The notes below the pieces were generated by a model, which made no database searches, had not been told where the DNA came from, and saw nothing but the letters and a program-made list of their open reading frames with translations. A program made the translations under genes and the position numbers. From assembly GCF_055900595.2 (NCBI RefSeq), contig NZ_CM148325.1: a stretch of DNA of 64,000 bases; one strand, 5' to 3'. Shown piece by piece: positions 1 to 64,000 of the stretch; position 1 is the stretch's first letter, and the number at the start of each line of letters is the position of its first letter.

Positions 1-24
1 GCGATGTTGACACGTCTTATTCTT

Positions 25-94
25 CAAAGTCGGATGCGACGCTGATGCGTCTTATCCGACCTACAGTTGGCATGCATCCGGCAATGTTGTAAGG
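25..94. repeat. REP (repetitive extragenic palindromic) element(s) downstream of ubiF
   Basis: Sequence cggatgcgacgctgatgcgtcttatccgacctac at 31..64, with a second gcatccggca-type half-unit after it, matches the enterobacterial REP/PU consensus; lies in an extragenic position. Confidence 0.6.
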
Positions 95-1270
95 CTACAA
101 CCCTAACGCATATTTCAGCGCCTGACGTTTCAACACGCCAGCTCGCTCCGCCGCCATTAACCCGAGATTACGCATAAAACGCAGTGGCGGCAGATTATTG
201 CTGAATCCGGCATAAAACAGATCCATACCGCTTTGCATAATGAAGTTATCCGCCATACGCCGCATCTGGTAACGCTTGAGGACAGGATAACTGGCCCACG
301 CTTCACCGTAGCTGCGGGCATTCACCAGAACGTCAATCAGCGCATCAACATCGCGATAACCAAGATTCACCCCCTGCCCCGCCAGCGGATGAATGGTGTG
401 CGCCGCATCGCCCACCAGCGCAAGCCCTGGTTGCACATACTGCAACGCATGGCGGCGCGTCAGCGGAAACGCACCAGCGGCGAGTGGCATCACGTACCCA
501 AGACGCGACGGGAAATGCTTCGCGATTTCCGCCTGGAGCTGCGCCATATTCATATTCTGCAACTGGCGAATACGCACCGGAGAGTCATACCACACCAGCG
601 ACGCCCAGTTATCAAACAGCGGCAGAAACGCGCGCGGCCCGTCCGGAGTAAACTGCTGCCAGGTGCTGTCGCCGGGATCATTCTCGCACTGTACGCTAAT
701 CAACATACACGACTGCGCATACTGCCAGGCATGAACGCCAATTCCCGCCATTTGCCGCACCTGCGAATTTGCACCGTCAGCGCCAATCACCAGCTTCGCC
801 TGGATCACTTCGCCCCCCTTCAGTTCCAGTTCCTGAAGATCATTATGGCGATGCAGAGCAATCAGTGAGCCTGGCACACGTAACGTTACTTTCGGATGCG
901 CTTCCAGCGCCTGCCACAGCGCCTGTTGCAGGACAGTGTTTTCCACCATATAGCCAAGCAACGGCAGCTTCAATTCGGCTGCATCAAACACCACATGCGC
1001 CGTTTCCCACTCCCACGTTTCCAGTCTGCGATAAGGATGGCAACGCATGGCCTGTACCGCGTCCCAGACGCCTAAATCTTTAAGCAATGATACCGAAGCC
1101 GCGCTGATCGCCGAGATCCGCACGTCAGGCTGGCTGTCAGCGACAAACGGTGCAGGTTCTGCGTGCTCGATTACCGTTACCGAAAATCCGTGCTGTGCCA
1201 GTCCCAGCGCCAGTGCGCCGCCGACCATTCCTCCGCCGACAATGGCAATTTCCGTTGGTTGATTTGTCAT
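95..1270 (-). CDS. ubiF: 2-octaprenyl-3-methyl-6-methoxy-1,4-benzoquinol hydroxylase (FAD-dependent monooxygenase)
   Basis: ORF-track 393 aa; N-terminus MTNQPTEIAIVGGGMVGG (FAD-binding GxGxxG) from the ATG at 1270; synteny next to miaB. Confidence 0.9.
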   Translation of the reverse strand: MTNQPTEIAIVGGGMVGGALALGLAQHGFSVTVIEHAEPAPFVADSQPDVRISAISAASVSLLKDLGVWDAVQAMRCHPYRRLETWEWETAHVVFDAAELKLPLLGYMVENTVLQQALWQALEAHPKVTLRVPGSLIALHRHNDLQELELKGGEVIQAKLVIGADGANSQVRQMAGIGVHAWQYAQSCMLISVQCENDPGDSTWQQFTPDGPRAFLPLFDNWASLVWYDSPVRIRQLQNMNMAQLQAEIAKHFPSRLGYVMPLAAGAFPLTRRHALQYVQPGLALVGDAAHTIHPLAGQGVNLGYRDVDALIDVLVNARSYGEAWASYPVLKRYQMRRMADNFIMQSGMDLFYAGFSNNLPPLRFMRNLGLMAAERAGVLKRQALKYALGL

Positions 1271-1415
1271 GGTCAATCATCCTGTTAGCAATATGCTTTA
1301 AGTTTACAGGATTTTTACCCCCAAGGGCTGATAACGCTCATACTGGTCACAACGGCAGCAAAGCATTACACTATGCGCCCTGCATTCCTGGCTACTATTT
1401 CGCAAGAGCAAGTCG

Positions 1416-2840
1416 ATGACCAAAAAACTCCATATTAAAACCTGGGGCTGTCAGATGAACGAGTACGATTCATCGAAGATGGCCGATCTGCTGGATGCCA
1501 CCCACGGCTATCAACTGACCGACGTGGCGGAAGAAGCGGATGTGCTGCTGCTGAACACCTGCTCAATCCGCGAGAAGGCTCAGGAAAAAGTCTTCCATCA
1601 GTTGGGTCGCTGGAAACTGTTAAAAGAGAAGAATCCAGACCTGATTATCGGCGTCGGCGGCTGCGTGGCATCGCAAGAAGGCGAGCACATTCGCCAGCGC
1701 GCCCACTATGTTGATATTATTTTTGGGCCGCAAACGCTGCACCGTCTGCCGGAGATGATCAACTCCGTACGCGGCGACCGCAGCCCGGTTGTAGATATCA
1801 GCTTCCCGGAAATCGAGAAGTTTGACCGTCTGCCGGAACCGCGTGCCGAAGGACCAACCGCGTTTGTCTCCATCATGGAAGGCTGCAATAAATATTGCAC
1901 CTACTGTGTGGTGCCTTACACCCGTGGTGAAGAGGTAAGCCGTCCTTCCGACGATATTCTGTTTGAGATTGCCCAGCTTGCGGCTCAGGGCGTGCGTGAA
2001 GTCAACCTGCTCGGTCAGAACGTGAACGCCTGGCGTGGTGAGAACTACGACGGCACCACCGGATCGTTTGCCGATCTGCTGCGTCTGGTTGCGGCGATCG
2101 ACGGGATCGATCGTATTCGCTTTACCACCAGCCATCCGATCGAATTCACCGACGATATCATCGAAGTGTATCGCGACACGCCGGAGCTGGTGAGCTTCCT
2201 GCATCTGCCGGTTCAGAGCGGTTCCGATCGCATTCTAAACCTGATGGGACGTACCCACACGGCGCTGGAGTACAAAGCGATCATCCGTAAATTGCGTGCG
2301 GCGCGTCCTGATATTCAGATCAGTTCTGACTTCATTGTCGGCTTCCCGGGTGAAACCACCGAAGACTTCGAAAAAACGATGAAGCTGATTGCCGACGTCA
2401 ATTTCGACATGAGCTACAGCTTTATCTTCTCCGCTCGTCCAGGAACGCCTGCCGCCGATATGGTTGATGATGTTCCGGAAGAAGAGAAGAAGCAGCGTCT
2501 GTATATTCTGCAAGAGCGCATTAATCAGCAAGCGATGGCATGGAGCCGCCGTATGCTCGGCACCACCCAGCGTATTCTGGTAGAAGGTACATCGCGTAAG
2601 AGCATCATGGAGCTTTCCGGTCGTACTGAAAATAACCGCGTGGTCAACTTCGAAGGTACGCCGGATATGATCGGTAAATTCGTCGATGTAGAAATTACCG
2701 ACGTCTACCCGAACTCTCTGCGCGGTAAAGTGGTGCGAACTGAAGATGAAATGGGTCTGCGCGTGGCAGAAACACCGGAATCGGTGATTGCCCGTACCCG
2801 CAAAGAAAATGACCTGGGCGTGGGTTATTATCAGCCGTAA
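1416..2840 (+). CDS. miaB: tRNA-i6A37 methylthiotransferase (radical SAM)
   Basis: 474 aa; radical-SAM motif CNKYCTYC; N-terminus [19 protein letters not shown]. Confidence 0.95.
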
Positions 2841-2845
2841 TTCTC

Positions 2846-2880
2846 AGGCCCGCCGTTCCGGTGGGCCTTGTTTTTTCTCT
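2846..2880 (+). terminator. Hairpin plus T-run after miaB (intrinsic terminator or attenuator before ybeZ)
   Basis: GC-rich inverted repeat aggcccgccgttccggtgggcct followed by tgttttttctct. Confidence 0.5.
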
Positions 2881-2992
2881 CTTTATCCCCATCTTTATCG
2901 CAATGCTTGCGCCTTTTTCCTGTGGCGTGAATAATTTCCTTATAGGCCGGTGAATGTTCAGCTTCCGGCGGCATACAGATAAGAGGAACGGT

Positions 2993-4033
2993 TTGAACAT
3001 AGACACTCGCGAAATCACTCTGGAGCCAGCAGACAACGCACGTCTGTTGAGCCTGTGCGGCCCGTTTGATGACAACATCAAACAACTCGAACGCCGTCTC
3101 GGCATCGAAATCAATCGCCGCGATAATCATTTTAAACTGACCGGCCGTCCGATTTGCGTCACCGCTGCGGCAGACATTCTGCGTAGCCTGTATGTCGATA
3201 CTGCCCCGATGCGCGGTCAGATTCAGGATATCGAGCCGGAACAGATCCACCTTGCGATTAAAGAAGCGCGCGTGCTGGAACAAAGTGCGGAGAGCGTGCC
3301 GGAGTATGGCAAAGCGGTCAATATCAAGACCAAACGCGGTGTAATTAAACCGCGCACGCCAAACCAGGCGCAGTACATCGCCAATATTCTCGACCATGAC
3401 ATTACCTTCGGCGTTGGCCCGGCGGGTACGGGTAAAACCTACCTGGCAGTGGCTGCGGCAGTTGATGCCCTGGAGCGTCAGGAAATTCGCCGTATTCTGC
3501 TGACTCGTCCGGCGGTAGAAGCCGGTGAGAAACTGGGCTTCCTGCCTGGCGATTTAAGCCAGAAAGTGGACCCGTATCTGCGCCCGCTGTATGACGCGCT
3601 GTTTGAAATGTTGGGCTTTGAGAAAGTCGAGAAGCTGATTGAGCGCAACGTTATTGAAGTCGCACCACTGGCCTATATGCGTGGTCGTACGTTGAACGAC
3701 GCGTTTATCATTCTTGATGAGAGCCAGAACACCACCATCGAACAGATGAAGATGTTCCTGACTCGTATCGGTTTTAACTCAAAAGCGGTTATTACCGGCG
3801 ATGTCACGCAGATCGACTTACCGCGTAATACTAAATCAGGTTTACGTCACGCTATCGAAGTGTTAGCCGATGTCGAAGAGATCAGCTTTAACTTCTTCCA
3901 CAGCGAAGACGTGGTTCGTCACCCGGTGGTAGCGCGTATCGTTAACGCTTATGAAGCCTGGGAAGAAGCCGAACAAAAACGAAAAGCGGCGCTGGCAGCA
4001 GAACGCAAGCGCGAAGAACAGGAACAAAAATGA
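2993..4033 (+). CDS. ybeZ: PhoH-like ATPase
   Basis: Walker [12 protein letters not shown] at 2993 is preceded by aagagga (SD) and gives 346 aa, which is the length I recall; the in-frame ATG at 2954 (359 aa) lacks an SD. Confidence 0.85.
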
Positions 4034-4497
4034 GTCAGGTGATCCTCGATTTACAACTGGCATGTGAAGATAATTCCGGGTTACCGGAAGAGAGCCAGTT
4101 TCAGACATGGCTGAATGCGGTGATCCCGCAGTTTCAGGAAGAATCGGAAGTGACTATTCGCGTGGTCGATACCGCCGAAAGCCACAGTCTCAATCTGACC
4201 TATCGCGGTAAGGATAAGCCGACCAACGTGCTCTCCTTCCCGTTTGAAGTACCGCCTGGCATGGAGATGTCGCTGCTGGGCGATCTGGTTATCTGCCGTC
4301 AGGTGGTTGAGAAGGAAGCACAGGAGCAAGGCAAACCACTGGAAGCGCACTGGGCGCATATGGTGGTGCACGGCAGTCTGCATTTGTTAGGTTACGATCA
4401 CATCGAAGACGACGAAGCAGAAGAAATGGAAGCCCTCGAAACAGAGATTATGCTTGCTCTGGGCTATGAGGATCCGTACATTGCCGAGAAAGAATAA
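4030..4497 (+). CDS. ybeY: Endoribonuclease YbeY (16S rRNA 3'-end maturation factor)
   Basis: 155 aa; metal-binding motif [11 protein letters not shown]; start overlaps the ybeZ stop (ATGA). Confidence 0.95.
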
Positions 4498-4586
4498 TTT
4501 GCCAGGCATTTGACTGGCAGACGTCCCCGCCGTTGGTGATTAACGACGGCGTTTTGATTAACTAACATGAGAACCCATACGACGCC

Positions 4587-5465
4587 ATGAGCGACGACAA
4601 TTCACACAGTAGTGACACGATAAGCAACAAGAAGGGATTTTTCTCCCTGTTACTCAGCCAACTTTTCCACGGTGAACCGAAAAACCGTGACGAACTGCTG
4701 GCGCTGATCCGTGATTCCGGGCAGAACGACCTTATCGACGAAGATACGCGCGATATGCTCGAAGGGGTGATGGACATCGCAGACCAACGCGTTCGCGACA
4801 TCATGATCCCCCGCTCCCAGATGATTACCCTGAAACGCAACCAGACGCTGGACGAATGCCTTGATGTCATCATCGAGTCCGCCCACTCACGTTTCCCGGT
4901 GATTAGCGAAGACAAAGATCACATTGAAGGGATTCTGATGGCGAAAGACTTGCTGCCGTTTATGCGCAGCGATGCTGAAGCCTTCAGCATGGACAAAGTG
5001 TTACGTCAGGCGGTTGTCGTTCCTGAAAGTAAGCGCGTAGACCGGATGCTGAAAGAGTTTCGCTCTCAGCGTTACCACATGGCGATCGTCATTGACGAAT
5101 TCGGTGGGGTTTCCGGTCTGGTGACCATTGAAGATATCCTGGAGCTGATTGTTGGTGAGATTGAAGACGAGTATGACGAAGAAGATGATATCGACTTCCG
5201 TCAGCTGAGTCGTCATACCTGGACCGTGCGCGCACTGGCTTCCATCGAAGATTTCAACGAAGCCTTCGGCACCCACTTTAGCGATGAAGAAGTCGACACC
5301 ATCGGAGGTCTGGTGATGCAGGCATTTGGGCATCTCCCGGCGCGTGGCGAAACCATCGACATCGACGGTTACCAGTTCAAAGTGGCGATGGCTGACAGTC
5401 GGCGTATTATTCAGGTTCATGTCAAAATCCCGGATGACTCACCCCAGCCAAAGCTGGATGAATAA
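4587..5465 (+). CDS. corC: CBS-domain Mg/Co efflux-associated protein CorC
   Basis: 292 aa; CBS pair plus CorC/HlyC C-terminal domain; synteny ybeZ-ybeY-corC-lnt. Confidence 0.9.
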
Positions 5466-5489
5466 AACCGAAACTGGATAGATAACTAC

Positions 5490-7028
5490 ATGGCTTTTGC
5501 CTCATTAATTGAACGCCAGCGCATTCGCCTGCTGCTGGCGTTATTATTCGGTGCCTGCGGAACGCTGGCCTTCTCTCCTTACGACGTCTGGCCTGCGGCG
5601 ATTATTTCGCTGATGGGGCTTCAGGCGCTGACCTTTAACCGCCGTCCACTCCAGTCTGCCGCTATTGGCTTTTGCTGGGGATTTGGCCTGTTTGGCAGCG
5701 GTATTAACTGGGTCTATGTCAGCATCGCGACCTTTGGCGGAATGCCTGGCCCAGTTAACATCTTCCTGGTGGTGCTGCTGGCAGCGTATTTGTCGCTGTA
5801 TACCGGACTGTTTGCTGGCGTGCTGTCGCGTCTGTGGCCGAAAACCACCTGGCTACGCGTGGCGATTGCCGCCCCTGCTCTCTGGCAAGTGACCGAGTTT
5901 CTGCGCGGTTGGGTGCTGACTGGCTTCCCGTGGTTGCAGTTCGGCTATAGCCAGATTGACGGTCCGTTAAAAGGACTGGCACCGATAATGGGCGTGGAAG
6001 CCATTAACTTCCTGCTGATGATGGTAAGCGGCCTGCTGGCACTGGCGTTGGTCAAACGCAACTGGCGTCCGCTGGTGGTGGCCGTCGTGCTGTTTGCCCT
6101 TCCCTTCCCGCTACGTTACATCCAGTGGTTTACCCCGCAACCGGAGAAAACCATTCAGGTATCGATGGTTCAGGGCGACATTCCGCAATCGCTGAAGTGG
6201 GATGAAGGCCAGCTTCTCAATACGCTGAAGATTTACTACAACGCAACGGCACCGCTGATGGGCAAGTCATCGCTGATTATCTGGCCGGAGTCGGCGATAA
6301 CCGACCTGGAAATTAATCAGCAGCCGTTCCTCAAAGCACTGGACGGTGAGTTGCGTGATAAAGGTAGCTCGCTGGTCACCGGGATTGTCGACGCGCGTCT
6401 CAATAAGCAGAACCGCTACGATACCTACAACACCATCATCACGCTGGGTAAAGGTGCACCGTATAGCTACGAATCAGCCGATCGCTATAACAAAAACCAT
6501 CTGGTGCCGTTTGGCGAGTTTGTCCCGCTGGAGTCGATTCTGCGTCCGTTAGCACCGTTCTTTGACCTGCCGATGTCGTCATTCAGCCGTGGACCATATA
6601 TCCAACCACCGCTGTCGGTAAATGGTATTGAGCTTACTGCGGCTATTTGCTACGAGATCATTCTCGGCGAGCAAGTGCGCGATAACTTCCGCCCGGATAC
6701 CGACTATCTGCTGACTATCTCCAACGATGCGTGGTTTGGTAAGTCTATTGGCCCATGGCAGCACTTTCAGATGGCGCGAATGCGTGCGCTGGAGCTGGCG
6801 CGCCCGCTGCTGCGTAGCACCAATAATGGCATCACGGCGGTGATTGGTCCGCAGGGTGAGATTCAGGCGATGATCCCGCAATTCACCCGCGAGGTGTTGA
6901 CCACTAATGTGACGCCGACTACCGGACTCACACCGTACGCACGTACCGGCAACTGGCCGCTGTGGGTGCTGACGGCACTGTTTGGTTTTGCCGCTGTGCT
7001 GATGAGACTGCGAGCACGTCAACGTTAA
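5490..7028 (+). CDS. lnt: Apolipoprotein N-acyltransferase
   Basis: 512 aa; multi-TM N-terminus followed by a carbon-nitrogen hydrolase domain; synteny. Confidence 0.95.
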
Positions 7029-7032
7029 TGTG

Positions 7033-7067
7033 AATGATGCACTGGCCAGCAAAATCGCATCATTTTT
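7033..7067 (+). terminator. Candidate intrinsic terminator after lnt
   Basis: 8-bp perfect stem aatgatgc / gcatcatt with a 16-nt loop, followed by ttt. Confidence 0.4.
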
Positions 7068-7132
7068 GCAGGCCAGATAAACTGTTCACACCACATCCGG
7101 TATCAACAAAACGTACTTTCTCATTGAGCTGT

Positions 7133-7160
7133 GGGGCGTGATTATCATGCCCCTTTTTTT
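7133..7160 (+). terminator. Hairpin plus T7 run abutting the stop of the convergent rhomboid-propeller ORF
   Basis: ggggcgtgat / atcatgcccc imperfect stem followed by ttttttt; the T-run overlaps the TAA stop (reverse strand) of ORF 7159..9096. Confidence 0.45.
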
Positions 7161-9096
7161 ACGGTTCAGGGATACAAGCCACATCGCCATATTGGGGATG
7201 CCGAATAATTGCCTGCGGATCAAGCGAGCGCGTCCTGTCCATTTGGATTAACCCGTTCTTCGCCATAACAAATATCTTTCTACCATCCGCTGAAAAACGA
7301 AGATGATTAACGTAGCTGGCAGGATAAACGCCAATAATCTGCCCGGCATTAATATTGAGCAGGATGACATAACCTTGCAGGCCATATGACACCAACGCTA
7401 AATACTGACCGTCCGGGCTAATACCCTCAACAGAATAAACGCTCCTGCTACACCATTGCGTCATAATGCTGGCTTGTTGATCCCCTGTGCTTATACCTGA
7501 AATCCCCTGACTATCGGCAAAAATAACCTCACCATTTTTTGGTCGGAATCCCATCGCAGAAACGACACCACGCGCATCACCTGCGGGAAAATCTTCTTTC
7601 TGATGCGTGATGGTATTGATCCGCACGATGTTACCTCTGCCTGCTCCCGGAACCAGTAATGTTTTTTCATCCGGGGAAAGTGCCATAACCCAGGCGCCTG
7701 GTTTACCGCTCGTCCCCGTCCCGTCGTATTTCTCCAGTGGGATATCCGCCACATGCTGATAAGTCACCAGATCAATCGCTGACACACTATTACTGGTGCG
7801 ATTCATCACCCAGGCTTTTGTGCCATCACGCGAGAGGATAAGGCTGTCAGGATGGGCGCCGGTGGTAATCGACTGAATAATCTCCCCCGTCGCCACGTTA
7901 ATGACCGATACTGCATTCGCTTCAAATGAAGTCGCATACAGCAACTTTTCATCGGGGCTTAACACCAGCGATCTGACGCCCTGATCTTTACAGCCACCAC
8001 AATGTTTGACTGACTTTTCTTTCGCTATGGGCGCTGTAAAGGTATGCAGGATTTTCTTTTGTCCGAGGTCGAAAACAACAATACTGTTCGTGTTTTCAAT
8101 TGCGGCATAAAACGTATTACCATCCCGACTGATCGCCATATCATGGATATCGGCAATCTCAGCGAGCAAATCACCACTGGCCTGTTCACGACTTACCGGA
8201 GCGGGTAATGTTTCCCTGAGGGCGTTGCGTTCCTCCGCTAACTGCTGCTTTTTATGCCGTCGCTCTTGTTCAATCTCCTGCGGATAAAACTCTTCACGCA
8301 GGCTTTGCCTGACCTGCAAAACTGATTCATCAATCTGCTGCTGCACAAGCCAGATAGCCCCGGTCAGTAGAAGACTACCCGCAACAATAATCCCGCCTTC
8401 CGTAACAAGTCGGTTTTGCCCAGATAAACGCGCACTCAGCCAACCCAACGCGCCCCCCGCAATCAGGCCGCCAATGTGGCAAGCGTTATCTATTCCTGTT
8501 TGCCGGGTACCATACAACAGTGTCAGCGCCACCATACCCAACAGAGAAAATACTCGCCGCTGGTTTTTATGGTGTGTACCCGCACCTGAAGAAAGCTGTG
8601 TTGCTATCGCAGCGCCAGCTATTCCCATAATTGCCCCGGATGCCCCAACGCTGATGACTATCTGCTCACTTTCGCGTAACGCATAACAGGCGCTGATGAG
8701 CCCACCAAAGATGCCGGAGAATAACCAGATAATCAGGAGTCGCCATTTCCCCAGTATCCGTTCCGCCACTGTCCCCACCACCAGGAGTGCAAACATATTC
8801 ATCAGCAAATGGGAAAAACTACTGTGCAGAAAAACACTGCTCAATAAGCGCCAGGGTTCACCCGACAACGTGAGAGAGGCAACGTTAGCGCCGAGATGGA
8901 TGAGTGCGGATTGATCGACTTCTTCATAACTCATCCATTGTGCGAGGTAACAAAATATCCCAACACATAGCGCAAAAAGGATCAGGGTTATTGCGGGTAA
9001 TTGAACATTTAACGGCTTAACCGAAGATGCAGACATAAGGTGATTCTTCCTTGAAAAGACAGGTAAAAAAGCATTTTTCCCGTGTGCAGTTATCAT
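7159..9096 (-). CDS. Rhomboid-family intramembrane serine protease fused to a C-terminal beta-propeller-like domain (YVTN/lactonase-type repeats); uncharacterised
   Basis: 645-aa ORF. Rhomboid signatures seen directly: WRLLSSVFLHSSFSHLLMNM, catalytic-Ser motif GASGAIMG, catalytic-His motif HIGGLIAGG, about 7 hydrophobic segments. C-terminal ~330 aa carry repeated S(P/R)DG...hydrophobic-strand units (SRDGNTFYAA, SPDEKLLYAT, SRDGTKAWVM, SPDEKTLLVP, SPDGQYLALV, SADGRKIFVM). Alternative start at the ATG at 9036 (625 aa) has a better SD (aggaag). Confidence 0.8.
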   Translation of the reverse strand: MITAHGKNAFLPVFSRKNHLMSASSVKPLNVQLPAITLILFALCVGIFCYLAQWMSYEEVDQSALIHLGANVASLTLSGEPWRLLSSVFLHSSFSHLLMNMFALLVVGTVAERILGKWRLLIIWLFSGIFGGLISACYALRESEQIVISVGASGAIMGIAGAAIATQLSSGAGTHHKNQRRVFSLLGMVALTLLYGTRQTGIDNACHIGGLIAGGALGWLSARLSGQNRLVTEGGIIVAGSLLLTGAIWLVQQQIDESVLQVRQSLREEFYPQEIEQERRHKKQQLAEERNALRETLPAPVSREQASGDLLAEIADIHDMAISRDGNTFYAAIENTNSIVVFDLGQKKILHTFTAPIAKEKSVKHCGGCKDQGVRSLVLSPDEKLLYATSFEANAVSVINVATGEIIQSITTGAHPDSLILSRDGTKAWVMNRTSNSVSAIDLVTYQHVADIPLEKYDGTGTSGKPGAWVMALSPDEKTLLVPGAGRGNIVRINTITHQKEDFPAGDARGVVSAMGFRPKNGEVIFADSQGISGISTGDQQASIMTQWCSRSVYSVEGISPDGQYLALVSYGLQGYVILLNINAGQIIGVYPASYVNHLRFSADGRKIFVMAKNGLIQMDRTRSLDPQAIIRHPQYGDVACIPEP

Positions 9097-9390
9097 CCCG
9101 GCAAACGTCCCATACCGAAAAGTTAACTCTGTCCGAAATATGACTTTTTCAGCCTGAAATTACAATCGTAATTAATTCATCCCTAAGTATTTTTTGGCAT
9201 GTAAGTTGCTTTATTTACTGTGTAAGCAATGAAATCAGCCGCAACGCAACCGGGTTGCACCAACACAAATCAGCGGTAGCACCAAAAAGGTGCGGTTTAA
9301 GAATTTTGCTTCGGAATGGTGCGGCGCATCTCGCAAAAACAAACAATAAAACATCAATATCTTTACATTTAGCCAAACTAAATGTTACCT

Positions 9391-9448
9391 AACAAACACA
9401 ACACTGCACAATAAAGTTGCAGATGATAACAACACAAACACTCACAAC
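9391..9448 (+). promoter_or_regulatory. C/A-rich elements in the gltI 5' leader (candidate GcvB sRNA target site)
   Basis: aacaaacacaacactgcacaa (9391..9411) and aacaacacaaacactcacaac (9428..9448), 44-100 nt upstream of the gltI ATG; gltI is a known GcvB target through a C/A-rich leader element in Salmonella/E. coli. Confidence 0.5.
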
Positions 9449-9491
9449 GGGTATCCATGCGTTCTTAACGCAGAAGATAAAGGAGTTGGAT

Positions 9492-10400
9492 ATGCAATTA
9501 CGTAAACCTGCCACAGCAATCCTGGCCCTGGCGCTTTCCGCAGGACTGGCACAGGCAGATGACGCCGCCCCGGCAGCGGGCAGTACGCTGGACAAAATCG
9601 CCAAAAACGGTGTGATTGTCGTCGGTCACCGTGAATCTTCAGTACCTTTCTCTTATTACGACAATCAGCAAAAAGTGGTGGGTTACTCGCAGGATTACTC
9701 CAACGCCATTGTTGAAGCAGTGAAAAAGAAACTCAACAAACCGGACTTGCAGGTGAAACTGATTCCGATCACCTCACAAAACCGTATTCCTCTGCTGCAA
9801 AACGGCACTTTCGATTTTGAATGTGGTTCTACCACCAACAACGTCGAACGCCAAAAACAGGCGGCTTTCTCTGACACTATTTTCGTGGTCGGTACGCGCC
9901 TGCTGACCAAAAAGGGCGGCGATATCAAAGATTTTGCCGACCTGAAAGGCAAAGCCGTAGTCGTTACTTCCGGCACTACCTCTGAAGTTTTGCTCAACAA
10001 ACTGAATGAAGAGCAAAAAATGAATATGCGCATCATCAGCGCCAAAGATCACGGTGACTCTTTCCGCACCCTGGAAAGCGGTCGTGCCGTTGCCTTTATG
10101 ATGGATGACGCTCTGTTAGCCGGTGAGCGAGCGAAAGCGAAGAAACCAGACAACTGGGAAATCGTCGGCAAGCCGCAGTCTCAGGAAGCCTACGGTTGCA
10201 TGTTGCGTAAAGACGATCCGCAGTTCAAAAAGCTGATGGATGACACTATCGCTCAGGTGCAGACCTCCGGTGAAGCGGAAAAATGGTTTGATAAGTGGTT
10301 CAAAAATCCAATTCCGCCGAAAAACCTGAACATGAATTTCGAACTGTCGGACGAAATGAAAGCACTGTTCAAAGAACCGAATGACAAGGCACTGAACTAA
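9492..10400 (+). CDS. gltI: Glutamate/aspartate ABC transporter periplasmic binding protein
   Basis: 302 aa from the ATG at 9492 (SD aggag at 9481..9485); signal peptide MQLRKPATAILALALSAGLAQA; the ORF-track start at 9417 is an upstream in-frame extension. Confidence 0.9.
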   Translation: MQLRKPATAILALALSAGLAQADDAAPAAGSTLDKIAKNGVIVVGHRESSVPFSYYDNQQKVVGYSQDYSNAIVEAVKKKLNKPDLQVKLIPITSQNRIPLLQNGTFDFECGSTTNNVERQKQAAFSDTIFVVGTRLLTKKGGDIKDFADLKGKAVVVTSGTTSEVLLNKLNEEQKMNMRIISAKDHGDSFRTLESGRAVAFMMDDALLAGERAKAKKPDNWEIVGKPQSQEAYGCMLRKDDPQFKKLMDDTIAQVQTSGEAEKWFDKWFKNPIPPKNLNMNFELSDEMKALFKEPNDKALN

Positions 10401-10556
10401 TTACAAGAACCAGGGGCGGAAATTCCAGCCCTCTCGATTGTTACGTAGCACGGACAGACTATACGCCTGATGGTCGTTCCCCATCGGGCCTGAAAACCGC
10501 AATACGCTGGGTAACAATCTTCGAGGGTAGCAGTTAACGCTGCTACCCTCTTTTTT
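10401..10556 (+). ncRNA. sroC: SroC-like sRNA processed from the gltI-gltJ intergenic region
   Basis: Intergenic segment immediately 3' of gltI ending in a strong Rho-independent terminator (gagggtagcagttaacgctgctaccctc + tttttt at 10523..10556); position matches the known origin of SroC in the gltIJKL mRNA. The 5' end is not determinable from sequence. Confidence 0.5.
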
Positions 10557-10569
10557 CTGGAGTAGATTT

Positions 10570-11310
10570 ATGTCTATAGACTGGAACTGGGGTATTTTTT
10601 TACAACAAGCCCCGTTCGGCAACACCACCTATCTTGGTTGGATCTGGAGTGGTTTTCAGGTGACGATCGCTTTGTCGATCTGCGCCTGGATTATCGCTTT
10701 CCTTGTCGGTTCATTTTTCGGCATTTTACGTACCGTTCCAAACCGTTTTCTCTCCGGTCTGGGTACGTTGTATGTCGAACTGTTCCGCAACGTGCCGTTG
10801 ATTGTGCAATTCTTTACCTGGTATCTGGTTATCCCTGAACTGTTGCCGGAAAAAATCGGCATGTGGTTTAAGGCAGAACTAGACCCAAATATTCAGTTTT
10901 TCCTCTCCTCCATGCTCTGTCTGGGACTGTTTACTGCAGCTCGTGTTTGCGAACAAGTACGCGCCGCGATTCAGTCGTTGCCGCGTGGGCAAAAGAATGC
11001 CGCGCTGGCAATGGGTCTGACGCTACCGCAGGCTTACCGCTACGTACTGTTGCCTAACGCTTATCGCGTTATCGTCCCGCCAATGACCTCTGAGATGATG
11101 AACCTGGTAAAAAACTCCGCCATCGCCTCGACCATCGGTCTGGTGGATATGGCGGCGCAGGCCGGTAAATTGCTCGATTACTCGGCCCACGCCTGGGAGT
11201 CATTTACCGCCATTACGCTGGCGTATGTGTTGATTAACGCTTTTATCATGCTGGTGATGACGCTGGTTGAACGTAAAGTTCGCCTGCCCGGCAACATGGG
11301 GGGCAAATAA
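10570..11310 (+). CDS. gltJ: Glutamate/aspartate ABC transporter permease
   Basis: 246 aa polytopic membrane protein; synteny gltIJKL. Confidence 0.9.
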
Positions 11311-11983
11311 TGTACGAGTTTGACTGGAGTTCCATTGTTCCTTCCCTGCCATATCTGCTCGACGGGCTGGTGATCACCCTGAAAATCACCATCACGGCGG
11401 TGGTCATTGGTATTTTGTGGGGTACGATGCTGGCAGTAATGCGCTTGTCCAGCTTTGCGCCGATTGCCTGGTTTGCCAAAGCCTACGTTAACGTATTCCG
11501 CTCGATTCCTTTAGTCATGGTTTTGCTGTGGTTTTACCTGATTGTGCCGGGTTTTCTGCAAAACGTGCTGGGATTATCGCCAAAAAATGATATCCGTTTA
11601 ATTTCGGCGATGGTGGCGTTTTCGATGTTTGAAGCGGCCTACTATTCAGAGATTATCCGTGCCGGTATTCAAAGTATTTCCCGTGGGCAGTCGAGCGCCG
11701 CGCTGGCGTTGGGGATGACTCACTGGCAGTCGATGAAACTGATTATTCTGCCGCAGGCGTTCCGCGCTATGGTGCCGCTGCTGCTCACTCAGGGCATCGT
11801 ACTGTTCCAGGATACCTCACTGGTGTATGTGTTATCTCTGGCCGATTTCTTCCGTACCGCCTCAACCATTGGTGAGCGTGATGGTACACAGGTCGAAATG
11901 ATTCTGTTTGCCGGGTTTGTTTATTTCGTTATTAGCCTTAGCGCATCGTTGTTGGTCAGCTACTTGAAAAGAAGGACAGCATA

Positions 11984-11984
<1 letters not shown>
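11310..11984 (+). CDS. gltK: Glutamate/aspartate ABC transporter permease
   Basis: 224 aa; start overlaps the gltJ stop by 1 nt; ABC permease. Confidence 0.9.
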
Positions 11985-12709
<725 letters not shown>

Positions 12710-12826
12710 TCACTCTGGCGCGCATACCCAAGTGCGCGCCATCTCACGCTTTCTCGTTTCGGCCCTCGTATCTGTTACATCCTGGCGTTACCCTTGTCGC
12801 AAAGAAGCACACAACAAGGAGCAACA

Positions 12827-13762
12827 ATGGCACTGCCAATTCTGTTAGATTGCGATCCAGGTCATGACGACGCTATCGCAATAGTTCTCGCCCTCGCCTC
12901 ACCAGAGCTTGATGTCAAAGCAATTACGTCTTCCGCCGGAAACCAGACACCAGAAAAAACCTTACGCAATGTTCTGCGTATGCTGACCTTGCTTAATCGC
13001 ACCGATATTCCGGTAGCAGGCGGCGCGGTAAAACCATTAATGCGTGATTTGATTATCGCGGACAATGTGCACGGCGAAAGCGGTCTCGACGGCCCTGCAT
13101 TACCGGAACCGACGTTCGCACCGCAAAACTGTACGGCGGTGGAGTTGATGGCGAAAACGCTGCGTGAAAGTGCGGAACCTGTCACGATTGTTTCTACCGG
13201 ACCGCAAACTAACGTTGCCTTGCTGCTCAATAGCCACCCGGAACTGCATAGCAAAATCGCCCGAATCGTGATTATGGGCGGCGCAATGGGGATTGGTAAC
13301 TGGACGCCAGCCGCCGAGTTTAATATTTATGTTGACCCGGAAGCGGCAGAAATTGTCTTCCAGTCAGGGATCCCGGTGGTGATGGCCGGTCTGGATGTTA
13401 CTCACAAAGCGCAAATTTACGTTGAGGACACCGAGCGTTTCCGCGCGATTGGCAACCCTGTTTCAACCATTGTTGCCGAACTGCTGGATTTCTTCCTCGA
13501 ATATCATAAAGACGAAAAATGGGGCTTTGTTGGCGCACCGCTGCATGACCCATGCACCATCGCCTGGCTGTTGAAACCAGAGTTGTTTACCACTGTTGAG
13601 CGCTGGGTTGGCGTGGAAACACAAGGGAAATATACCCAGGGTATGACGGTTGTTGATTATTATTATCTGACCGGCAATAAACCGAATGCTACTGTAATGG
13701 TCGATGTTGATCGTCAGGGCTTTGTTGATTTACTGGCTGATCGTCTGAAATTTTACGCTTAA
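12827..13762 (+). CDS. rihA: Pyrimidine-specific ribonucleoside hydrolase
   Basis: 311 aa from the ATG at 12827 (SD aagga); nucleoside hydrolase motif [17 protein letters not shown]. Confidence 0.9.
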
Positions 13763-13773
13763 CACACGTCATT

Positions 13774-13826
13774 GATTAAGATCACCACGCGTTACCTGGG
13801 TGGTCTTAATCTGTTTATCTCTTTTT
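13774..13826 (+). terminator. Candidate intrinsic terminator after rihA
   Basis: Stem gattaagatcacc / ggtggtcttaatc (12 of 13 bp) followed by T-rich tgtttatctctttttcc. Confidence 0.45.
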
Positions 13827-13845
13827 CCTTTAAGATATAAATGCA

Positions 13846-15516
13846 ATGGATAATGCAGAACTCGCCATTGGTATCGATCTCGGTACTACCAATAGTTTAA
13901 TTGCCGTCTGGAAAGACGGTGCCGCGCAATTAATTCCAAATAAGTTCGGTGAATATTTAACACCATCCATAATTAGCATGGATGAAAATAATCATATTTT
14001 AGTCGGAAAACCCGCTGTATCACGGCGCACTTCGCATCCGGATAAAACGGCAGCGTTATTTAAACGTGCAATGGGCAGTAATACCAACTGGCGGTTAGGC
14101 AGCGACACATTTAACGCGCCTGAACTGTCCTCTTTGGTATTACGCTCATTAAAAGAAGATGCCGAAGAATTTCTGCAACGTCCGATTAAAGATGTGGTGA
14201 TCTCCGTTCCGGCTTATTTCAGCGATGAACAACGCAAGCATACCCGTTTAGCAGCGGAGTTAGCCGGGTTAAATGCGGTACGCTTAATTAATGAACCCAC
14301 AGCAGCTGCGATGGCATATGGCCTGCATACGCAACAAAATACCCGCTCGCTGGTTTTTGATCTCGGTGGCGGCACGTTTGACGTCACGGTGCTCGAATAC
14401 GCCACGCCGGTGATTGAAGTTCACGCCTCCGCTGGCGACAACTTTCTTGGCGGCGAAGATTTTACTCATATGCTGGTGGATGAAGTTTTAAAACGCGCCG
14501 CAGTGGCTAAAAACATGCTCAACGAAAGTGAGCTGGCAGCCCTGTACACCAGCGTGGAAGCGGCAAAATGCAGCAATCAATTACCGCTGCAAATTAGCTG
14601 GCAGTATCAGGAAGAAACGCGTGAGTGCGAATTTTACGAGAACGAACTGGAAGATTTGTGGTTGCCGCTGCTCAATCGCTTGCGAGTGCCGATTGAACAG
14701 GCGTTGCGCGATGCACGTCTGAAGCCAAGTCAAATCGACAGTCTGGTGCTGGTTGGCGGCGCATCACAAATGCCGCTGGTGCAGCGAATCGCCGTGCGTC
14801 TGTTTGGCAAATTACCGTATCAAAGTTACGACCCGAGTACTATTGTCGCGCTGGGCGCAGCGATCCAGGCCGCCTGCCGCTTACGCAGCGAAGACATTGA
14901 AGAAGTGATCCTCACCGATATTTGCCCCTACTCCTTAGGTGTTGAAGTTAACCGCCAGGGCGTTTCCGGCATTTTCTCACCGATTATTGAACGAAACACC
15001 ACTGTACCGGTGTCGCGTGTAGAAACTTACTCGACCATGCACCCGGAACAGGATTCAATTACGGTTAACGTCTATCAGGGAGAAAACCACAAAGTTAAAA
15101 ATAACATTCTGGTAGAATCCTTCGATGTGCCGTTGAAGAAAACCGGGGCTTATCAGTCGATTGATATTCGCTTTAGTTATGATATCAACGGGTTGCTTGA
15201 AGTTGACGTGCTTCTGGAAGACGGCAGCGTTAAGTCCAGAGTCATTAACCACAGTCCTGTAACATTGAGCGCACAGCAGATTGAAGAGAGTCGGACGCGG
15301 TTATCCGCATTGAAAATTTATCCGCGCGATATGCTCATCAACCGCACCTTTAAGGCCAAACTGGAAGAGTTGTGGGCGCGGGCGCTGGGTGACGAGCGAG
15401 AAGAGATCGGCCGGGTGATCACCGATTTTGATGCGGCGTTGCAGTCAAACGATATGGCCCGCGTCGATGAAGTTCGGCGACGGGCGAGCGATTATTTGGC
15501 TATTGAGATCCCTTAA
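13846..15516 (+). CDS. hscC: Hsp70-family chaperone HscC (Hsc62)
   Basis: 556 aa; Hsp70 ATPase motif IDLGTTNS near the N-terminus, DLGGGTFD, substrate-binding domain. Confidence 0.95.
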   Translation: MDNAELAIGIDLGTTNSLIAVWKDGAAQLIPNKFGEYLTPSIISMDENNHILVGKPAVSRRTSHPDKTAALFKRAMGSNTNWRLGSDTFNAPELSSLVLRSLKEDAEEFLQRPIKDVVISVPAYFSDEQRKHTRLAAELAGLNAVRLINEPTAAAMAYGLHTQQNTRSLVFDLGGGTFDVTVLEYATPVIEVHASAGDNFLGGEDFTHMLVDEVLKRAAVAKNMLNESELAALYTSVEAAKCSNQLPLQISWQYQEETRECEFYENELEDLWLPLLNRLRVPIEQALRDARLKPSQIDSLVLVGGASQMPLVQRIAVRLFGKLPYQSYDPSTIVALGAAIQAACRLRSEDIEEVILTDICPYSLGVEVNRQGVSGIFSPIIERNTTVPVSRVETYSTMHPEQDSITVNVYQGENHKVKNNILVESFDVPLKKTGAYQSIDIRFSYDINGLLEVDVLLEDGSVKSRVINHSPVTLSAQQIEESRTRLSALKIYPRDMLINRTFKAKLEELWARALGDEREEIGRVITDFDAALQSNDMARVDEVRRRASDYLAIEIP

Positions 15517-15520
15517 ACAC

Positions 15521-15562
15521 GGCTGCCGGATGCGGCATAAACGCTGCATTCGGCATCGGCGC
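15521..15562. repeat. REP-like palindromic element between hscC and djlC
   Basis: gctgccggatgcggcataaacgctgcattcggcatcggcgc resembles the REP consensus (gccggatgcg...); extragenic between convergent genes. Confidence 0.5.
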
Positions 15563-15575
15563 AAAAAACACATCC

Positions 15576-17027
15576 TCAGCTAAACAACATCGCGATTTTT
15601 CCGAGAGCATAACCTATCACCAGCACCGTTAAGCTGATTTTGATAATGCTGGTAATGCTCTGTGGTTTTTCATCCTCATCATTTTTTTCTTCGTGGTTTT
15701 CAGGTGTTGGCTCATCGACATCTTCATCCTCCGGCTCGAGTTTCACTTTCGTCAACAGCATCCGCGTGATAATGGCCTCTAATGGATGAGCATCTCCACC
15801 TTCCAGCCTTGTATTAAGACGGGCCAGCATCTCTTGTTTCGGGAACGCTTCCAGCACAACCTGTTCCGCTACCCGATACAAATCCAGTAACGGTGAATCT
15901 TGTTCTGTCTCGCTACCGACTCTCGATTTCCACCATGCCCATGTTTTGCGCTTGAAGAATAACGACTCAATAAACGATTGACCTAACGGCGATAATTTTC
16001 CGCTATGTAAAATTTCCGCCCATAACAGCCTCGTCCGGGCGCTCTCACCAGGAACATATTTCAGCGGCTTACCTTGCGCATCAACCATGCTTCGCGCTTC
16101 GATAACCATCACTAACAGCGCGAAGTAATCCGGGCAATGTTGCGCACTCCACTGCAGTAATAAATTATCGGCTTGTGTAGATGGATAACTTTCCCAGTAA
16201 CCACAGAGATCGGCAAGCATGCTTTCACCCTCGCCGCAGTATAACCGTTGCGCACACTGGTAATATCGGGCATCTTCACTTTCTGGTTCTTCCGTTTGCC
16301 ACTGTTGCGCTACAGAAATGAGTTCCGCCATACCTGTTTGCACCGAGCTATACCAGCGCAACAATTTGCGATGCAACTTCGCATCATCGGGAATGAACCA
16401 CGGACCTTCCATCGCCAAAAACGCAGTGACATAGTCAGGGTGATAACGGCAGCAGCGTTCCAATGCGAAGTAATACTCAACAGTCTGGTTCTGCAACGCG
16501 ACGGGATATTCCAGAAGGCTTAGAAAATCGAAACAATCCCCGGCCTGAATGGCCTCAAGAAAAGCCTCCCGTTCTTCCTCGTCCATGCCTTCACTTTCAT
16601 TAAATGAATGCCAGTTCAAACGCTCTGCCAGCAAAGAAGCACAATTTAATGAAAGATATCGCGCTTCTGTAGCGATTGCACACAGCGGCCAGCGTAATTG
16701 ATCGACATCCTCCATGTTCCAGGTATTTAATTGCTGAATAAATTTCTGCCAGGCGGAGGGCTGAAAACGATCGCTTTCCGAAGCCAGTAAGGTTCTGAAC
16801 GCTTTCAGTGCTTCGTGCTCTTCTGCAAGATTTTTCTCGTCATCAGCATTTTTTTCGTCCGGATTGACAGCCAGTCGCAGCGCCTCTTCATAGGCCTGGC
16901 GTAATGCTTTAAACCCCTGCGGATCGGTTTCGGGATGACACAACGGTAAGCGAGCAAGATAAGCCTGGCGGATACTGTCTATTTGCGTCGTGCTTTCAAT
17001 TTCGAGGATTTGCCAACATGTTTTCAT
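15576..17027 (-). CDS. djlC: J-domain-like co-chaperone of HscC with C-terminal membrane anchor
   Basis: 483 aa; N-terminus [11 protein letters not shown]...LCHPETDP (J-domain-like, HPE tripeptide); C-terminal hydrophobic tail [26 protein letters not shown]; ATG overlaps the ybeU stop (ATGA). Confidence 0.9.
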
Positions 17028-17731
17028 AGGTCGCTCACATCCTTAAGCGTTACCGGGCATTCAGGCTGGACAATTAATGGCTGCCAGGGAAGCGTGGCAT
17101 AGAAACGATCGCTTCCCGCTGCCAACTCCTCGAACATCCGACTCCCGGCGTTATCGTATTTGTACAGGGTTAGCGCCTCGCGTAGCGAAGCGTTGTCTTC
17201 ACACTGGGAAGATTGCCAGTAGAGACGTCCTAATGAATAGGCGGCAAAATAGTGAATCCAGCTGTGATAATAATGGTGAGCTCGTACATAAACGCGCGAT
17301 TGCAGCCATAAACTCTCTTCTTCCGTCAGCCAATTGTTGAGCACACCGACCCGCGATAAAAACCCCATCCGCACATAATCCCAGGCTTTGATTCCCCCTT
17401 CCCCACAACACATAGCGGTTTGGGCAACGAATTGGGTATAAATCAACCCTCTCTCCGAGCCGCCAGCAATTAATGTTTTCCACTCTTCAGGGGAAGAGCG
17501 ATGCCATGTCAGATATAAGCCAGCTAAATCATTGGCATGACCATCATCGGTCATCTGATAAATAGTCTGAATTAAATCATCACGATTATTTATTCCCCAG
17601 GATGATGAGAGATCGAATTCTTTTATCCCAGTATACATTTTTGGCGAGTCATGCGCTGGCTTGCAACCCTGATTAAGTATTTCCATGGGTGCAGAAAGCG
17701 CAAAAAGAAGATATTGTTCTTCCTTATTCAT
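17024..17731 (-). CDS. ybeU: DUF1266-family protein
   Basis: 235 aa; paralogous to the downstream ybeR product (shared blocks FALSAPMEI / [41 protein letters not shown]). Confidence 0.85.
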
Positions 17732-17831
17732 TTGTTAATAATCCCTTAAGTGCATTAACTGACTACTTTTTTATTATCGATGAGTATAAACTTGACGTTT
17801 TCAAAATAAAAGAAAATAGAAGTATTCATGC

Positions 17832-18386
17832 ATGAATAAAAAATTAATATATATATTCGCAATATTTATAGTTGCGGCAATTACCTGTATTAGCCAACCC
17901 AACAAAACGACCCTGCGCGATAAAGCTATGGCGAATTATGTCTTTGATTATTTAAGCTCACCGGGCAGTCTTCCGTTTACCACGGCAGCAACAGAGCTTT
18001 CCGCCATTCATGGTCACTCAACGTCGCAATATAGACTTGGCGAATTTTATCTTCATGGTAGCGATGGTAAGCCTCTGGATTATACAAAGGCGAGATACTG
18101 GTATGAGCAATCAGCGGAACAGGAAAATCCACGCGCGCAAAGTCAACTGGGATGGATCTACCTGAAAGGTTTGGGAGTCAATCCCGATACCCGTAAAGCA
18201 ATTCTCTGGCATAAGGAAGCAGCTGAACAAGGGCATGTTCATGCACAATACACGTTGGGTTTGATCTACAGAAACGGCACGGGCATTAGCACCAACAATT
18301 ATGAAGCTCGCAAATGGTTAGAACTGGCGGCAGAGCAACATTATAAAAATGCGGAAAGATTACTTGCAGAGCTTCCCGCACATTAA
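17832..18386 (+). CDS. ybeT: Sel1-repeat (TPR-like) protein
   Basis: 184 aa; N-terminal signal/TM segment followed by Sel1-type repeats ([30 protein letters not shown]). Confidence 0.85.
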
Positions 18387-18395
18387 CGTCGACTT

Positions 18396-19823
18396 TCACC
18401 CGAACAGATGAAGTATTTTCCCTATCAAACCGGCAAAGATAAAAATATAGAAAATAATTTTAATGATGCCCAGACAGCCCGGCCCACCATCGTCAACGGG
18501 CATTGGCTGCGGTTGCGGCTCCGGCTTGACGGTTTGTTGCCCGGCAAAATTCGCCGACTGAATTAATAATCGTCGAATTATTAATGCGTCCAGAGGACAA
18601 CGATCTTCTGCATCAAGGCGGGCGACGATCGGCATCAATGATTCTTCTGTCGGTTGGCTGGTCTTCACTAATTGTTTAGCAACTAAATATAATGGCCATA
18701 AGGGATGTTCTGTATCACGCGTGAGTGAGATTCGCGGCTTACGCCCTTTGTGCAAAACCATCTCAACCAGAGAACGCCCCAGCGCAGAGAGTTTCTCATC
18801 GCTGAGTATTTCGTATAATTGAAAGCGCGTACGCGCACTGTCGCCAGGAACATAAAGTAACGGTTTCCCCTGATCGTTAACCAGTTCACGTGCTTCAATC
18901 ATCATCACGACTAACGGGTAATAATCGACCCGATGCTGACGGCACCATTGCAACATTAATACATCTGCCTGGGTCGAGGGAGACTCGCGCCAGAAGTCAC
19001 AAAGTTCTGCCAGCAAGCTTTCGCCTTCTCCACAATAGACGCGTTGCGCGTATTCATAATAACGCGCATCTTCATTATCAGGTTCAGTTTCCCGCCATGA
19101 CCGGGCGTAGTCCAGGAGTTCGGGTATTCCCAGGCGGACTGCGCTATACCAGCACAGTAAATTTCTGTGCAGTTTTACATCATCGGGGATAATTACCGCA
19201 CGATGTTGCGATAAATATAATGTCAGCCATTCTGGATGCGATGACCAAATCCGCGCGAACATTTGGTAAAAATCAATGGTTTCATTTTGCACGGCAACAG
19301 GCAGATGCAGAATGGTCTGGAAGTTAAAAACATTCCCCTTCGCAATGGCATATAAAAAGGATTCCAGTTCTTCTTCGTCTATTTCCCCGGTGTTTTCCTC
19401 CTGTCGCCACCGCAATCTTTCTGCTAATAAAGCCACGCACTCGAAGGATAAATGGGCAGTGTTCATGGCTATTGTGCACAGTGACCAGCGTAATTCATCA
19501 ATATCTTCCATCGAGCAATAATTTAATTGCTGAATGAATCGCTGCCAGGCAGAGGGCAGAAAACGTTCGCTATCAGAGGCGAGTAACGCACGAAAGGCGA
19601 ACAGTATTTCATGTTCTGCAACTTCATGTTCTTCTGGTTGCCAAACAGATTTAGCAGGCGACTGCGCAATCCGTAGCGCGTCCTCATACGCCTGACGAAG
19701 TTGTTTAAAACCCTGCGGATCGGTTTCTGGATGAAAGGACGGTAACAGCGCCAGATAAGCGCGGCGGATAATATCGACTTCAGTCGTTTCCTCTATTTCG
19801 AGAATCTTCCAGCAATTTTTCAT
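18396..19823 (-). CDS. djlB: J-domain-like co-chaperone with C-terminal membrane anchor (DjlC paralog)
   Basis: 475 aa; N-terminus [36 protein letters not shown]; C-terminal hydrophobic tail; ATG overlaps the ybeR stop. Confidence 0.9.
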
Positions 19824-20527
19824 AGGTCGCTCATATCCTTAAGCGTTTCCGGGCATGCAGAATAGTAAGCCAATGGTTGCCAGGACAAGGTAGGGTAATA
19901 CGCATCATCACTGGCAAATAATTGATAAAACATATCATTGCCGGAATCGTCGTATTCTTTACGCGCTAAAAATTCACGTAATAACTGAAGATTATCATCT
20001 TCGGGAGACTGCCAATATTGCCGACCAAAGGTATAACCGGCAAAGTATTGCTGCCAGTTACTATAATAACGTAGCGCCCGTAGATGAATGCGCGACTGGA
20101 TCCATAGACTTTCTTCTTCGCTCAACCAGTTATTAAGTACGCCCATTCGGCTTAAAAAACCCATCCGGACATAATCCCAGGCTTTGATTCCCCCTTCGCC
20201 ACAGCATTCGGCGGTGCTGGCGACAAATTGCGCATAAGCCTGACCTTGCTCATTTAGTTCAGCAAGATAATCACGCCATTCACATGGAGAATAACGAAAC
20301 CAGCGGTGATAAAGCCCTGCCAACCGAGCGGCATGACCGTTATCGATCATTCGGTGAATTGTACGCAGCAGGTCATCACGGTCATCAATTCCCCATGAGG
20401 AAGAAAGGTCAAAAAAGCATGTACCTAAATACATTTTGGGGGATGAATGCGAAGGTAAACAGCATTCATTGCGTATTTCCATCGGAGTGGAAAGTGCAAA
20501 CAATATTTTTTGCGACTCCATGTCCAT
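19820..20527 (-). CDS. ybeR: DUF1266-family protein (YbeU paralog)
   Basis: 235 aa from the ATG at 20527 ([18 protein letters not shown]); the ORF track extends 12 codons further upstream. Confidence 0.85.
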
Positions 20528-20690
20528 ATAATTTATCCTTAAACATTCATTTAATGAATACAAACTACATTGCGAGACTCAGTTATTTATACTTTTCTGA
20601 CGCAACATAATACGCATAAAATAAGGCTTACGCAAAAATGGAATACATAAAAATATAATATGTTTTATCTACAACCATAAGGAAATGATA

Positions 20691-21668
20691 ATGATTTTTA
20701 CGTCAAGTTGCTGCGATAATTTATCAATAGATGAGATTATCGAACGTGCTGAAAAAGGCGATTGCGAGGCTCAATATATTGTTGGGTTTTATTATAATCG
20801 CGATAGCGCAATTGACTCTCCGGACGACGAAAAGGCCTTTTACTGGCTGAAGCTGGCCGCTGAGCAAGGTCATTGTGAAGCACAATATTCCTTAGGGCAA
20901 AAGTATACCGAGGATAAAAGCCGTCATAAAGATAATGGGCAAGCCATCTTTTGGCTGAAAAAAGCTGCCCTACAAGGCCATACTTTCGCTTCCAACGCCC
21001 TTGGCTGGATACTGGATCGTGGAGAAGACCCCAACTATAAAGAAGCGGTTGCCTGGTATCAGATAGCCGCGGAGAGCGGAATGTCTTATGCGCAAAATAA
21101 TCTTGGGTGGATGTACAGAAATGGCAACGGAGTCACACAAGATTATGCGCTGGCATTTTTCTGGTACAAACAAGCTGCATTGCAAGGCCATAGTTACGCA
21201 CAAGACAATCTGGCCGATCTTTATGAAGACGGTAAAGGTGTTGCCCAAAACAAAGCTCTTGCCGCATTCTGGTATTTGAAAAGCGCACAGCAAGGTAATC
21301 GGCACGCTCAATTTCAAATTGCGTGGGATTATAACGCTGGCGAAGGGGTTGACCAGGACTATAAGCAAGCAATGTACTGGTATCTGAAGGCTGCCGCTCA
21401 GGAAAGCGTCGGCGCTTACGTTAACATCGGCTATATGTATAAACACGGTCAAGGCGTTGAGAAGGATTATCAGGCCGCCTTTGAATGGTTTACGAAAGCC
21501 GCTGAATGCGATAATGCCACTGCCTGGTATAACCTTGCCATTATGTATCATTACGGAGAAGGAAGACCTGTCGATCTCCGACAGGCTCTCGATCTGTATC
21601 GTAAAGTTCAGTCATCCGGTACCAGGGATGTCAGTCAAAAAATCCGTGAGATTGAAGATTTACTGTAG
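20691..21668 (+). CDS. ybeQ: Sel1-repeat protein
   Basis: 325 aa from the ATG at 20691 (SD aagga, 7 nt spacing); multiple Sel1 repeats (AQYSLGQKY, AQNNLGWMYRNGNGV, AQDNLADLYEDGKGV and others). Confidence 0.85.
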   Translation: MIFTSSCCDNLSIDEIIERAEKGDCEAQYIVGFYYNRDSAIDSPDDEKAFYWLKLAAEQGHCEAQYSLGQKYTEDKSRHKDNGQAIFWLKKAALQGHTFASNALGWILDRGEDPNYKEAVAWYQIAAESGMSYAQNNLGWMYRNGNGVTQDYALAFFWYKQAALQGHSYAQDNLADLYEDGKGVAQNKALAAFWYLKSAQQGNRHAQFQIAWDYNAGEGVDQDYKQAMYWYLKAAAQESVGAYVNIGYMYKHGQGVEKDYQAAFEWFTKAAECDNATAWYNLAIMYHYGEGRPVDLRQALDLYRKVQSSGTRDVSQKIREIEDLL

Positions 21669-21737
21669 AGATAAAAACAAGGGCCGGGGAATTTTATTCG
21701 GCCCATATTCTCTTTATTGCTGTTTGAAATCGGACCA

Positions 21738-22220
21738 TTAAGGCTCGAACGGGCGTCTCTGGAACTGATCATGACCACATTTCGGGCATAGCGTCAGCAC
21801 TTCCGGTGTGTAGATTGGGAGATGGAAGTGACATTTCTCGCAGACCAGATTCCCCAGACCTACGACTTCCCCGCTGTGATAAACCCCGTGATGATTGAGG
21901 TCCTGGAAAACTTCGCGCCATTCAAGCTGCGTTTTATCGGTGATGTCTGCCAGTTCCTGCCACAAGCTTTCTTTAATCACCCGCATAAAGACGCTGTCAG
22001 ACTCTTCTTTCAGGCTCTCTTCATAGCTCATGGCGAACTCTTCCAGGTCACGTCTGACAGCTCGCGTCAGCTCATCGACCTCGGTTCGCGTTAACTCCCC
22101 TGTTTTTATTACGCGCTCGCGCGCCTGTTCCACCAGTGCGTCGATATCACGTTCGCCATTACGCAGGCGTTCGCTCAGTGACGCGACCAGTTCACGGTAA
22201 TATTGAGCAACCTTGTTCAT
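21738..22220 (-). CDS. ybeL: DUF1451-family protein with C-terminal Cys4 zinc-ribbon
   Basis: 160 aa; C-terminal CEKCHF...CPKCGH zinc-ribbon-like motif. Confidence 0.85.
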   Translation of the reverse strand: MNKVAQYYRELVASLSERLRNGERDIDALVEQARERVIKTGELTRTEVDELTRAVRRDLEEFAMSYEESLKEESDSVFMRVIKESLWQELADITDKTQLEWREVFQDLNHHGVYHSGEVVGLGNLVCEKCHFHLPIYTPEVLTLCPKCGHDQFQRRPFEP

Positions 22221-22455
22221 CGTTTCATCTCCCGGGTCGTTAACTGACTATAATAATAGACGTTCTTTGTTCCTTGCTTTGCTATTACGCCCACAAACTC
22301 TGTAAATTAATGTATGAATAATCCGGGCATCATTTCAACGTCGAGTGCGCGAAAGGCTGTTTTGACGCGGACGTTTGGGCTATGCTATGCGGATCTGAAA
22401 AACCACCTCTAACGCTACTTTTGTAGCCGTATTGAAAACAGGACCACTGGCTGCC

Positions 22456-25038
22456 ATGCAAGAGCAATACCGCCCGGAAGAGATAGAATCCAAAGTACAG
22501 CTTCATTGGGATGAGAAGCGCACATTTGAAGTAACAGAAGACGAGAGCAAAGAGAAGTATTACTGCCTGTCTATGCTTCCCTATCCTTCTGGTCGACTAC
22601 ACATGGGCCACGTACGTAACTACACCATCGGTGACGTGATCGCCCGTTACCAGCGCATGCTGGGCAAAAACGTTCTGCAGCCGATCGGCTGGGACGCGTT
22701 TGGTCTGCCTGCGGAAGGCGCAGCGGTGAAAAATAACACCGCGCCAGCACCGTGGACGTACGACAACATCGCGTACATGAAAAACCAGCTCAAAATGCTG
22801 GGCTTTGGTTATGACTGGAGCCGCGAGCTGGCAACCTGTACACCGGAATACTACCGTTGGGAACAGAAATTCTTCACCGAGCTGTATAAAAAAGGCCTGG
22901 TATATAAGAAGACTTCTGCGGTCAACTGGTGCCCGAACGACCAGACCGTACTGGCGAACGAACAGGTTATCGACGGCTGCTGCTGGCGCTGCGATACCAA
23001 AGTTGAGCGTAAAGAGATCCCGCAGTGGTTTATCAAAATCACCGCTTACGCTGACGAGCTGCTCAACGATCTGGATAAACTGGATCACTGGCCAGACACC
23101 GTTAAAACCATGCAGCGTAACTGGATCGGTCGTTCCGAAGGAGTGGAAATCACCTTCAACGTTAACGACTATGACAACACGCTGACCGTTTACACTACCC
23201 GCCCGGACACCTTTATGGGTTGTACCTACCTGGCGGTAGCGGCAGGTCATCCGCTGGCACAGAAAGCGGCGGAAAATAATCCTGAACTGGCCGCCTTTAT
23301 TGACGAATGCCGTAACACCAAAGTTGCCGAAGCTGAAATGGCGACGATGGAGAAAAAAGGCGTCGATACTGGCTTTAAAGCGGTTCACCCATTAACGGGC
23401 GAAGAAATTCCGGTTTGGGCAGCAAACTTCGTATTGATGGAATATGGCACCGGCGCAGTCATGGCGGTTCCGGGTCACGATCAGCGCGACTACGAGTTTG
23501 CCTCTAAATACGGCCTGAATATCAAGCCGGTTATCCTGGCAGCTGACGGCTCTGAGCCAGATCTTTCTCAGCAAGCCCTGACCGAAAAAGGCGTGCTGTT
23601 CAACTCTGGCGAGTTCAACGGCCTTGATCATGAAGCAGCCTTCAACGCCATCGCCGATAAACTGACTGCGATGGGTGTTGGCGAGCGTAAAGTGAACTAC
23701 CGCCTGCGCGACTGGGGTGTTTCCCGTCAACGTTACTGGGGCGCGCCGATTCCGATGGTGACGCTGGAAGACGGTACTGTAATGCCGACCCCGGACGACC
23801 AACTGCCGGTGATCCTGCCGGAAGATGTGGTGATGGACGGCATTACCAGCCCAATCAAAGCTGATCCTGAGTGGGCGAAAACCACCGTTAACGGTATGCC
23901 TGCGCTGCGTGAAACCGATACTTTCGACACCTTTATGGAGTCCTCCTGGTACTATGCGCGCTACACTTGCCCTGAGTACAAAGAAGGTATGCTGGATTCC
24001 GAAGCGGCCAACTACTGGCTGCCGGTGGATATCTACATTGGTGGTATCGAACACGCCATTATGCACCTGCTCTACTTCCGCTTCTTCCATAAACTGATGC
24101 GTGATGCAGGCATGGTGAACTCTGACGAACCAGCAAAACAGTTGCTGTGTCAGGGTATGGTGCTGGCGGATGCCTTCTACTATGTTGGCGAAAACGGCGA
24201 GCGTAACTGGGTTTCCCCAGTTGATGCTATCGTTGAACGTGACGAGAAAGGCCGTATCGTGAAAGCGAAAGATGCGGCAGGCCATGAACTGGTTTATACC
24301 GGCATGAGCAAAATGTCTAAGTCGAAGAACAACGGTATCGACCCACAGGTGATGGTTGAACGTTACGGCGCGGACACCGTTCGTCTGTTTATGATGTTTG
24401 CTTCTCCGGCGGATATGACTCTCGAATGGCAGGAGTCTGGCGTGGAAGGGGCTAACCGCTTCCTGAAACGTGTCTGGAAACTGGTTTACGAGCACACTGC
24501 AAAAGGTGATGTTGCAGCACTGAATGTCGACGCGTTGACTGAAGATCAGAAAGCACTGCGTCGCGATGTTCATAAAACTATCGCTAAAGTGACCGATGAT
24601 ATCGGCCGTCGTCAGACCTTCAACACCGCGATTGCGGCAATTATGGAGCTGATGAACAAACTGGCGAAAGCACCGACCGATGGCGAGCAGGATCGCGCCC
24701 TGATGCAGGAAGCGCTGCTGGCGGTAGTCCGTATGCTTAACCCGTTCACCCCGCACATCTGCTTCACGCTGTGGCAGGAACTGAAAGGCGAAGGCGATAT
24801 CGACAACGCGCCGTGGCCGGTTGCTGACGAAAAAGCGATGGTGGAAGACTCCACCCTGGTGGTGGTGCAGGTTAACGGTAAAGTCCGTGCCAAAATCACT
24901 GTTCCGGTGGACGCAACGGAAGAACAGGTTCGCGAACGTGCTGGTCAGGAACATCTGGTAGCAAAATATCTTGATGGCGTTACCGTGCGTAAAGTGATTT
25001 ACGTACCGGGTAAACTCCTCAATCTGGTCGTTGGCTAA
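22456..25038 (+). CDS. leuS: Leucyl-tRNA synthetase
   Basis: 860 aa from the ATG at 22456 ([11 protein letters not shown]); class I aaRS motifs HMGH and KMSKS present. Confidence 0.95.
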
Positions 25039-25052
25039 GCGCGGGAGGAAGC

Positions 25053-25634
25053 GTGCGATATCTGGCAACATTGTTGTTATCTCTGGCGGTGTTAATCACC
25101 GCCGGGTGTGGCTGGCATCTGCGTGATACTACGCAGGTTCCTTCCACTATGAAGGTCATGATCCTGGACTCTGGCGACCCGAACGGGCCGTTAAGTCGTG
25201 CGGTACGTAACCAGTTACGTCTGAACGGTGTCGAGTTGCTTGATAAAGAAACCACGCGTAAGGACGTTCCATCCCTGCGTTTGGGTAAAGTGAGCATCGC
25301 GAAAGATACCGCATCGGTATTCCGTAACGGTCAAACAGCAGAGTATCAGATGATCATGACGGTCAATGCGACCGTGTTGATCCCCGGCCGTGACATCTAC
25401 CCGATTAGCGCCAAAGTCTTCCGTTCGTTCTTCGATAACCCGCAAATGGCGTTAGCGAAAGATAACGAACAAGACATGATCGTAAAAGAGATGTACGACC
25501 GTGCTGCCGAACAGCTGATTCGTAAGCTGCCAAGCATCCGTGCTGCGGATATTCGTTCCGACGAAGAACAGACGTCGACCACAACGGATACTCCGGCAAC
25601 GCCTGCACGCGTCTCTACCACGCTGGGTAACTGA
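25053..25634 (+). CDS. lptE: LPS assembly lipoprotein LptE
   Basis: 193 aa; GTG start; lipobox LITAGC; synteny leuS-lptE-holA. Confidence 0.9.
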
Positions 25635-26665
25635 TGATTCGGTTGTACCCGGAACAACTTCGCGCGCAGCTCAATGAAGGGCTGCGCGCGGCGTATCTTT
25701 TACTTGGTAACGATCCTCTGTTATTGCAGGAAAGCCAGGACGCTATTCGTCAGGTCGCTGCGGCACAAGGATTCGAAGAACACCACACTTTTTCCATTGA
25801 TCCCAACACTGACTGGAATGCGGTCTTTTCGTTATGCCAGGCCATGAGTCTGTTTGCCAGTCGACAAACGCTATTGCTGTTGTTACCAGAAAACGGACCG
25901 AATGCGGCGATCAATGAACAACTTCTCACACTCACTGGACTTCTGCATGACGACCTGCTGTTGATCGTCCGCGGTAATAAATTAAGCAAAGCGCAAGAAA
26001 ATGCTGCCTGGTTTACTGCTCTTGCGAATCGCAGCGTGCAGGTGACCTGTCAGACGCCGGAGCAGGCTCAGCTTCCCCGCTGGGTTGCTGCGCGTGCAAA
26101 ACAGCTCAACTTAGAACTGGATGACGCCGCAAATCAGGTGCTCTGCTACTGTTATGAAGGTAACCTGCTGGCACTGGCCCAGGCACTGGAGCGTTTATCG
26201 CTGCTCTGGCCGGACGGCAAACTGACATTACCGCGCGTTGAACAGGCGGTGAATGATGCCGCGCATTTCACCCCTTTTCATTGGGTTGATGCTTTGTTGA
26301 TGGGAAAAAGTAAGCGCGCATTGCATATTCTTCAGCAACTGCGTCTGGAAGGCAGCGAGCCGGTTATTTTGTTGCGCACATTACAACGAGAACTGTTGTT
26401 ACTGGTTAACCTGAAACGCCAGTCTGCCCATACGCCACTGCGTGCGTTGTTTGATAAACATCGCGTTTGGCAGAACCGCCGGGGCATGATGGGCGAGGCG
26501 CTAAACCGCTTAAGCCAGTCGCAGTTACGTCAGGCCGTGCAACTCCTGACACGAACGGAACTCACCCTCAAACAAGATTACGGTCAGTCAGTATGGGCAG
26601 AGCTGGAAGGGTTATCTCTTCTGTTGTGCCATAAACCGCTGGCGGACGTATTTATCGACGGTTGA
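25634..26665 (+). CDS. holA: DNA polymerase III delta subunit
   Basis: 343 aa; start overlaps the lptE stop (TGATG); synteny. Confidence 0.9.
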
Positions 26666-26666
26666 T

Positions 26667-27308
26667 ATGAAATCTTTACAGGCTCTGTTTGGTGGCACCT
26701 TTGATCCGGTGCACTATGGTCATCTTAAGCCCGTGGAAACGCTGGCGAACTTGATTGGTCTGACGCGAGTCACCATCATCCCTAATAATGTTCCTCCGCA
26801 TCGTCCCCAGCCGGAAGCAACCAGTGTGCAGCGTAAACACATGCTTGAACTGGCGATTGCCGACAAGCCACTGTTTACCCTTGATGAACGCGAGCTAAAG
26901 CGCAATGCTCCCTCTTACACTGCACAAACACTGAAAGAATGGCGGCAGGAACAAGGGCCAGATGTGCCGCTGGCATTTATTATTGGCCAGGATTCACTGC
27001 TCACCTTTCCAACCTGGTACGAATACGAAACGATACTCGACAATGCACATTTGATCGTCTGTCGGCGTCCCGGTTACCCACTAGAAATGGCGCAACCGCA
27101 ATACCAGCAATGGCTGGAAGATCATTTGACACATAACCCGGAAGATCTTCACCTTCAGCCTGCCGGTAAAATTTATCTGGCTGAAACGCCGTGGTTTAAC
27201 ATCTCGGCGACCATCATCCGTGAACGTTTGCAAAACGGTGAATCGTGTGAGGATTTATTGCCGGAACCGGTACTGACTTACATTAACCAACAAGGCTTGT
27301 ATCGCTGA
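26667..27308 (+). CDS. nadD: Nicotinate-nucleotide adenylyltransferase
   Basis: 213 aa; nucleotidyltransferase motif [11 protein letters not shown]. Confidence 0.95.
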
Positions 27309-27331
27309 TACCTGTCGTTACGGAGGGCATG

Positions 27332-27943
27332 ATGCGACTGTGGTTAATTCGTCATGGCGAAACGCAAGCGAATATCGATGGTCTGTACAGCGGTTATGCT
27401 CCCACCCCCCTGACTGCGCGCGGAATTGAGCAAGCGCAAAATCTGCATACGCTGCTACATGGTGTTTCCTTTGACCTGGTTTTATGCAGTGAACTGGAAC
27501 GGGCACAGCATACCGCGCGACGGGTTCTCAGTGATCGCCAGCTCCCCGTGCAAATCATCCCTGAACTCAACGAAATGTTTTTTGGCGACTGGGAGATGCG
27601 ACATCATCGCGACCTCATGCAAGAAGATGCCGAAAACTATAGCGCGTGGTGCAATGACTGGCAGCATGCTGTCCCCACGAACGGTGAAGGATTTCAGGCA
27701 TTTTCACAACGTGTGGAACGGTTTATCGCAAGGCTTAGTGAATATCAGCACTATCAGAATATTTTAGTCGTCAGCCATCAGGGTGTGCTGAGTCTGTTAA
27801 TCGCCCGTTTAATGGGTATGCCTGCCGAGGCTATGTGGCATTTTCGCGTTGACCAGGGGTGTTGGAGCGCCATTGATATCAACCAAAAATTCGCGACGCT
27901 ACGCGTCCTCAATAGCCGTGCCATCGGGGTCGAGAATACATGA
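27332..27943 (+). CDS. cobC: Adenosylcobalamin/alpha-ribazole phosphatase (histidine phosphatase family)
   Basis: 203 aa from the ATG at 27332; phosphoglycerate-mutase-family motif LIRHGETQAN. Confidence 0.9.
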   Translation: MRLWLIRHGETQANIDGLYSGYAPTPLTARGIEQAQNLHTLLHGVSFDLVLCSELERAQHTARRVLSDRQLPVQIIPELNEMFFGDWEMRHHRDLMQEDAENYSAWCNDWQHAVPTNGEGFQAFSQRVERFIARLSEYQHYQNILVVSHQGVLSLLIARLMGMPAEAMWHFRVDQGCWSAIDINQKFATLRVLNSRAIGVENT

Positions 27944-28184
27944 CTTTTCTGTTTTTTTACGGGTAAGCCGCAACGACCATTGACAGCCCCGGGCAGGCTG
28001 ATATTCTCCGCAGCCAGACTTTTTTCGCCAGACACGACTTTGTAGAAATTGTTTTACAAAAATGGCGATGCAATCTGCGGCGCGGGGTGGGATGATAGCC
28101 CACTTTCGAAAGCCGATTCGGCGACAATTGTCCCGAAATCGCCTCTGGTTCAGGTATACTGACAGACCATTTTTATCTATTTGA

Positions 28185-28520
<336 letters not shown>

Positions 28521-28523
28521 TGC

Positions 28524-28991
28524 GTGAAGCTGCAACTTGTCGCCGTGGGAACGAAAATGCCGGACTGGGTACAAACCGGTTTTACCGAGTACCTGCGTCG
28601 TTTTCCGAAAGATATGCCCTTCGAGCTGATTGAAATTCCGGCCGGAAAACGCGGCAAGAATGCGGACATCAAGCGCATACTCGACAAAGAGGGTGAGCAG
28701 ATGCTGGCAGCCGCAGGCAAAAACCGCATTGTCACCCTCGATATTCCAGGCAAGCCCTGGGATACGCCGCAGTTAGCCGCTGAACTGGAACGCTGGAAGC
28801 TGGATGGTCGCGACGTCAGTCTGCTGATTGGCGGGCCTGAAGGGTTGTCGCCTGCCTGCAAAGCGGCGGCGGAACAAAGCTGGTCGCTGTCGGCGCTTAC
28901 CCTTCCCCATCCGCTGGTTCGCGTGCTGGTCGCAGAGAGTCTGTACCGGGCGTGGAGCATCACCACCAACCATCCTTATCACCGTGAGTGA
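28524..28991 (+). CDS. rlmH: 23S rRNA (pseudouridine1915-N3)-methyltransferase
   Basis: 155 aa; GTG start 3 nt after the rsfS stop; SPOUT family. Confidence 0.9.
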
Positions 28992-29021
28992 TAAGGGAGC
29001 TTTGAGTAGAAAACGCAGCGG

Positions 29022-30923
29022 ATGAAACTACAGAACTCTTTTCGCGACTATACGGCAGAGTCCGCGCTGTTTGTGCGCCGGGCGCTGGTCGCCTTTTTGG
29101 GGATTTTGCTGCTGACCGGCGTGCTTATCGCCAACCTGTATAATCTGCAAATTGTTCGCTTTACCGATTACCAGACCCGATCTAATGAAAACCGCATTAA
29201 GCTGGTGCCTATCGCGCCCAGCCGCGGCATTATCTACGACCGTAACGGTATCCCTCTGGCACTTAACCGCACTATCTACCAGATAGAGATGATGCCGGAG
29301 AAAGTCGATAACGTGCAGCAAACGCTGGACGCTTTGCGCAGTGTGGTTGATCTGACCGATGACGATATTGCTGCATTCCGAAAAGAGCGCGCACGTTCAC
29401 ACCGTTTCACCTCCATTCCGGTGAAAACTAACCTGACTGAAGTACAAGTGGCACGCTTTGCCGTCAATCAGTACCGTTTTCCGGGTGTCGAAGTTAAAGG
29501 CTATAAGCGTCGTTACTATCCTTACGGTTCGGCGTTGACCCACGTCATCGGCTATGTGTCGAAAATCAACGATAAAGACGTCGAACGCCTGAATAATGAC
29601 GGCAAACTGGCCAACTATGCGGCAACGCATGATATCGGTAAGCTGGGCATTGAGCGTTACTATGAAGACGTGCTGCACGGTCAGACCGGTTATGAAGAGG
29701 TTGAAGTTAACAACCGTGGGCGTGTTATCCGCCAGTTAAAAGAAGTGCCACCGCAAGCCGGACACGATATTTACCTGACGCTGGATCTCAAACTCCAGCA
29801 ATATATTGAAACGCTGCTGGCGGGTAGCCGCGCAGCGGTGGTAGTCACCGATCCGCGTACAGGTGGGGTGCTGGCGCTGGTTTCCACGCCTAGTTATGAC
29901 CCAAACCTGTTTGTTGACGGTATCTCCAGCAAAGATTATTCCGCCTTGCTGAACGACCCAAATACACCGCTGGTGAACCGCGCCACACAGGGGGTTTATC
30001 CTCCCGCGTCTACAGTTAAACCCTATGTGGCGGTTTCGGCATTGAGCGCCGGAGTGATCACGCGCAATACGACGCTGTTTGACCCAGGCTGGTGGCAACT
30101 GCCAGGTTCAGAAAAACGTTATCGTGACTGGAAAAAATGGGGCCACGGGCGTCTGAATGTCACAAGATCGCTGGAAGAATCTGCGGATACCTTCTTCTAT
30201 CAGGTGGCCTACGATATGGGAATCGATCGCCTCTCCGAATGGATGGGTAAATTCGGTTATGGTCATTACACCGGTATCGACCTGGCGGAAGAACGTTCCG
30301 GCAACATGCCTACCCGCGAATGGAAACAGAAACGCTTTAAAAAACCGTGGTATCAGGGTGACACCATTCCGGTTGGTATCGGTCAGGGTTACTGGACAGC
30401 GACCCCAATCCAGATGAGTAAGGCACTGATGATCCTGATTAATGACGGTATCGTGAAAGTTCCACATTTGCTGATGAGCACCGCTGAAGACGGCAAACAG
30501 GTGCCATGGGTACAACCGCATGAACCGCCCGTCGGCGATATTCATTCCGGTTACTGGGAGCTGGCAAAAGACGGTATGTACGGTGTTGCTAACCGCCCTA
30601 ACGGTACGGCGCATAAATACTTTGCCAGCGCACCGTACAAAATTGCAGCAAAATCCGGTACGGCTCAGGTCTTCGGCCTGAAAGCGAACGAAACCTATAA
30701 TGCGCACAAAATTGCCGAGCGTTTACGTGACCACAAACTGATGACCGCCTTTGCGCCATACAACAATCCGCAAGTCGCTGTCGCCATGATTCTGGAGAAC
30801 GGCGGTGCGGGTCCGGCGGTTGGTACGCTGATGCGCCAGATCCTCGACCACATTATGCTGGGTGATAACAACACCGATCTGCCTGCGGAAAATCCAGCGG
30901 TTGCCGCAGCGGAGGACCATTAA
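29022..30923 (+). CDS. mrdA: Peptidoglycan D,D-transpeptidase PBP2
   Basis: 633 aa; transpeptidase active-site motif STVK; N-terminal TM anchor. Confidence 0.95.
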
Positions 30924-30925
30924 TC

Positions 30926-32038
30926 ATGACGGATAATCCGAATAAAAAAACATTCTGGGATAAAGTCCATCTCGATCCCACAATGCTGCTGATCTTACTG
31001 GCATTGCTGGTTTACAGCGCCCTGGTTATCTGGAGCGCCAGCGGTCAGGATATTGGCATGATGGAGCGTAAAATCGGCCAAATCGCGATGGGTCTGGTCA
31101 TCATGGTGGTGATGGCGCAAATTCCTCCACGCGTTTATGAAGGCTGGGCCCCCTATCTCTATATCATCTGTATTATTTTGCTGGTAGCAGTAGATGCTTT
31201 TGGTGCCATCTCTAAAGGCGCTCAACGCTGGCTGGACCTCGGTATCGTTCGTTTTCAGCCGTCGGAAATTGCCAAAATAGCCGTACCACTGATGGTAGCA
31301 CGCTTTATCAACCGCGACGTTTGCCCGCCATCGTTGAAGAACACCGGCATCGCGCTGGTGCTGATATTTATGCCCACGCTGCTGGTGGCTGCACAGCCTG
31401 ACCTGGGAACATCAATCCTCGTTGCGCTTTCTGGTCTGTTTGTACTGTTCCTCTCTGGCCTTAGCTGGCGTCTGATTGGCGTCGCAGTAGTGCTGGTAGC
31501 GGCGTTCATTCCGATTCTGTGGTTCTTCCTGATGCATGATTACCAGCGCCAGCGCGTAATGATGCTCCTGGACCCGGAATCAGACCCACTCGGCGCGGGC
31601 TATCACATTATTCAGTCTAAAATTGCTATTGGCTCCGGCGGATTACGCGGCAAAGGCTGGCTGCATGGCACTCAGTCACAGCTTGAATTTCTCCCCGAAC
31701 GCCATACCGACTTTATCTTCGCGGTACTGGCGGAAGAGCTGGGATTAGTGGGCATTTTGATTCTGCTCGCTCTCTACATTCTGCTGATCATGCGCGGGCT
31801 GTGGATAGCCGCCAGAGCGCAAACCACCTTTGGTCGCGTCATGGCTGGCGGCTTAATGCTGATATTATTCGTTTATGTCTTCGTAAATATTGGTATGGTA
31901 AGCGGTATTCTGCCGGTTGTAGGGGTTCCGCTCCCACTGGTCAGTTATGGAGGATCGGCGCTAATTGTGCTGATGGCTGGGTTCGGGATTGTAATGTCAA
32001 TCCACACCCACAGGAAAATGTTGTCGAAAAGCGTGTAA
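30926..32038 (+). CDS. mrdB: Peptidoglycan glycosyltransferase RodA (SEDS family)
   Basis: 370 aa polytopic membrane protein; synteny after mrdA. Confidence 0.95.
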
Positions 32039-32048
32039 GAGGTGCGCA

Positions 32049-33137
32049 ATGCGTAAGCAGTGGCTCGGGATCTGCATCGCGGCAGGAATGCTCGCGGCAT
32101 GTACAAGCGATGATGGTCAGCAACAGACGGTAAGTGTACCGCAGCCTGCGGTATGTAACGGCCCCATAGTTGAAATTAGCGGGGCGGACCCGCGTTTCGA
32201 ACCACTGAACGCGACGGCAAATCAGGATTACCAGCGCGACGGTAAAAGCTACAAAATCGTGCAGGATCCGTCTCGATTTAGCCAGGCGGGACTGGCGGCA
32301 ATCTATGATGCCGAACCCGGCAGTAACCTGACGGCCTCTGGCGAAGCATTCGATCCGACACAGCTGACAGCGGCCCATCCAACGCTTCCGATCCCCAGCT
32401 ACGCCAGAATCACTAACCTGGCTAACGGGCGAATGATCGTGGTGCGCATTAATGATCGCGGTCCTTACGGCAACGACCGCGTTATTTCGCTTTCTCGCGC
32501 GGCAGCTGACCGTCTTAACACGTCAAACAACACCAAAGTTCGTATCGATCCGATTATTGTCGCCCAGGATGGTTCGCTTTCTGGTCCTGGTATGGCCTGT
32601 ACCACAGTTGCCAAACAGACTTACGCCCTGCCTGCACCTCCCGATTTAAGCGGTGGCGCGGGAACAAGTTCAGTGTCTGGCCCGCAGGGTGACATTCTTC
32701 CGGTCAGTAATTCGACGCTAAAAAGCGAAGATCCGACCGGCGCGCCGGTAACCAGCAGCGGTTTCCTCGGTGCACCAACGACGTTAGCGCCTGGTGTGCT
32801 GGAAGGCAGCGAACCAACACCTGCGCCACAGCCCGTTGTTACAGCTCCCTCGACAACGCCTGCAACCTCGCCTGCAATGGTGACACCGCAAGCCGCCTCG
32901 CAAAGCACTAGCGGCAACTTTATGGTGCAAGTTGGGGCCGTAAGCGATCAGGCGCGTGCGCAACAGTACCAACAGCAACTGGGACAGAAGTTCGGCGTCC
33001 CCGGTCGCGTAACTCAAAATGGCGCGGTCTGGCGGATCCAGCTTGGCCCATTCGCCAGCAAAGCCGAAGCCAGTACCTTGCAGCAACGTTTGCAAACCGA
33101 AGCCCAATTACAGTCATTTATTACCACCGCGCAGTAG
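32049..33137 (+). CDS. rlpA: Septal ring lytic transglycosylase RlpA (lipoprotein, C-terminal SPOR domain)
   Basis: 362 aa; lipobox MLAAC; DPBB domain; Pro/Ala/Thr-rich linker; C-terminal SPOR domain (FMVQVGAVSDQARAQQ...). Confidence 0.95.
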   Translation: MRKQWLGICIAAGMLAACTSDDGQQQTVSVPQPAVCNGPIVEISGADPRFEPLNATANQDYQRDGKSYKIVQDPSRFSQAGLAAIYDAEPGSNLTASGEAFDPTQLTAAHPTLPIPSYARITNLANGRMIVVRINDRGPYGNDRVISLSRAAADRLNTSNNTKVRIDPIIVAQDGSLSGPGMACTTVAKQTYALPAPPDLSGGAGTSSVSGPQGDILPVSNSTLKSEDPTGAPVTSSGFLGAPTTLAPGVLEGSEPTPAPQPVVTAPSTTPATSPAMVTPQAASQSTSGNFMVQVGAVSDQARAQQYQQQLGQKFGVPGRVTQNGAVWRIQLGPFASKAEASTLQQRLQTEAQLQSFITTAQ

Positions 33138-33211
33138 CGTAAAGCAGGCATCTGATGTGTCAATTTCTGTAAATGACGTTAACAAAGTCACGCGGAAAGT
33201 CAGATGCCTGC

Positions 33212-33247
33212 CGGTAGTGCATTTGCTATAGTAGGGCACTTTTTTTA
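33212..33247 (+). terminator. Candidate terminator after rlpA
   Basis: Short stem agtgc / gcact followed by ttttttt (33241..33247); lies just 3' of a 12-bp inverted repeat (33144..33155 / 33200..33211). Confidence 0.35.
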
Positions 33248-33276
33248 ATTCCATCACGGATGTCGTAGTTCAGACC

Positions 33277-34488
33277 ATGAATACCATTTTTTCCGCTCGT
33301 ATCATGAAGCGCCTGGCGCTCACCACGGCTCTTTGCACAGCCTTTATCTCTGCTGCACATGCCGATGACCTGAATATCAAAACTATGATCCCGGGTGTAC
33401 CGCAGATCGATGCGGAGTCCTACATCCTGATTGACTATAACTCGGGCAAAGTGCTCGCCGAACAGAACGCAGATGTCCGCCGCGATCCTGCCAGCCTGAC
33501 CAAAATGATGACCAGTTACGTTATCGGCCAGGCAATGAAAGCCGGTAAATTTAAAGAAACTGATTTAGTCACCATCGGCAACGACGCATGGGCCACCGGT
33601 AACCCGGTATTTAAAGGTTCTTCGCTGATGTTCCTCAAACCGGGCATGCAGGTTCCGGTTTCTCAGCTGATCCGCGGTATTAACCTGCAATCGGGTAACG
33701 ATGCTTGCGTCGCCATGGCCGATTTTGCCGCTGGTAGCCAGGACGCTTTTGTTGGCTTGATGAACAGCTACGTTAACGCACTGGGCCTGAAAAACACTCA
33801 CTTCCAGACCGTGCACGGTCTCGACGCTGACGGTCAGTACAGCTCCGCGCGAGATATGGCGCTGATCGGCCAGGCGTTGATCCGTGACGTACCGAATGAA
33901 TACTCGATCTATAAAGAAAAAGAATTTACGTTTAACGGTATTCGCCAGCTGAACCGTAACGGCCTGTTATGGGATAACAGCCTGAATGTCGACGGCATCA
34001 AAACCGGACACACTGACAAAGCAGGTTACAACCTTGTTGCTTCTGCGACTGAAGGCCAGATGCGCTTGATCTCTGCGGTGATGGGCGGACGTACTTTTAA
34101 AGGCCGTGAAGCCGAAAGTAAAAAACTGCTAACCTGGGGCTTCCGTTTCTTCGAAACCGTTAACCCACTGAAAGTAGGTAAAGAGTTCGCCTCTGAACCG
34201 GTTTGGTTTGGTGATTCTGATCGCGCTTCGTTAGGTGTTGATAAAGACGTGTACCTGACCATTCCGCGTGGCCGCATGAAAGATCTGAAAGCCAGCTATG
34301 TGCTGAACAGCAGTGAATTGCATGCGCCGCTGCAAAAGAATCAGGTCGTCGGTACTATCAACTTCCAGCTTGATGGCAAAACGATTGAACAACGCCCGCT
34401 GGTTGTGCTGCAAGAAATCCCGGAAGGCAACTTCTTCGGCAAAATCATTGATTACATTAAGTTAATGTTCCATCACTGGTTTGGTTAA
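33277..34488 (+). CDS. dacA: D-alanyl-D-alanine carboxypeptidase PBP5
   Basis: 403 aa; signal peptide; active-site SLTK and SGN motifs. Confidence 0.95.
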
Positions 34489-34545
34489 AAATCGAACACT
34501 TGAAAGTGTGATTTCCGCCCCCATATACTAAGCATCAGTAAAAAA

Positions 34546-34565
34546 CTCCCGCCTTCTGGCGGGAG
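34546..34565. terminator. Hairpin between dacA and ybeD (terminator-like)
   Basis: ctcccgcc-ttct-ggcgggag perfect 8-bp stem flanked by an A-run upstream and T-rich sequence downstream. Confidence 0.35.
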
Positions 34566-34597
34566 TTGCTATTTAATTACGTTACGCCGGAGCTGAC

Positions 34598-34861
34598 ATG
34601 AAAACCAAACTTAACGAACTGCTTGAATTCCCTACTCCTTTTACTTACAAAGTTATGGGGCAGGCGTTACCTGAGCTGGTTGATCAGGTGGTTGAAGTGG
34701 TACAGCGCCATGCGCCAGGTGACTACACCCCAACGGTAAAACCAAGCAGCAAAGGCAACTACCACTCGGTATCTATCACTATCAACGCCACTCATATTGA
34801 GCAGGTTGAAACACTGTATGAAGAACTGGGCAAAATCGATATTGTCCGCATGGTTCTGTAA
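34598..34861 (+). CDS. ybeD: UPF0250 protein YbeD
   Basis: 87 aa; conserved position immediately upstream of lipB. Confidence 0.9.
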
Positions 34862-34961
34862 CTCGCGTATTCTTTACCCGGCCCCTGGTCGGGTAACTCC
34901 CCTCTCCTCGCTGTGATATACTTTTCCCCCACTTTTACTCATTCTCCACGGAGATGCCGTT

Positions 34962-35603
34962 TTGTATCAGGATAAAATTCTTGTCCGCCAGCTCGGTCTT
35001 CAGCCTTACGAGCCAATCTCCCAGGCTATGCATGAATTCACCGATACCCGCGATGAAAGTACTCTTGATGAAATCTGGCTGGTCGAGCACTATCCGGTAT
35101 TCACCCAAGGGCAGGCAGGAAAAGCGGAGCACATTTTAATGCCGGGCGATATTCCGGTGATCCAAAGCGATCGCGGTGGGCAGGTGACTTATCACGGGCC
35201 GGGGCAACAGGTGATGTATGTGTTGCTTAACCTGAAACGCCGTAAACTCGGTGTGCGTGAACTGGTGACCTTGCTCGAGCAAACAGTGGTGAATACCCTG
35301 GCTGAACTGGGTATAGAAGCACATCCTCGGGCTGACGCGCCTGGTGTCTATGTCGGGGAAAAGAAAATTTGCTCACTTGGCTTACGTATTCGGCGCGGTT
35401 GTTCATTCCACGGTCTGGCATTAAACGTCAATATGGATCTTTCGCCATTTTTACGTATTAATCCTTGTGGGTATGCCGGAATGGAAATGGCTAAAATATC
35501 ACAATGGAAACCCGAAGCGACAACTAATAATATTGCACCGCGTTTGCTAGAAAATATTTTAGTGCTACTAAACAATCCCGACTTCGAATATATTACCGCT
35601 TAA
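34962..35603 (+). CDS. lipB: Octanoyltransferase (lipoyl(octanoyl)transferase)
   Basis: 213 aa; TTG start ([12 protein letters not shown]); synteny ybeD-lipB. Confidence 0.9.
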
Positions 35604-35862
35604 TTACATACATCAATGGCCCAATTTACACTGGGTCATTACTCATAATACCTGCTAATGCTTTACTTCTCCTTCGCGTTTGTATATTTTCTTTATCACT
35701 TGCAGAAATGCGATGCAATGCTTCGCTCCGTAACTCACCCCATTGATTAACTTATTGAAATAGTTGACTATGGTGAGCAAAAGCGTTCCATTCAAATTAG
35801 ATATAAGATTATTGTAATTTTTTTAAATATTATTTTTCCATGAATAAAATTGGAGTAAGTGC

Positions 35863-36816
35863 GTGGATAGTAATAATCAAATTGAACCCTGTTTAAGCAG
35901 AAAGTCGTCAGAAGGTAAACCACAAATATTTACAACCTTACGAAATATTGATCTTAACCTTCTGACTATTTTTGAAGCTGTGTATGTGCATAAAGGGATC
36001 GTTAATGCAGCGAAAGTGCTTAATCTGACACCCTCGGCAATCAGTCAGTCTATTCAGAAACTGCGCGTTATATTCCCTGACCCATTGTTTATTCGCAAAG
36101 GCCAGGGCGTCACTCCTACTGCATTTGCAATGCATTTGCATGAGTATATCAGTCAGGGCCTTGAATCCATTCTCGGCGCGCTGGATATCGAAGGAACCTA
36201 TGATAAGCAACGAACGATAACTATCGCGACCACCCCCTCGGTCGGAGCCCTGGTCCTTCCTGTCATCTATCGGGCGATTAAATCTCACTATCCGCAGCTT
36301 TTACTGCGCACCCCCCCCATCAGCGACGCGGAAAACCAACTCAGTCAGTTTCAAACCGATCTCATCATCGATAACATGTTTTGCACCAATCGTACGGTGC
36401 AACATCATGTTCTGTTCACCGACAATATGGTGTTAATTTGCCGCGAGGGAAATCCGCTACTCTCTTTAGAAGATGACAGAGAGACTATTGACAACGCTGC
36501 GCATATACTCCTGTTACCGGAAGGGCAAAATTTCAGCGGTCTGCGGCAGAGAGTTCAAGAGATGTTTCCGGACCGGCAAATCAGTTTCACCAGCTACAAC
36601 ATTTTGACAATCGCTGCACTGGTTGCCAACAGTGACATGTTAGCGATTATTCCCAGCCGTTTTTATAACCTGTTTAGCCGTTGCTGGCCGCTGGAAAAAC
36701 TGCCTTTTCCGTCCTTAAATGAGGAGCAAGTAGATTTCTCTATCCACTACAACAAATTCAGCCTGCGTGATCCCATCCTGCACGGGGTAATAGATGTTAT
36801 CCGTAATGCATTTTGA
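35863..36816 (+). CDS. ybeF: LysR-family transcriptional regulator
   Basis: 317 aa; GTG start with SD ggag; N-terminal HTH (LNLLTIFEAVYVHKGIVNAAKVLNLTPSAISQSIQKLR). Confidence 0.85.
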   Translation: MDSNNQIEPCLSRKSSEGKPQIFTTLRNIDLNLLTIFEAVYVHKGIVNAAKVLNLTPSAISQSIQKLRVIFPDPLFIRKGQGVTPTAFAMHLHEYISQGLESILGALDIEGTYDKQRTITIATTPSVGALVLPVIYRAIKSHYPQLLLRTPPISDAENQLSQFQTDLIIDNMFCTNRTVQHHVLFTDNMVLICREGNPLLSLEDDRETIDNAAHILLLPEGQNFSGLRQRVQEMFPDRQISFTSYNILTIAALVANSDMLAIIPSRFYNLFSRCWPLEKLPFPSLNEEQVDFSIHYNKFSLRDPILHGVIDVIRNAF

Positions 36817-37024
36817 AAAAGTATTGTTACAGCCAGATCACAGCGAAGAACGAAAAAATGGCACAATCCAACAACAATTTTACATTTTCGCGACCGCTTT
36901 GGCTGCTTTCAGGTCCGTTTCAATGATATACTGCCAGTCGTTAATTCAAAAATAGTTGATAATTACAACAATCTATTGAATTGAAACGCTTTCCTTCGTA
37001 ATTCGCAACTGGAACACGCACGCT

Positions 37025-37990
37025 ATGAGTAAACCCATTGTGATGGAACGCGGTGTTAAATACCGCGATGCCGATAAGATGGCCCTTATCCCGGTTAAAA
37101 ACGTGGCAACAGAGCGCGAAGCCCTGCTGCGCAAGCCGGAATGGATGAAAATCAAGCTTCCAGCGGACTCTACACGTATCCAGGGCATCAAAGCCGCAAT
37201 GCGCAAAAATGGCCTGCATTCTGTCTGCGAGGAAGCCTCCTGCCCTAACCTGGCGGAATGCTTCAACCACGGCACAGCAACGTTTATGATCCTCGGCGCT
37301 ATTTGTACCCGCCGTTGTCCGTTCTGTGACGTTGCCCACGGTCGCCCGGTAGCTCCGGATGCCAATGAACCAGTGAAACTGGCGCAGACCATTGCCGATA
37401 TGGCGCTGCGTTATGTGGTTATCACCTCCGTTGACCGTGATGACCTGCGCGATGGCGGTGCCCAGCACTTTGCGGATTGCATTACTGCCATTCGGGAAAA
37501 AAGCCCGCAAATCAAAATTGAAACTCTGGTGCCGGATTTCCGCGGTCGTATGGATCGTGCTCTGGATATTCTGACCGCCACACCACCAGATGTGTTCAAC
37601 CATAACCTGGAAAACGTACCGCGTATTTACCGTCAGGTACGGCCTGGTGCAGATTACAACTGGTCGCTGAAGCTGCTGGAACGCTTTAAAGAAGCGCATC
37701 CGGAAATCCCGACCAAGTCTGGGCTGATGGTGGGTCTGGGTGAAACCAATGAAGAAATTATTGAGGTAATGCGCGACCTGCGCCGTCATGGTGTGACGAT
37801 GCTAACGCTGGGGCAATATTTGCAGCCAAGCCGCCATCACCTGCCGGTTCAACGTTACGTTAGCCCGGATGAGTTCGACGAAATGAAAGCCGAAGCGCTG
37901 GCGATGGGCTTTACCCATGCTGCATGCGGTCCGTTTGTCCGCTCGTCTTACCACGCCGATTTGCAGGCGAAAGGGATGGAAGTTAAGTAA
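37025..37990 (+). CDS. lipA: Lipoyl synthase (radical SAM)
   Basis: 321 aa; Cys clusters CPNLAEC and CTRRCPFC. Confidence 0.95.
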
Positions 37991-38020
37991 TCCTGTAATA
38001 ATTACTTACATCTGTCTGAT

Positions 38021-38050
38021 AAAAAACCCGCTTTTTGAAGCGGGTTTTTT
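38021..38050. terminator. Bidirectional intrinsic terminator between convergent lipA and tatE
   Basis: aaaaaa-cccgctttttgaagcggg-tttttt: perfect hairpin flanked by A- and T-runs. Confidence 0.8.
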
Positions 38051-38090
38051 GTATCGAACAAGATATTGAGGGAGCGTCCTGCTCGCCACG

Positions 38091-38294
38091 TCACTCTTTA
38101 TGAGAGAGCTTTTCAGCCTGAAGATCAACGTCTGCGCCTTTTTTCGCCGCAGCATCGTCATCATTCATCGCCTTCTTGAACCCTTTAATGGCCGCTCCAA
38201 GGTCTCCGCCCAGCGTACGTAACTTCTTAGTCCCAAACAGCAGAACGACCAGCGCCGCAACCACCAGCAGTTTGGTAATACTAATCTCACCCAT
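38091..38294 (-). CDS. tatE: Twin-arginine translocase subunit TatE
   Basis: 67 aa; N-terminal TM helix plus amphipathic helix ([33 protein letters not shown]). Confidence 0.95.
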
Positions 38295-38422
38295 AGATAC
38301 CTTCTTGACATATAACCGGCAACAGAACGCGCCTTAAAAACCAGAGAATATTAACGGTCATTCGACGCGCGCACACAATAGCAATCTGTAACAAGGTGAA
38401 TCAAGCGCCGAGTAAAAAAACA

Positions 38423-39211
38423 TCATAATAATTGCGGCGGCGCAAAGCGACGGTTGTTTAAGACGGGCAGTTGCGCGCGCACCTGACGCACACGTTCGGG
38501 CGTCACTTCCGCCATAATGAGTGCAGGCATTTCTGACGCTGCCGCAATGGTGACGCCAAAGGGATCTATAATCCGGCTTTGCCCGATATTTTTGTTCCCG
38601 CACTCCCCCGCCGCCACCATATAACAGGTGGTATCCAGCGCACGAGCGGCAAGCAACGTTGACCAGTGATGCTCTTTGAGCGGCCCGCGAACCCAGGCGG
38701 CAGGAAGTACCAGAATTTCAGCTCCCTGTAATGCCTGTGCCAGCGCCAGCTCTGGAAAGCGTAAGTCATAACAGGTCATCAGACCGACCTTCATCCCTTC
38801 CACCTCCAGTAACGGAGCTATTTCATTACCAGCATCAACATGGCGTGATTCCTGAATGGCAAATGCATCATAGAGATGCAGTTTGGCATAACGGGCGACG
38901 ATGTTTCCTGCCTGTAGCGCCACCAGCATATTCCATGCGCGCCCCGGCGTTGAAGGAACATGAATCGTCAGAATTGTCGTCATCATGTTACGTTTACTTT
39001 CTCGCCGTAAACGTCCGAGAAATTCGCCTTCCAGCAGCTGTGCTGATTTAACCGATAGATCTGCATCATGATCATCACGCGCCAACAATGCTTCCGGCAG
39101 GACAAACAGCGAAACGTCGTTTTCCGCCGCCTGCGCCATCAACGAGGCACAAATCTCAGCGTTCTTTTCCCACACAGATGTAACAGCAAACTGTCCTGCG
39201 GCAACCAGCAT
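38423..39211 (-). CDS. ybeM: Carbon-nitrogen hydrolase (nitrilase superfamily, Nit1/deaminated-glutathione-amidase-like); intact
   Basis: 262 aa from the ATG at 39211 (SD aggagg); catalytic Cys context [13 protein letters not shown]; uninterrupted reading frame here. Confidence 0.85.
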
Positions 39212-39306
39212 TGCCACCTCCTCCTGTCAGAGTCGTAAAATTCGCCAACGGCGATTATTCGGCGTTACACTTATCACTCATACAAATCAAATAGCAGGAT
39301 TTTGCA

Positions 39307-39690
39307 GTGTTACAACTTCTTTTAGCAGTTTTTATTGGCGGTGGTACGGGAAGCGTGGCGAGATGGCTGTTAAGTATGCGATTTAACCCGCTGCATCAGG
39401 CGATTCCGTTGGGGACGCTGGCTGCAAACCTGATTGGGGCATTCATCATAGGAATGGGATTCGCCTGGTTTAGCAGGATGACGAACATTGATCCAGTGTG
39501 GAAAGTATTAATCACCACCGGATTTTGTGGCGGTCTAACAACCTTCTCAACATTTTCGGCAGAAGTGGTGTTTTTGTTACAAGAGGGCCGCTTTGGCTGG
39601 GCATTACTGAACGTTTTCGTCAACCTTCTGGGGTCTTTTGCCATGACCGCACTGGCTTTCTGGCTGTTTTCGGCCTCAACCGCACACTAA
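39307..39690 (+). CDS. crcB: Fluoride ion channel CrcB/FluC
   Basis: 127 aa; four TM segments; conserved GxxGGxTTFSTF motif ([12 protein letters not shown]). Confidence 0.95.
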
Positions 39691-39694
39691 AGAC

Positions 39695-39726
39695 CAAAAA
39701 AAACCCGCTGATTAAGCGGGTTTTGA
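39695..39726. terminator. Bidirectional intrinsic terminator between convergent crcB and cspE
   Basis: aaaaaaaa-cccgctgattaagcggg-tttt hairpin with flanking A/T runs. Confidence 0.8.
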
Positions 39727-39743
39727 ATTCTTGCTGACGTATC

Positions 39744-39953
39744 TTACAGAGCGATTACGTTTGCAGCAGAAGGGCCTTTGGCACCGTTAGTGATTTCGAA
39801 CTCTACGCGCTGACCTTCAGCAAGAGTTTTAAAACCATTAGTCTGGATTGCAGAGAAGTGTACGAACACGTCTTTGCTGCCGTCTTCCGGAGTAATGAAA
39901 CCGAATCCTTTGGACTCATTAAACCACTTAACGTTACCTTTAATCTTAGACAT
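39744..39953 (-). CDS. cspE: Cold-shock-domain protein CspE
   Basis: 69 aa from the ATG at 39953: [20 protein letters not shown] with RNP1/RNP2 motifs; the ORF track extends further upstream. Confidence 0.95.
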
Positions 39954-40127
39954 CAAAATTACCTTTACATGAAAAATAGACACAAATGCTGTGTCGGTTA
40001 CCAGTACACCAATTGTGGTACGCTTTGTCCAGTGCAACTTTACTAAAAAGTGATAAAAGTCGCGTTATTTTTGATGTTAATTATTTTAGTCATTGATTTT
40101 AAAGAAGTTACTAAAATTTCATTTGTC

Positions 40128-40688
40128 TCAAAACTGAAAGCGCATCCAGGCAAAGTACACATTGCCATTGTTATAGGTACCCGGAATGTAGGTCATCTGA
40201 AAAGTCACTGGACCATAACCCACAGAGGCCAATGGCAGTAGAACCGGGAGAGGGATGTAATTCCAGTTATCGCGTGCCGTTACGCCAGCGGTGAATCCCA
40301 GTCCTAAATGAAAATTTTCATCCGCCAGCGGTCGCCAGGTACTTTCCCATCCGTATCCGGCAATCGGTTCCCATTTGTTCCACGAGTCCTTAAATGCCAT
40401 GGCATACAGGCCATGCCAGTTTCCTTTTTCATCCCAACGCGACTGACCAAAACCGCCCCCCCACGGTCGCTCGTTATAGCGATCGGTTTTTTCTTTGTCG
40501 TAAGCGAAACGAGCATGCCAGGTGATGGCAGGAATATATAAATCATAATGTTCAGGCTGTTGCCAGGTTTGTGTAATATTTTCTCCAAACGTTGTCATCC
40601 ACTCATCTGCGTTAGCTAAAACTTTACCAACGCTGATTAACTGAATAAAAACAAAGGAAAATATAGCGACATATTTACTCACGTTCAT
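40128..40688 (-). CDS. pagP: Lipid A palmitoyltransferase (outer-membrane beta-barrel)
   Basis: 186 aa from the ATG at 40688; signal peptide [25 protein letters not shown]; full-length match to the PagP family. Confidence 0.9.
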
Positions 40689-41173
40689 TTGTGACCATAA
40701 AACATTTATCAAAAATCTACTACTAGCATAGCAAAACTACAATTAACATAACCTTAATAGACCCAACATGAAGAATAATCTGAATAGCTGCTCTATTTAT
40801 TTCCGCTTGTTCAAGTTAAATATTTCCGCGCATCGATTAAAGATGATGCGTCGTTTTCTGCGATGGGAATAGTCAAAAAAGAAAAACCAAGTCTTTTTTG
40901 ATGACAAAATGCAATCAAAGAAAAATTATTTTATTTTTTAACTAGATACAACAATCATCTTAACGAAGTATATAATATATATCGTCAACCCATGCTCATG
41001 GTAGATTATTTTATGAGCACACAACCGCAGCTAACACCATTGCAATTAACAAATTTGCATCAATCCACCATCAATTTACACACATTATTATGTGATAATT
41101 GCCAACCGCTAAATATGCGTTTTGTTATCTATGTATAAAAACAGCAACTTCAATGTCTTAATGGCAGTTTTTC

Positions 41174-41187
41174 TTGATTTTAATCAG
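41174..41187 (+). promoter_or_regulatory. FNR-like site (TTGAT-N4-ATCAg) upstream of dcuC
   Basis: ttgattttaatcag, about 90-100 bp upstream of the dcuC ATG; dcuC is known to be anaerobically induced via FNR. The assignment is by consensus match only. Confidence 0.45.
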
Positions 41188-41276
41188 CATTCACCGCCAA
41201 TTTATTGGGCATATTTTTTCCTTAAGCTTTAGGAATTTTTTATTATTTACCTTGGGGCCTGGAGACAGGAAAAATT

Positions 41277-42662
41277 ATGCTGACATTCATTGAACTCCTT
41301 ATTGGGGTTGTGGTTATTGTGGGTGTAGCTCGCTACATCATTAAAGGGTATTCCGCCACCGGCGTGTTATTTGTCGGTGGCCTGTTATTGCTGATTATCA
41401 GTGCCATTATGGGGCACAAAGTGTTACCGTCCAGCCAGGCTTCAACAGGCTACAGCGCCACGGATATCGTTGAATACGTTAAAATATTGCTAATGAGCCG
41501 CGGCGGCGACCTCGGCATGATGATTATGATGCTGTGTGGCTTTGCCGCTTACATGACCCATATCGGCGCGAATGATATGGTGGTCAAGCTGGCGTCAAAA
41601 CCATTGCAGTATATTAACTCCCCTTACCTGCTGATGATTGCCGCCTATTTTGTCGCCTGTCTGATGTCTCTGGCCGTCTCTTCCGCAACCGGTCTGGGTG
41701 TTTTGCTGATGGCAACCCTGTTTCCGGTGATGGTAAACGTTGGTATCAGTCGTGGCGCAGCAGCTGCAATTTGTGCCTCTCCAGCGGCGATTATTCTTGC
41801 ACCGACTTCAGGGGATGTGGTGCTGGCGGCGCAGGCTTCCGAAATGTCGCTGATTGATTTCGCCTTCAAAACGACGCTGCCTATCTCGATTGCTGCGATT
41901 ATCGGCATGGCGATCGCCCACTTCTTCTGGCAACGTTATCTGGATAAAAAAGAGCACATCTCTCATGAAATGTTAGATGTCAGTGAAATCACCACCACTG
42001 CCCCTGCGTTTTACGCCATTCTGCCGTTCACGCCGATCATCGGAGTACTGATTTTTGACGGCAAATGGGGTCCGCAATTACACATCATCACAATTCTGGT
42101 GATCTGTATGCTGATTGCCTCCATTCTGGAGTTCATTCGCAGCTTTAATACTCAGAAAGTGTTCTCGGGCCTGGAAGTGGCTTATCGCGGGATGGCAGAT
42201 GCGTTTGCTAACGTGGTGATGCTGCTGGTTGCCGCTGGGGTATTCGCTCAGGGGCTTAGCACCATCGGCTTTATTCAAAGTCTGATTTCTATCGCCACTT
42301 CGTTTGGTTCGGCGAGTATCATCCTGATGCTGGTATTGGTGATCCTGACAATGCTGGCAGCAGTCACGACCGGTTCAGGCAATGCGCCGTTTTATGCGTT
42401 TGTTGAGATGATCCCGAAACTGGCGCACTCTTCCGGCATTAACCCGGCGTATTTGACTATCCCAATGCTGCAGGCGTCAAACCTCGGTCGTACCCTGTCA
42501 CCCGTTTCTGGCGTAGTCGTTGCGGTTGCCGGGATGGCGAAAATCTCACCATTTGAAGTCGTAAAACGCACCTCGGTGCCGGTGCTTGTTGGGCTGGTGA
42601 TTGTTATCGTTGCTACAGAGCTGATGGTGCCAGGAACGGCAGCCGCGGTAACAGGCAAGTAA
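41277..42662 (+). CDS. dcuC: Anaerobic C4-dicarboxylate transporter DcuC
   Basis: 461 aa polytopic membrane protein; SD ggagacagga; synteny with pagP and dpiA. Confidence 0.9.
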   Translation: MLTFIELLIGVVVIVGVARYIIKGYSATGVLFVGGLLLLIISAIMGHKVLPSSQASTGYSATDIVEYVKILLMSRGGDLGMMIMMLCGFAAYMTHIGANDMVVKLASKPLQYINSPYLLMIAAYFVACLMSLAVSSATGLGVLLMATLFPVMVNVGISRGAAAAICASPAAIILAPTSGDVVLAAQASEMSLIDFAFKTTLPISIAAIIGMAIAHFFWQRYLDKKEHISHEMLDVSEITTTAPAFYAILPFTPIIGVLIFDGKWGPQLHIITILVICMLIASILEFIRSFNTQKVFSGLEVAYRGMADAFANVVMLLVAAGVFAQGLSTIGFIQSLISIATSFGSASIILMLVLVILTMLAAVTTGSGNAPFYAFVEMIPKLAHSSGINPAYLTIPMLQASNLGRTLSPVSGVVVAVAGMAKISPFEVVKRTSVPVLVGLVIVIVATELMVPGTAAAVTGK

Positions 42663-42702
42663 ATAGTCATGCCGGAGGCAAGCTTCCTCCGGCTTTATCA
42701 TG

Positions 42703-43383
42703 TCACCCACTGTGGTATATGCGTTGCGGTCTGCCAACTTTGCCGTGAACAATTTCAGCAATAATCAGATGGCGGCTGGCGCAATATTCAAGATAACGTC
42801 TGGCAGTGGTGCGGCTGATAGTCAGTGCCTGCGCCACCGTTTCTGCCGTATGTTGCACACCAGGCTCTTTAAACAGTTTTCGCACCGCGTTTAGCGTCAA
42901 GGGGTCAATGCCGGTCGGCAGTTCGTCTTTGGGTTCACCGCGAGCATAGGCATTAAACATCTCATCGATTTGCTTCTGGCTGGCGCTATCAATACTTTCC
43001 AGCATATGTTTACGCTGGCGGAAACGGGTTAGCGTTTGCCCCAGCCGTTCATAGGCAATTGGCTTAATGAGATAATCAAATACACCACAACGTACGGCTT
43101 CAGACACCGTTTCCATATCACTGGCTGCAGTGGTAAACACCACGTCGCCGGGATAATGCGCCTGCACCAGTTCATGCAGTAAATTAATCCCTCTACCGTC
43201 AGGAAGATAGTTATCGAGCAAGATTAGCCCCGGCTTAAAACGCTCGATCATCATTCGGGCCTGCGCCAGGTTTCCCGCCAGTAATATCTGACTGAATCCG
43301 GGAATGTGACGAATATATTCCGCATGCATCTCTGCCAGCGGCGTTTCGTCCTCAACGATCAATAGGGTTAATGGAGCTGTCAT
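42703..43383 (-). CDS. dpiA: Two-component response regulator DpiA (CitB)
   Basis: 226 aa; receiver domain (LTLLIVEDE...LILLDNYLPDG) plus C-terminal HTH. Confidence 0.9.
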   Translation of the reverse strand: MTAPLTLLIVEDETPLAEMHAEYIRHIPGFSQILLAGNLAQARMMIERFKPGLILLDNYLPDGRGINLLHELVQAHYPGDVVFTTAASDMETVSEAVRCGVFDYLIKPIAYERLGQTLTRFRQRKHMLESIDSASQKQIDEMFNAYARGEPKDELPTGIDPLTLNAVRKLFKEPGVQHTAETVAQALTISRTTARRYLEYCASRHLIIAEIVHGKVGRPQRIYHSG

Positions 43384-45010
43384 TAGGTTTCACTTTCGGA
43401 ATATAGATTGAAAATAAGGTACCGCAGGGATCATTATCTTCGAGAGTGATAACACCACCGCAGCGCGTTACGTAGCTGGCAATCAAGTACAACCCAATGC
43501 CATGTTCGCCGGGCTCGTCAGCACGCGTACTGACACCCTGCTCAAATATTTTGTCTCGTAGAGACTCTGGAACGCCGCAGCCCTGATCGGCGACTTCAAT
43601 CACCACATCATCGCCTTCATCGCTGAGGAATAATTCAACGATCTTGTTTCCTTCATCGCTACGCAGGCTGGCTTCGAAGGCGTTATCAAGTAAATTGCCA
43701 ACAATGGCTGCAAACTCGGTGCTGTCCAGTCCTGGCGGCAGTTGCGAAAGATGACTTCCGGGGACGATGACCATTTTTAGCCCCAGTTCGCGGGCGCGCT
43801 GCACTTTACCAAAAAGCAGCCCCGCCACCTGGCGATCGGCAAACGCCTCGCGCAGGCTATCAATAAGCTGTTGCTGGGCCTGAGACTCCCCCTGCACCAT
43901 CGCCAACACGCGATCATACTCTTTCATCTGCAACAGACCATTGAGCGTCGACATCCAATTGAGATGCTCGTGTCGCAATGTGCGCAGGCTCTCGACGTAT
44001 TGTTTAATTTGCGTCAGTTGTGCATTGAGGGTGGATATTTCGTCTTTACTACGAAAGCTGATAATGGCCCCCAGCAAATCATCACCAGAACGAATAGCTT
44101 CCCGGTTGGCAATAACGCTCAGACCGTTAAAGTTCGCCACCACATCCTGACGTTTTTCATCAATCTGTTCGGTAAAGAAATCGGCGGGCCTGACCACTTC
44201 AGCAATGGGTTTACCCAACCATTGCCGTCCGGGGGAACTCAGCCCCAGCATCTTTCTTGCGTTACGATTGATGGCGGTAATGTAACCGTGCGGATCCACC
44301 GCAATCAGCCCTTCATAAACCGAACTAAACAGCGCCTCTTGCTGACGGACCACGCGTGCGATTTGCTTTGGCTCCATGCCCATCATTTGCCGACGGATAT
44401 GCGCGGCCAGGAACCACGACAGCAACATCAGAATCCCTAACAGCACGACAAACACGCCAGCCATCGGTAATAAAAACTCAGCCCGCCAGCTATCGATTTT
44501 ACTCACCAGGTAGCCAATCGACACCACGCCGATGACTTTTCCATCGTCATCAAAGATTGGCGTTTTGGCACGCATCGCCATGCCAATTGACCCTTTCCCG
44601 GTGATAAAGTAGCTCTCCCCTTTCTCCAGCGCGCCCGGTTTGGTGAACTGCATAGGATAACCAATTTTCTCCGGATTAGGATGGTAAAGACGAATCGAGT
44701 GCCGATCGCCAATCACCACATAATCGAAATCAGTATCTCTTTGTAATTTGTCAGCGATGGTCGCCAGCCTCTTGTAGTCACGCGTTTTCACTGCGCTGAT
44801 GATACTGTCATTAGAAGCAATAATTTTTGCCTGATTCATTGCCATGTCGCGCACATGAAGCGTTAAATAGTCCTCAAAACTGGCCGTAAAATATTGCGCC
44901 AGGGCTGCAATGACAAATATTGAGAACACCAGAATCAGCAAAAAGATACGCAGCGGAAATGCCAGTCTTTGGAAAAATGCAAACTGTTTATTCTCGTTAA
45001 GCTGCAACAT
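43352..45010 (-). CDS. dpiB: Sensor histidine kinase DpiB (CitA)
   Basis: 552 aa from the ATG at 45010 (MLQLNENKQFAFF); two TM segments flanking a periplasmic PAS-like domain; H-box LRHEHLNWMSTL; overlaps the dpiA start. Confidence 0.9.
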   Translation of the reverse strand: MLQLNENKQFAFFQRLAFPLRIFLLILVFSIFVIAALAQYFTASFEDYLTLHVRDMAMNQAKIIASNDSIISAVKTRDYKRLATIADKLQRDTDFDYVVIGDRHSIRLYHPNPEKIGYPMQFTKPGALEKGESYFITGKGSIGMAMRAKTPIFDDDGKVIGVVSIGYLVSKIDSWRAEFLLPMAGVFVVLLGILMLLSWFLAAHIRRQMMGMEPKQIARVVRQQEALFSSVYEGLIAVDPHGYITAINRNARKMLGLSSPGRQWLGKPIAEVVRPADFFTEQIDEKRQDVVANFNGLSVIANREAIRSGDDLLGAIISFRSKDEISTLNAQLTQIKQYVESLRTLRHEHLNWMSTLNGLLQMKEYDRVLAMVQGESQAQQQLIDSLREAFADRQVAGLLFGKVQRARELGLKMVIVPGSHLSQLPPGLDSTEFAAIVGNLLDNAFEASLRSDEGNKIVELFLSDEGDDVVIEVADQGCGVPESLRDKIFEQGVSTRADEPGEHGIGLYLIASYVTRCGGVITLEDNDPCGTLFSIYIPKVKPNDSSINPIDR

Positions 45011-45389
45011 TGTTTTCCTTGCGGGTTGTCCCGAGCCTCTTTGACGGATGTAATTAAAATGTTGAATCAAAATACATAGATATTAAATATAATCGTGGCA
45101 AATTTTATTCATTAAATCAATTAAATCACTTAAACCTGCGGGTCATTTCGTAATTACATTAATTAAAAAACTTAAAACCATTAAATAAATAAAAAACCAC
45201 TAACTCTATGTGAAATAAATCAAAATTTCACGCTGCAATACTCCTTAGGATGTATAGCGAAAGGAGAAAAAGATATACCTCGATCGCCCCCCTTTCTCCC
45301 AAGTGAAAATAAAAGGTTATCAGTTTGCAACATCGAACAACATTCGTTGCAAATCGATAACAACATGCACCTTCAGGATACTATTTATT

Positions 45390-46448
45390 ATGTTCGGCAA
45401 TGATATTTTCACCCGTGTAAAACGTTCAGAAAATAAAAAAATGGCGGAAATCGCCCAATTCCTGCATGAAAATGATTTGAGCGTTGACACCACAGTCGAA
45501 GTATTTATTACCGTAACCCGCGATGAAAAGCTTATCGCGTGCGGTGGAATTGCCGGAAATATTATTAAATGCGTTGCTATCAGTGAATCCGTTCGCGGTG
45601 AAGGACTGGCGCTGACATTAGCCACTGAATTGATAAACCTCGCCTATGAGCGGCACAGCACGCATCTGTTTATTTATACCAAAACCGAATACGAGGCGCT
45701 GTTCCGCCAGTGCGGTTTTTCCACGCTGACCAGTGTACCCGGCGTGATGGTGCTGATGGAAAACAGCGCCACGCGACTGAAACGCTATGCCGAATCGCTG
45801 AAAAAATTTCGTCATCCAGGGAACAAGATTGGCTGCATTGTGATGAACGCCAATCCCTTTACGAATGGTCACCGTTATCTGATTCAACAGGCTGCAGCAC
45901 AGTGCGACTGGTTGCATCTGTTTTTAGTTAAAGAAGATTCTTCACGCTTTCCCTATGAAGACCGGCTGGATCTGGTGTTAAAAGGCACCGCCGATATTCC
46001 ACGCCTGACTGTGCATCGCGGCTCCGAATACATCATCTCCCGCGCTACGTTCCCTTGCTACTTCATTAAAGAACAGAGCGTCATTAACCATTGTTACACC
46101 GAAATTGATCTGAAGATTTTCCGTCAGTACCTCGCTCCCGCGCTGGGTGTAACTCACCGCTTTGTCGGTACTGAACCCTTTTGTCGCGTTACCGCCCAGT
46201 ACAACCAGGATATGCGCTACTGGCTGGAAACGCCGACTATCTCCGCACCGCCCATCGAACTGGTTGAAATTGAGCGGCTGCGTTACCAGGAGATGCCGAT
46301 ATCCGCTTCCCGGGTACGTCAACTGCTGGCGAAAAACGATCTCACGGCTATCGCGCCGCTGGTCCCTGCAGTCACGCTGCATTATTTGCAGAACCTGCTT
46401 GAGCACTCCCGCCAGGACGCGGCAGCTCGTCAAAAGACCCCCGCATGA
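45390..46448 (+). CDS. citC: [Citrate (pro-3S)-lyase] ligase
   Basis: 352 aa from the ATG at 45390 (MFGNDIFTRVKRSENKK); synteny citCDEFXG. Confidence 0.9.
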   Translation: MFGNDIFTRVKRSENKKMAEIAQFLHENDLSVDTTVEVFITVTRDEKLIACGGIAGNIIKCVAISESVRGEGLALTLATELINLAYERHSTHLFIYTKTEYEALFRQCGFSTLTSVPGVMVLMENSATRLKRYAESLKKFRHPGNKIGCIVMNANPFTNGHRYLIQQAAAQCDWLHLFLVKEDSSRFPYEDRLDLVLKGTADIPRLTVHRGSEYIISRATFPCYFIKEQSVINHCYTEIDLKIFRQYLAPALGVTHRFVGTEPFCRVTAQYNQDMRYWLETPTISAPPIELVEIERLRYQEMPISASRVRQLLAKNDLTAIAPLVPAVTLHYLQNLLEHSRQDAAARQKTPA

Positions 46449-46462
46449 GAAACAGGTGAAAA

Positions 46463-46759
46463 ATGAAAATAAACCAGCCCGCCGTTGCAGGCACCCTTGA
46501 GTCTGGGGATGTGATGATACGCATCGCCCCACTCGATACGCAGGATATCGACCTGCAAATCAACAGCAGCGTTGAAAAACAGTTTGGTGATGCCATTCGC
46601 ACCACCATTCTGGACGTTCTCGCCCGCTACAACGTGCGCGGCGTACAGCTGAATGTCGATGACAAAGGCGCACTGGACTGCATTTTACGTGCACGACTGG
46701 AAGCCCTGCTGGCACGCGCCAGCGGTATCCCGGCTCTGCCATGGGAGGATTGCCAATGA
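46463..46759 (+). CDS. citD: Citrate lyase acyl carrier protein (gamma subunit)
   Basis: 98 aa; conserved prosthetic-group Ser context (AGTLESGD). Confidence 0.9.
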
Positions 46760-47664
46760 TTTCCGCTTCGCTGCAACAACGTAAAACTCGCACCCGCCGC
46801 AGCATGTTGTTTGTGCCTGGTGCCAATGCCGCGATGGTCAGCAACTCATTCATCTACCCGGCTGATGCCCTGATGTTTGACCTCGAAGACTCCGTAGCAT
46901 TACGTGAAAAAGACACCGCCCGCCGCATGGTTTACCACGCGCTGCAACATCCGCTGTATCGCGATATTGAAACCATTGTGCGTGTAAACGCGCTGGATTC
47001 CGAATGGGGTGTCAACGACCTGGAAGCCGTCGTTCGCGGTGGTGCGGACGTTGTGCGTCTGCCGAAAACCGATACCGCTCAGGATGTTCTGGATATCGAA
47101 AAAGAGATCCTGCGTATCGAAAAAGCCTGTGGTCGTGAACCCGGCAGTACCGGCTTGCTGGCGGCGATTGAATCTCCACTGGGCATTACCCGCGCAGTGG
47201 AAATCGCTCACGCTTCCGAGCGTTTGATCGGTATCGCCCTCGGTGCAGAAGACTATGTGCGCAACCTGCGTACAGAACGCTCCCCGGAAGGAACTGAACT
47301 GCTGTTCGCTCGCTGCTCCATTTTGCAGGCCGCGCGATCTGCGGGTATTCAGGCGTTCGATACCGTCTATTCTGACGCAAACAACGAAGCCGGATTCCTG
47401 CAAGAAGCCGCCCATATCAAACAGCTGGGCTTTGACGGCAAATCGCTGATCAACCCGCGTCAGATTGATCTGCTGCACAACCTCTACGCACCGACCCAGA
47501 AAGAAGTGGATCACGCCCGCCGCGTCGTAGAAGCCGCTGAAGCCGCCGCTCGCGAAGGCCTCGGCGTGGTTTCCCTGAACGGCAAGATGGTGGACGGTCC
47601 GGTTATCGATCGCGCCCGTCTGGTGCTCTCCCGTGCAGAACTTTCCGGCATCCGCGAAGAATAA
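46756..47664 (+). CDS. citE: Citrate lyase beta subunit (citryl-ACP lyase)
   Basis: 302 aa from the ATG at 46756 (SD gggagga); overlaps the citD stop by 4 nt. Confidence 0.9.
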
Positions 47665-47674
47665 GGCAATCAAA

Positions 47675-49207
47675 ATGACGCAGAAAATTGAACAATCTCA
47701 ACGACAAGAACGGGTAGCGGCCTGGAATCGTCGCGCTGAATGCGATCTTGCCGCTTTCCAGAACTCGCCAAAGCAAACCTACCAGGCTGAAAAAGCGCGC
47801 GATCGCAAACTGTGCGCCAACCTGGAAGAAGCGATTCGTCGCTCGGGTTTACAGGACGGCATGACGGTTTCCTTCCATCACGCTTTCCGTGGCGGTGACC
47901 TGACCGTCAATATGGTGATGGACGTCATCGCGAAGATGGGCTTTAAAAACCTGACTCTGGCCTCCAGCTCCCTGAGTGATTGCCATGCGCCGCTGGTAGA
48001 ACACATTCGCCAGGGCGTGGTTACCCGCATTTATACCTCTGGCCTGCGCGGTCCACTGGCGGAAGAAATCTCCCGTGGTCTGCTGGCGGAACCGGTGCAA
48101 ATCCACTCTCACGGCGGACGTGTGCATCTGGTACAGAGCGGCGAACTGAATATCGATGTGGCTTTCCTCGGCGTCCCGTCCTGTGATGAATTCGGTAATG
48201 CCAACGGCTACACCGGTAAAGCCTGCTGCGGCTCCCTCGGCTATGCAATGGTTGATGCCGACAACGCAAAACAGGTCGTGATGCTTACCGAAGAACTGCT
48301 GCCTTATCCGCATAATCCGGCAAGCATTGAGCAAGATCAGGTTGATCTGATCGTCAAAGTTGATCGCGTTGGCGATGCTGCAAAAATCGGCGCTGGTGCT
48401 ACCCGTATGACCACTAACCCGCGCGAACTGCTTATTGCCCGTAGCGCTGCGGATGTGATTGTTAACTCTGGCTACTTCAAAGAAGGTTTCTCCATGCAGA
48501 CCGGCACCGGCGGCGCATCGCTGGCGGTAACCCGTTTCCTGGAAGACAAAATGCGTAGCCGCGATATTCGCGCTGACTTCGCCCTCGGTGGTATTACCGC
48601 AACGATGGTTGATCTGCACGAAAAAGGTCTGATCCGCAAACTGCTGGATGTGCAGAGCTTTGACAGCCACGCTGCACAATCGCTGGCCCGTAACCCCAAT
48701 CACATCGAAATCAGCGCCAACCAGTACGCTAACTGGGGTTCAAAAGGTGCATCGGTTGATCGTCTCGACGTGGTGGTACTGAGCGCGCTGGAAATTGACA
48801 CCCAGTTCAACGTTAACGTGCTGACCGGCTCTGACGGCGTACTGCGTGGCGCTTCCGGTGGTCACTGCGATACCGCGATTGCCTCTGCACTTTCCATCAT
48901 CGTCGCACCGCTGGTACGCGGTCGTATTCCGACTCTGGTGGATAACGTGCTGACCTGCATCACCCCGGGCTCCAGTGTCGATATTCTGGTCACAGACCAC
49001 GGTATCGCAGTTAACCCGGCACGTCCGGAACTGGCAGAACGTCTGCAGGAAGCGGGGATCAAAGTGGTTTCTATTGAGTGGCTGCGTGAACGTGCGCGTC
49101 TGCTGACCGGTGAACCACAGCCGATTGAATTCACCGACCGCGTCGTTGCCGTTGTGCGTTACCGCGATGGCTCGGTGATCGATGTTGTGCATCAGGTGAA
49201 GGAATAA
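47675..49207 (+). CDS. citF: Citrate lyase alpha subunit (citrate CoA-transferase)
   Basis: 510 aa from the ATG at 47675 (MTQKIEQSQRQ). Confidence 0.9.
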   Translation: MTQKIEQSQRQERVAAWNRRAECDLAAFQNSPKQTYQAEKARDRKLCANLEEAIRRSGLQDGMTVSFHHAFRGGDLTVNMVMDVIAKMGFKNLTLASSSLSDCHAPLVEHIRQGVVTRIYTSGLRGPLAEEISRGLLAEPVQIHSHGGRVHLVQSGELNIDVAFLGVPSCDEFGNANGYTGKACCGSLGYAMVDADNAKQVVMLTEELLPYPHNPASIEQDQVDLIVKVDRVGDAAKIGAGATRMTTNPRELLIARSAADVIVNSGYFKEGFSMQTGTGGASLAVTRFLEDKMRSRDIRADFALGGITATMVDLHEKGLIRKLLDVQSFDSHAAQSLARNPNHIEISANQYANWGSKGASVDRLDVVVLSALEIDTQFNVNVLTGSDGVLRGASGGHCDTAIASALSIIVAPLVRGRIPTLVDNVLTCITPGSSVDILVTDHGIAVNPARPELAERLQEAGIKVVSIEWLRERARLLTGEPQPIEFTDRVVAVVRYRDGSVIDVVHQVKE

Positions 49208-49210
49208 GCC

Positions 49211-50615
<1,405 letters not shown>

Positions 50616-50665
50616 TTATTTAAGCACTTGATAAATTTGGAAATATTAATTTTCGGAGAACCCGT

Positions 50666-52129
50666 ATGTCTTTAGCAAAAGATAATATATGGAAACTATT
50701 GGCCCCACTGGTGGTGATGGGCGTCATGTTTCTTATCCCTGTCCCCGACGGTATGCCACCGCAGGCATGGCATTACTTCGCTGTGTTTGTGGCAATGATT
50801 GTCGGCATGATCCTCGAGCCAATTCCGGCAACAGCGATCAGTTTTATTGCGGTTACTATTTGCGTTATTGGCAGTAATTACCTTCTCTTTGATGCCAAAG
50901 AATTAGCTGACCCAGCGTTTAATGCGCAAAAACAGGCGCTGAAATGGGGTCTGGCTGGTTTTTCCAGCACCACGGTATGGCTGGTATTTGGTGCATTTAT
51001 TTTTGCATTAGGGTATGAAGTTTCCGGGTTAGGTCGTCGCATTGCCCTTTTCCTGGTGAAATTCATGGGCAAACGCACGCTGACGTTAGGTTATGCGATA
51101 GTCATTATCGACATTCTGCTGGCACCGTTTACACCTTCCAACACCGCGCGTACCGGGGGTACGGTTTTTCCGGTCATTAAAAACCTGCCGCCGCTGTTTA
51201 AATCATTCCCGAACGATCCGTCCGCGCGTCGTATTGGCGGCTATTTGATGTGGATGATGGTCATTAGTACCAGTCTGAGTTCGTCCATGTTTGTCACCGG
51301 TGCGGCACCAAACGTGCTGGGTCTGGAGTTCGTCAGCAAAATTGCCGGCATCCAGATTAGCTGGTTGCAGTGGTTCCTCTGCTTCCTGCCGGTTGGCGTT
51401 ATCTTACTTATCATTGCGCCGTGGCTTTCCTACGTGCTTTACAAACCGGAAATCACACACAGTGAAGAAGTAGCAACCTGGGCGGGTGATGAACTAAAAA
51501 CCATGGGTGCGCTGACACGCAGAGAGTGGACGCTGATTGGCCTTGTATTGCTCAGCTTAGGTTTGTGGGTATTTGGCAGTGAAGTCATTAATGCTACTGC
51601 GGTAGGTCTGCTGGCAGTTTCGCTAATGCTGGCCCTGCACGTTGTGCCGTGGAAAGACATTACCCGCTATAACAGCGCATGGAACACGCTGGTCAACCTG
51701 GCAACTTTGGTTGTGATGGCTAATGGCCTGACTCGTTCTGGCTTTATTGACTGGTTCGCCGGTACCATGAGTACGCACCTGGAAGGATTCTCACCAAACG
51801 CAACGGTGATTGTACTGGTTCTGGTGTTCTACTTTGCGCACTACCTGTTTGCCAGCCTGTCTGCGCACACCGCAACCATGCTGCCGGTTATTCTGGCCGT
51901 CGGTAAAGGTATTCCGGGCGTACCAATGGAACAACTGTGTATCCTGCTGGTGCTGTCTATCGGTATCATGGGCTGTCTGACGCCGTATGCAACCGGTCCT
52001 GGGGTGATTATTTATGGCTGCGGCTATGTGAAATCAAAAGATTACTGGCGACTTGGTGCAATCTTCGGGGTGATTTACATCTCTATGTTGCTGTTGGTTG
52101 GCTGGCCGATTCTCGCCATGTGGAACTAA
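50666..52129 (+). CDS. citT: Citrate:succinate antiporter (DASS family)
   Basis: 487 aa polytopic membrane protein; downstream of the cit lyase genes. Confidence 0.9.
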   Translation: MSLAKDNIWKLLAPLVVMGVMFLIPVPDGMPPQAWHYFAVFVAMIVGMILEPIPATAISFIAVTICVIGSNYLLFDAKELADPAFNAQKQALKWGLAGFSSTTVWLVFGAFIFALGYEVSGLGRRIALFLVKFMGKRTLTLGYAIVIIDILLAPFTPSNTARTGGTVFPVIKNLPPLFKSFPNDPSARRIGGYLMWMMVISTSLSSSMFVTGAAPNVLGLEFVSKIAGIQISWLQWFLCFLPVGVILLIIAPWLSYVLYKPEITHSEEVATWAGDELKTMGALTRREWTLIGLVLLSLGLWVFGSEVINATAVGLLAVSLMLALHVVPWKDITRYNSAWNTLVNLATLVVMANGLTRSGFIDWFAGTMSTHLEGFSPNATVIVLVLVFYFAHYLFASLSAHTATMLPVILAVGKGIPGVPMEQLCILLVLSIGIMGCLTPYATGPGVIIYGCGYVKSKDYWRLGAIFGVIYISMLLLVGWPILAMWN

Positions 52130-52160
52130 TACGTTCGCCAAACGCTGAATAAATCATCAC

Positions 52161-52195
52161 GCCCGCCAGGTAAGCCCACCTGGCGGGCTTTTTTA
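52161..52195 (+). terminator. Intrinsic terminator after citT
   Basis: Perfect 11-bp stem gcccgccaggt / acctggcgggc followed by tttttt. Confidence 0.8.
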
Positions 52196-52242
52196 TGATT
52201 TAATAGATAGTATTCAGTGTATGTATGAGTTCCACACCCATT

Positions 52243-53049
52243 ATGAAAGCATTCTGGCGTAACGCCGCGTTGCTCGCGGTTTCTCTGCTTCCCTTCTCTT
52301 TTGCCAACGCCGTGGCGTTGCAGGCAAAACAGTATGGCGATTTTGATCGCTATGTCCTGGCCCTCTCCTGGCAAACCGGATTTTGCCAGAGTCAACACGA
52401 TCGAAATCGTAACGAACGAGATGAATGTCGCCTGCAAACCGAAACGACCAACAAAGCTGATTTTCTGACCGTACATGGTCTATGGCCAGGATTGCCTAAA
52501 TCGGTTGCTGCCCGTGGTGTTGATGAACGCCGCTGGATGCGCTTCGGTTGCGCTACTCGCCCAATCCCGAATCTACCAGAGGCGCGCGCCAGCCGGATGT
52601 GTTCATCGCCGGAAACTGGGTTATCACTGGAAACGGCAGCTAAACTAAATGAAGTCATGCCGGGAGCTGGCGGTCGTTCCTGCCTGGAACGTTACGAATA
52701 TGCCAAACACGGCGTCTGCTTTGGTTTTGATCCGGACGCTTACTTCAGCACGATGGTACGTCTGAATCAAGAAATTAAAGAGAGCGAAACCGGAAAATTT
52801 CTTGCGGATAACTACGGTAAAACAGTGAGCCGCCGTGATTTTGATGCCGCCTTTGCCAAAAGCTGGGGAAAAGAGAACGTGAAAGCCGTTAAGCTAACGT
52901 GCCAGGGTAACCCTGCGTATTTGACTGAAATTCAGATTTCAATCAAAGCTGACGCCATCAACGCTCCGCTTTCTGCAAACTCATTCTTGCCACAACCACA
53001 CCCAGGCAACTGTGGCAAAACCTTTGTGATTGATAAAGCAGGTTATTAA
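52243..53049 (+). CDS. rna: Periplasmic ribonuclease I (RNase T2 family)
   Basis: 268 aa from the ATG at 52243 (MKAFWRNAALLAVSLLPFSFANA signal peptide); catalytic-His motif FLTVHGLWP. Confidence 0.9.
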   Translation: MKAFWRNAALLAVSLLPFSFANAVALQAKQYGDFDRYVLALSWQTGFCQSQHDRNRNERDECRLQTETTNKADFLTVHGLWPGLPKSVAARGVDERRWMRFGCATRPIPNLPEARASRMCSSPETGLSLETAAKLNEVMPGAGGRSCLERYEYAKHGVCFGFDPDAYFSTMVRLNQEIKESETGKFLADNYGKTVSRRDFDAAFAKSWGKENVKAVKLTCQGNPAYLTEIQISIKADAINAPLSANSFLPQPHPGNCGKTFVIDKAGY

Positions 53050-53196
53050 TCCTCTGATTTACAAAAGACGCTAATTCGTCTTCCATAAACTATGACGATT
53101 AAGATTTATACATAATGCGCTGCATTGAGGAATTCCCTGAATGTGACGCAAATCACTTCAAAGAGTGAGCAACAGTCAGTATCATCATGTGAGTTA

Positions 53197-53230
53197 AACC
53201 CTCGCCGCCTGACGGTGAGGGTTTTCTTTT
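53197..53230 (+). terminator. Candidate intrinsic terminator between rna and rnk
   Basis: aaccctcgccgcc / ggtgagggtt stem followed by ttttctttt. Confidence 0.5.
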
Positions 53231-53278
53231 GGGTATGTTTATCTGCGACACTCGCAGTACCGACGACATGGAGTAAAA

Positions 53279-53689
53279 ATGTCCAGACCAACTATCATCA
53301 TTAACGACCTGGATGCCGAACGCATCGATATTCTGCTGGAGCAACCCGCCTATGCTGGTTTGCCAATCGCCGACGCGTTAAACGCAGAGTTGGATCGCGC
53401 CCAAATGTGTTCGCCAGAAGAGATGCCACACGACGTGGTGACAATGAACAGCCGGGTTAAATTCCGCAATCTTAGCGATGGCGAAGTGCGTGTGCGCACG
53501 CTGGTGTATCCGGCAAAAATGACCGATAGCAATACTCAGCTTTCCGTTATGGCTCCGGTAGGTGCCGCACTGCTGGGGCTGCGCGTTGGCGATTCCATTC
53601 ACTGGGAACTTCCGGGCGGCGTTGCAACCCACCTTGAAGTGCTGGAACTCGAATACCAGCCAGAAGCTGCTGGCGACTACCTGCTTTAA
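53279..53689 (+). CDS. rnk: Regulator of nucleoside diphosphate kinase (GreA/GreB-like C-terminal domain)
   Basis: 136 aa; synteny rna-rnk. Confidence 0.9.
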
Positions 53690-54044
53690 TCCCATCTGCA
53701 CAAGCGACAACTCGCTTTGCCCAGAGGATGCACTCGCATCCTCTTTCCGCTCAAATATCAACCAGATTTATCATTTTGCTCTTAAGCACAGCATTCTAAT
53801 CTGAACTGGTTATTCATCTGCGGAACCCCATATGAGCGAAGCTCTCAGTATCACTGCGTTTTATATATTCATAGCAGCTATTATTGTTGCTGCAGTGCTA
53901 TACCTTGAACAACGCTGGTAGTACCTGGTTTTATTTATTTTCCAGATCAATCGCAAATTCAGATCGAATCAGCCTCGCAAATCATAGATTCATAATCAAT
54001 AATGTGCTGTTATGTATACATGCAAAAACAAGGAGAGAATGCTT

Positions 54045-54473
54045 ATGTACAAAACAATCATCATGCCAGTGGATGTTTTCGAAATGGAATTGAGCGACAA
54101 AGCTGTTCGCCACGCTGAATTCCTCGCCCAGGATGACGGAGTTATTCATCTACTTCACGTACTACCGGGGTCAGCCAGCCTGAGCCTGCACCGTTTTGCC
54201 GCTGATGTACGTCGTTTTGAAGAGCATCTGCAACATGAAGCAGAAGAACGTCTGCAAACGATGGTCAGCCACTTCACCATCGATCCTTCCCGCATTAAAC
54301 AACATGTCCGTTTTGGTAGCGTGCGGGATGAAGTCAATGAGTTGGCAGAAGAACTGGGGGCTGATGTTGTCGTTATCGGTTCGCGCAACCCATCGATTTC
54401 GACCCATCTGTTAGGTTCTAACGCCTCAAGCGTTATCCGCCACGCCAATCTGCCGGTGCTGGTCGTTCGCTAA
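54045..54473 (+). CDS. uspG: Universal stress protein G
   Basis: 142 aa from the ATG at 54045 (SD aaggagag); UspA-like fold motif [10 protein letters not shown]. Confidence 0.9.
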
Positions 54474-54493
54474 TAGATAAAAGTATTTATGTC

Positions 54494-54528
54494 GCCCTGC
54501 CCGGAGCCATCCCGGCGGGGCTTTTTAT
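54494..54528 (+). terminator. Candidate terminator after uspG
   Basis: Imperfect GC hairpin gccctgcccgg...cccggcggggc followed by tttttatt. Confidence 0.5.
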
Positions 54529-54534
54529 TGCAAT

Positions 54535-54566
54535 AAAAAAGCCGCCAGGTTTGACCCCGGCGGCTA
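54535..54566 (-). terminator. Candidate terminator after ahpF (reverse strand)
   Basis: Reverse-strand hairpin gccgccgggg...cctggcggc followed by tttttt. Confidence 0.55.
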
Positions 54567-54594
54567 AGCAATTGCAGGTGAATCTTACTTCTTC

Positions 54595-56160
54595 TTATGC
54601 TGTTTTGGTGCGAATCAGGTAGTCAAAAGCACTCAGAGAGGCTTTGGCACCTTCGCCAGTGGCGATGATGATCTGCTTGTACGGAACCGTTGTACAGTCA
54701 CCCGCAGCGAACACGCCTTTGACGTTGGTTTCGCATTTCGCATCAATGATAATCTCGCCCATGCGGTTACGTTCGACTGCGCCTTCGAGCCAGTTGGTGT
54801 TCGGCAGCAGACCAATCTGGACGAAAATACCGGCCAGTTCGATGTTGTGAATATCGCCGCTGACACGATCGCGATATTCCAGACCAACAACTTTGCTGCC
54901 GTCGCCTTTCACTTCCGTGGTTTGCGCATTCAGAATAATGTCGACGTTTTTCAGGCTGCGCAGTTTGTCCTGCAGAACCTGGTCGGCTTTCATTTCTGGC
55001 GCAAATTCCAGCAGAGTTACGTGCTCAACGATACCCGCCAGGTCGATTGCCGCTTCCACGCCGGAGTTACCGCCGCCGATGACCGCTACGCGTTTGCCTT
55101 TAAACAGCGGGCCGTCGCAGTGCGGGCAGTAGGTCACGCCTTTGGTGCGATATTGATCTTCGCCCGGAACGTTCATGTTACGCCATTTTGCACCGGTCGC
55201 CACGATAATACTGCGTGCTTTCAGTACCGCGCCAGAAGCTGTTTCAATCTGATGCAGGCCGCCTTCAACCGCTGCCGGGATCAGTTTGCTGGCGCTCTGG
55301 CTGTCGATCACATCAACGTCGTATTCATCAACGTGAACTTTCAGCGCACCTGCCAGCTTCTGCCCTTCGGTCTTCGGTACAGAAATGTAGTTTTCGATAT
55401 CAACGGTATCGAGGATCTGACCACCAAAACGTTCGCCCATCAGACCAGTACGAATACCTTTACGTGCGGAGTAAATTGCTGCCGCTGCACCCGCAGGGCC
55501 GGAACCAACGATTAATACGTCATAAGCATCACGCTTGTTCAGCTCTTCTGCCGCACGTTTTTCCGCGCCAGTATCGATTTTGGCGACGATTTCGGAAATA
55601 GTCATGCGGCCCTGACCAAACTCTTTCCCGTTTACGAACACTGCCGGAACGCCCATCACGTTGCGATCGGTGATTTCGTTCTGGAAGGTGCCGCCGTCAA
55701 TTGCCGTATGCTTGATGCGCGGGTTCAGTACGCTCATCAGGTTCAGCGCCTGCACCACGTCCGGGCAGTTGTGGCAAGAGAGCGAGTAATAGGTTTCGAA
55801 TTCAAAATCACCGTCAATATGGCGAATCTGCTCCAGCAGAGACTGCGCTTCTTTCGACGGATGACCACCGGTCCACAACAACGCCAGTACCAGCGAGGTG
55901 AACTCGTGGCCCAGCGGGGAACCTGCAAAACGTGGCCCCTGGTTGGAACCTGGGTTAGTGATCAGGAAAGACGGCTTACGCACCGGCAAGCTGTTATCTT
56001 CTTTAAAGGTGACTTTGTCTGACAGTTCTGCGATTTCAGCCAACAGTTCCTTGATTTCTGCCGATTTAGCGCTGTCATCCAGCGTGGCAATTAACTCAAC
56101 AGGCTTGGTCAATTTCTCAAGGTAAGCCTTGAGTTGAGTTTTCATATTTGTGTCGAGCAT
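54595..56160 (-). CDS. ahpF: Alkyl hydroperoxide reductase subunit F
   Basis: 521 aa from the ATG at 56160 ([17 protein letters not shown]); redox motifs CHNC and CPHCDG; FAD/NAD-binding Rossmann motifs. Confidence 0.95.
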
Positions 56161-56330
56161 GTTTATCTCCTGGGCTTTAAACATCATCATGCAAGCGGCC
56201 TCTGCGGCTACCTGGATGCAGCTTGCATCATGGTGCGGGGAAGAAAATCGGGTGCCGCAGCACCCGAAGAATTAGGTGAATTTCCGAAGTATTTCGCGCC
56301 GGAGTTGGTAGCGCGAAAGACGAAGGAAAT

Positions 56331-56894
56331 TTAGATTTTACCAACCAGGTCCAGAGACGGAGCCAGAGTTGCTTCACCTTCTTTCCATTTAGCCGGGCAA
56401 ACTTCACCTGGGTGAGAAGCTACGTACTGTGCTGCTTTGATTTTACGCAGCAGGTCAGACGCGTCACGGCCAATGCCTTCAGCGGTAACTTCGATTGCCT
56501 GGATGATACCCTGCGGGTCAACAACGAAGGTCGCACGGTCAGCCAGACCTTCATCTTCACGCATGTTGTCGAAGTTACGGGTCAGGGCGCCAGTCGGGTC
56601 GCCGATCATCGCATATTTGATTTTAGCGATAGTTTCAGAGCTGCTGTGCCATGCTTTGTGGGTGAAGTGAGTATCGGTAGATACTGCGTATACATCTACG
56701 CCCAGTTTCTGCAGTTCTTCGTAGTGGTCAGCAACGTCACCCAGTTCGGTCGGGCATACGAAAGTAAAGTCAGCCGGGTAGAAGAAGAAGACGCTCCAGC
56801 GGCCTTCGGTATCTTTTTCGGTGATTTCGATGAATTCGCCGTTTTTGAATGCCTGGTTTTTAAAAGGTTTAATTTTGGTGTTAATCAAGGACAT
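56331..56894 (-). CDS. ahpC: Alkyl hydroperoxide reductase subunit C (peroxiredoxin)
   Basis: 187 aa; peroxidatic Cys motif FTFVCPTEL; SD ggagga. Confidence 0.95.
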
Positions 56895-57266
56895 CTATAC
56901 TTCCTCCGTGTTTTCGATGAGATGTAAGGTAACCAATTTTTGCCGATTCGGCTAATGCGTTTCCATTATCAAATCGATAAGTTTTACCTTACAACCGTCG
57001 TAAGACAACTTTGTGAACTTTGCACCGCCAGTGGCGATAAAAAGTAAAATGGGCCCTCTTTCCAGGTGACCGTGTAATCTGAACTACCCTTTGGTATCTT
57101 CAGCGCCTGCCTGCAGGCTGTGGTGTTGCCCTTACAAATGCAACAACGACATGGATTACAACACCCTCATAAACAAAGGGCAATCACCTGATCTAAGCTC
57201 TTACCTATGACAGTGATAGGTTATGCCTTTTACTCCATTTTTGCACTGACTGAAAAGGACAAATTA
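56895..57266. promoter_or_regulatory. Divergent ahpC / dsbG control region (expected OxyR-regulated promoters)
   Basis: Intergenic region between divergently transcribed ahpC and dsbG; ahpCF and dsbG are established OxyR regulon members. No specific site is pinpointed from sequence. Confidence 0.4.
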
Positions 57267-58013
57267 ATGTTAAAAAAGATACTTTTACTGGCTCTGCTTC
57301 CTACAATCGCCTTTGCAGAGGAACTTCCTGCTCCGGTAAAAGCGATTGAAAAACAGGGCATTAAGATCATCAAAACGTTCGATGCCCCCGGCGGAATGAA
57401 AGGTTATCTCGGCAAGTATCAGGATATGGGCGTCACCATCTACCTGACTCCAGATGGTAAGCACGCTATCTCTGGTTACATGTACAACGAGAAAGGTGAA
57501 AACCTGAGTAACATGCTTATCGAAAAAGAAATTTATGCGCCAGCCGGACGCGAAATGTGGCAACGGATGGAACAATCGCACTGGCTCCTCGACGGTAAAA
57601 AAGACGCGCCAGTCATAGTCTACGTTTTCGCCGATCCGTTCTGCCCATATTGTAAACAGTTCTGGCAGCAGGCGCGCCCGTGGGTTGATTCTGGCAAAGT
57701 ACAGTTGAGAACATTGTTGGTTGGGGTTATCAAACCAGAAAGTCCGGCGACAGCCGCGGCAATTCTGGCCTCTAAAGATCCCGCAAAAACCTGGCAAGAA
57801 TATGAAGCCTCTGGCGGCAAACTTAAGCTAAATGTGCCTACAAACGTAAGTGCAGAGCAAATGAAAGTGTTAAGCGACAACGAGAAACTCATGGACGATC
57901 TGGGGGCAAATGTCACACCGGCTATCTATTACATGAGTAAGGAAAATACGCTGCAACAGGCCGTGGGGTTGCCCGATCAGAAAACGCTTAATATCATCAT
58001 GAGAAATAAATAG
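57267..58013 (+). CDS. dsbG: Periplasmic thiol:disulfide isomerase DsbG
   Basis: 248 aa from the ATG at 57267 ([17 protein letters not shown] signal peptide); CPYC active site; the ORF track extends 20 codons upstream. Confidence 0.9.
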
Positions 58014-58220
58014 AAGGTAATTCATGGGTGGTTGAAATACATTCTTGCTTTTCAACCATTCTAAAAACGCATGAATTGCTTCTTCCCCTCCTGACAACTG
58101 TGTTACTTTAGAAAAACTTAATCCAGAGTTAAGTAATAAAACATAACAAATATAAATAAAACAGTAGAATCATTGATTACAAGAATGATTTATGGAAAAG
58201 ATAATATAACGGAGTATGTT

Positions 58221-59123
58221 ATGGCTAATCTTTATGATTTAAAAAAATTCGACCTCAATTTACTGGTCATATTTGAGTGCATTTATCAACACCTCAGCAT
58301 TAGCAAAGCAGCAGAATCATTATATATAACGCCATCTGCCGTTAGTCAGTCGTTACAACGTTTACGCGCGCAATTTAATGACCCGTTATTCATCCGCTCA
58401 GGGAAAGGTATCGCGCCGACTACAACAGGGTTAAATCTGCATCACCATCTTGAGAAAAATCTCCGAGGCCTTGAACAAACGATCAATATCGTTAATAAGT
58501 CTGAGCTGAAGAAAAATTTTATTATCTACGGTCCTCAGCTTATTTCTTGTAGTAATAACAACATGCTAATCCGCTGTCTAAGACAAGATACTTCAATCGA
58601 TATAGAATGCCATGACATACTGCTTTCAGCTGAAAACGCTGAAGAATTGTTAGTTCAACGCAAAGCTGACCTGGCAATTACACTGCAACCAGTAATTAGC
58701 CGCTCTGTCATCTGCATGCCGGTACATACTATTCGCAATTCTCTTATATGTAGCAACAAACATCCTCGTATTACCGATACCAGTAACTATGAACAAATTA
58801 TCGCCGAAGAATTCACCTTGTTGATATCTAAATCAGCAGGGATTGACGAAATTCAAATGGACATAGATGAACGTTTTATGAACCGTAAAGTTTCATTTCG
58901 CAGTTCTTCTTTGTTGACGATAATTAATAGTATTTCTGTTACTGACTTATTGGGCATTGTGCCCACCGAACTGTACGATTTACATCGTGATTTTTTGAAG
59001 TTACAAGAGATAAAACTGGAACGACCACTTCCTACGGTTAAACTTTATATTTCCTATAACAAGGCTTCGTTGAACAACCTTGTCTTCTCACGATTCATAG
59101 ATCGTTTAAATGATAGCTTCTGA
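58221..59123 (+). CDS. ybdO: LysR-family transcriptional regulator
   Basis: 300 aa from the ATG at 58221; HTH LNLLVIFECIYQHLSISKAAESLYITPSAVSQSLQRLR; low-GC, AT-rich codon usage. Confidence 0.85.
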   Translation: MANLYDLKKFDLNLLVIFECIYQHLSISKAAESLYITPSAVSQSLQRLRAQFNDPLFIRSGKGIAPTTTGLNLHHHLEKNLRGLEQTINIVNKSELKKNFIIYGPQLISCSNNNMLIRCLRQDTSIDIECHDILLSAENAEELLVQRKADLAITLQPVISRSVICMPVHTIRNSLICSNKHPRITDTSNYEQIIAEEFTLLISKSAGIDEIQMDIDERFMNRKVSFRSSSLLTIINSISVTDLLGIVPTELYDLHRDFLKLQEIKLERPLPTVKLYISYNKASLNNLVFSRFIDRLNDSF

Positions 59124-59269
59124 TTTATTACCACGGATAAATGTTATATTACGCATCAATTGATTCATTGTGTGAATATAAAATAATGTGCTCTATCTTG
59201 CTTCGTTTACCCTATAATTAGCGGATTCATCTCACAAGTCACCCAGTAACGTTCAGAGAGCGTTTTCAG

Positions 59270-60490
59270 ATGTCTATTTATAAAATCCCTCTTCCGCTGA
59301 ATATTTTAGAAGCTGCACAGGAACGTATTACCTGGACACTTAACACATTGCCCCGTGTTTGCGTTTCTTTTTCGAGGGGTAAAGATTCCGGATTAATGCT
59401 GCATCTTACCGCCGAACTTGCCAGAAAATTGGGAAAAAAAATCTGCGTTTTGTTTATCGACTGGGAAGCACAGTTCTCTTGTACCATCGACTATGTACAG
59501 TCGTTACGCGAGTTGTATACCGACGTTATTGAAGAGTTTTACTGGGTAGCACTCCCACTCAAGACGCAAAATTCCCTTTCACAATACCAACCAGAATGGC
59601 AGTGCTGGGAATCTGATGTCGAATGGGTGCGTCAGCCCCCGCAAGAAGCGATAACCGATCCTGACTTTTTCTCCTTTTACCAGCCAGGCATGACCTTCGA
59701 ACAATTTGTACGTGAGTTTGCCGAATGGTTTTCACAAAAACGTCCGGCGGCGATGATGATCGGCATCCGTGCGGATGAGTCCTACAACCGTTTTGTCGCC
59801 ATCGCCAGTTTAAGTAAACAACGTTTTGCCGATGATAAGCCCTGGACCACAGCCGCACCAGGCGGTCACAGCTGGTACATTTACCCCATCTACGACTGGA
59901 AAGTAGCTGATATCTGGACCTGGTATGCTAATCATAAATCCCTATGTAACCCATTGTATAATATCATGTATCAGGCAGGCGTTCCCCTGCGTCATATGCG
60001 AATTTGCGAACCTTTTGGCCCGGAGCAACGGCAAGGATTATGGCTCTATCACGTTATCGAACCGGATCGCTGGGCTGCTATGTGCGCACGAGTTAGCGGG
60101 GTAAAAAGTGGCGGCATTTACGCCGGACATGACAATCATTTTTATGGTCATCGGAAAATCCTCAAACCAGAGCATTTAGACTGGCAAGAGTATGCATTAT
60201 TGCTGCTTGATAGCATGCCGGAGAAAACGGCTGAGCATTACCGCAACAAAATTGCCATTTACTTGCATTGGTATCAGAAAAAAGGTGTCGAGGTGCCACA
60301 GACCCAGCACGGGGACATTGGCGCGAAAGATATCCCCTCCTGGCGGCGAATTTGCAAGGTGTTACTGAATAACGATTACTGGTGTCGGGCATTATCATTT
60401 AGCCCAACCAAAGCGAAGAATTATCAGCGTTATAACGAACGGATAAAAGTAAAACGTCAGGAGTGGGGAATACTATGCAACAACAATTAA
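59270..60490 (+). CDS. ybdN: PAPS-reductase-like (PP-loop ATP pyrophosphatase superfamily) protein with C-terminal extension
   Basis: 406 aa; PP-loop-type motif SFSRGKDSG near the N-terminus. Confidence 0.85.
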   Translation: MSIYKIPLPLNILEAAQERITWTLNTLPRVCVSFSRGKDSGLMLHLTAELARKLGKKICVLFIDWEAQFSCTIDYVQSLRELYTDVIEEFYWVALPLKTQNSLSQYQPEWQCWESDVEWVRQPPQEAITDPDFFSFYQPGMTFEQFVREFAEWFSQKRPAAMMIGIRADESYNRFVAIASLSKQRFADDKPWTTAAPGGHSWYIYPIYDWKVADIWTWYANHKSLCNPLYNIMYQAGVPLRHMRICEPFGPEQRQGLWLYHVIEPDRWAAMCARVSGVKSGGIYAGHDNHFYGHRKILKPEHLDWQEYALLLLDSMPEKTAEHYRNKIAIYLHWYQKKGVEVPQTQHGDIGAKDIPSWRRICKVLLNNDYWCRALSFSPTKAKNYQRYNERIKVKRQEWGILCNNN

Positions 60491-61092
60491 CGCAGGATTT
60501 AACCCAATTTCTCGCCAGCTTGCCGGAAGACGATCGCATCAAAGCGATTAACGAAATCCGCCTGGCGATCCATCAGGTTAGCCCCTTTCGTGAAGAGCCA
60601 GTAGATTGTGTTCTGTGGGTTAAAAACAGCCAACTTATGCCAAATGATTACAACCCAAACAATGTGGCACCGCCCGAGAAAAAACTGTTACAAAAATCCA
60701 TTGAGATAGATGGTTTTACCCAACCTATTGTGGTCACGCACACAGATAAAAATGCTCTGGAAATCGTGGATGGCTTTCACCGTCATGAAATTGGTAAAGG
60801 CTCTAACACGTTAAAAATGCGATTAAAAGGATATTTACCGGTCACCTGTCTGGAAGGAACACGTAACGAACGCATCGCCGCGACTATTCGTCATAACCGC
60901 GCTCGTGGACGCCACCAAATTACAGCCATGTCAGAAATCGTTCGTGAACTCAGCCAGTTAGGATGGGACGACAATAAAATCGGCAAAGAGCTGGGTATGG
61001 ACAGCGACGAAGTGTTGCGCCTGAAACAAATTAACGGCCTGCAAGAGTTATTTGCTGACCGTCAATATTCCCGCGCCTGGACAGTAAAATAA
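60463..61092 (+). CDS. ybdM: ParB/Srx-like domain protein
   Basis: 209 aa; overlaps the ybdN 3' end by 28 nt; Arg-rich ParB-like region (ATIRHNRARGRHQ); start may instead be the internal ATG at 60475. Confidence 0.8.
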   Translation: MGNTMQQQLTQDLTQFLASLPEDDRIKAINEIRLAIHQVSPFREEPVDCVLWVKNSQLMPNDYNPNNVAPPEKKLLQKSIEIDGFTQPIVVTHTDKNALEIVDGFHRHEIGKGSNTLKMRLKGYLPVTCLEGTRNERIAATIRHNRARGRHQITAMSEIVRELSQLGWDDNKIGKELGMDSDEVLRLKQINGLQELFADRQYSRAWTVK

Positions 61093-62253
61093 TTACAGCT
61101 GGCGCAGGCGTTCAGCTGCCGCCAGCAACGTCGATTCCTTCTTGGCAAAACAGAGACGAATGAGCTTATGGGGGAAGGGATCGGCGCAAAATACCGACAG
61201 CGGGATCGCCGCCACGCCATGCTCCCGCGTCAGCCACTGGCAAAACTCAACGTCATCCAGCGAAGAAACCGCGCTGTAATCCACCAGCAAAAAGTAAGTG
61301 CCTTCGCACGGTAAAATCTCCAGCCGACTCTCACTTAAGGCGTTCACCAGAATATCGCGCTTCTGGCGATAAAAGTCCGGTAACGCAAGGTAGTGTTCAG
61401 GTTCTGCTCGCAGCATATCGGCAAGGGCCAGCTGCGCCGGGGTATTCACCGAAAAAGTCAGATACTGATGCACTTTGCGGATCTCGGCGCTGATGGGCGC
61501 AGGCGCAACGCAATAGCCCACTTTCCAGCCGGTCATATGATAGGTCTTGCCAAACGATGACACCGCCACCGCCCGCTCACGCAGTTGCGGATGCGCCAGC
61601 ACACTGGCATGGCCCTGCTGTGAAAAGTTGATATGCTCGTAAACTTCATCGCTAATGACAAAAATCTCGTGCCCGGCAATTGCCTGCCACAAAGCGGAAA
61701 AATCAGTCTGCTGCCAGACAGTAGCACTGGGGTTATGCGGGGTGTTAAGGATCACCAGTCGGGTGCGCTCGCTTAACAATGCGGCAAATTCCTGCCAGTC
61801 CACGCGAAAATGCGGTGGTTGCAGTGCAATACGTTTCACTATTCCACCCGCAAGCGTGATGGCGGGGGCGTAACTGTCATAGCTGGGATCAAAGCAAATC
61901 ACTTCATCGCCATTGCGCACCAATGCAGTAATCGCTGCGTACAGCGCTTCCGTCGCCCCTGCTGTTACGGTGATATCGCTGTCGGCATCTGGTTGATAGC
62001 CATACAGCCGTTCCGTTTTCTGAACAATCGCCTCGCGCAAGGCCTGCACGCCGGTCATGGGTGCGTATTGGTTTGCTCCGTGGGCAACGTGGTACGCCAG
62101 CCGTTCCTGCAAATAGCGCGGACCATCAAAATCAGGAAAGCCTTGCGACAGGTTAATCGCCTGGTGTTGCTGCGCCAGTGCGCTCATCTGGGTGAAAATA
62201 GTGGTGCCAAGTTGTGGAAGTTTGCTTTGTGGAATCAGAGGGTTATTTGTCAT
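61093..62253 (-). CDS. ybdL: Methionine-oxo-acid aminotransferase (PLP-dependent, class I)
   Basis: 386 aa from the ATG at 62253 (MTNNPLIPQSKLPQLG); PLP-Lys context SSFGKTYHMTGWKVG. Confidence 0.9.
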   Translation of the reverse strand: MTNNPLIPQSKLPQLGTTIFTQMSALAQQHQAINLSQGFPDFDGPRYLQERLAYHVAHGANQYAPMTGVQALREAIVQKTERLYGYQPDADSDITVTAGATEALYAAITALVRNGDEVICFDPSYDSYAPAITLAGGIVKRIALQPPHFRVDWQEFAALLSERTRLVILNTPHNPSATVWQQTDFSALWQAIAGHEIFVISDEVYEHINFSQQGHASVLAHPQLRERAVAVSSFGKTYHMTGWKVGYCVAPAPISAEIRKVHQYLTFSVNTPAQLALADMLRAEPEHYLALPDFYRQKRDILVNALSESRLEILPCEGTYFLLVDYSAVSSLDDVEFCQWLTREHGVAAIPLSVFCADPFPHKLIRLCFAKKESTLLAAAERLRQL

Positions 62254-62361
62254 TTTTATTGTGCCTGACAAAGTTGCGTGTTGAAGCCACTATAACACGA
62301 TGCTAGTATTTGGCAATCAAGACGTTTAGATGTCTAAATAAAACAATAAGGACAACACAAC

Positions 62362-63450
62362 ATGCCTCACAATCCTATCCGCGTCGTCGTTGGCCCTGCT
62401 AACTACTTTTCTCATCCCGGCAGTCTCAATCACCTGCATGATTTTTTCACTGATGAACAACTTTCTCGCGCAGTGTGGATCTACGGTGAACGTGCACTTG
62501 CCGCGGCGCAAACCAAACTTCCATCGGCGTTTGAACTGCCAGGAGCAAAGCATATTTTGTTTCGCGGTCATTGCAGTGAAAGCAATGTGCAACAACTGGC
62601 GGCTGAGTCCGGTGACGATCGCAGCGTGGTGATTGGCGTCGGCGGCGGCGCACTGCTCGACACCGCGAAAGCCCTCGCCCGCCGTCTCGGTCTGCCGTTT
62701 GTTGCCGTTCCAACGATTGCCGCTACCTGCGCTGCCTGGACACCACTCTCTGTCTGGTACAACGATGCCGGACAGGCGCTACATTATGAGATTTTTGACG
62801 ACGCCAATTTTATGGTGCTGGTGGAACCGGAGATAATCCTCAATGCGCCGCAAGAATATCTGCTGGCAGGAATCGGTGACACGCTGGCGAAATGGTATGA
62901 AGCGGTGGTGCTGGCTCCTCAGCCAGAAACGCTGCCGCTAACCGTGCGGCTGGGAATCAATAATGCGCAGGTCATTCGCGACGCCTTGTTAAACAGTAGC
63001 GAACAGGCGCTTGCCGATCAGCAAAATCAGCAGTTAACGCAATCATTTTGCGATGTGGTCGATGCGATTATCGCCGGAGGCGGAATGGTCGGTGGTCTGG
63101 GCGATCGTTTTACGCGTGTGGCGGCGGCCCATGCCGTGCATAACGGTCTGACCGTTTTGCCGCAAACCGAGAAGTTTCTCCACGGCACCAAAGTCGCCTA
63201 CGGAATTCTGGTGCAAAGCGCCTTGCTGGGTCAGGATGATGTGCTGGCGCAATTAACCGGGGCGCATCAGCGTTTTCATCTGCCGACCACGCTGGCGGAG
63301 CTGGAAGTGGATATCAATAATCAGGCAGAGATCGACAAAGTGATTGCGCACACCTTGCGTCCGGCGGAATCCATTCATTACCTGCCGGTCACGCTGACAC
63401 CAGATACGTTGCGTGCAGCGTTCGAAAAAGTGGAATCGTTTAAAGTCTGA
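62362..63450 (+). CDS. ybdH: Iron-containing alcohol dehydrogenase / glycerol dehydrogenase-family oxidoreductase (hydroxycarboxylate dehydrogenase)
   Basis: 362 aa; NAD-binding motif GVGGGALLDTAKA. Confidence 0.85.
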   Translation: MPHNPIRVVVGPANYFSHPGSLNHLHDFFTDEQLSRAVWIYGERALAAAQTKLPSAFELPGAKHILFRGHCSESNVQQLAAESGDDRSVVIGVGGGALLDTAKALARRLGLPFVAVPTIAATCAAWTPLSVWYNDAGQALHYEIFDDANFMVLVEPEIILNAPQEYLLAGIGDTLAKWYEAVVLAPQPETLPLTVRLGINNAQVIRDALLNSSEQALADQQNQQLTQSFCDVVDAIIAGGGMVGGLGDRFTRVAAAHAVHNGLTVLPQTEKFLHGTKVAYGILVQSALLGQDDVLAQLTGAHQRFHLPTTLAELEVDINNQAEIDKVIAHTLRPAESIHYLPVTLTPDTLRAAFEKVESFKV

Positions 63451-63459
63451 CGTACAGAT

Positions 63460-63657
63460 TTAGCAGCAGCGCGCGCCACCTTTTCCACCGTAGCGCGCGT
63501 CCTGCCGCTCACGGAAAAACTCCTCGTAGGTCATCGGCGTTTGATCGGGATGGTTAACCCGCATATGTTCGACATAGTTGTCGTAATCGGGCATACCAAT
63601 CATCAGCTTCGCTGCCTGACCTAAATATTTTCCGGCTTTTGCCAGTGAATCAAACAT
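63460..63657 (-). CDS. ybdD: Small DUF466 protein encoded downstream of cstA
   Basis: 65 aa from the ATG at 63657 ([33 protein letters not shown]...GGARCC). Confidence 0.85.
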
Positions 63658-63718
63658 CAATACCTCCGGTAATCAGATTGCTGAGAGAGTGCATTAATAG
63701 CTATCAACGCGCTCGGTC

Positions 63719-63795
63719 AGTCCCCTCGCCCCACCGGGGAGAGGGTTAGGGTGAGGGGGAACCCTAGGCACTACGCCAACATCCCCCTCACTCTG
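63719..63795. repeat. GC-rich imperfect palindromic intergenic repeat (BoxC-like; family assignment uncertain)
   Basis: tcccctcgccccaccggggagagggttagggtgagggggaaccc...atccccctcactct: G/C-tract dyad symmetry in the cstA-ybdD spacer. Confidence 0.45.
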
Positions 63796-63798
63796 ACT

Positions 63799-64000
63799 TT
63801 AGTGCGCGCCTTTCGCCTGCGCCACGATCTCCTCGACATTTTCCGGCATTGGCTCATACGGCGTTTCTTTCGCCGTTGGCTTCGGCTCTTTCAATGCCGC
63901 CAGTGCCGTCTTAATCGAGAACAGCGCCAGAACCACCACGACCACCATAAAGAAGATGGTTAACCCGGCATCCAGACGGTTGTTGAACACCAGTTGCGCC
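63799..64000 (-). CDS. cstA: Carbon starvation / pyruvate transporter CstA family, C-terminal fragment (gene continues beyond the window end)
   Basis: Reading frame open to the window edge; hydrophobic C-terminal TM segment (TIFFMVVVVVLALF); the ybdD-after-cstA arrangement matches known synteny. Confidence 0.7.
   Translation of the reverse strand, partial: AQLVFNNRLDAGLTIFFMVVVVVLALFSIKTALAALKEPKPTAKETPYEPMPENVEEIVAQAKGAH

Follow-up and report, generated by a model that had tools for sequence, protein, structure and literature searches.

Genes and features of the cstA-ybdD spacer

The stretch of DNA considered here, referred to as the window, is 64,000 nt long and is from E. coli. At its end, and read from the minus strand, the last part of cstA is followed by ybdD, and the spacer between them is 141 nt in length, with its coordinates, and the sequence quoted from it in the original prediction, being found as given there. 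The spacer region is 100% identical to that of E. coli strain EC42405 (NZ_CP043414.1). Constitutive pyruvate uptake requires both CstA and YbdD (PMC5847655). What had been proposed for the spacer is that a G/C-rich palindrome of 77 bp, of BoxC-like type, was inserted in it, that it may form a strong structure in mRNA and that it creates a spurious open reading frame. On all main points this was correct. The features are collected in the table.

Table. Features of the cstA-ybdD spacer and its surroundings; positions are those of the window except in the last row
Feature	Position	Strand	Remarks
ybdD	63460..63657	-	65 aa, YbdD/YjiX family, PF04328; ATG at 63655-63657
cstA-ybdD spacer RNA	63658..63798	-	H1 and BoxC inner hairpin, predicted to be closed by a GUCAG/CUGAC stem
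Inserted block, 45 nt, AACCCTCTCCCCGGTGGGGCGAGGGGACTGACCGAGCGCGTTGAT	63703..63747	+	From alignment; present in window and K-12 alleles
BoxC repeat unit (assigned)	63709..63761	+	Left flank GCGCTCGGTCAGT, TMECO core, trailing GAA; from alignment of 7 E. coli copies
Unit A, CCCCTCGCCCC	63722-63732	+	Pairs with B or C
TMECO type A 'mm' core	63723..63758	+	CCCTCGCCC-CACCG-GGGAGAGGG-TTA-GGGTGAGGG-G; sole consensus match in window
Unit B, GGGGAGAGGG	63736-63745	+	Pairs with A
Four-G-tract stretch	63736..63759	+	Contains HPG1 21-mer GGGAGAGGGTTAGGGTGAGGG; template strand of cstA/ybdD
H1, other arm	63745..63760	+	Third BoxC block GGGTGAGGGGG in window allele
Unit C, GGGTGAGGGGG	63749-63759	+	Pairs with A or D
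ORF, 70 codons	63751..63963	+	GTG start within block C; antisense to cstA 3' end
H1, locus-specific arm, TCCCCCTCACTCTGAC	63782..63797	+	Directly follows cstA stop; pairs with 63745-63760
Unit D, CCCCCTCACTC	63783-63793	+	Pairs with C
cstA 3' end	63799..64000	-	Pyruvate/proton symporter; continues beyond window; TAA stop at 63799-63801
REP in other alleles	K-12 632100-632150; REL606 fetched locus 1468-1496		

The dyad symmetry is real, as an inverted-repeat search returned both an inner hairpin, CCCCTCGCCCC / GGGGAGAGGG at 63722-63745, and outer arms of 16 nt that are 88% complementary (63745-63760 with 63782-63797), and there is an alternative pairing in which 63722-63731 is matched to 63749-63758. 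The 77 bp are nevertheless a composite. The repeat itself is about 53 nt (63709-63761), and the right arm (63782-63797) is older and locus-specific, being present in all Escherichia alleles whether or not they have BoxC. The dispersed unit excludes unit D and the 22-nt loop that precedes it, and the third block of the repeat, GGGTGAGGGGG, is homologous to AGAGTGAGGGG / GAGAGTAAGGGG in alleles that are BoxC-less. Within the core the order is C-block, loop 1, G-block 1, loop 2 and G-block 2. The four-G-tract stretch is the only G-quadruplex-type motif within the 64 kb, and as the G-rich strand is the template, the mRNA has its C-rich complement and cannot carry the motif. The 21-mer GGAGAGGGTTAGGGTGAGGGG has one occurrence in the window at up to 3 mismatches, and 100 shuffles gave 0 matches.

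The 70-codon frame is indeed spurious: it lacks a Pfam match, its start is within the repeat, and in four further alleles, those of K-12, REL606, APEC17 and HS-02, it ends after 7-18 codons. That a real small-protein gene is involved is scarcely credible, for despite the open frame with its GTG start and the antisense transcription that occurs here in K-12, it is wholly antisense to the conserved 3' end of cstA and begins inside a repeat.

Identity of the repeat

What is the palindrome? Judged by sequence, that at 63709-63761 is almost certainly a copy of the E. coli dispersed intergenic repeat BoxC, for which 'BoxC-like' was an apt description. Its 63723-63758 (+) is an exact fit, and the one regex match in the window, to the consensus CCCTCNCCC-N3-6-GGGNGAGGG-N3-GGGNGAGGG which, with a classification into types, was put forward for TMECO by Holder et al. 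(NAR 2015; PMC4666352). These authors equate TMECO with the earlier BoxC, which Maher's group had rediscovered as a potential intrastrand triplex (PIT) element (PMC4666352). The names themselves, in the form in which PMC4666352 and PMC2267715 relay them, go back to Bergler 1992 and Bachellier in the 1990s for BoxC, and to Hoyne/Maher 2000 for PIT. BoxC is quoted in PMC2267715 as being 56 bp long and present in 32 copies in E. coli; from the present alignment of copies, a common unit of about 53 nt emerges. The window copy is of type A, in that its second loop is TTA, and has a G mismatch ('mm'), which is the commonest K-12 subtype. Like the TMECO of Holder et al. it is intergenic, multi-copy and at a strain-variable locus, but it differs from others in that one arm of an older hairpin doubles as its third block. 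The core is shared with the K-12 fabI-ycjD copy, CCCTCGCCCCTCTGGGGAGAGGGTTAGGGTGAGGGG, which is no. 9 of Holder et al. (PMC4666352) and which differs from the window copy in loop 1 only. The K-12 copy at cstA-ybdD has a G>A in block 3 (GGGTGAGAGGG), with which the consensus is broken, and the window form is intact. The fabI/envM locus is, we take it, where BoxC was first described.

The same sequences were found independently by Kaplan et al. (NAR 2016; PMC5100583) as a group, HPG1, of G-quadruplex sequences, put forward as a G-quadruplex-hairpin-duplex switch and defined by the 21-mer GGGAGAGGGTTAGGGTGAGGG with at most 1 mismatch and by a conserved C-rich 5' flank. Both are found in the window, with the 21-mer an exact match at 63737-63757, and the K-12 copy they list is at the orthologous site: HPG1 no. 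19, midpoint 632058 on the minus strand, 51 nt from cstA (PMC5100583 Table 1). Its spacer is 182 nt, in contrast to 141 nt in the window, which is without a REP and an 11-nt duplication. The table of 23 K-12 copies of Holder et al. (PMC4666352) omits cstA-ybdD, probably because the K-12 G>A breaks their consensus. The site is thus one already catalogued, and the element a known one, so that the observation is correct but ordinary.

Identity with REP/BIME or with ERIC was considered and has next to no probability. The window element is, as they are, a palindromic enterobacterial intergenic repeat, and a REP does occur in this spacer in K-12, where it adjoins BoxC, and in REL606, but that REP (GCCGGATGCGGCGTGAACGC..TATCCGGC) is a separate block, without shared sequence, and is missing from the window, in whose spacer the REP consensus stem (of GCCGGATG...CATCCGGC type) was not found. 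BoxC and REP/BIME are alike in being short palindromic E. coli intergenic repeats that give stable RNA hairpins and that can occupy the same intergenic sites. They are unrelated in sequence, however, BoxC having three G/C blocks and REP a simple stem. A scan at E-values up to 10 gave no Rfam family at or above its gathering score; the best match, Antizyme_FSE (21.2 bits, gathering score 40, E = 0.064), is a chance resemblance.

Copies elsewhere in E. coli genomes

With 63718-63798 as the query for sensitive blastn against 5,426 complete E. coli genomes, 5,418 of them had matches, at a median of 15 places per genome and a maximum of 26. There are 17 in K-12 derivatives and only 4 detectable in EC42405, the strain identical to the window here. 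Published copy numbers are 22-32 for BoxC and, in K-12, 23 for TMECO. Megablast, which was used alongside, returned the orthologous locus only. The element is thus not unique and, as described below, not unstructured either; it had been suggested beforehand that its being both would count against its identification as a recurrent repeat. All seven of the other copies that were fetched are intergenic: wcaK-wzxC, ybcF-purK, gntP-fimH, yghO-glcC, ytfQ-ytfR, zntA-tusA and fabI-ycjD. Some copies are within operons, at ytfQ-ytfR, wcaK-wzxC and pstB-pstA. The consensus of the aligned copies, of about 53 nt, is GCNCGGTCAGT-CCCCTCGCCCC-N3-GGGGAGAGGG-TTA-GGGTGAGGGG-AA(AA).

The copy at zntA-tusA is near fixation (4,949/5,426 genomes), and the ybcF-purK BoxC allele is rare, with 238 genomes having it and the whole spacer being replaced by REP arrays in the other alleles. 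A clean filled/empty junction was sought at these two loci, and none was usable. At the convergent ybcF-purK site BoxC and REP arrays are alternative occupants.

History of the locus and its alleles in Escherichia

The description of the element as inserted holds, because 45 nt (63703-63747) are missing from the Escherichia outgroups. The genomes in which they are absent are E. albertii, E. whittamii, Escherichia sp. MOD1-EC7003, 'E. coli' SCPM-O-B-8794 and E. coli Nord1. In the mRNA sense the block follows the 3' arm of H1 and precedes the next AGC, and it comprises the BoxC left flank, the C-block, the loop and the first G-block. The repeat has its third block in the old H1 arm, where AGAGTGAGGGG has become GGGTGAGGGGG. 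In the outgroup alignment the inserted 45 nt show no visible target-site duplication. A cognate RAYT-type transposase is not known for BoxC. The spacers of E. albertii, E. whittamii, MOD1-EC7003 and SCPM-O-B-8794, of 118-126 nt, have H1 and a REP and are without a TMECO; directly after the cstA stop codon the outgroup H1 has the form AGAGTGAGGGGG-loop-CCCCTCACTCT.

BoxC is present at cstA-ybdD in about 75% of E. coli genomes (4,045/5,426). The spacer is highly polymorphic, sampled E. coli alleles having lengths of 111, 112, 127, 141, 143, 153, 172 and 181 nt, and the occurrence of at least seven sampled spacer alleles (111-181 nt) agrees with the hypervariability of TMECO loci described by Holder et al. 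(PMC4666352). A REP is found in K-12, REL606, APEC17, Nord1 and all the Escherichia outgroups sampled. It is cleanly missing from the window, where the 29-nt block would sit between 63691 and 63692, and by megablast the REP-less window form is that of at most about 374 of the 5,426 genomes. A tandem duplication of 11-12 nt (TCGCCAACAT..) in the H1 loop was seen in K-12, REL606, PS1P and HS-02, and not in the window (63782/63783).

The alleles of TOE51 and isolate 127 (111-112 nt) retain 14 of the 45 nt (CCGAGCGTGTTGAT) and have the old hairpin H1 intact; they may be precursors, partial deletions or mosaics. In these two, some 20-45 nt upstream of ybdD, there is also a hairpin, GCCCTCTTAATTCAGGAGGGC, followed by ATTTG. 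In position and type of sequence it matches the hairpin seen in Citrobacter, Salmonella and Klebsiella, whose spacers are of 55-63 nt, and it has been lost from the window. This hairpin with its ATTTG is probably the ancestral element of the cstA-ybdD junction, a weak terminator or attenuator.

The same spacer in other genera

Species-representative genomes with YbdD were scanned, giving 80 loci, and TMECOs were counted over 76 species representatives. Strict TMECOs are in the cstA-ybdD spacer of 11 of the 76, in 6 of them as inverted pairs. The genera with such spacers are Enterobacter, Lelliottia, Leclercia, Phytobacter, Pluralibacter, Cedecea and Pseudocitrobacter. Inverted pairs constitute near-perfect long palindromes, as in E. 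hormaechei, for which the folding energy is -79.6 kcal/mol, and the spacer of E. cloacae M-7 has an apparent collapsed TMECO pair. Positions and orientations of these TMECOs differ from those of the E. coli copy, and so separate events were involved. Their recurrence suggests either a hot spot or homology-guided copying, with the qualification that related genera may share one event.

In TMECO-less spacers of the other Enterobacteriaceae, the median length is 59 nt, and a CCCTC...GAGGG or CCTCC...GGAGG pair, in simple-hairpin arrangement, is present in 24 of 65, among them those of Citrobacter (GCCCTCTCC-TGGTG-GGAGAGGGC-GTTTG) and Salmonella arizonae. The plain GCCCTCTCC...GGAGAGGGC hairpin of the 55-63-nt spacers in Citrobacter, Salmonella and Klebsiella is the sequence of the TMECO Watson-Crick stem. 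Could it be that, in Enterobacteriaceae, BoxC/TMECO elements preferentially land in the cstA-ybdD spacer or arise there by conversion, since the arms of the resident hairpin resemble the BoxC blocks? This strikes us as rather improbable. If it were so, BoxC would spread not by transposition but by being copied, through homology or template switching, into hairpins that resemble it, and a first handle on BoxC mobility would have been gained.

Structure of the spacer RNA, mapped 3' ends and possible roles

Folding supports the proposal of a strong mRNA structure. The minimum free energy of the spacer is -65.1 kcal/mol for the mRNA strand (z = -3.98) and -64.1 kcal/mol for the other strand (z = -4.98), and for neither was any of 200 shuffles as low. 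With short flanks included, the window allele has -68 kcal/mol, the K-12 and REL606 alleles, with REP added, -81 to -86 kcal/mol, and BoxC-less alleles -44 to -60 kcal/mol. As a strong hairpin at the H1 position is there in BoxC-less alleles also, BoxC only adds to structure. The 60-nt BoxC core alone, as single-stranded DNA, was no better than shuffles (z = -1.0 and +0.1), and the significant dyad signal depends on the locus-specific partner arm. After the H1 and BoxC hairpins, the spacer RNA has a third, AT-rich, hairpin and then GGAGG as the ybdD Shine-Dalgarno sequence.

Where do RNAs end in relation to this? In the K-12 Term-seq data of Adams et al. 2021 (PMC7815308 supplements), there is a 3' end at 632098 (+) in LB at OD 2.0, which is 10 nt past the BoxC inner hairpin, 84 nt upstream of ybdD and equivalent to about 63712 (-) in the window, though the signal is weak, with about 1,700 average reads and in one condition only. 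A further, Rho-dependent, 3' end that is antisense to cstA is at 631994 (-) (PMC7815308), about 7 nt past H1 and equivalent to about 63804 (+) in the window, and its position implies that transcription coming from hcxA continues through ybdD and the spacer and reaches the 3' end of cstA. Both ends are from the K-12 allele, which is unlike that of the window in its extra REP, 11-nt duplication and block 3 G>A. That RNA ends just past the structure on both strands fits a barrier to exonucleases, or partial termination, in the manner of REP, and it is tentatively, with the balance somewhat against it, that we regard the BoxC/H1 structure as an RNA 3'-end barrier. For REP itself, acting as a barrier to 3' exonucleases is an established role, reportedly described by Newbury and Higgins in 1987.

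How might such a barrier operate? With BoxC next to H1, the folded RNA has two adjacent G/C hairpins closed by the short GUCAG/CUGAC stem, and this composite may act as a stable roadblock without having a sequence-specific regulatory role. It would mark or protect the transcript 3' end between cstA and ybdD, and could be the same obstacle for antisense read-through RNA coming from hcxA. At the level of DNA, the element may make the spacer prone to rearrangement. Taken as a whole, the best explanation, and one in which our confidence is high, is a BoxC copy beside an older hairpin, with a putative roadblock role in RNA.

The foremost alternative is that the BoxC copy is without effect on expression of cstA or ybdD and is retained because it is harmless, which we consider to have not quite an even chance. 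About 25% of E. coli genomes do without the element here, so that it is dispensable, and it is missing from all the Escherichia outgroups sampled. YbdD (WP_000460431.1) is identical in every allele fetched, whether the element is present or absent. Published functional tests were negative: in the summary given in PMC4666352, Maher's laboratory found that these elements act neither as promoters nor as terminators and leave RNA polymerase unaffected. Nor did Holder et al. see any bias in position or function with respect to genes, be it for gene class or for distance (PMC4666352). At odds with neutrality are the K-12 RNAs of both strands that end just past the structure and, to the extent that it reflects selection and not tolerance, the recurrence of TMECOs in the same spacer in other species.

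A second alternative has the DNA itself as a switch: by folding into an intrastrand triplex or a G-quadruplex, the G-rich strand would stand in the way of RNA polymerase or of the replisome. This is unlikely, and that it would regulate read-through into ybdD or provoke rearrangements is to be doubted to a like degree. The four G-tracts and the C/G/G three-block layout are suggestive of it, as is the high polymorphism of the spacer. Moreover, type A mm oligonucleotides of nearly the same sequence formed a triplex in vitro by CD and NMR, with a Tm of 70-82 C, and TMECO loci are hypervariable (PMC4666352), while a K+/Mg2+-dependent transition between G4 and hairpin was seen in vitro (PMC5100583). 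However, on addition of the complementary strand duplex forms (PMC4666352), the earlier work cited in that paper is reported there as having found no polymerase effect in vivo, and the block 3 G>A in K-12 breaks the TMECO consensus at a site that is otherwise retained.

Very improbable is a canonical Rho-independent terminator of cstA. A G/C-rich hairpin does start 2 nt past the stop codon, and cstA and ybdD are separate single-gene units in RegulonDB to the extent that this is conveyed by Table 1 of PMC5100583. However, neither hairpin is followed by a U-run. A scan of both strands for terminators was empty, with neither a U-tract terminator nor a sigma-70-like promoter in 63400-64000, and the spacer lacks a promoter-like site for ybdD. 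The joint involvement of CstA and YbdD in pyruvate uptake favours their co-expression and thereby argues against a terminator, and other BoxC copies are inside operons.

Significance and additional observations

For annotation the value is small: the G/C-rich palindrome and the false ORF are accounted for, and the spacer is flagged as strain-variable. What is added here to the known copy is its exact boundaries, the gain of 45 nt beside an older hairpin and the spectrum of alleles, together with the recurrence of TMECOs in this spacer across further genera and the connection made with RNA 3' ends mapped in K-12. Natural alleles exist that have BoxC, REP, both or neither, and they constitute a test bed for mRNA ends, mRNA stability and the CstA:YbdD ratio, and the same set is suited to asking how BoxC is gained and lost.

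Some features of the records fetched are of separate interest. The annotation of E. coli B REL606 gives cstA as a pseudogene with a frameshift (fetched locus 1614-3086). Beyond the end of the window, EC42405 has between cstA and entH a gene for a 140-aa hypothetical protein (fetched locus 5559-5981), and in K-12 the cstA-entH gap, of 180 nt, has no annotated gene. Near-identical enterobacterial ybdD or cstA-ybdD sequence is present in records of Streptomyces sp. DH24 (a 465-bp contig) and of a Bacillota MAG, where contamination or misbinning is most likely involved.
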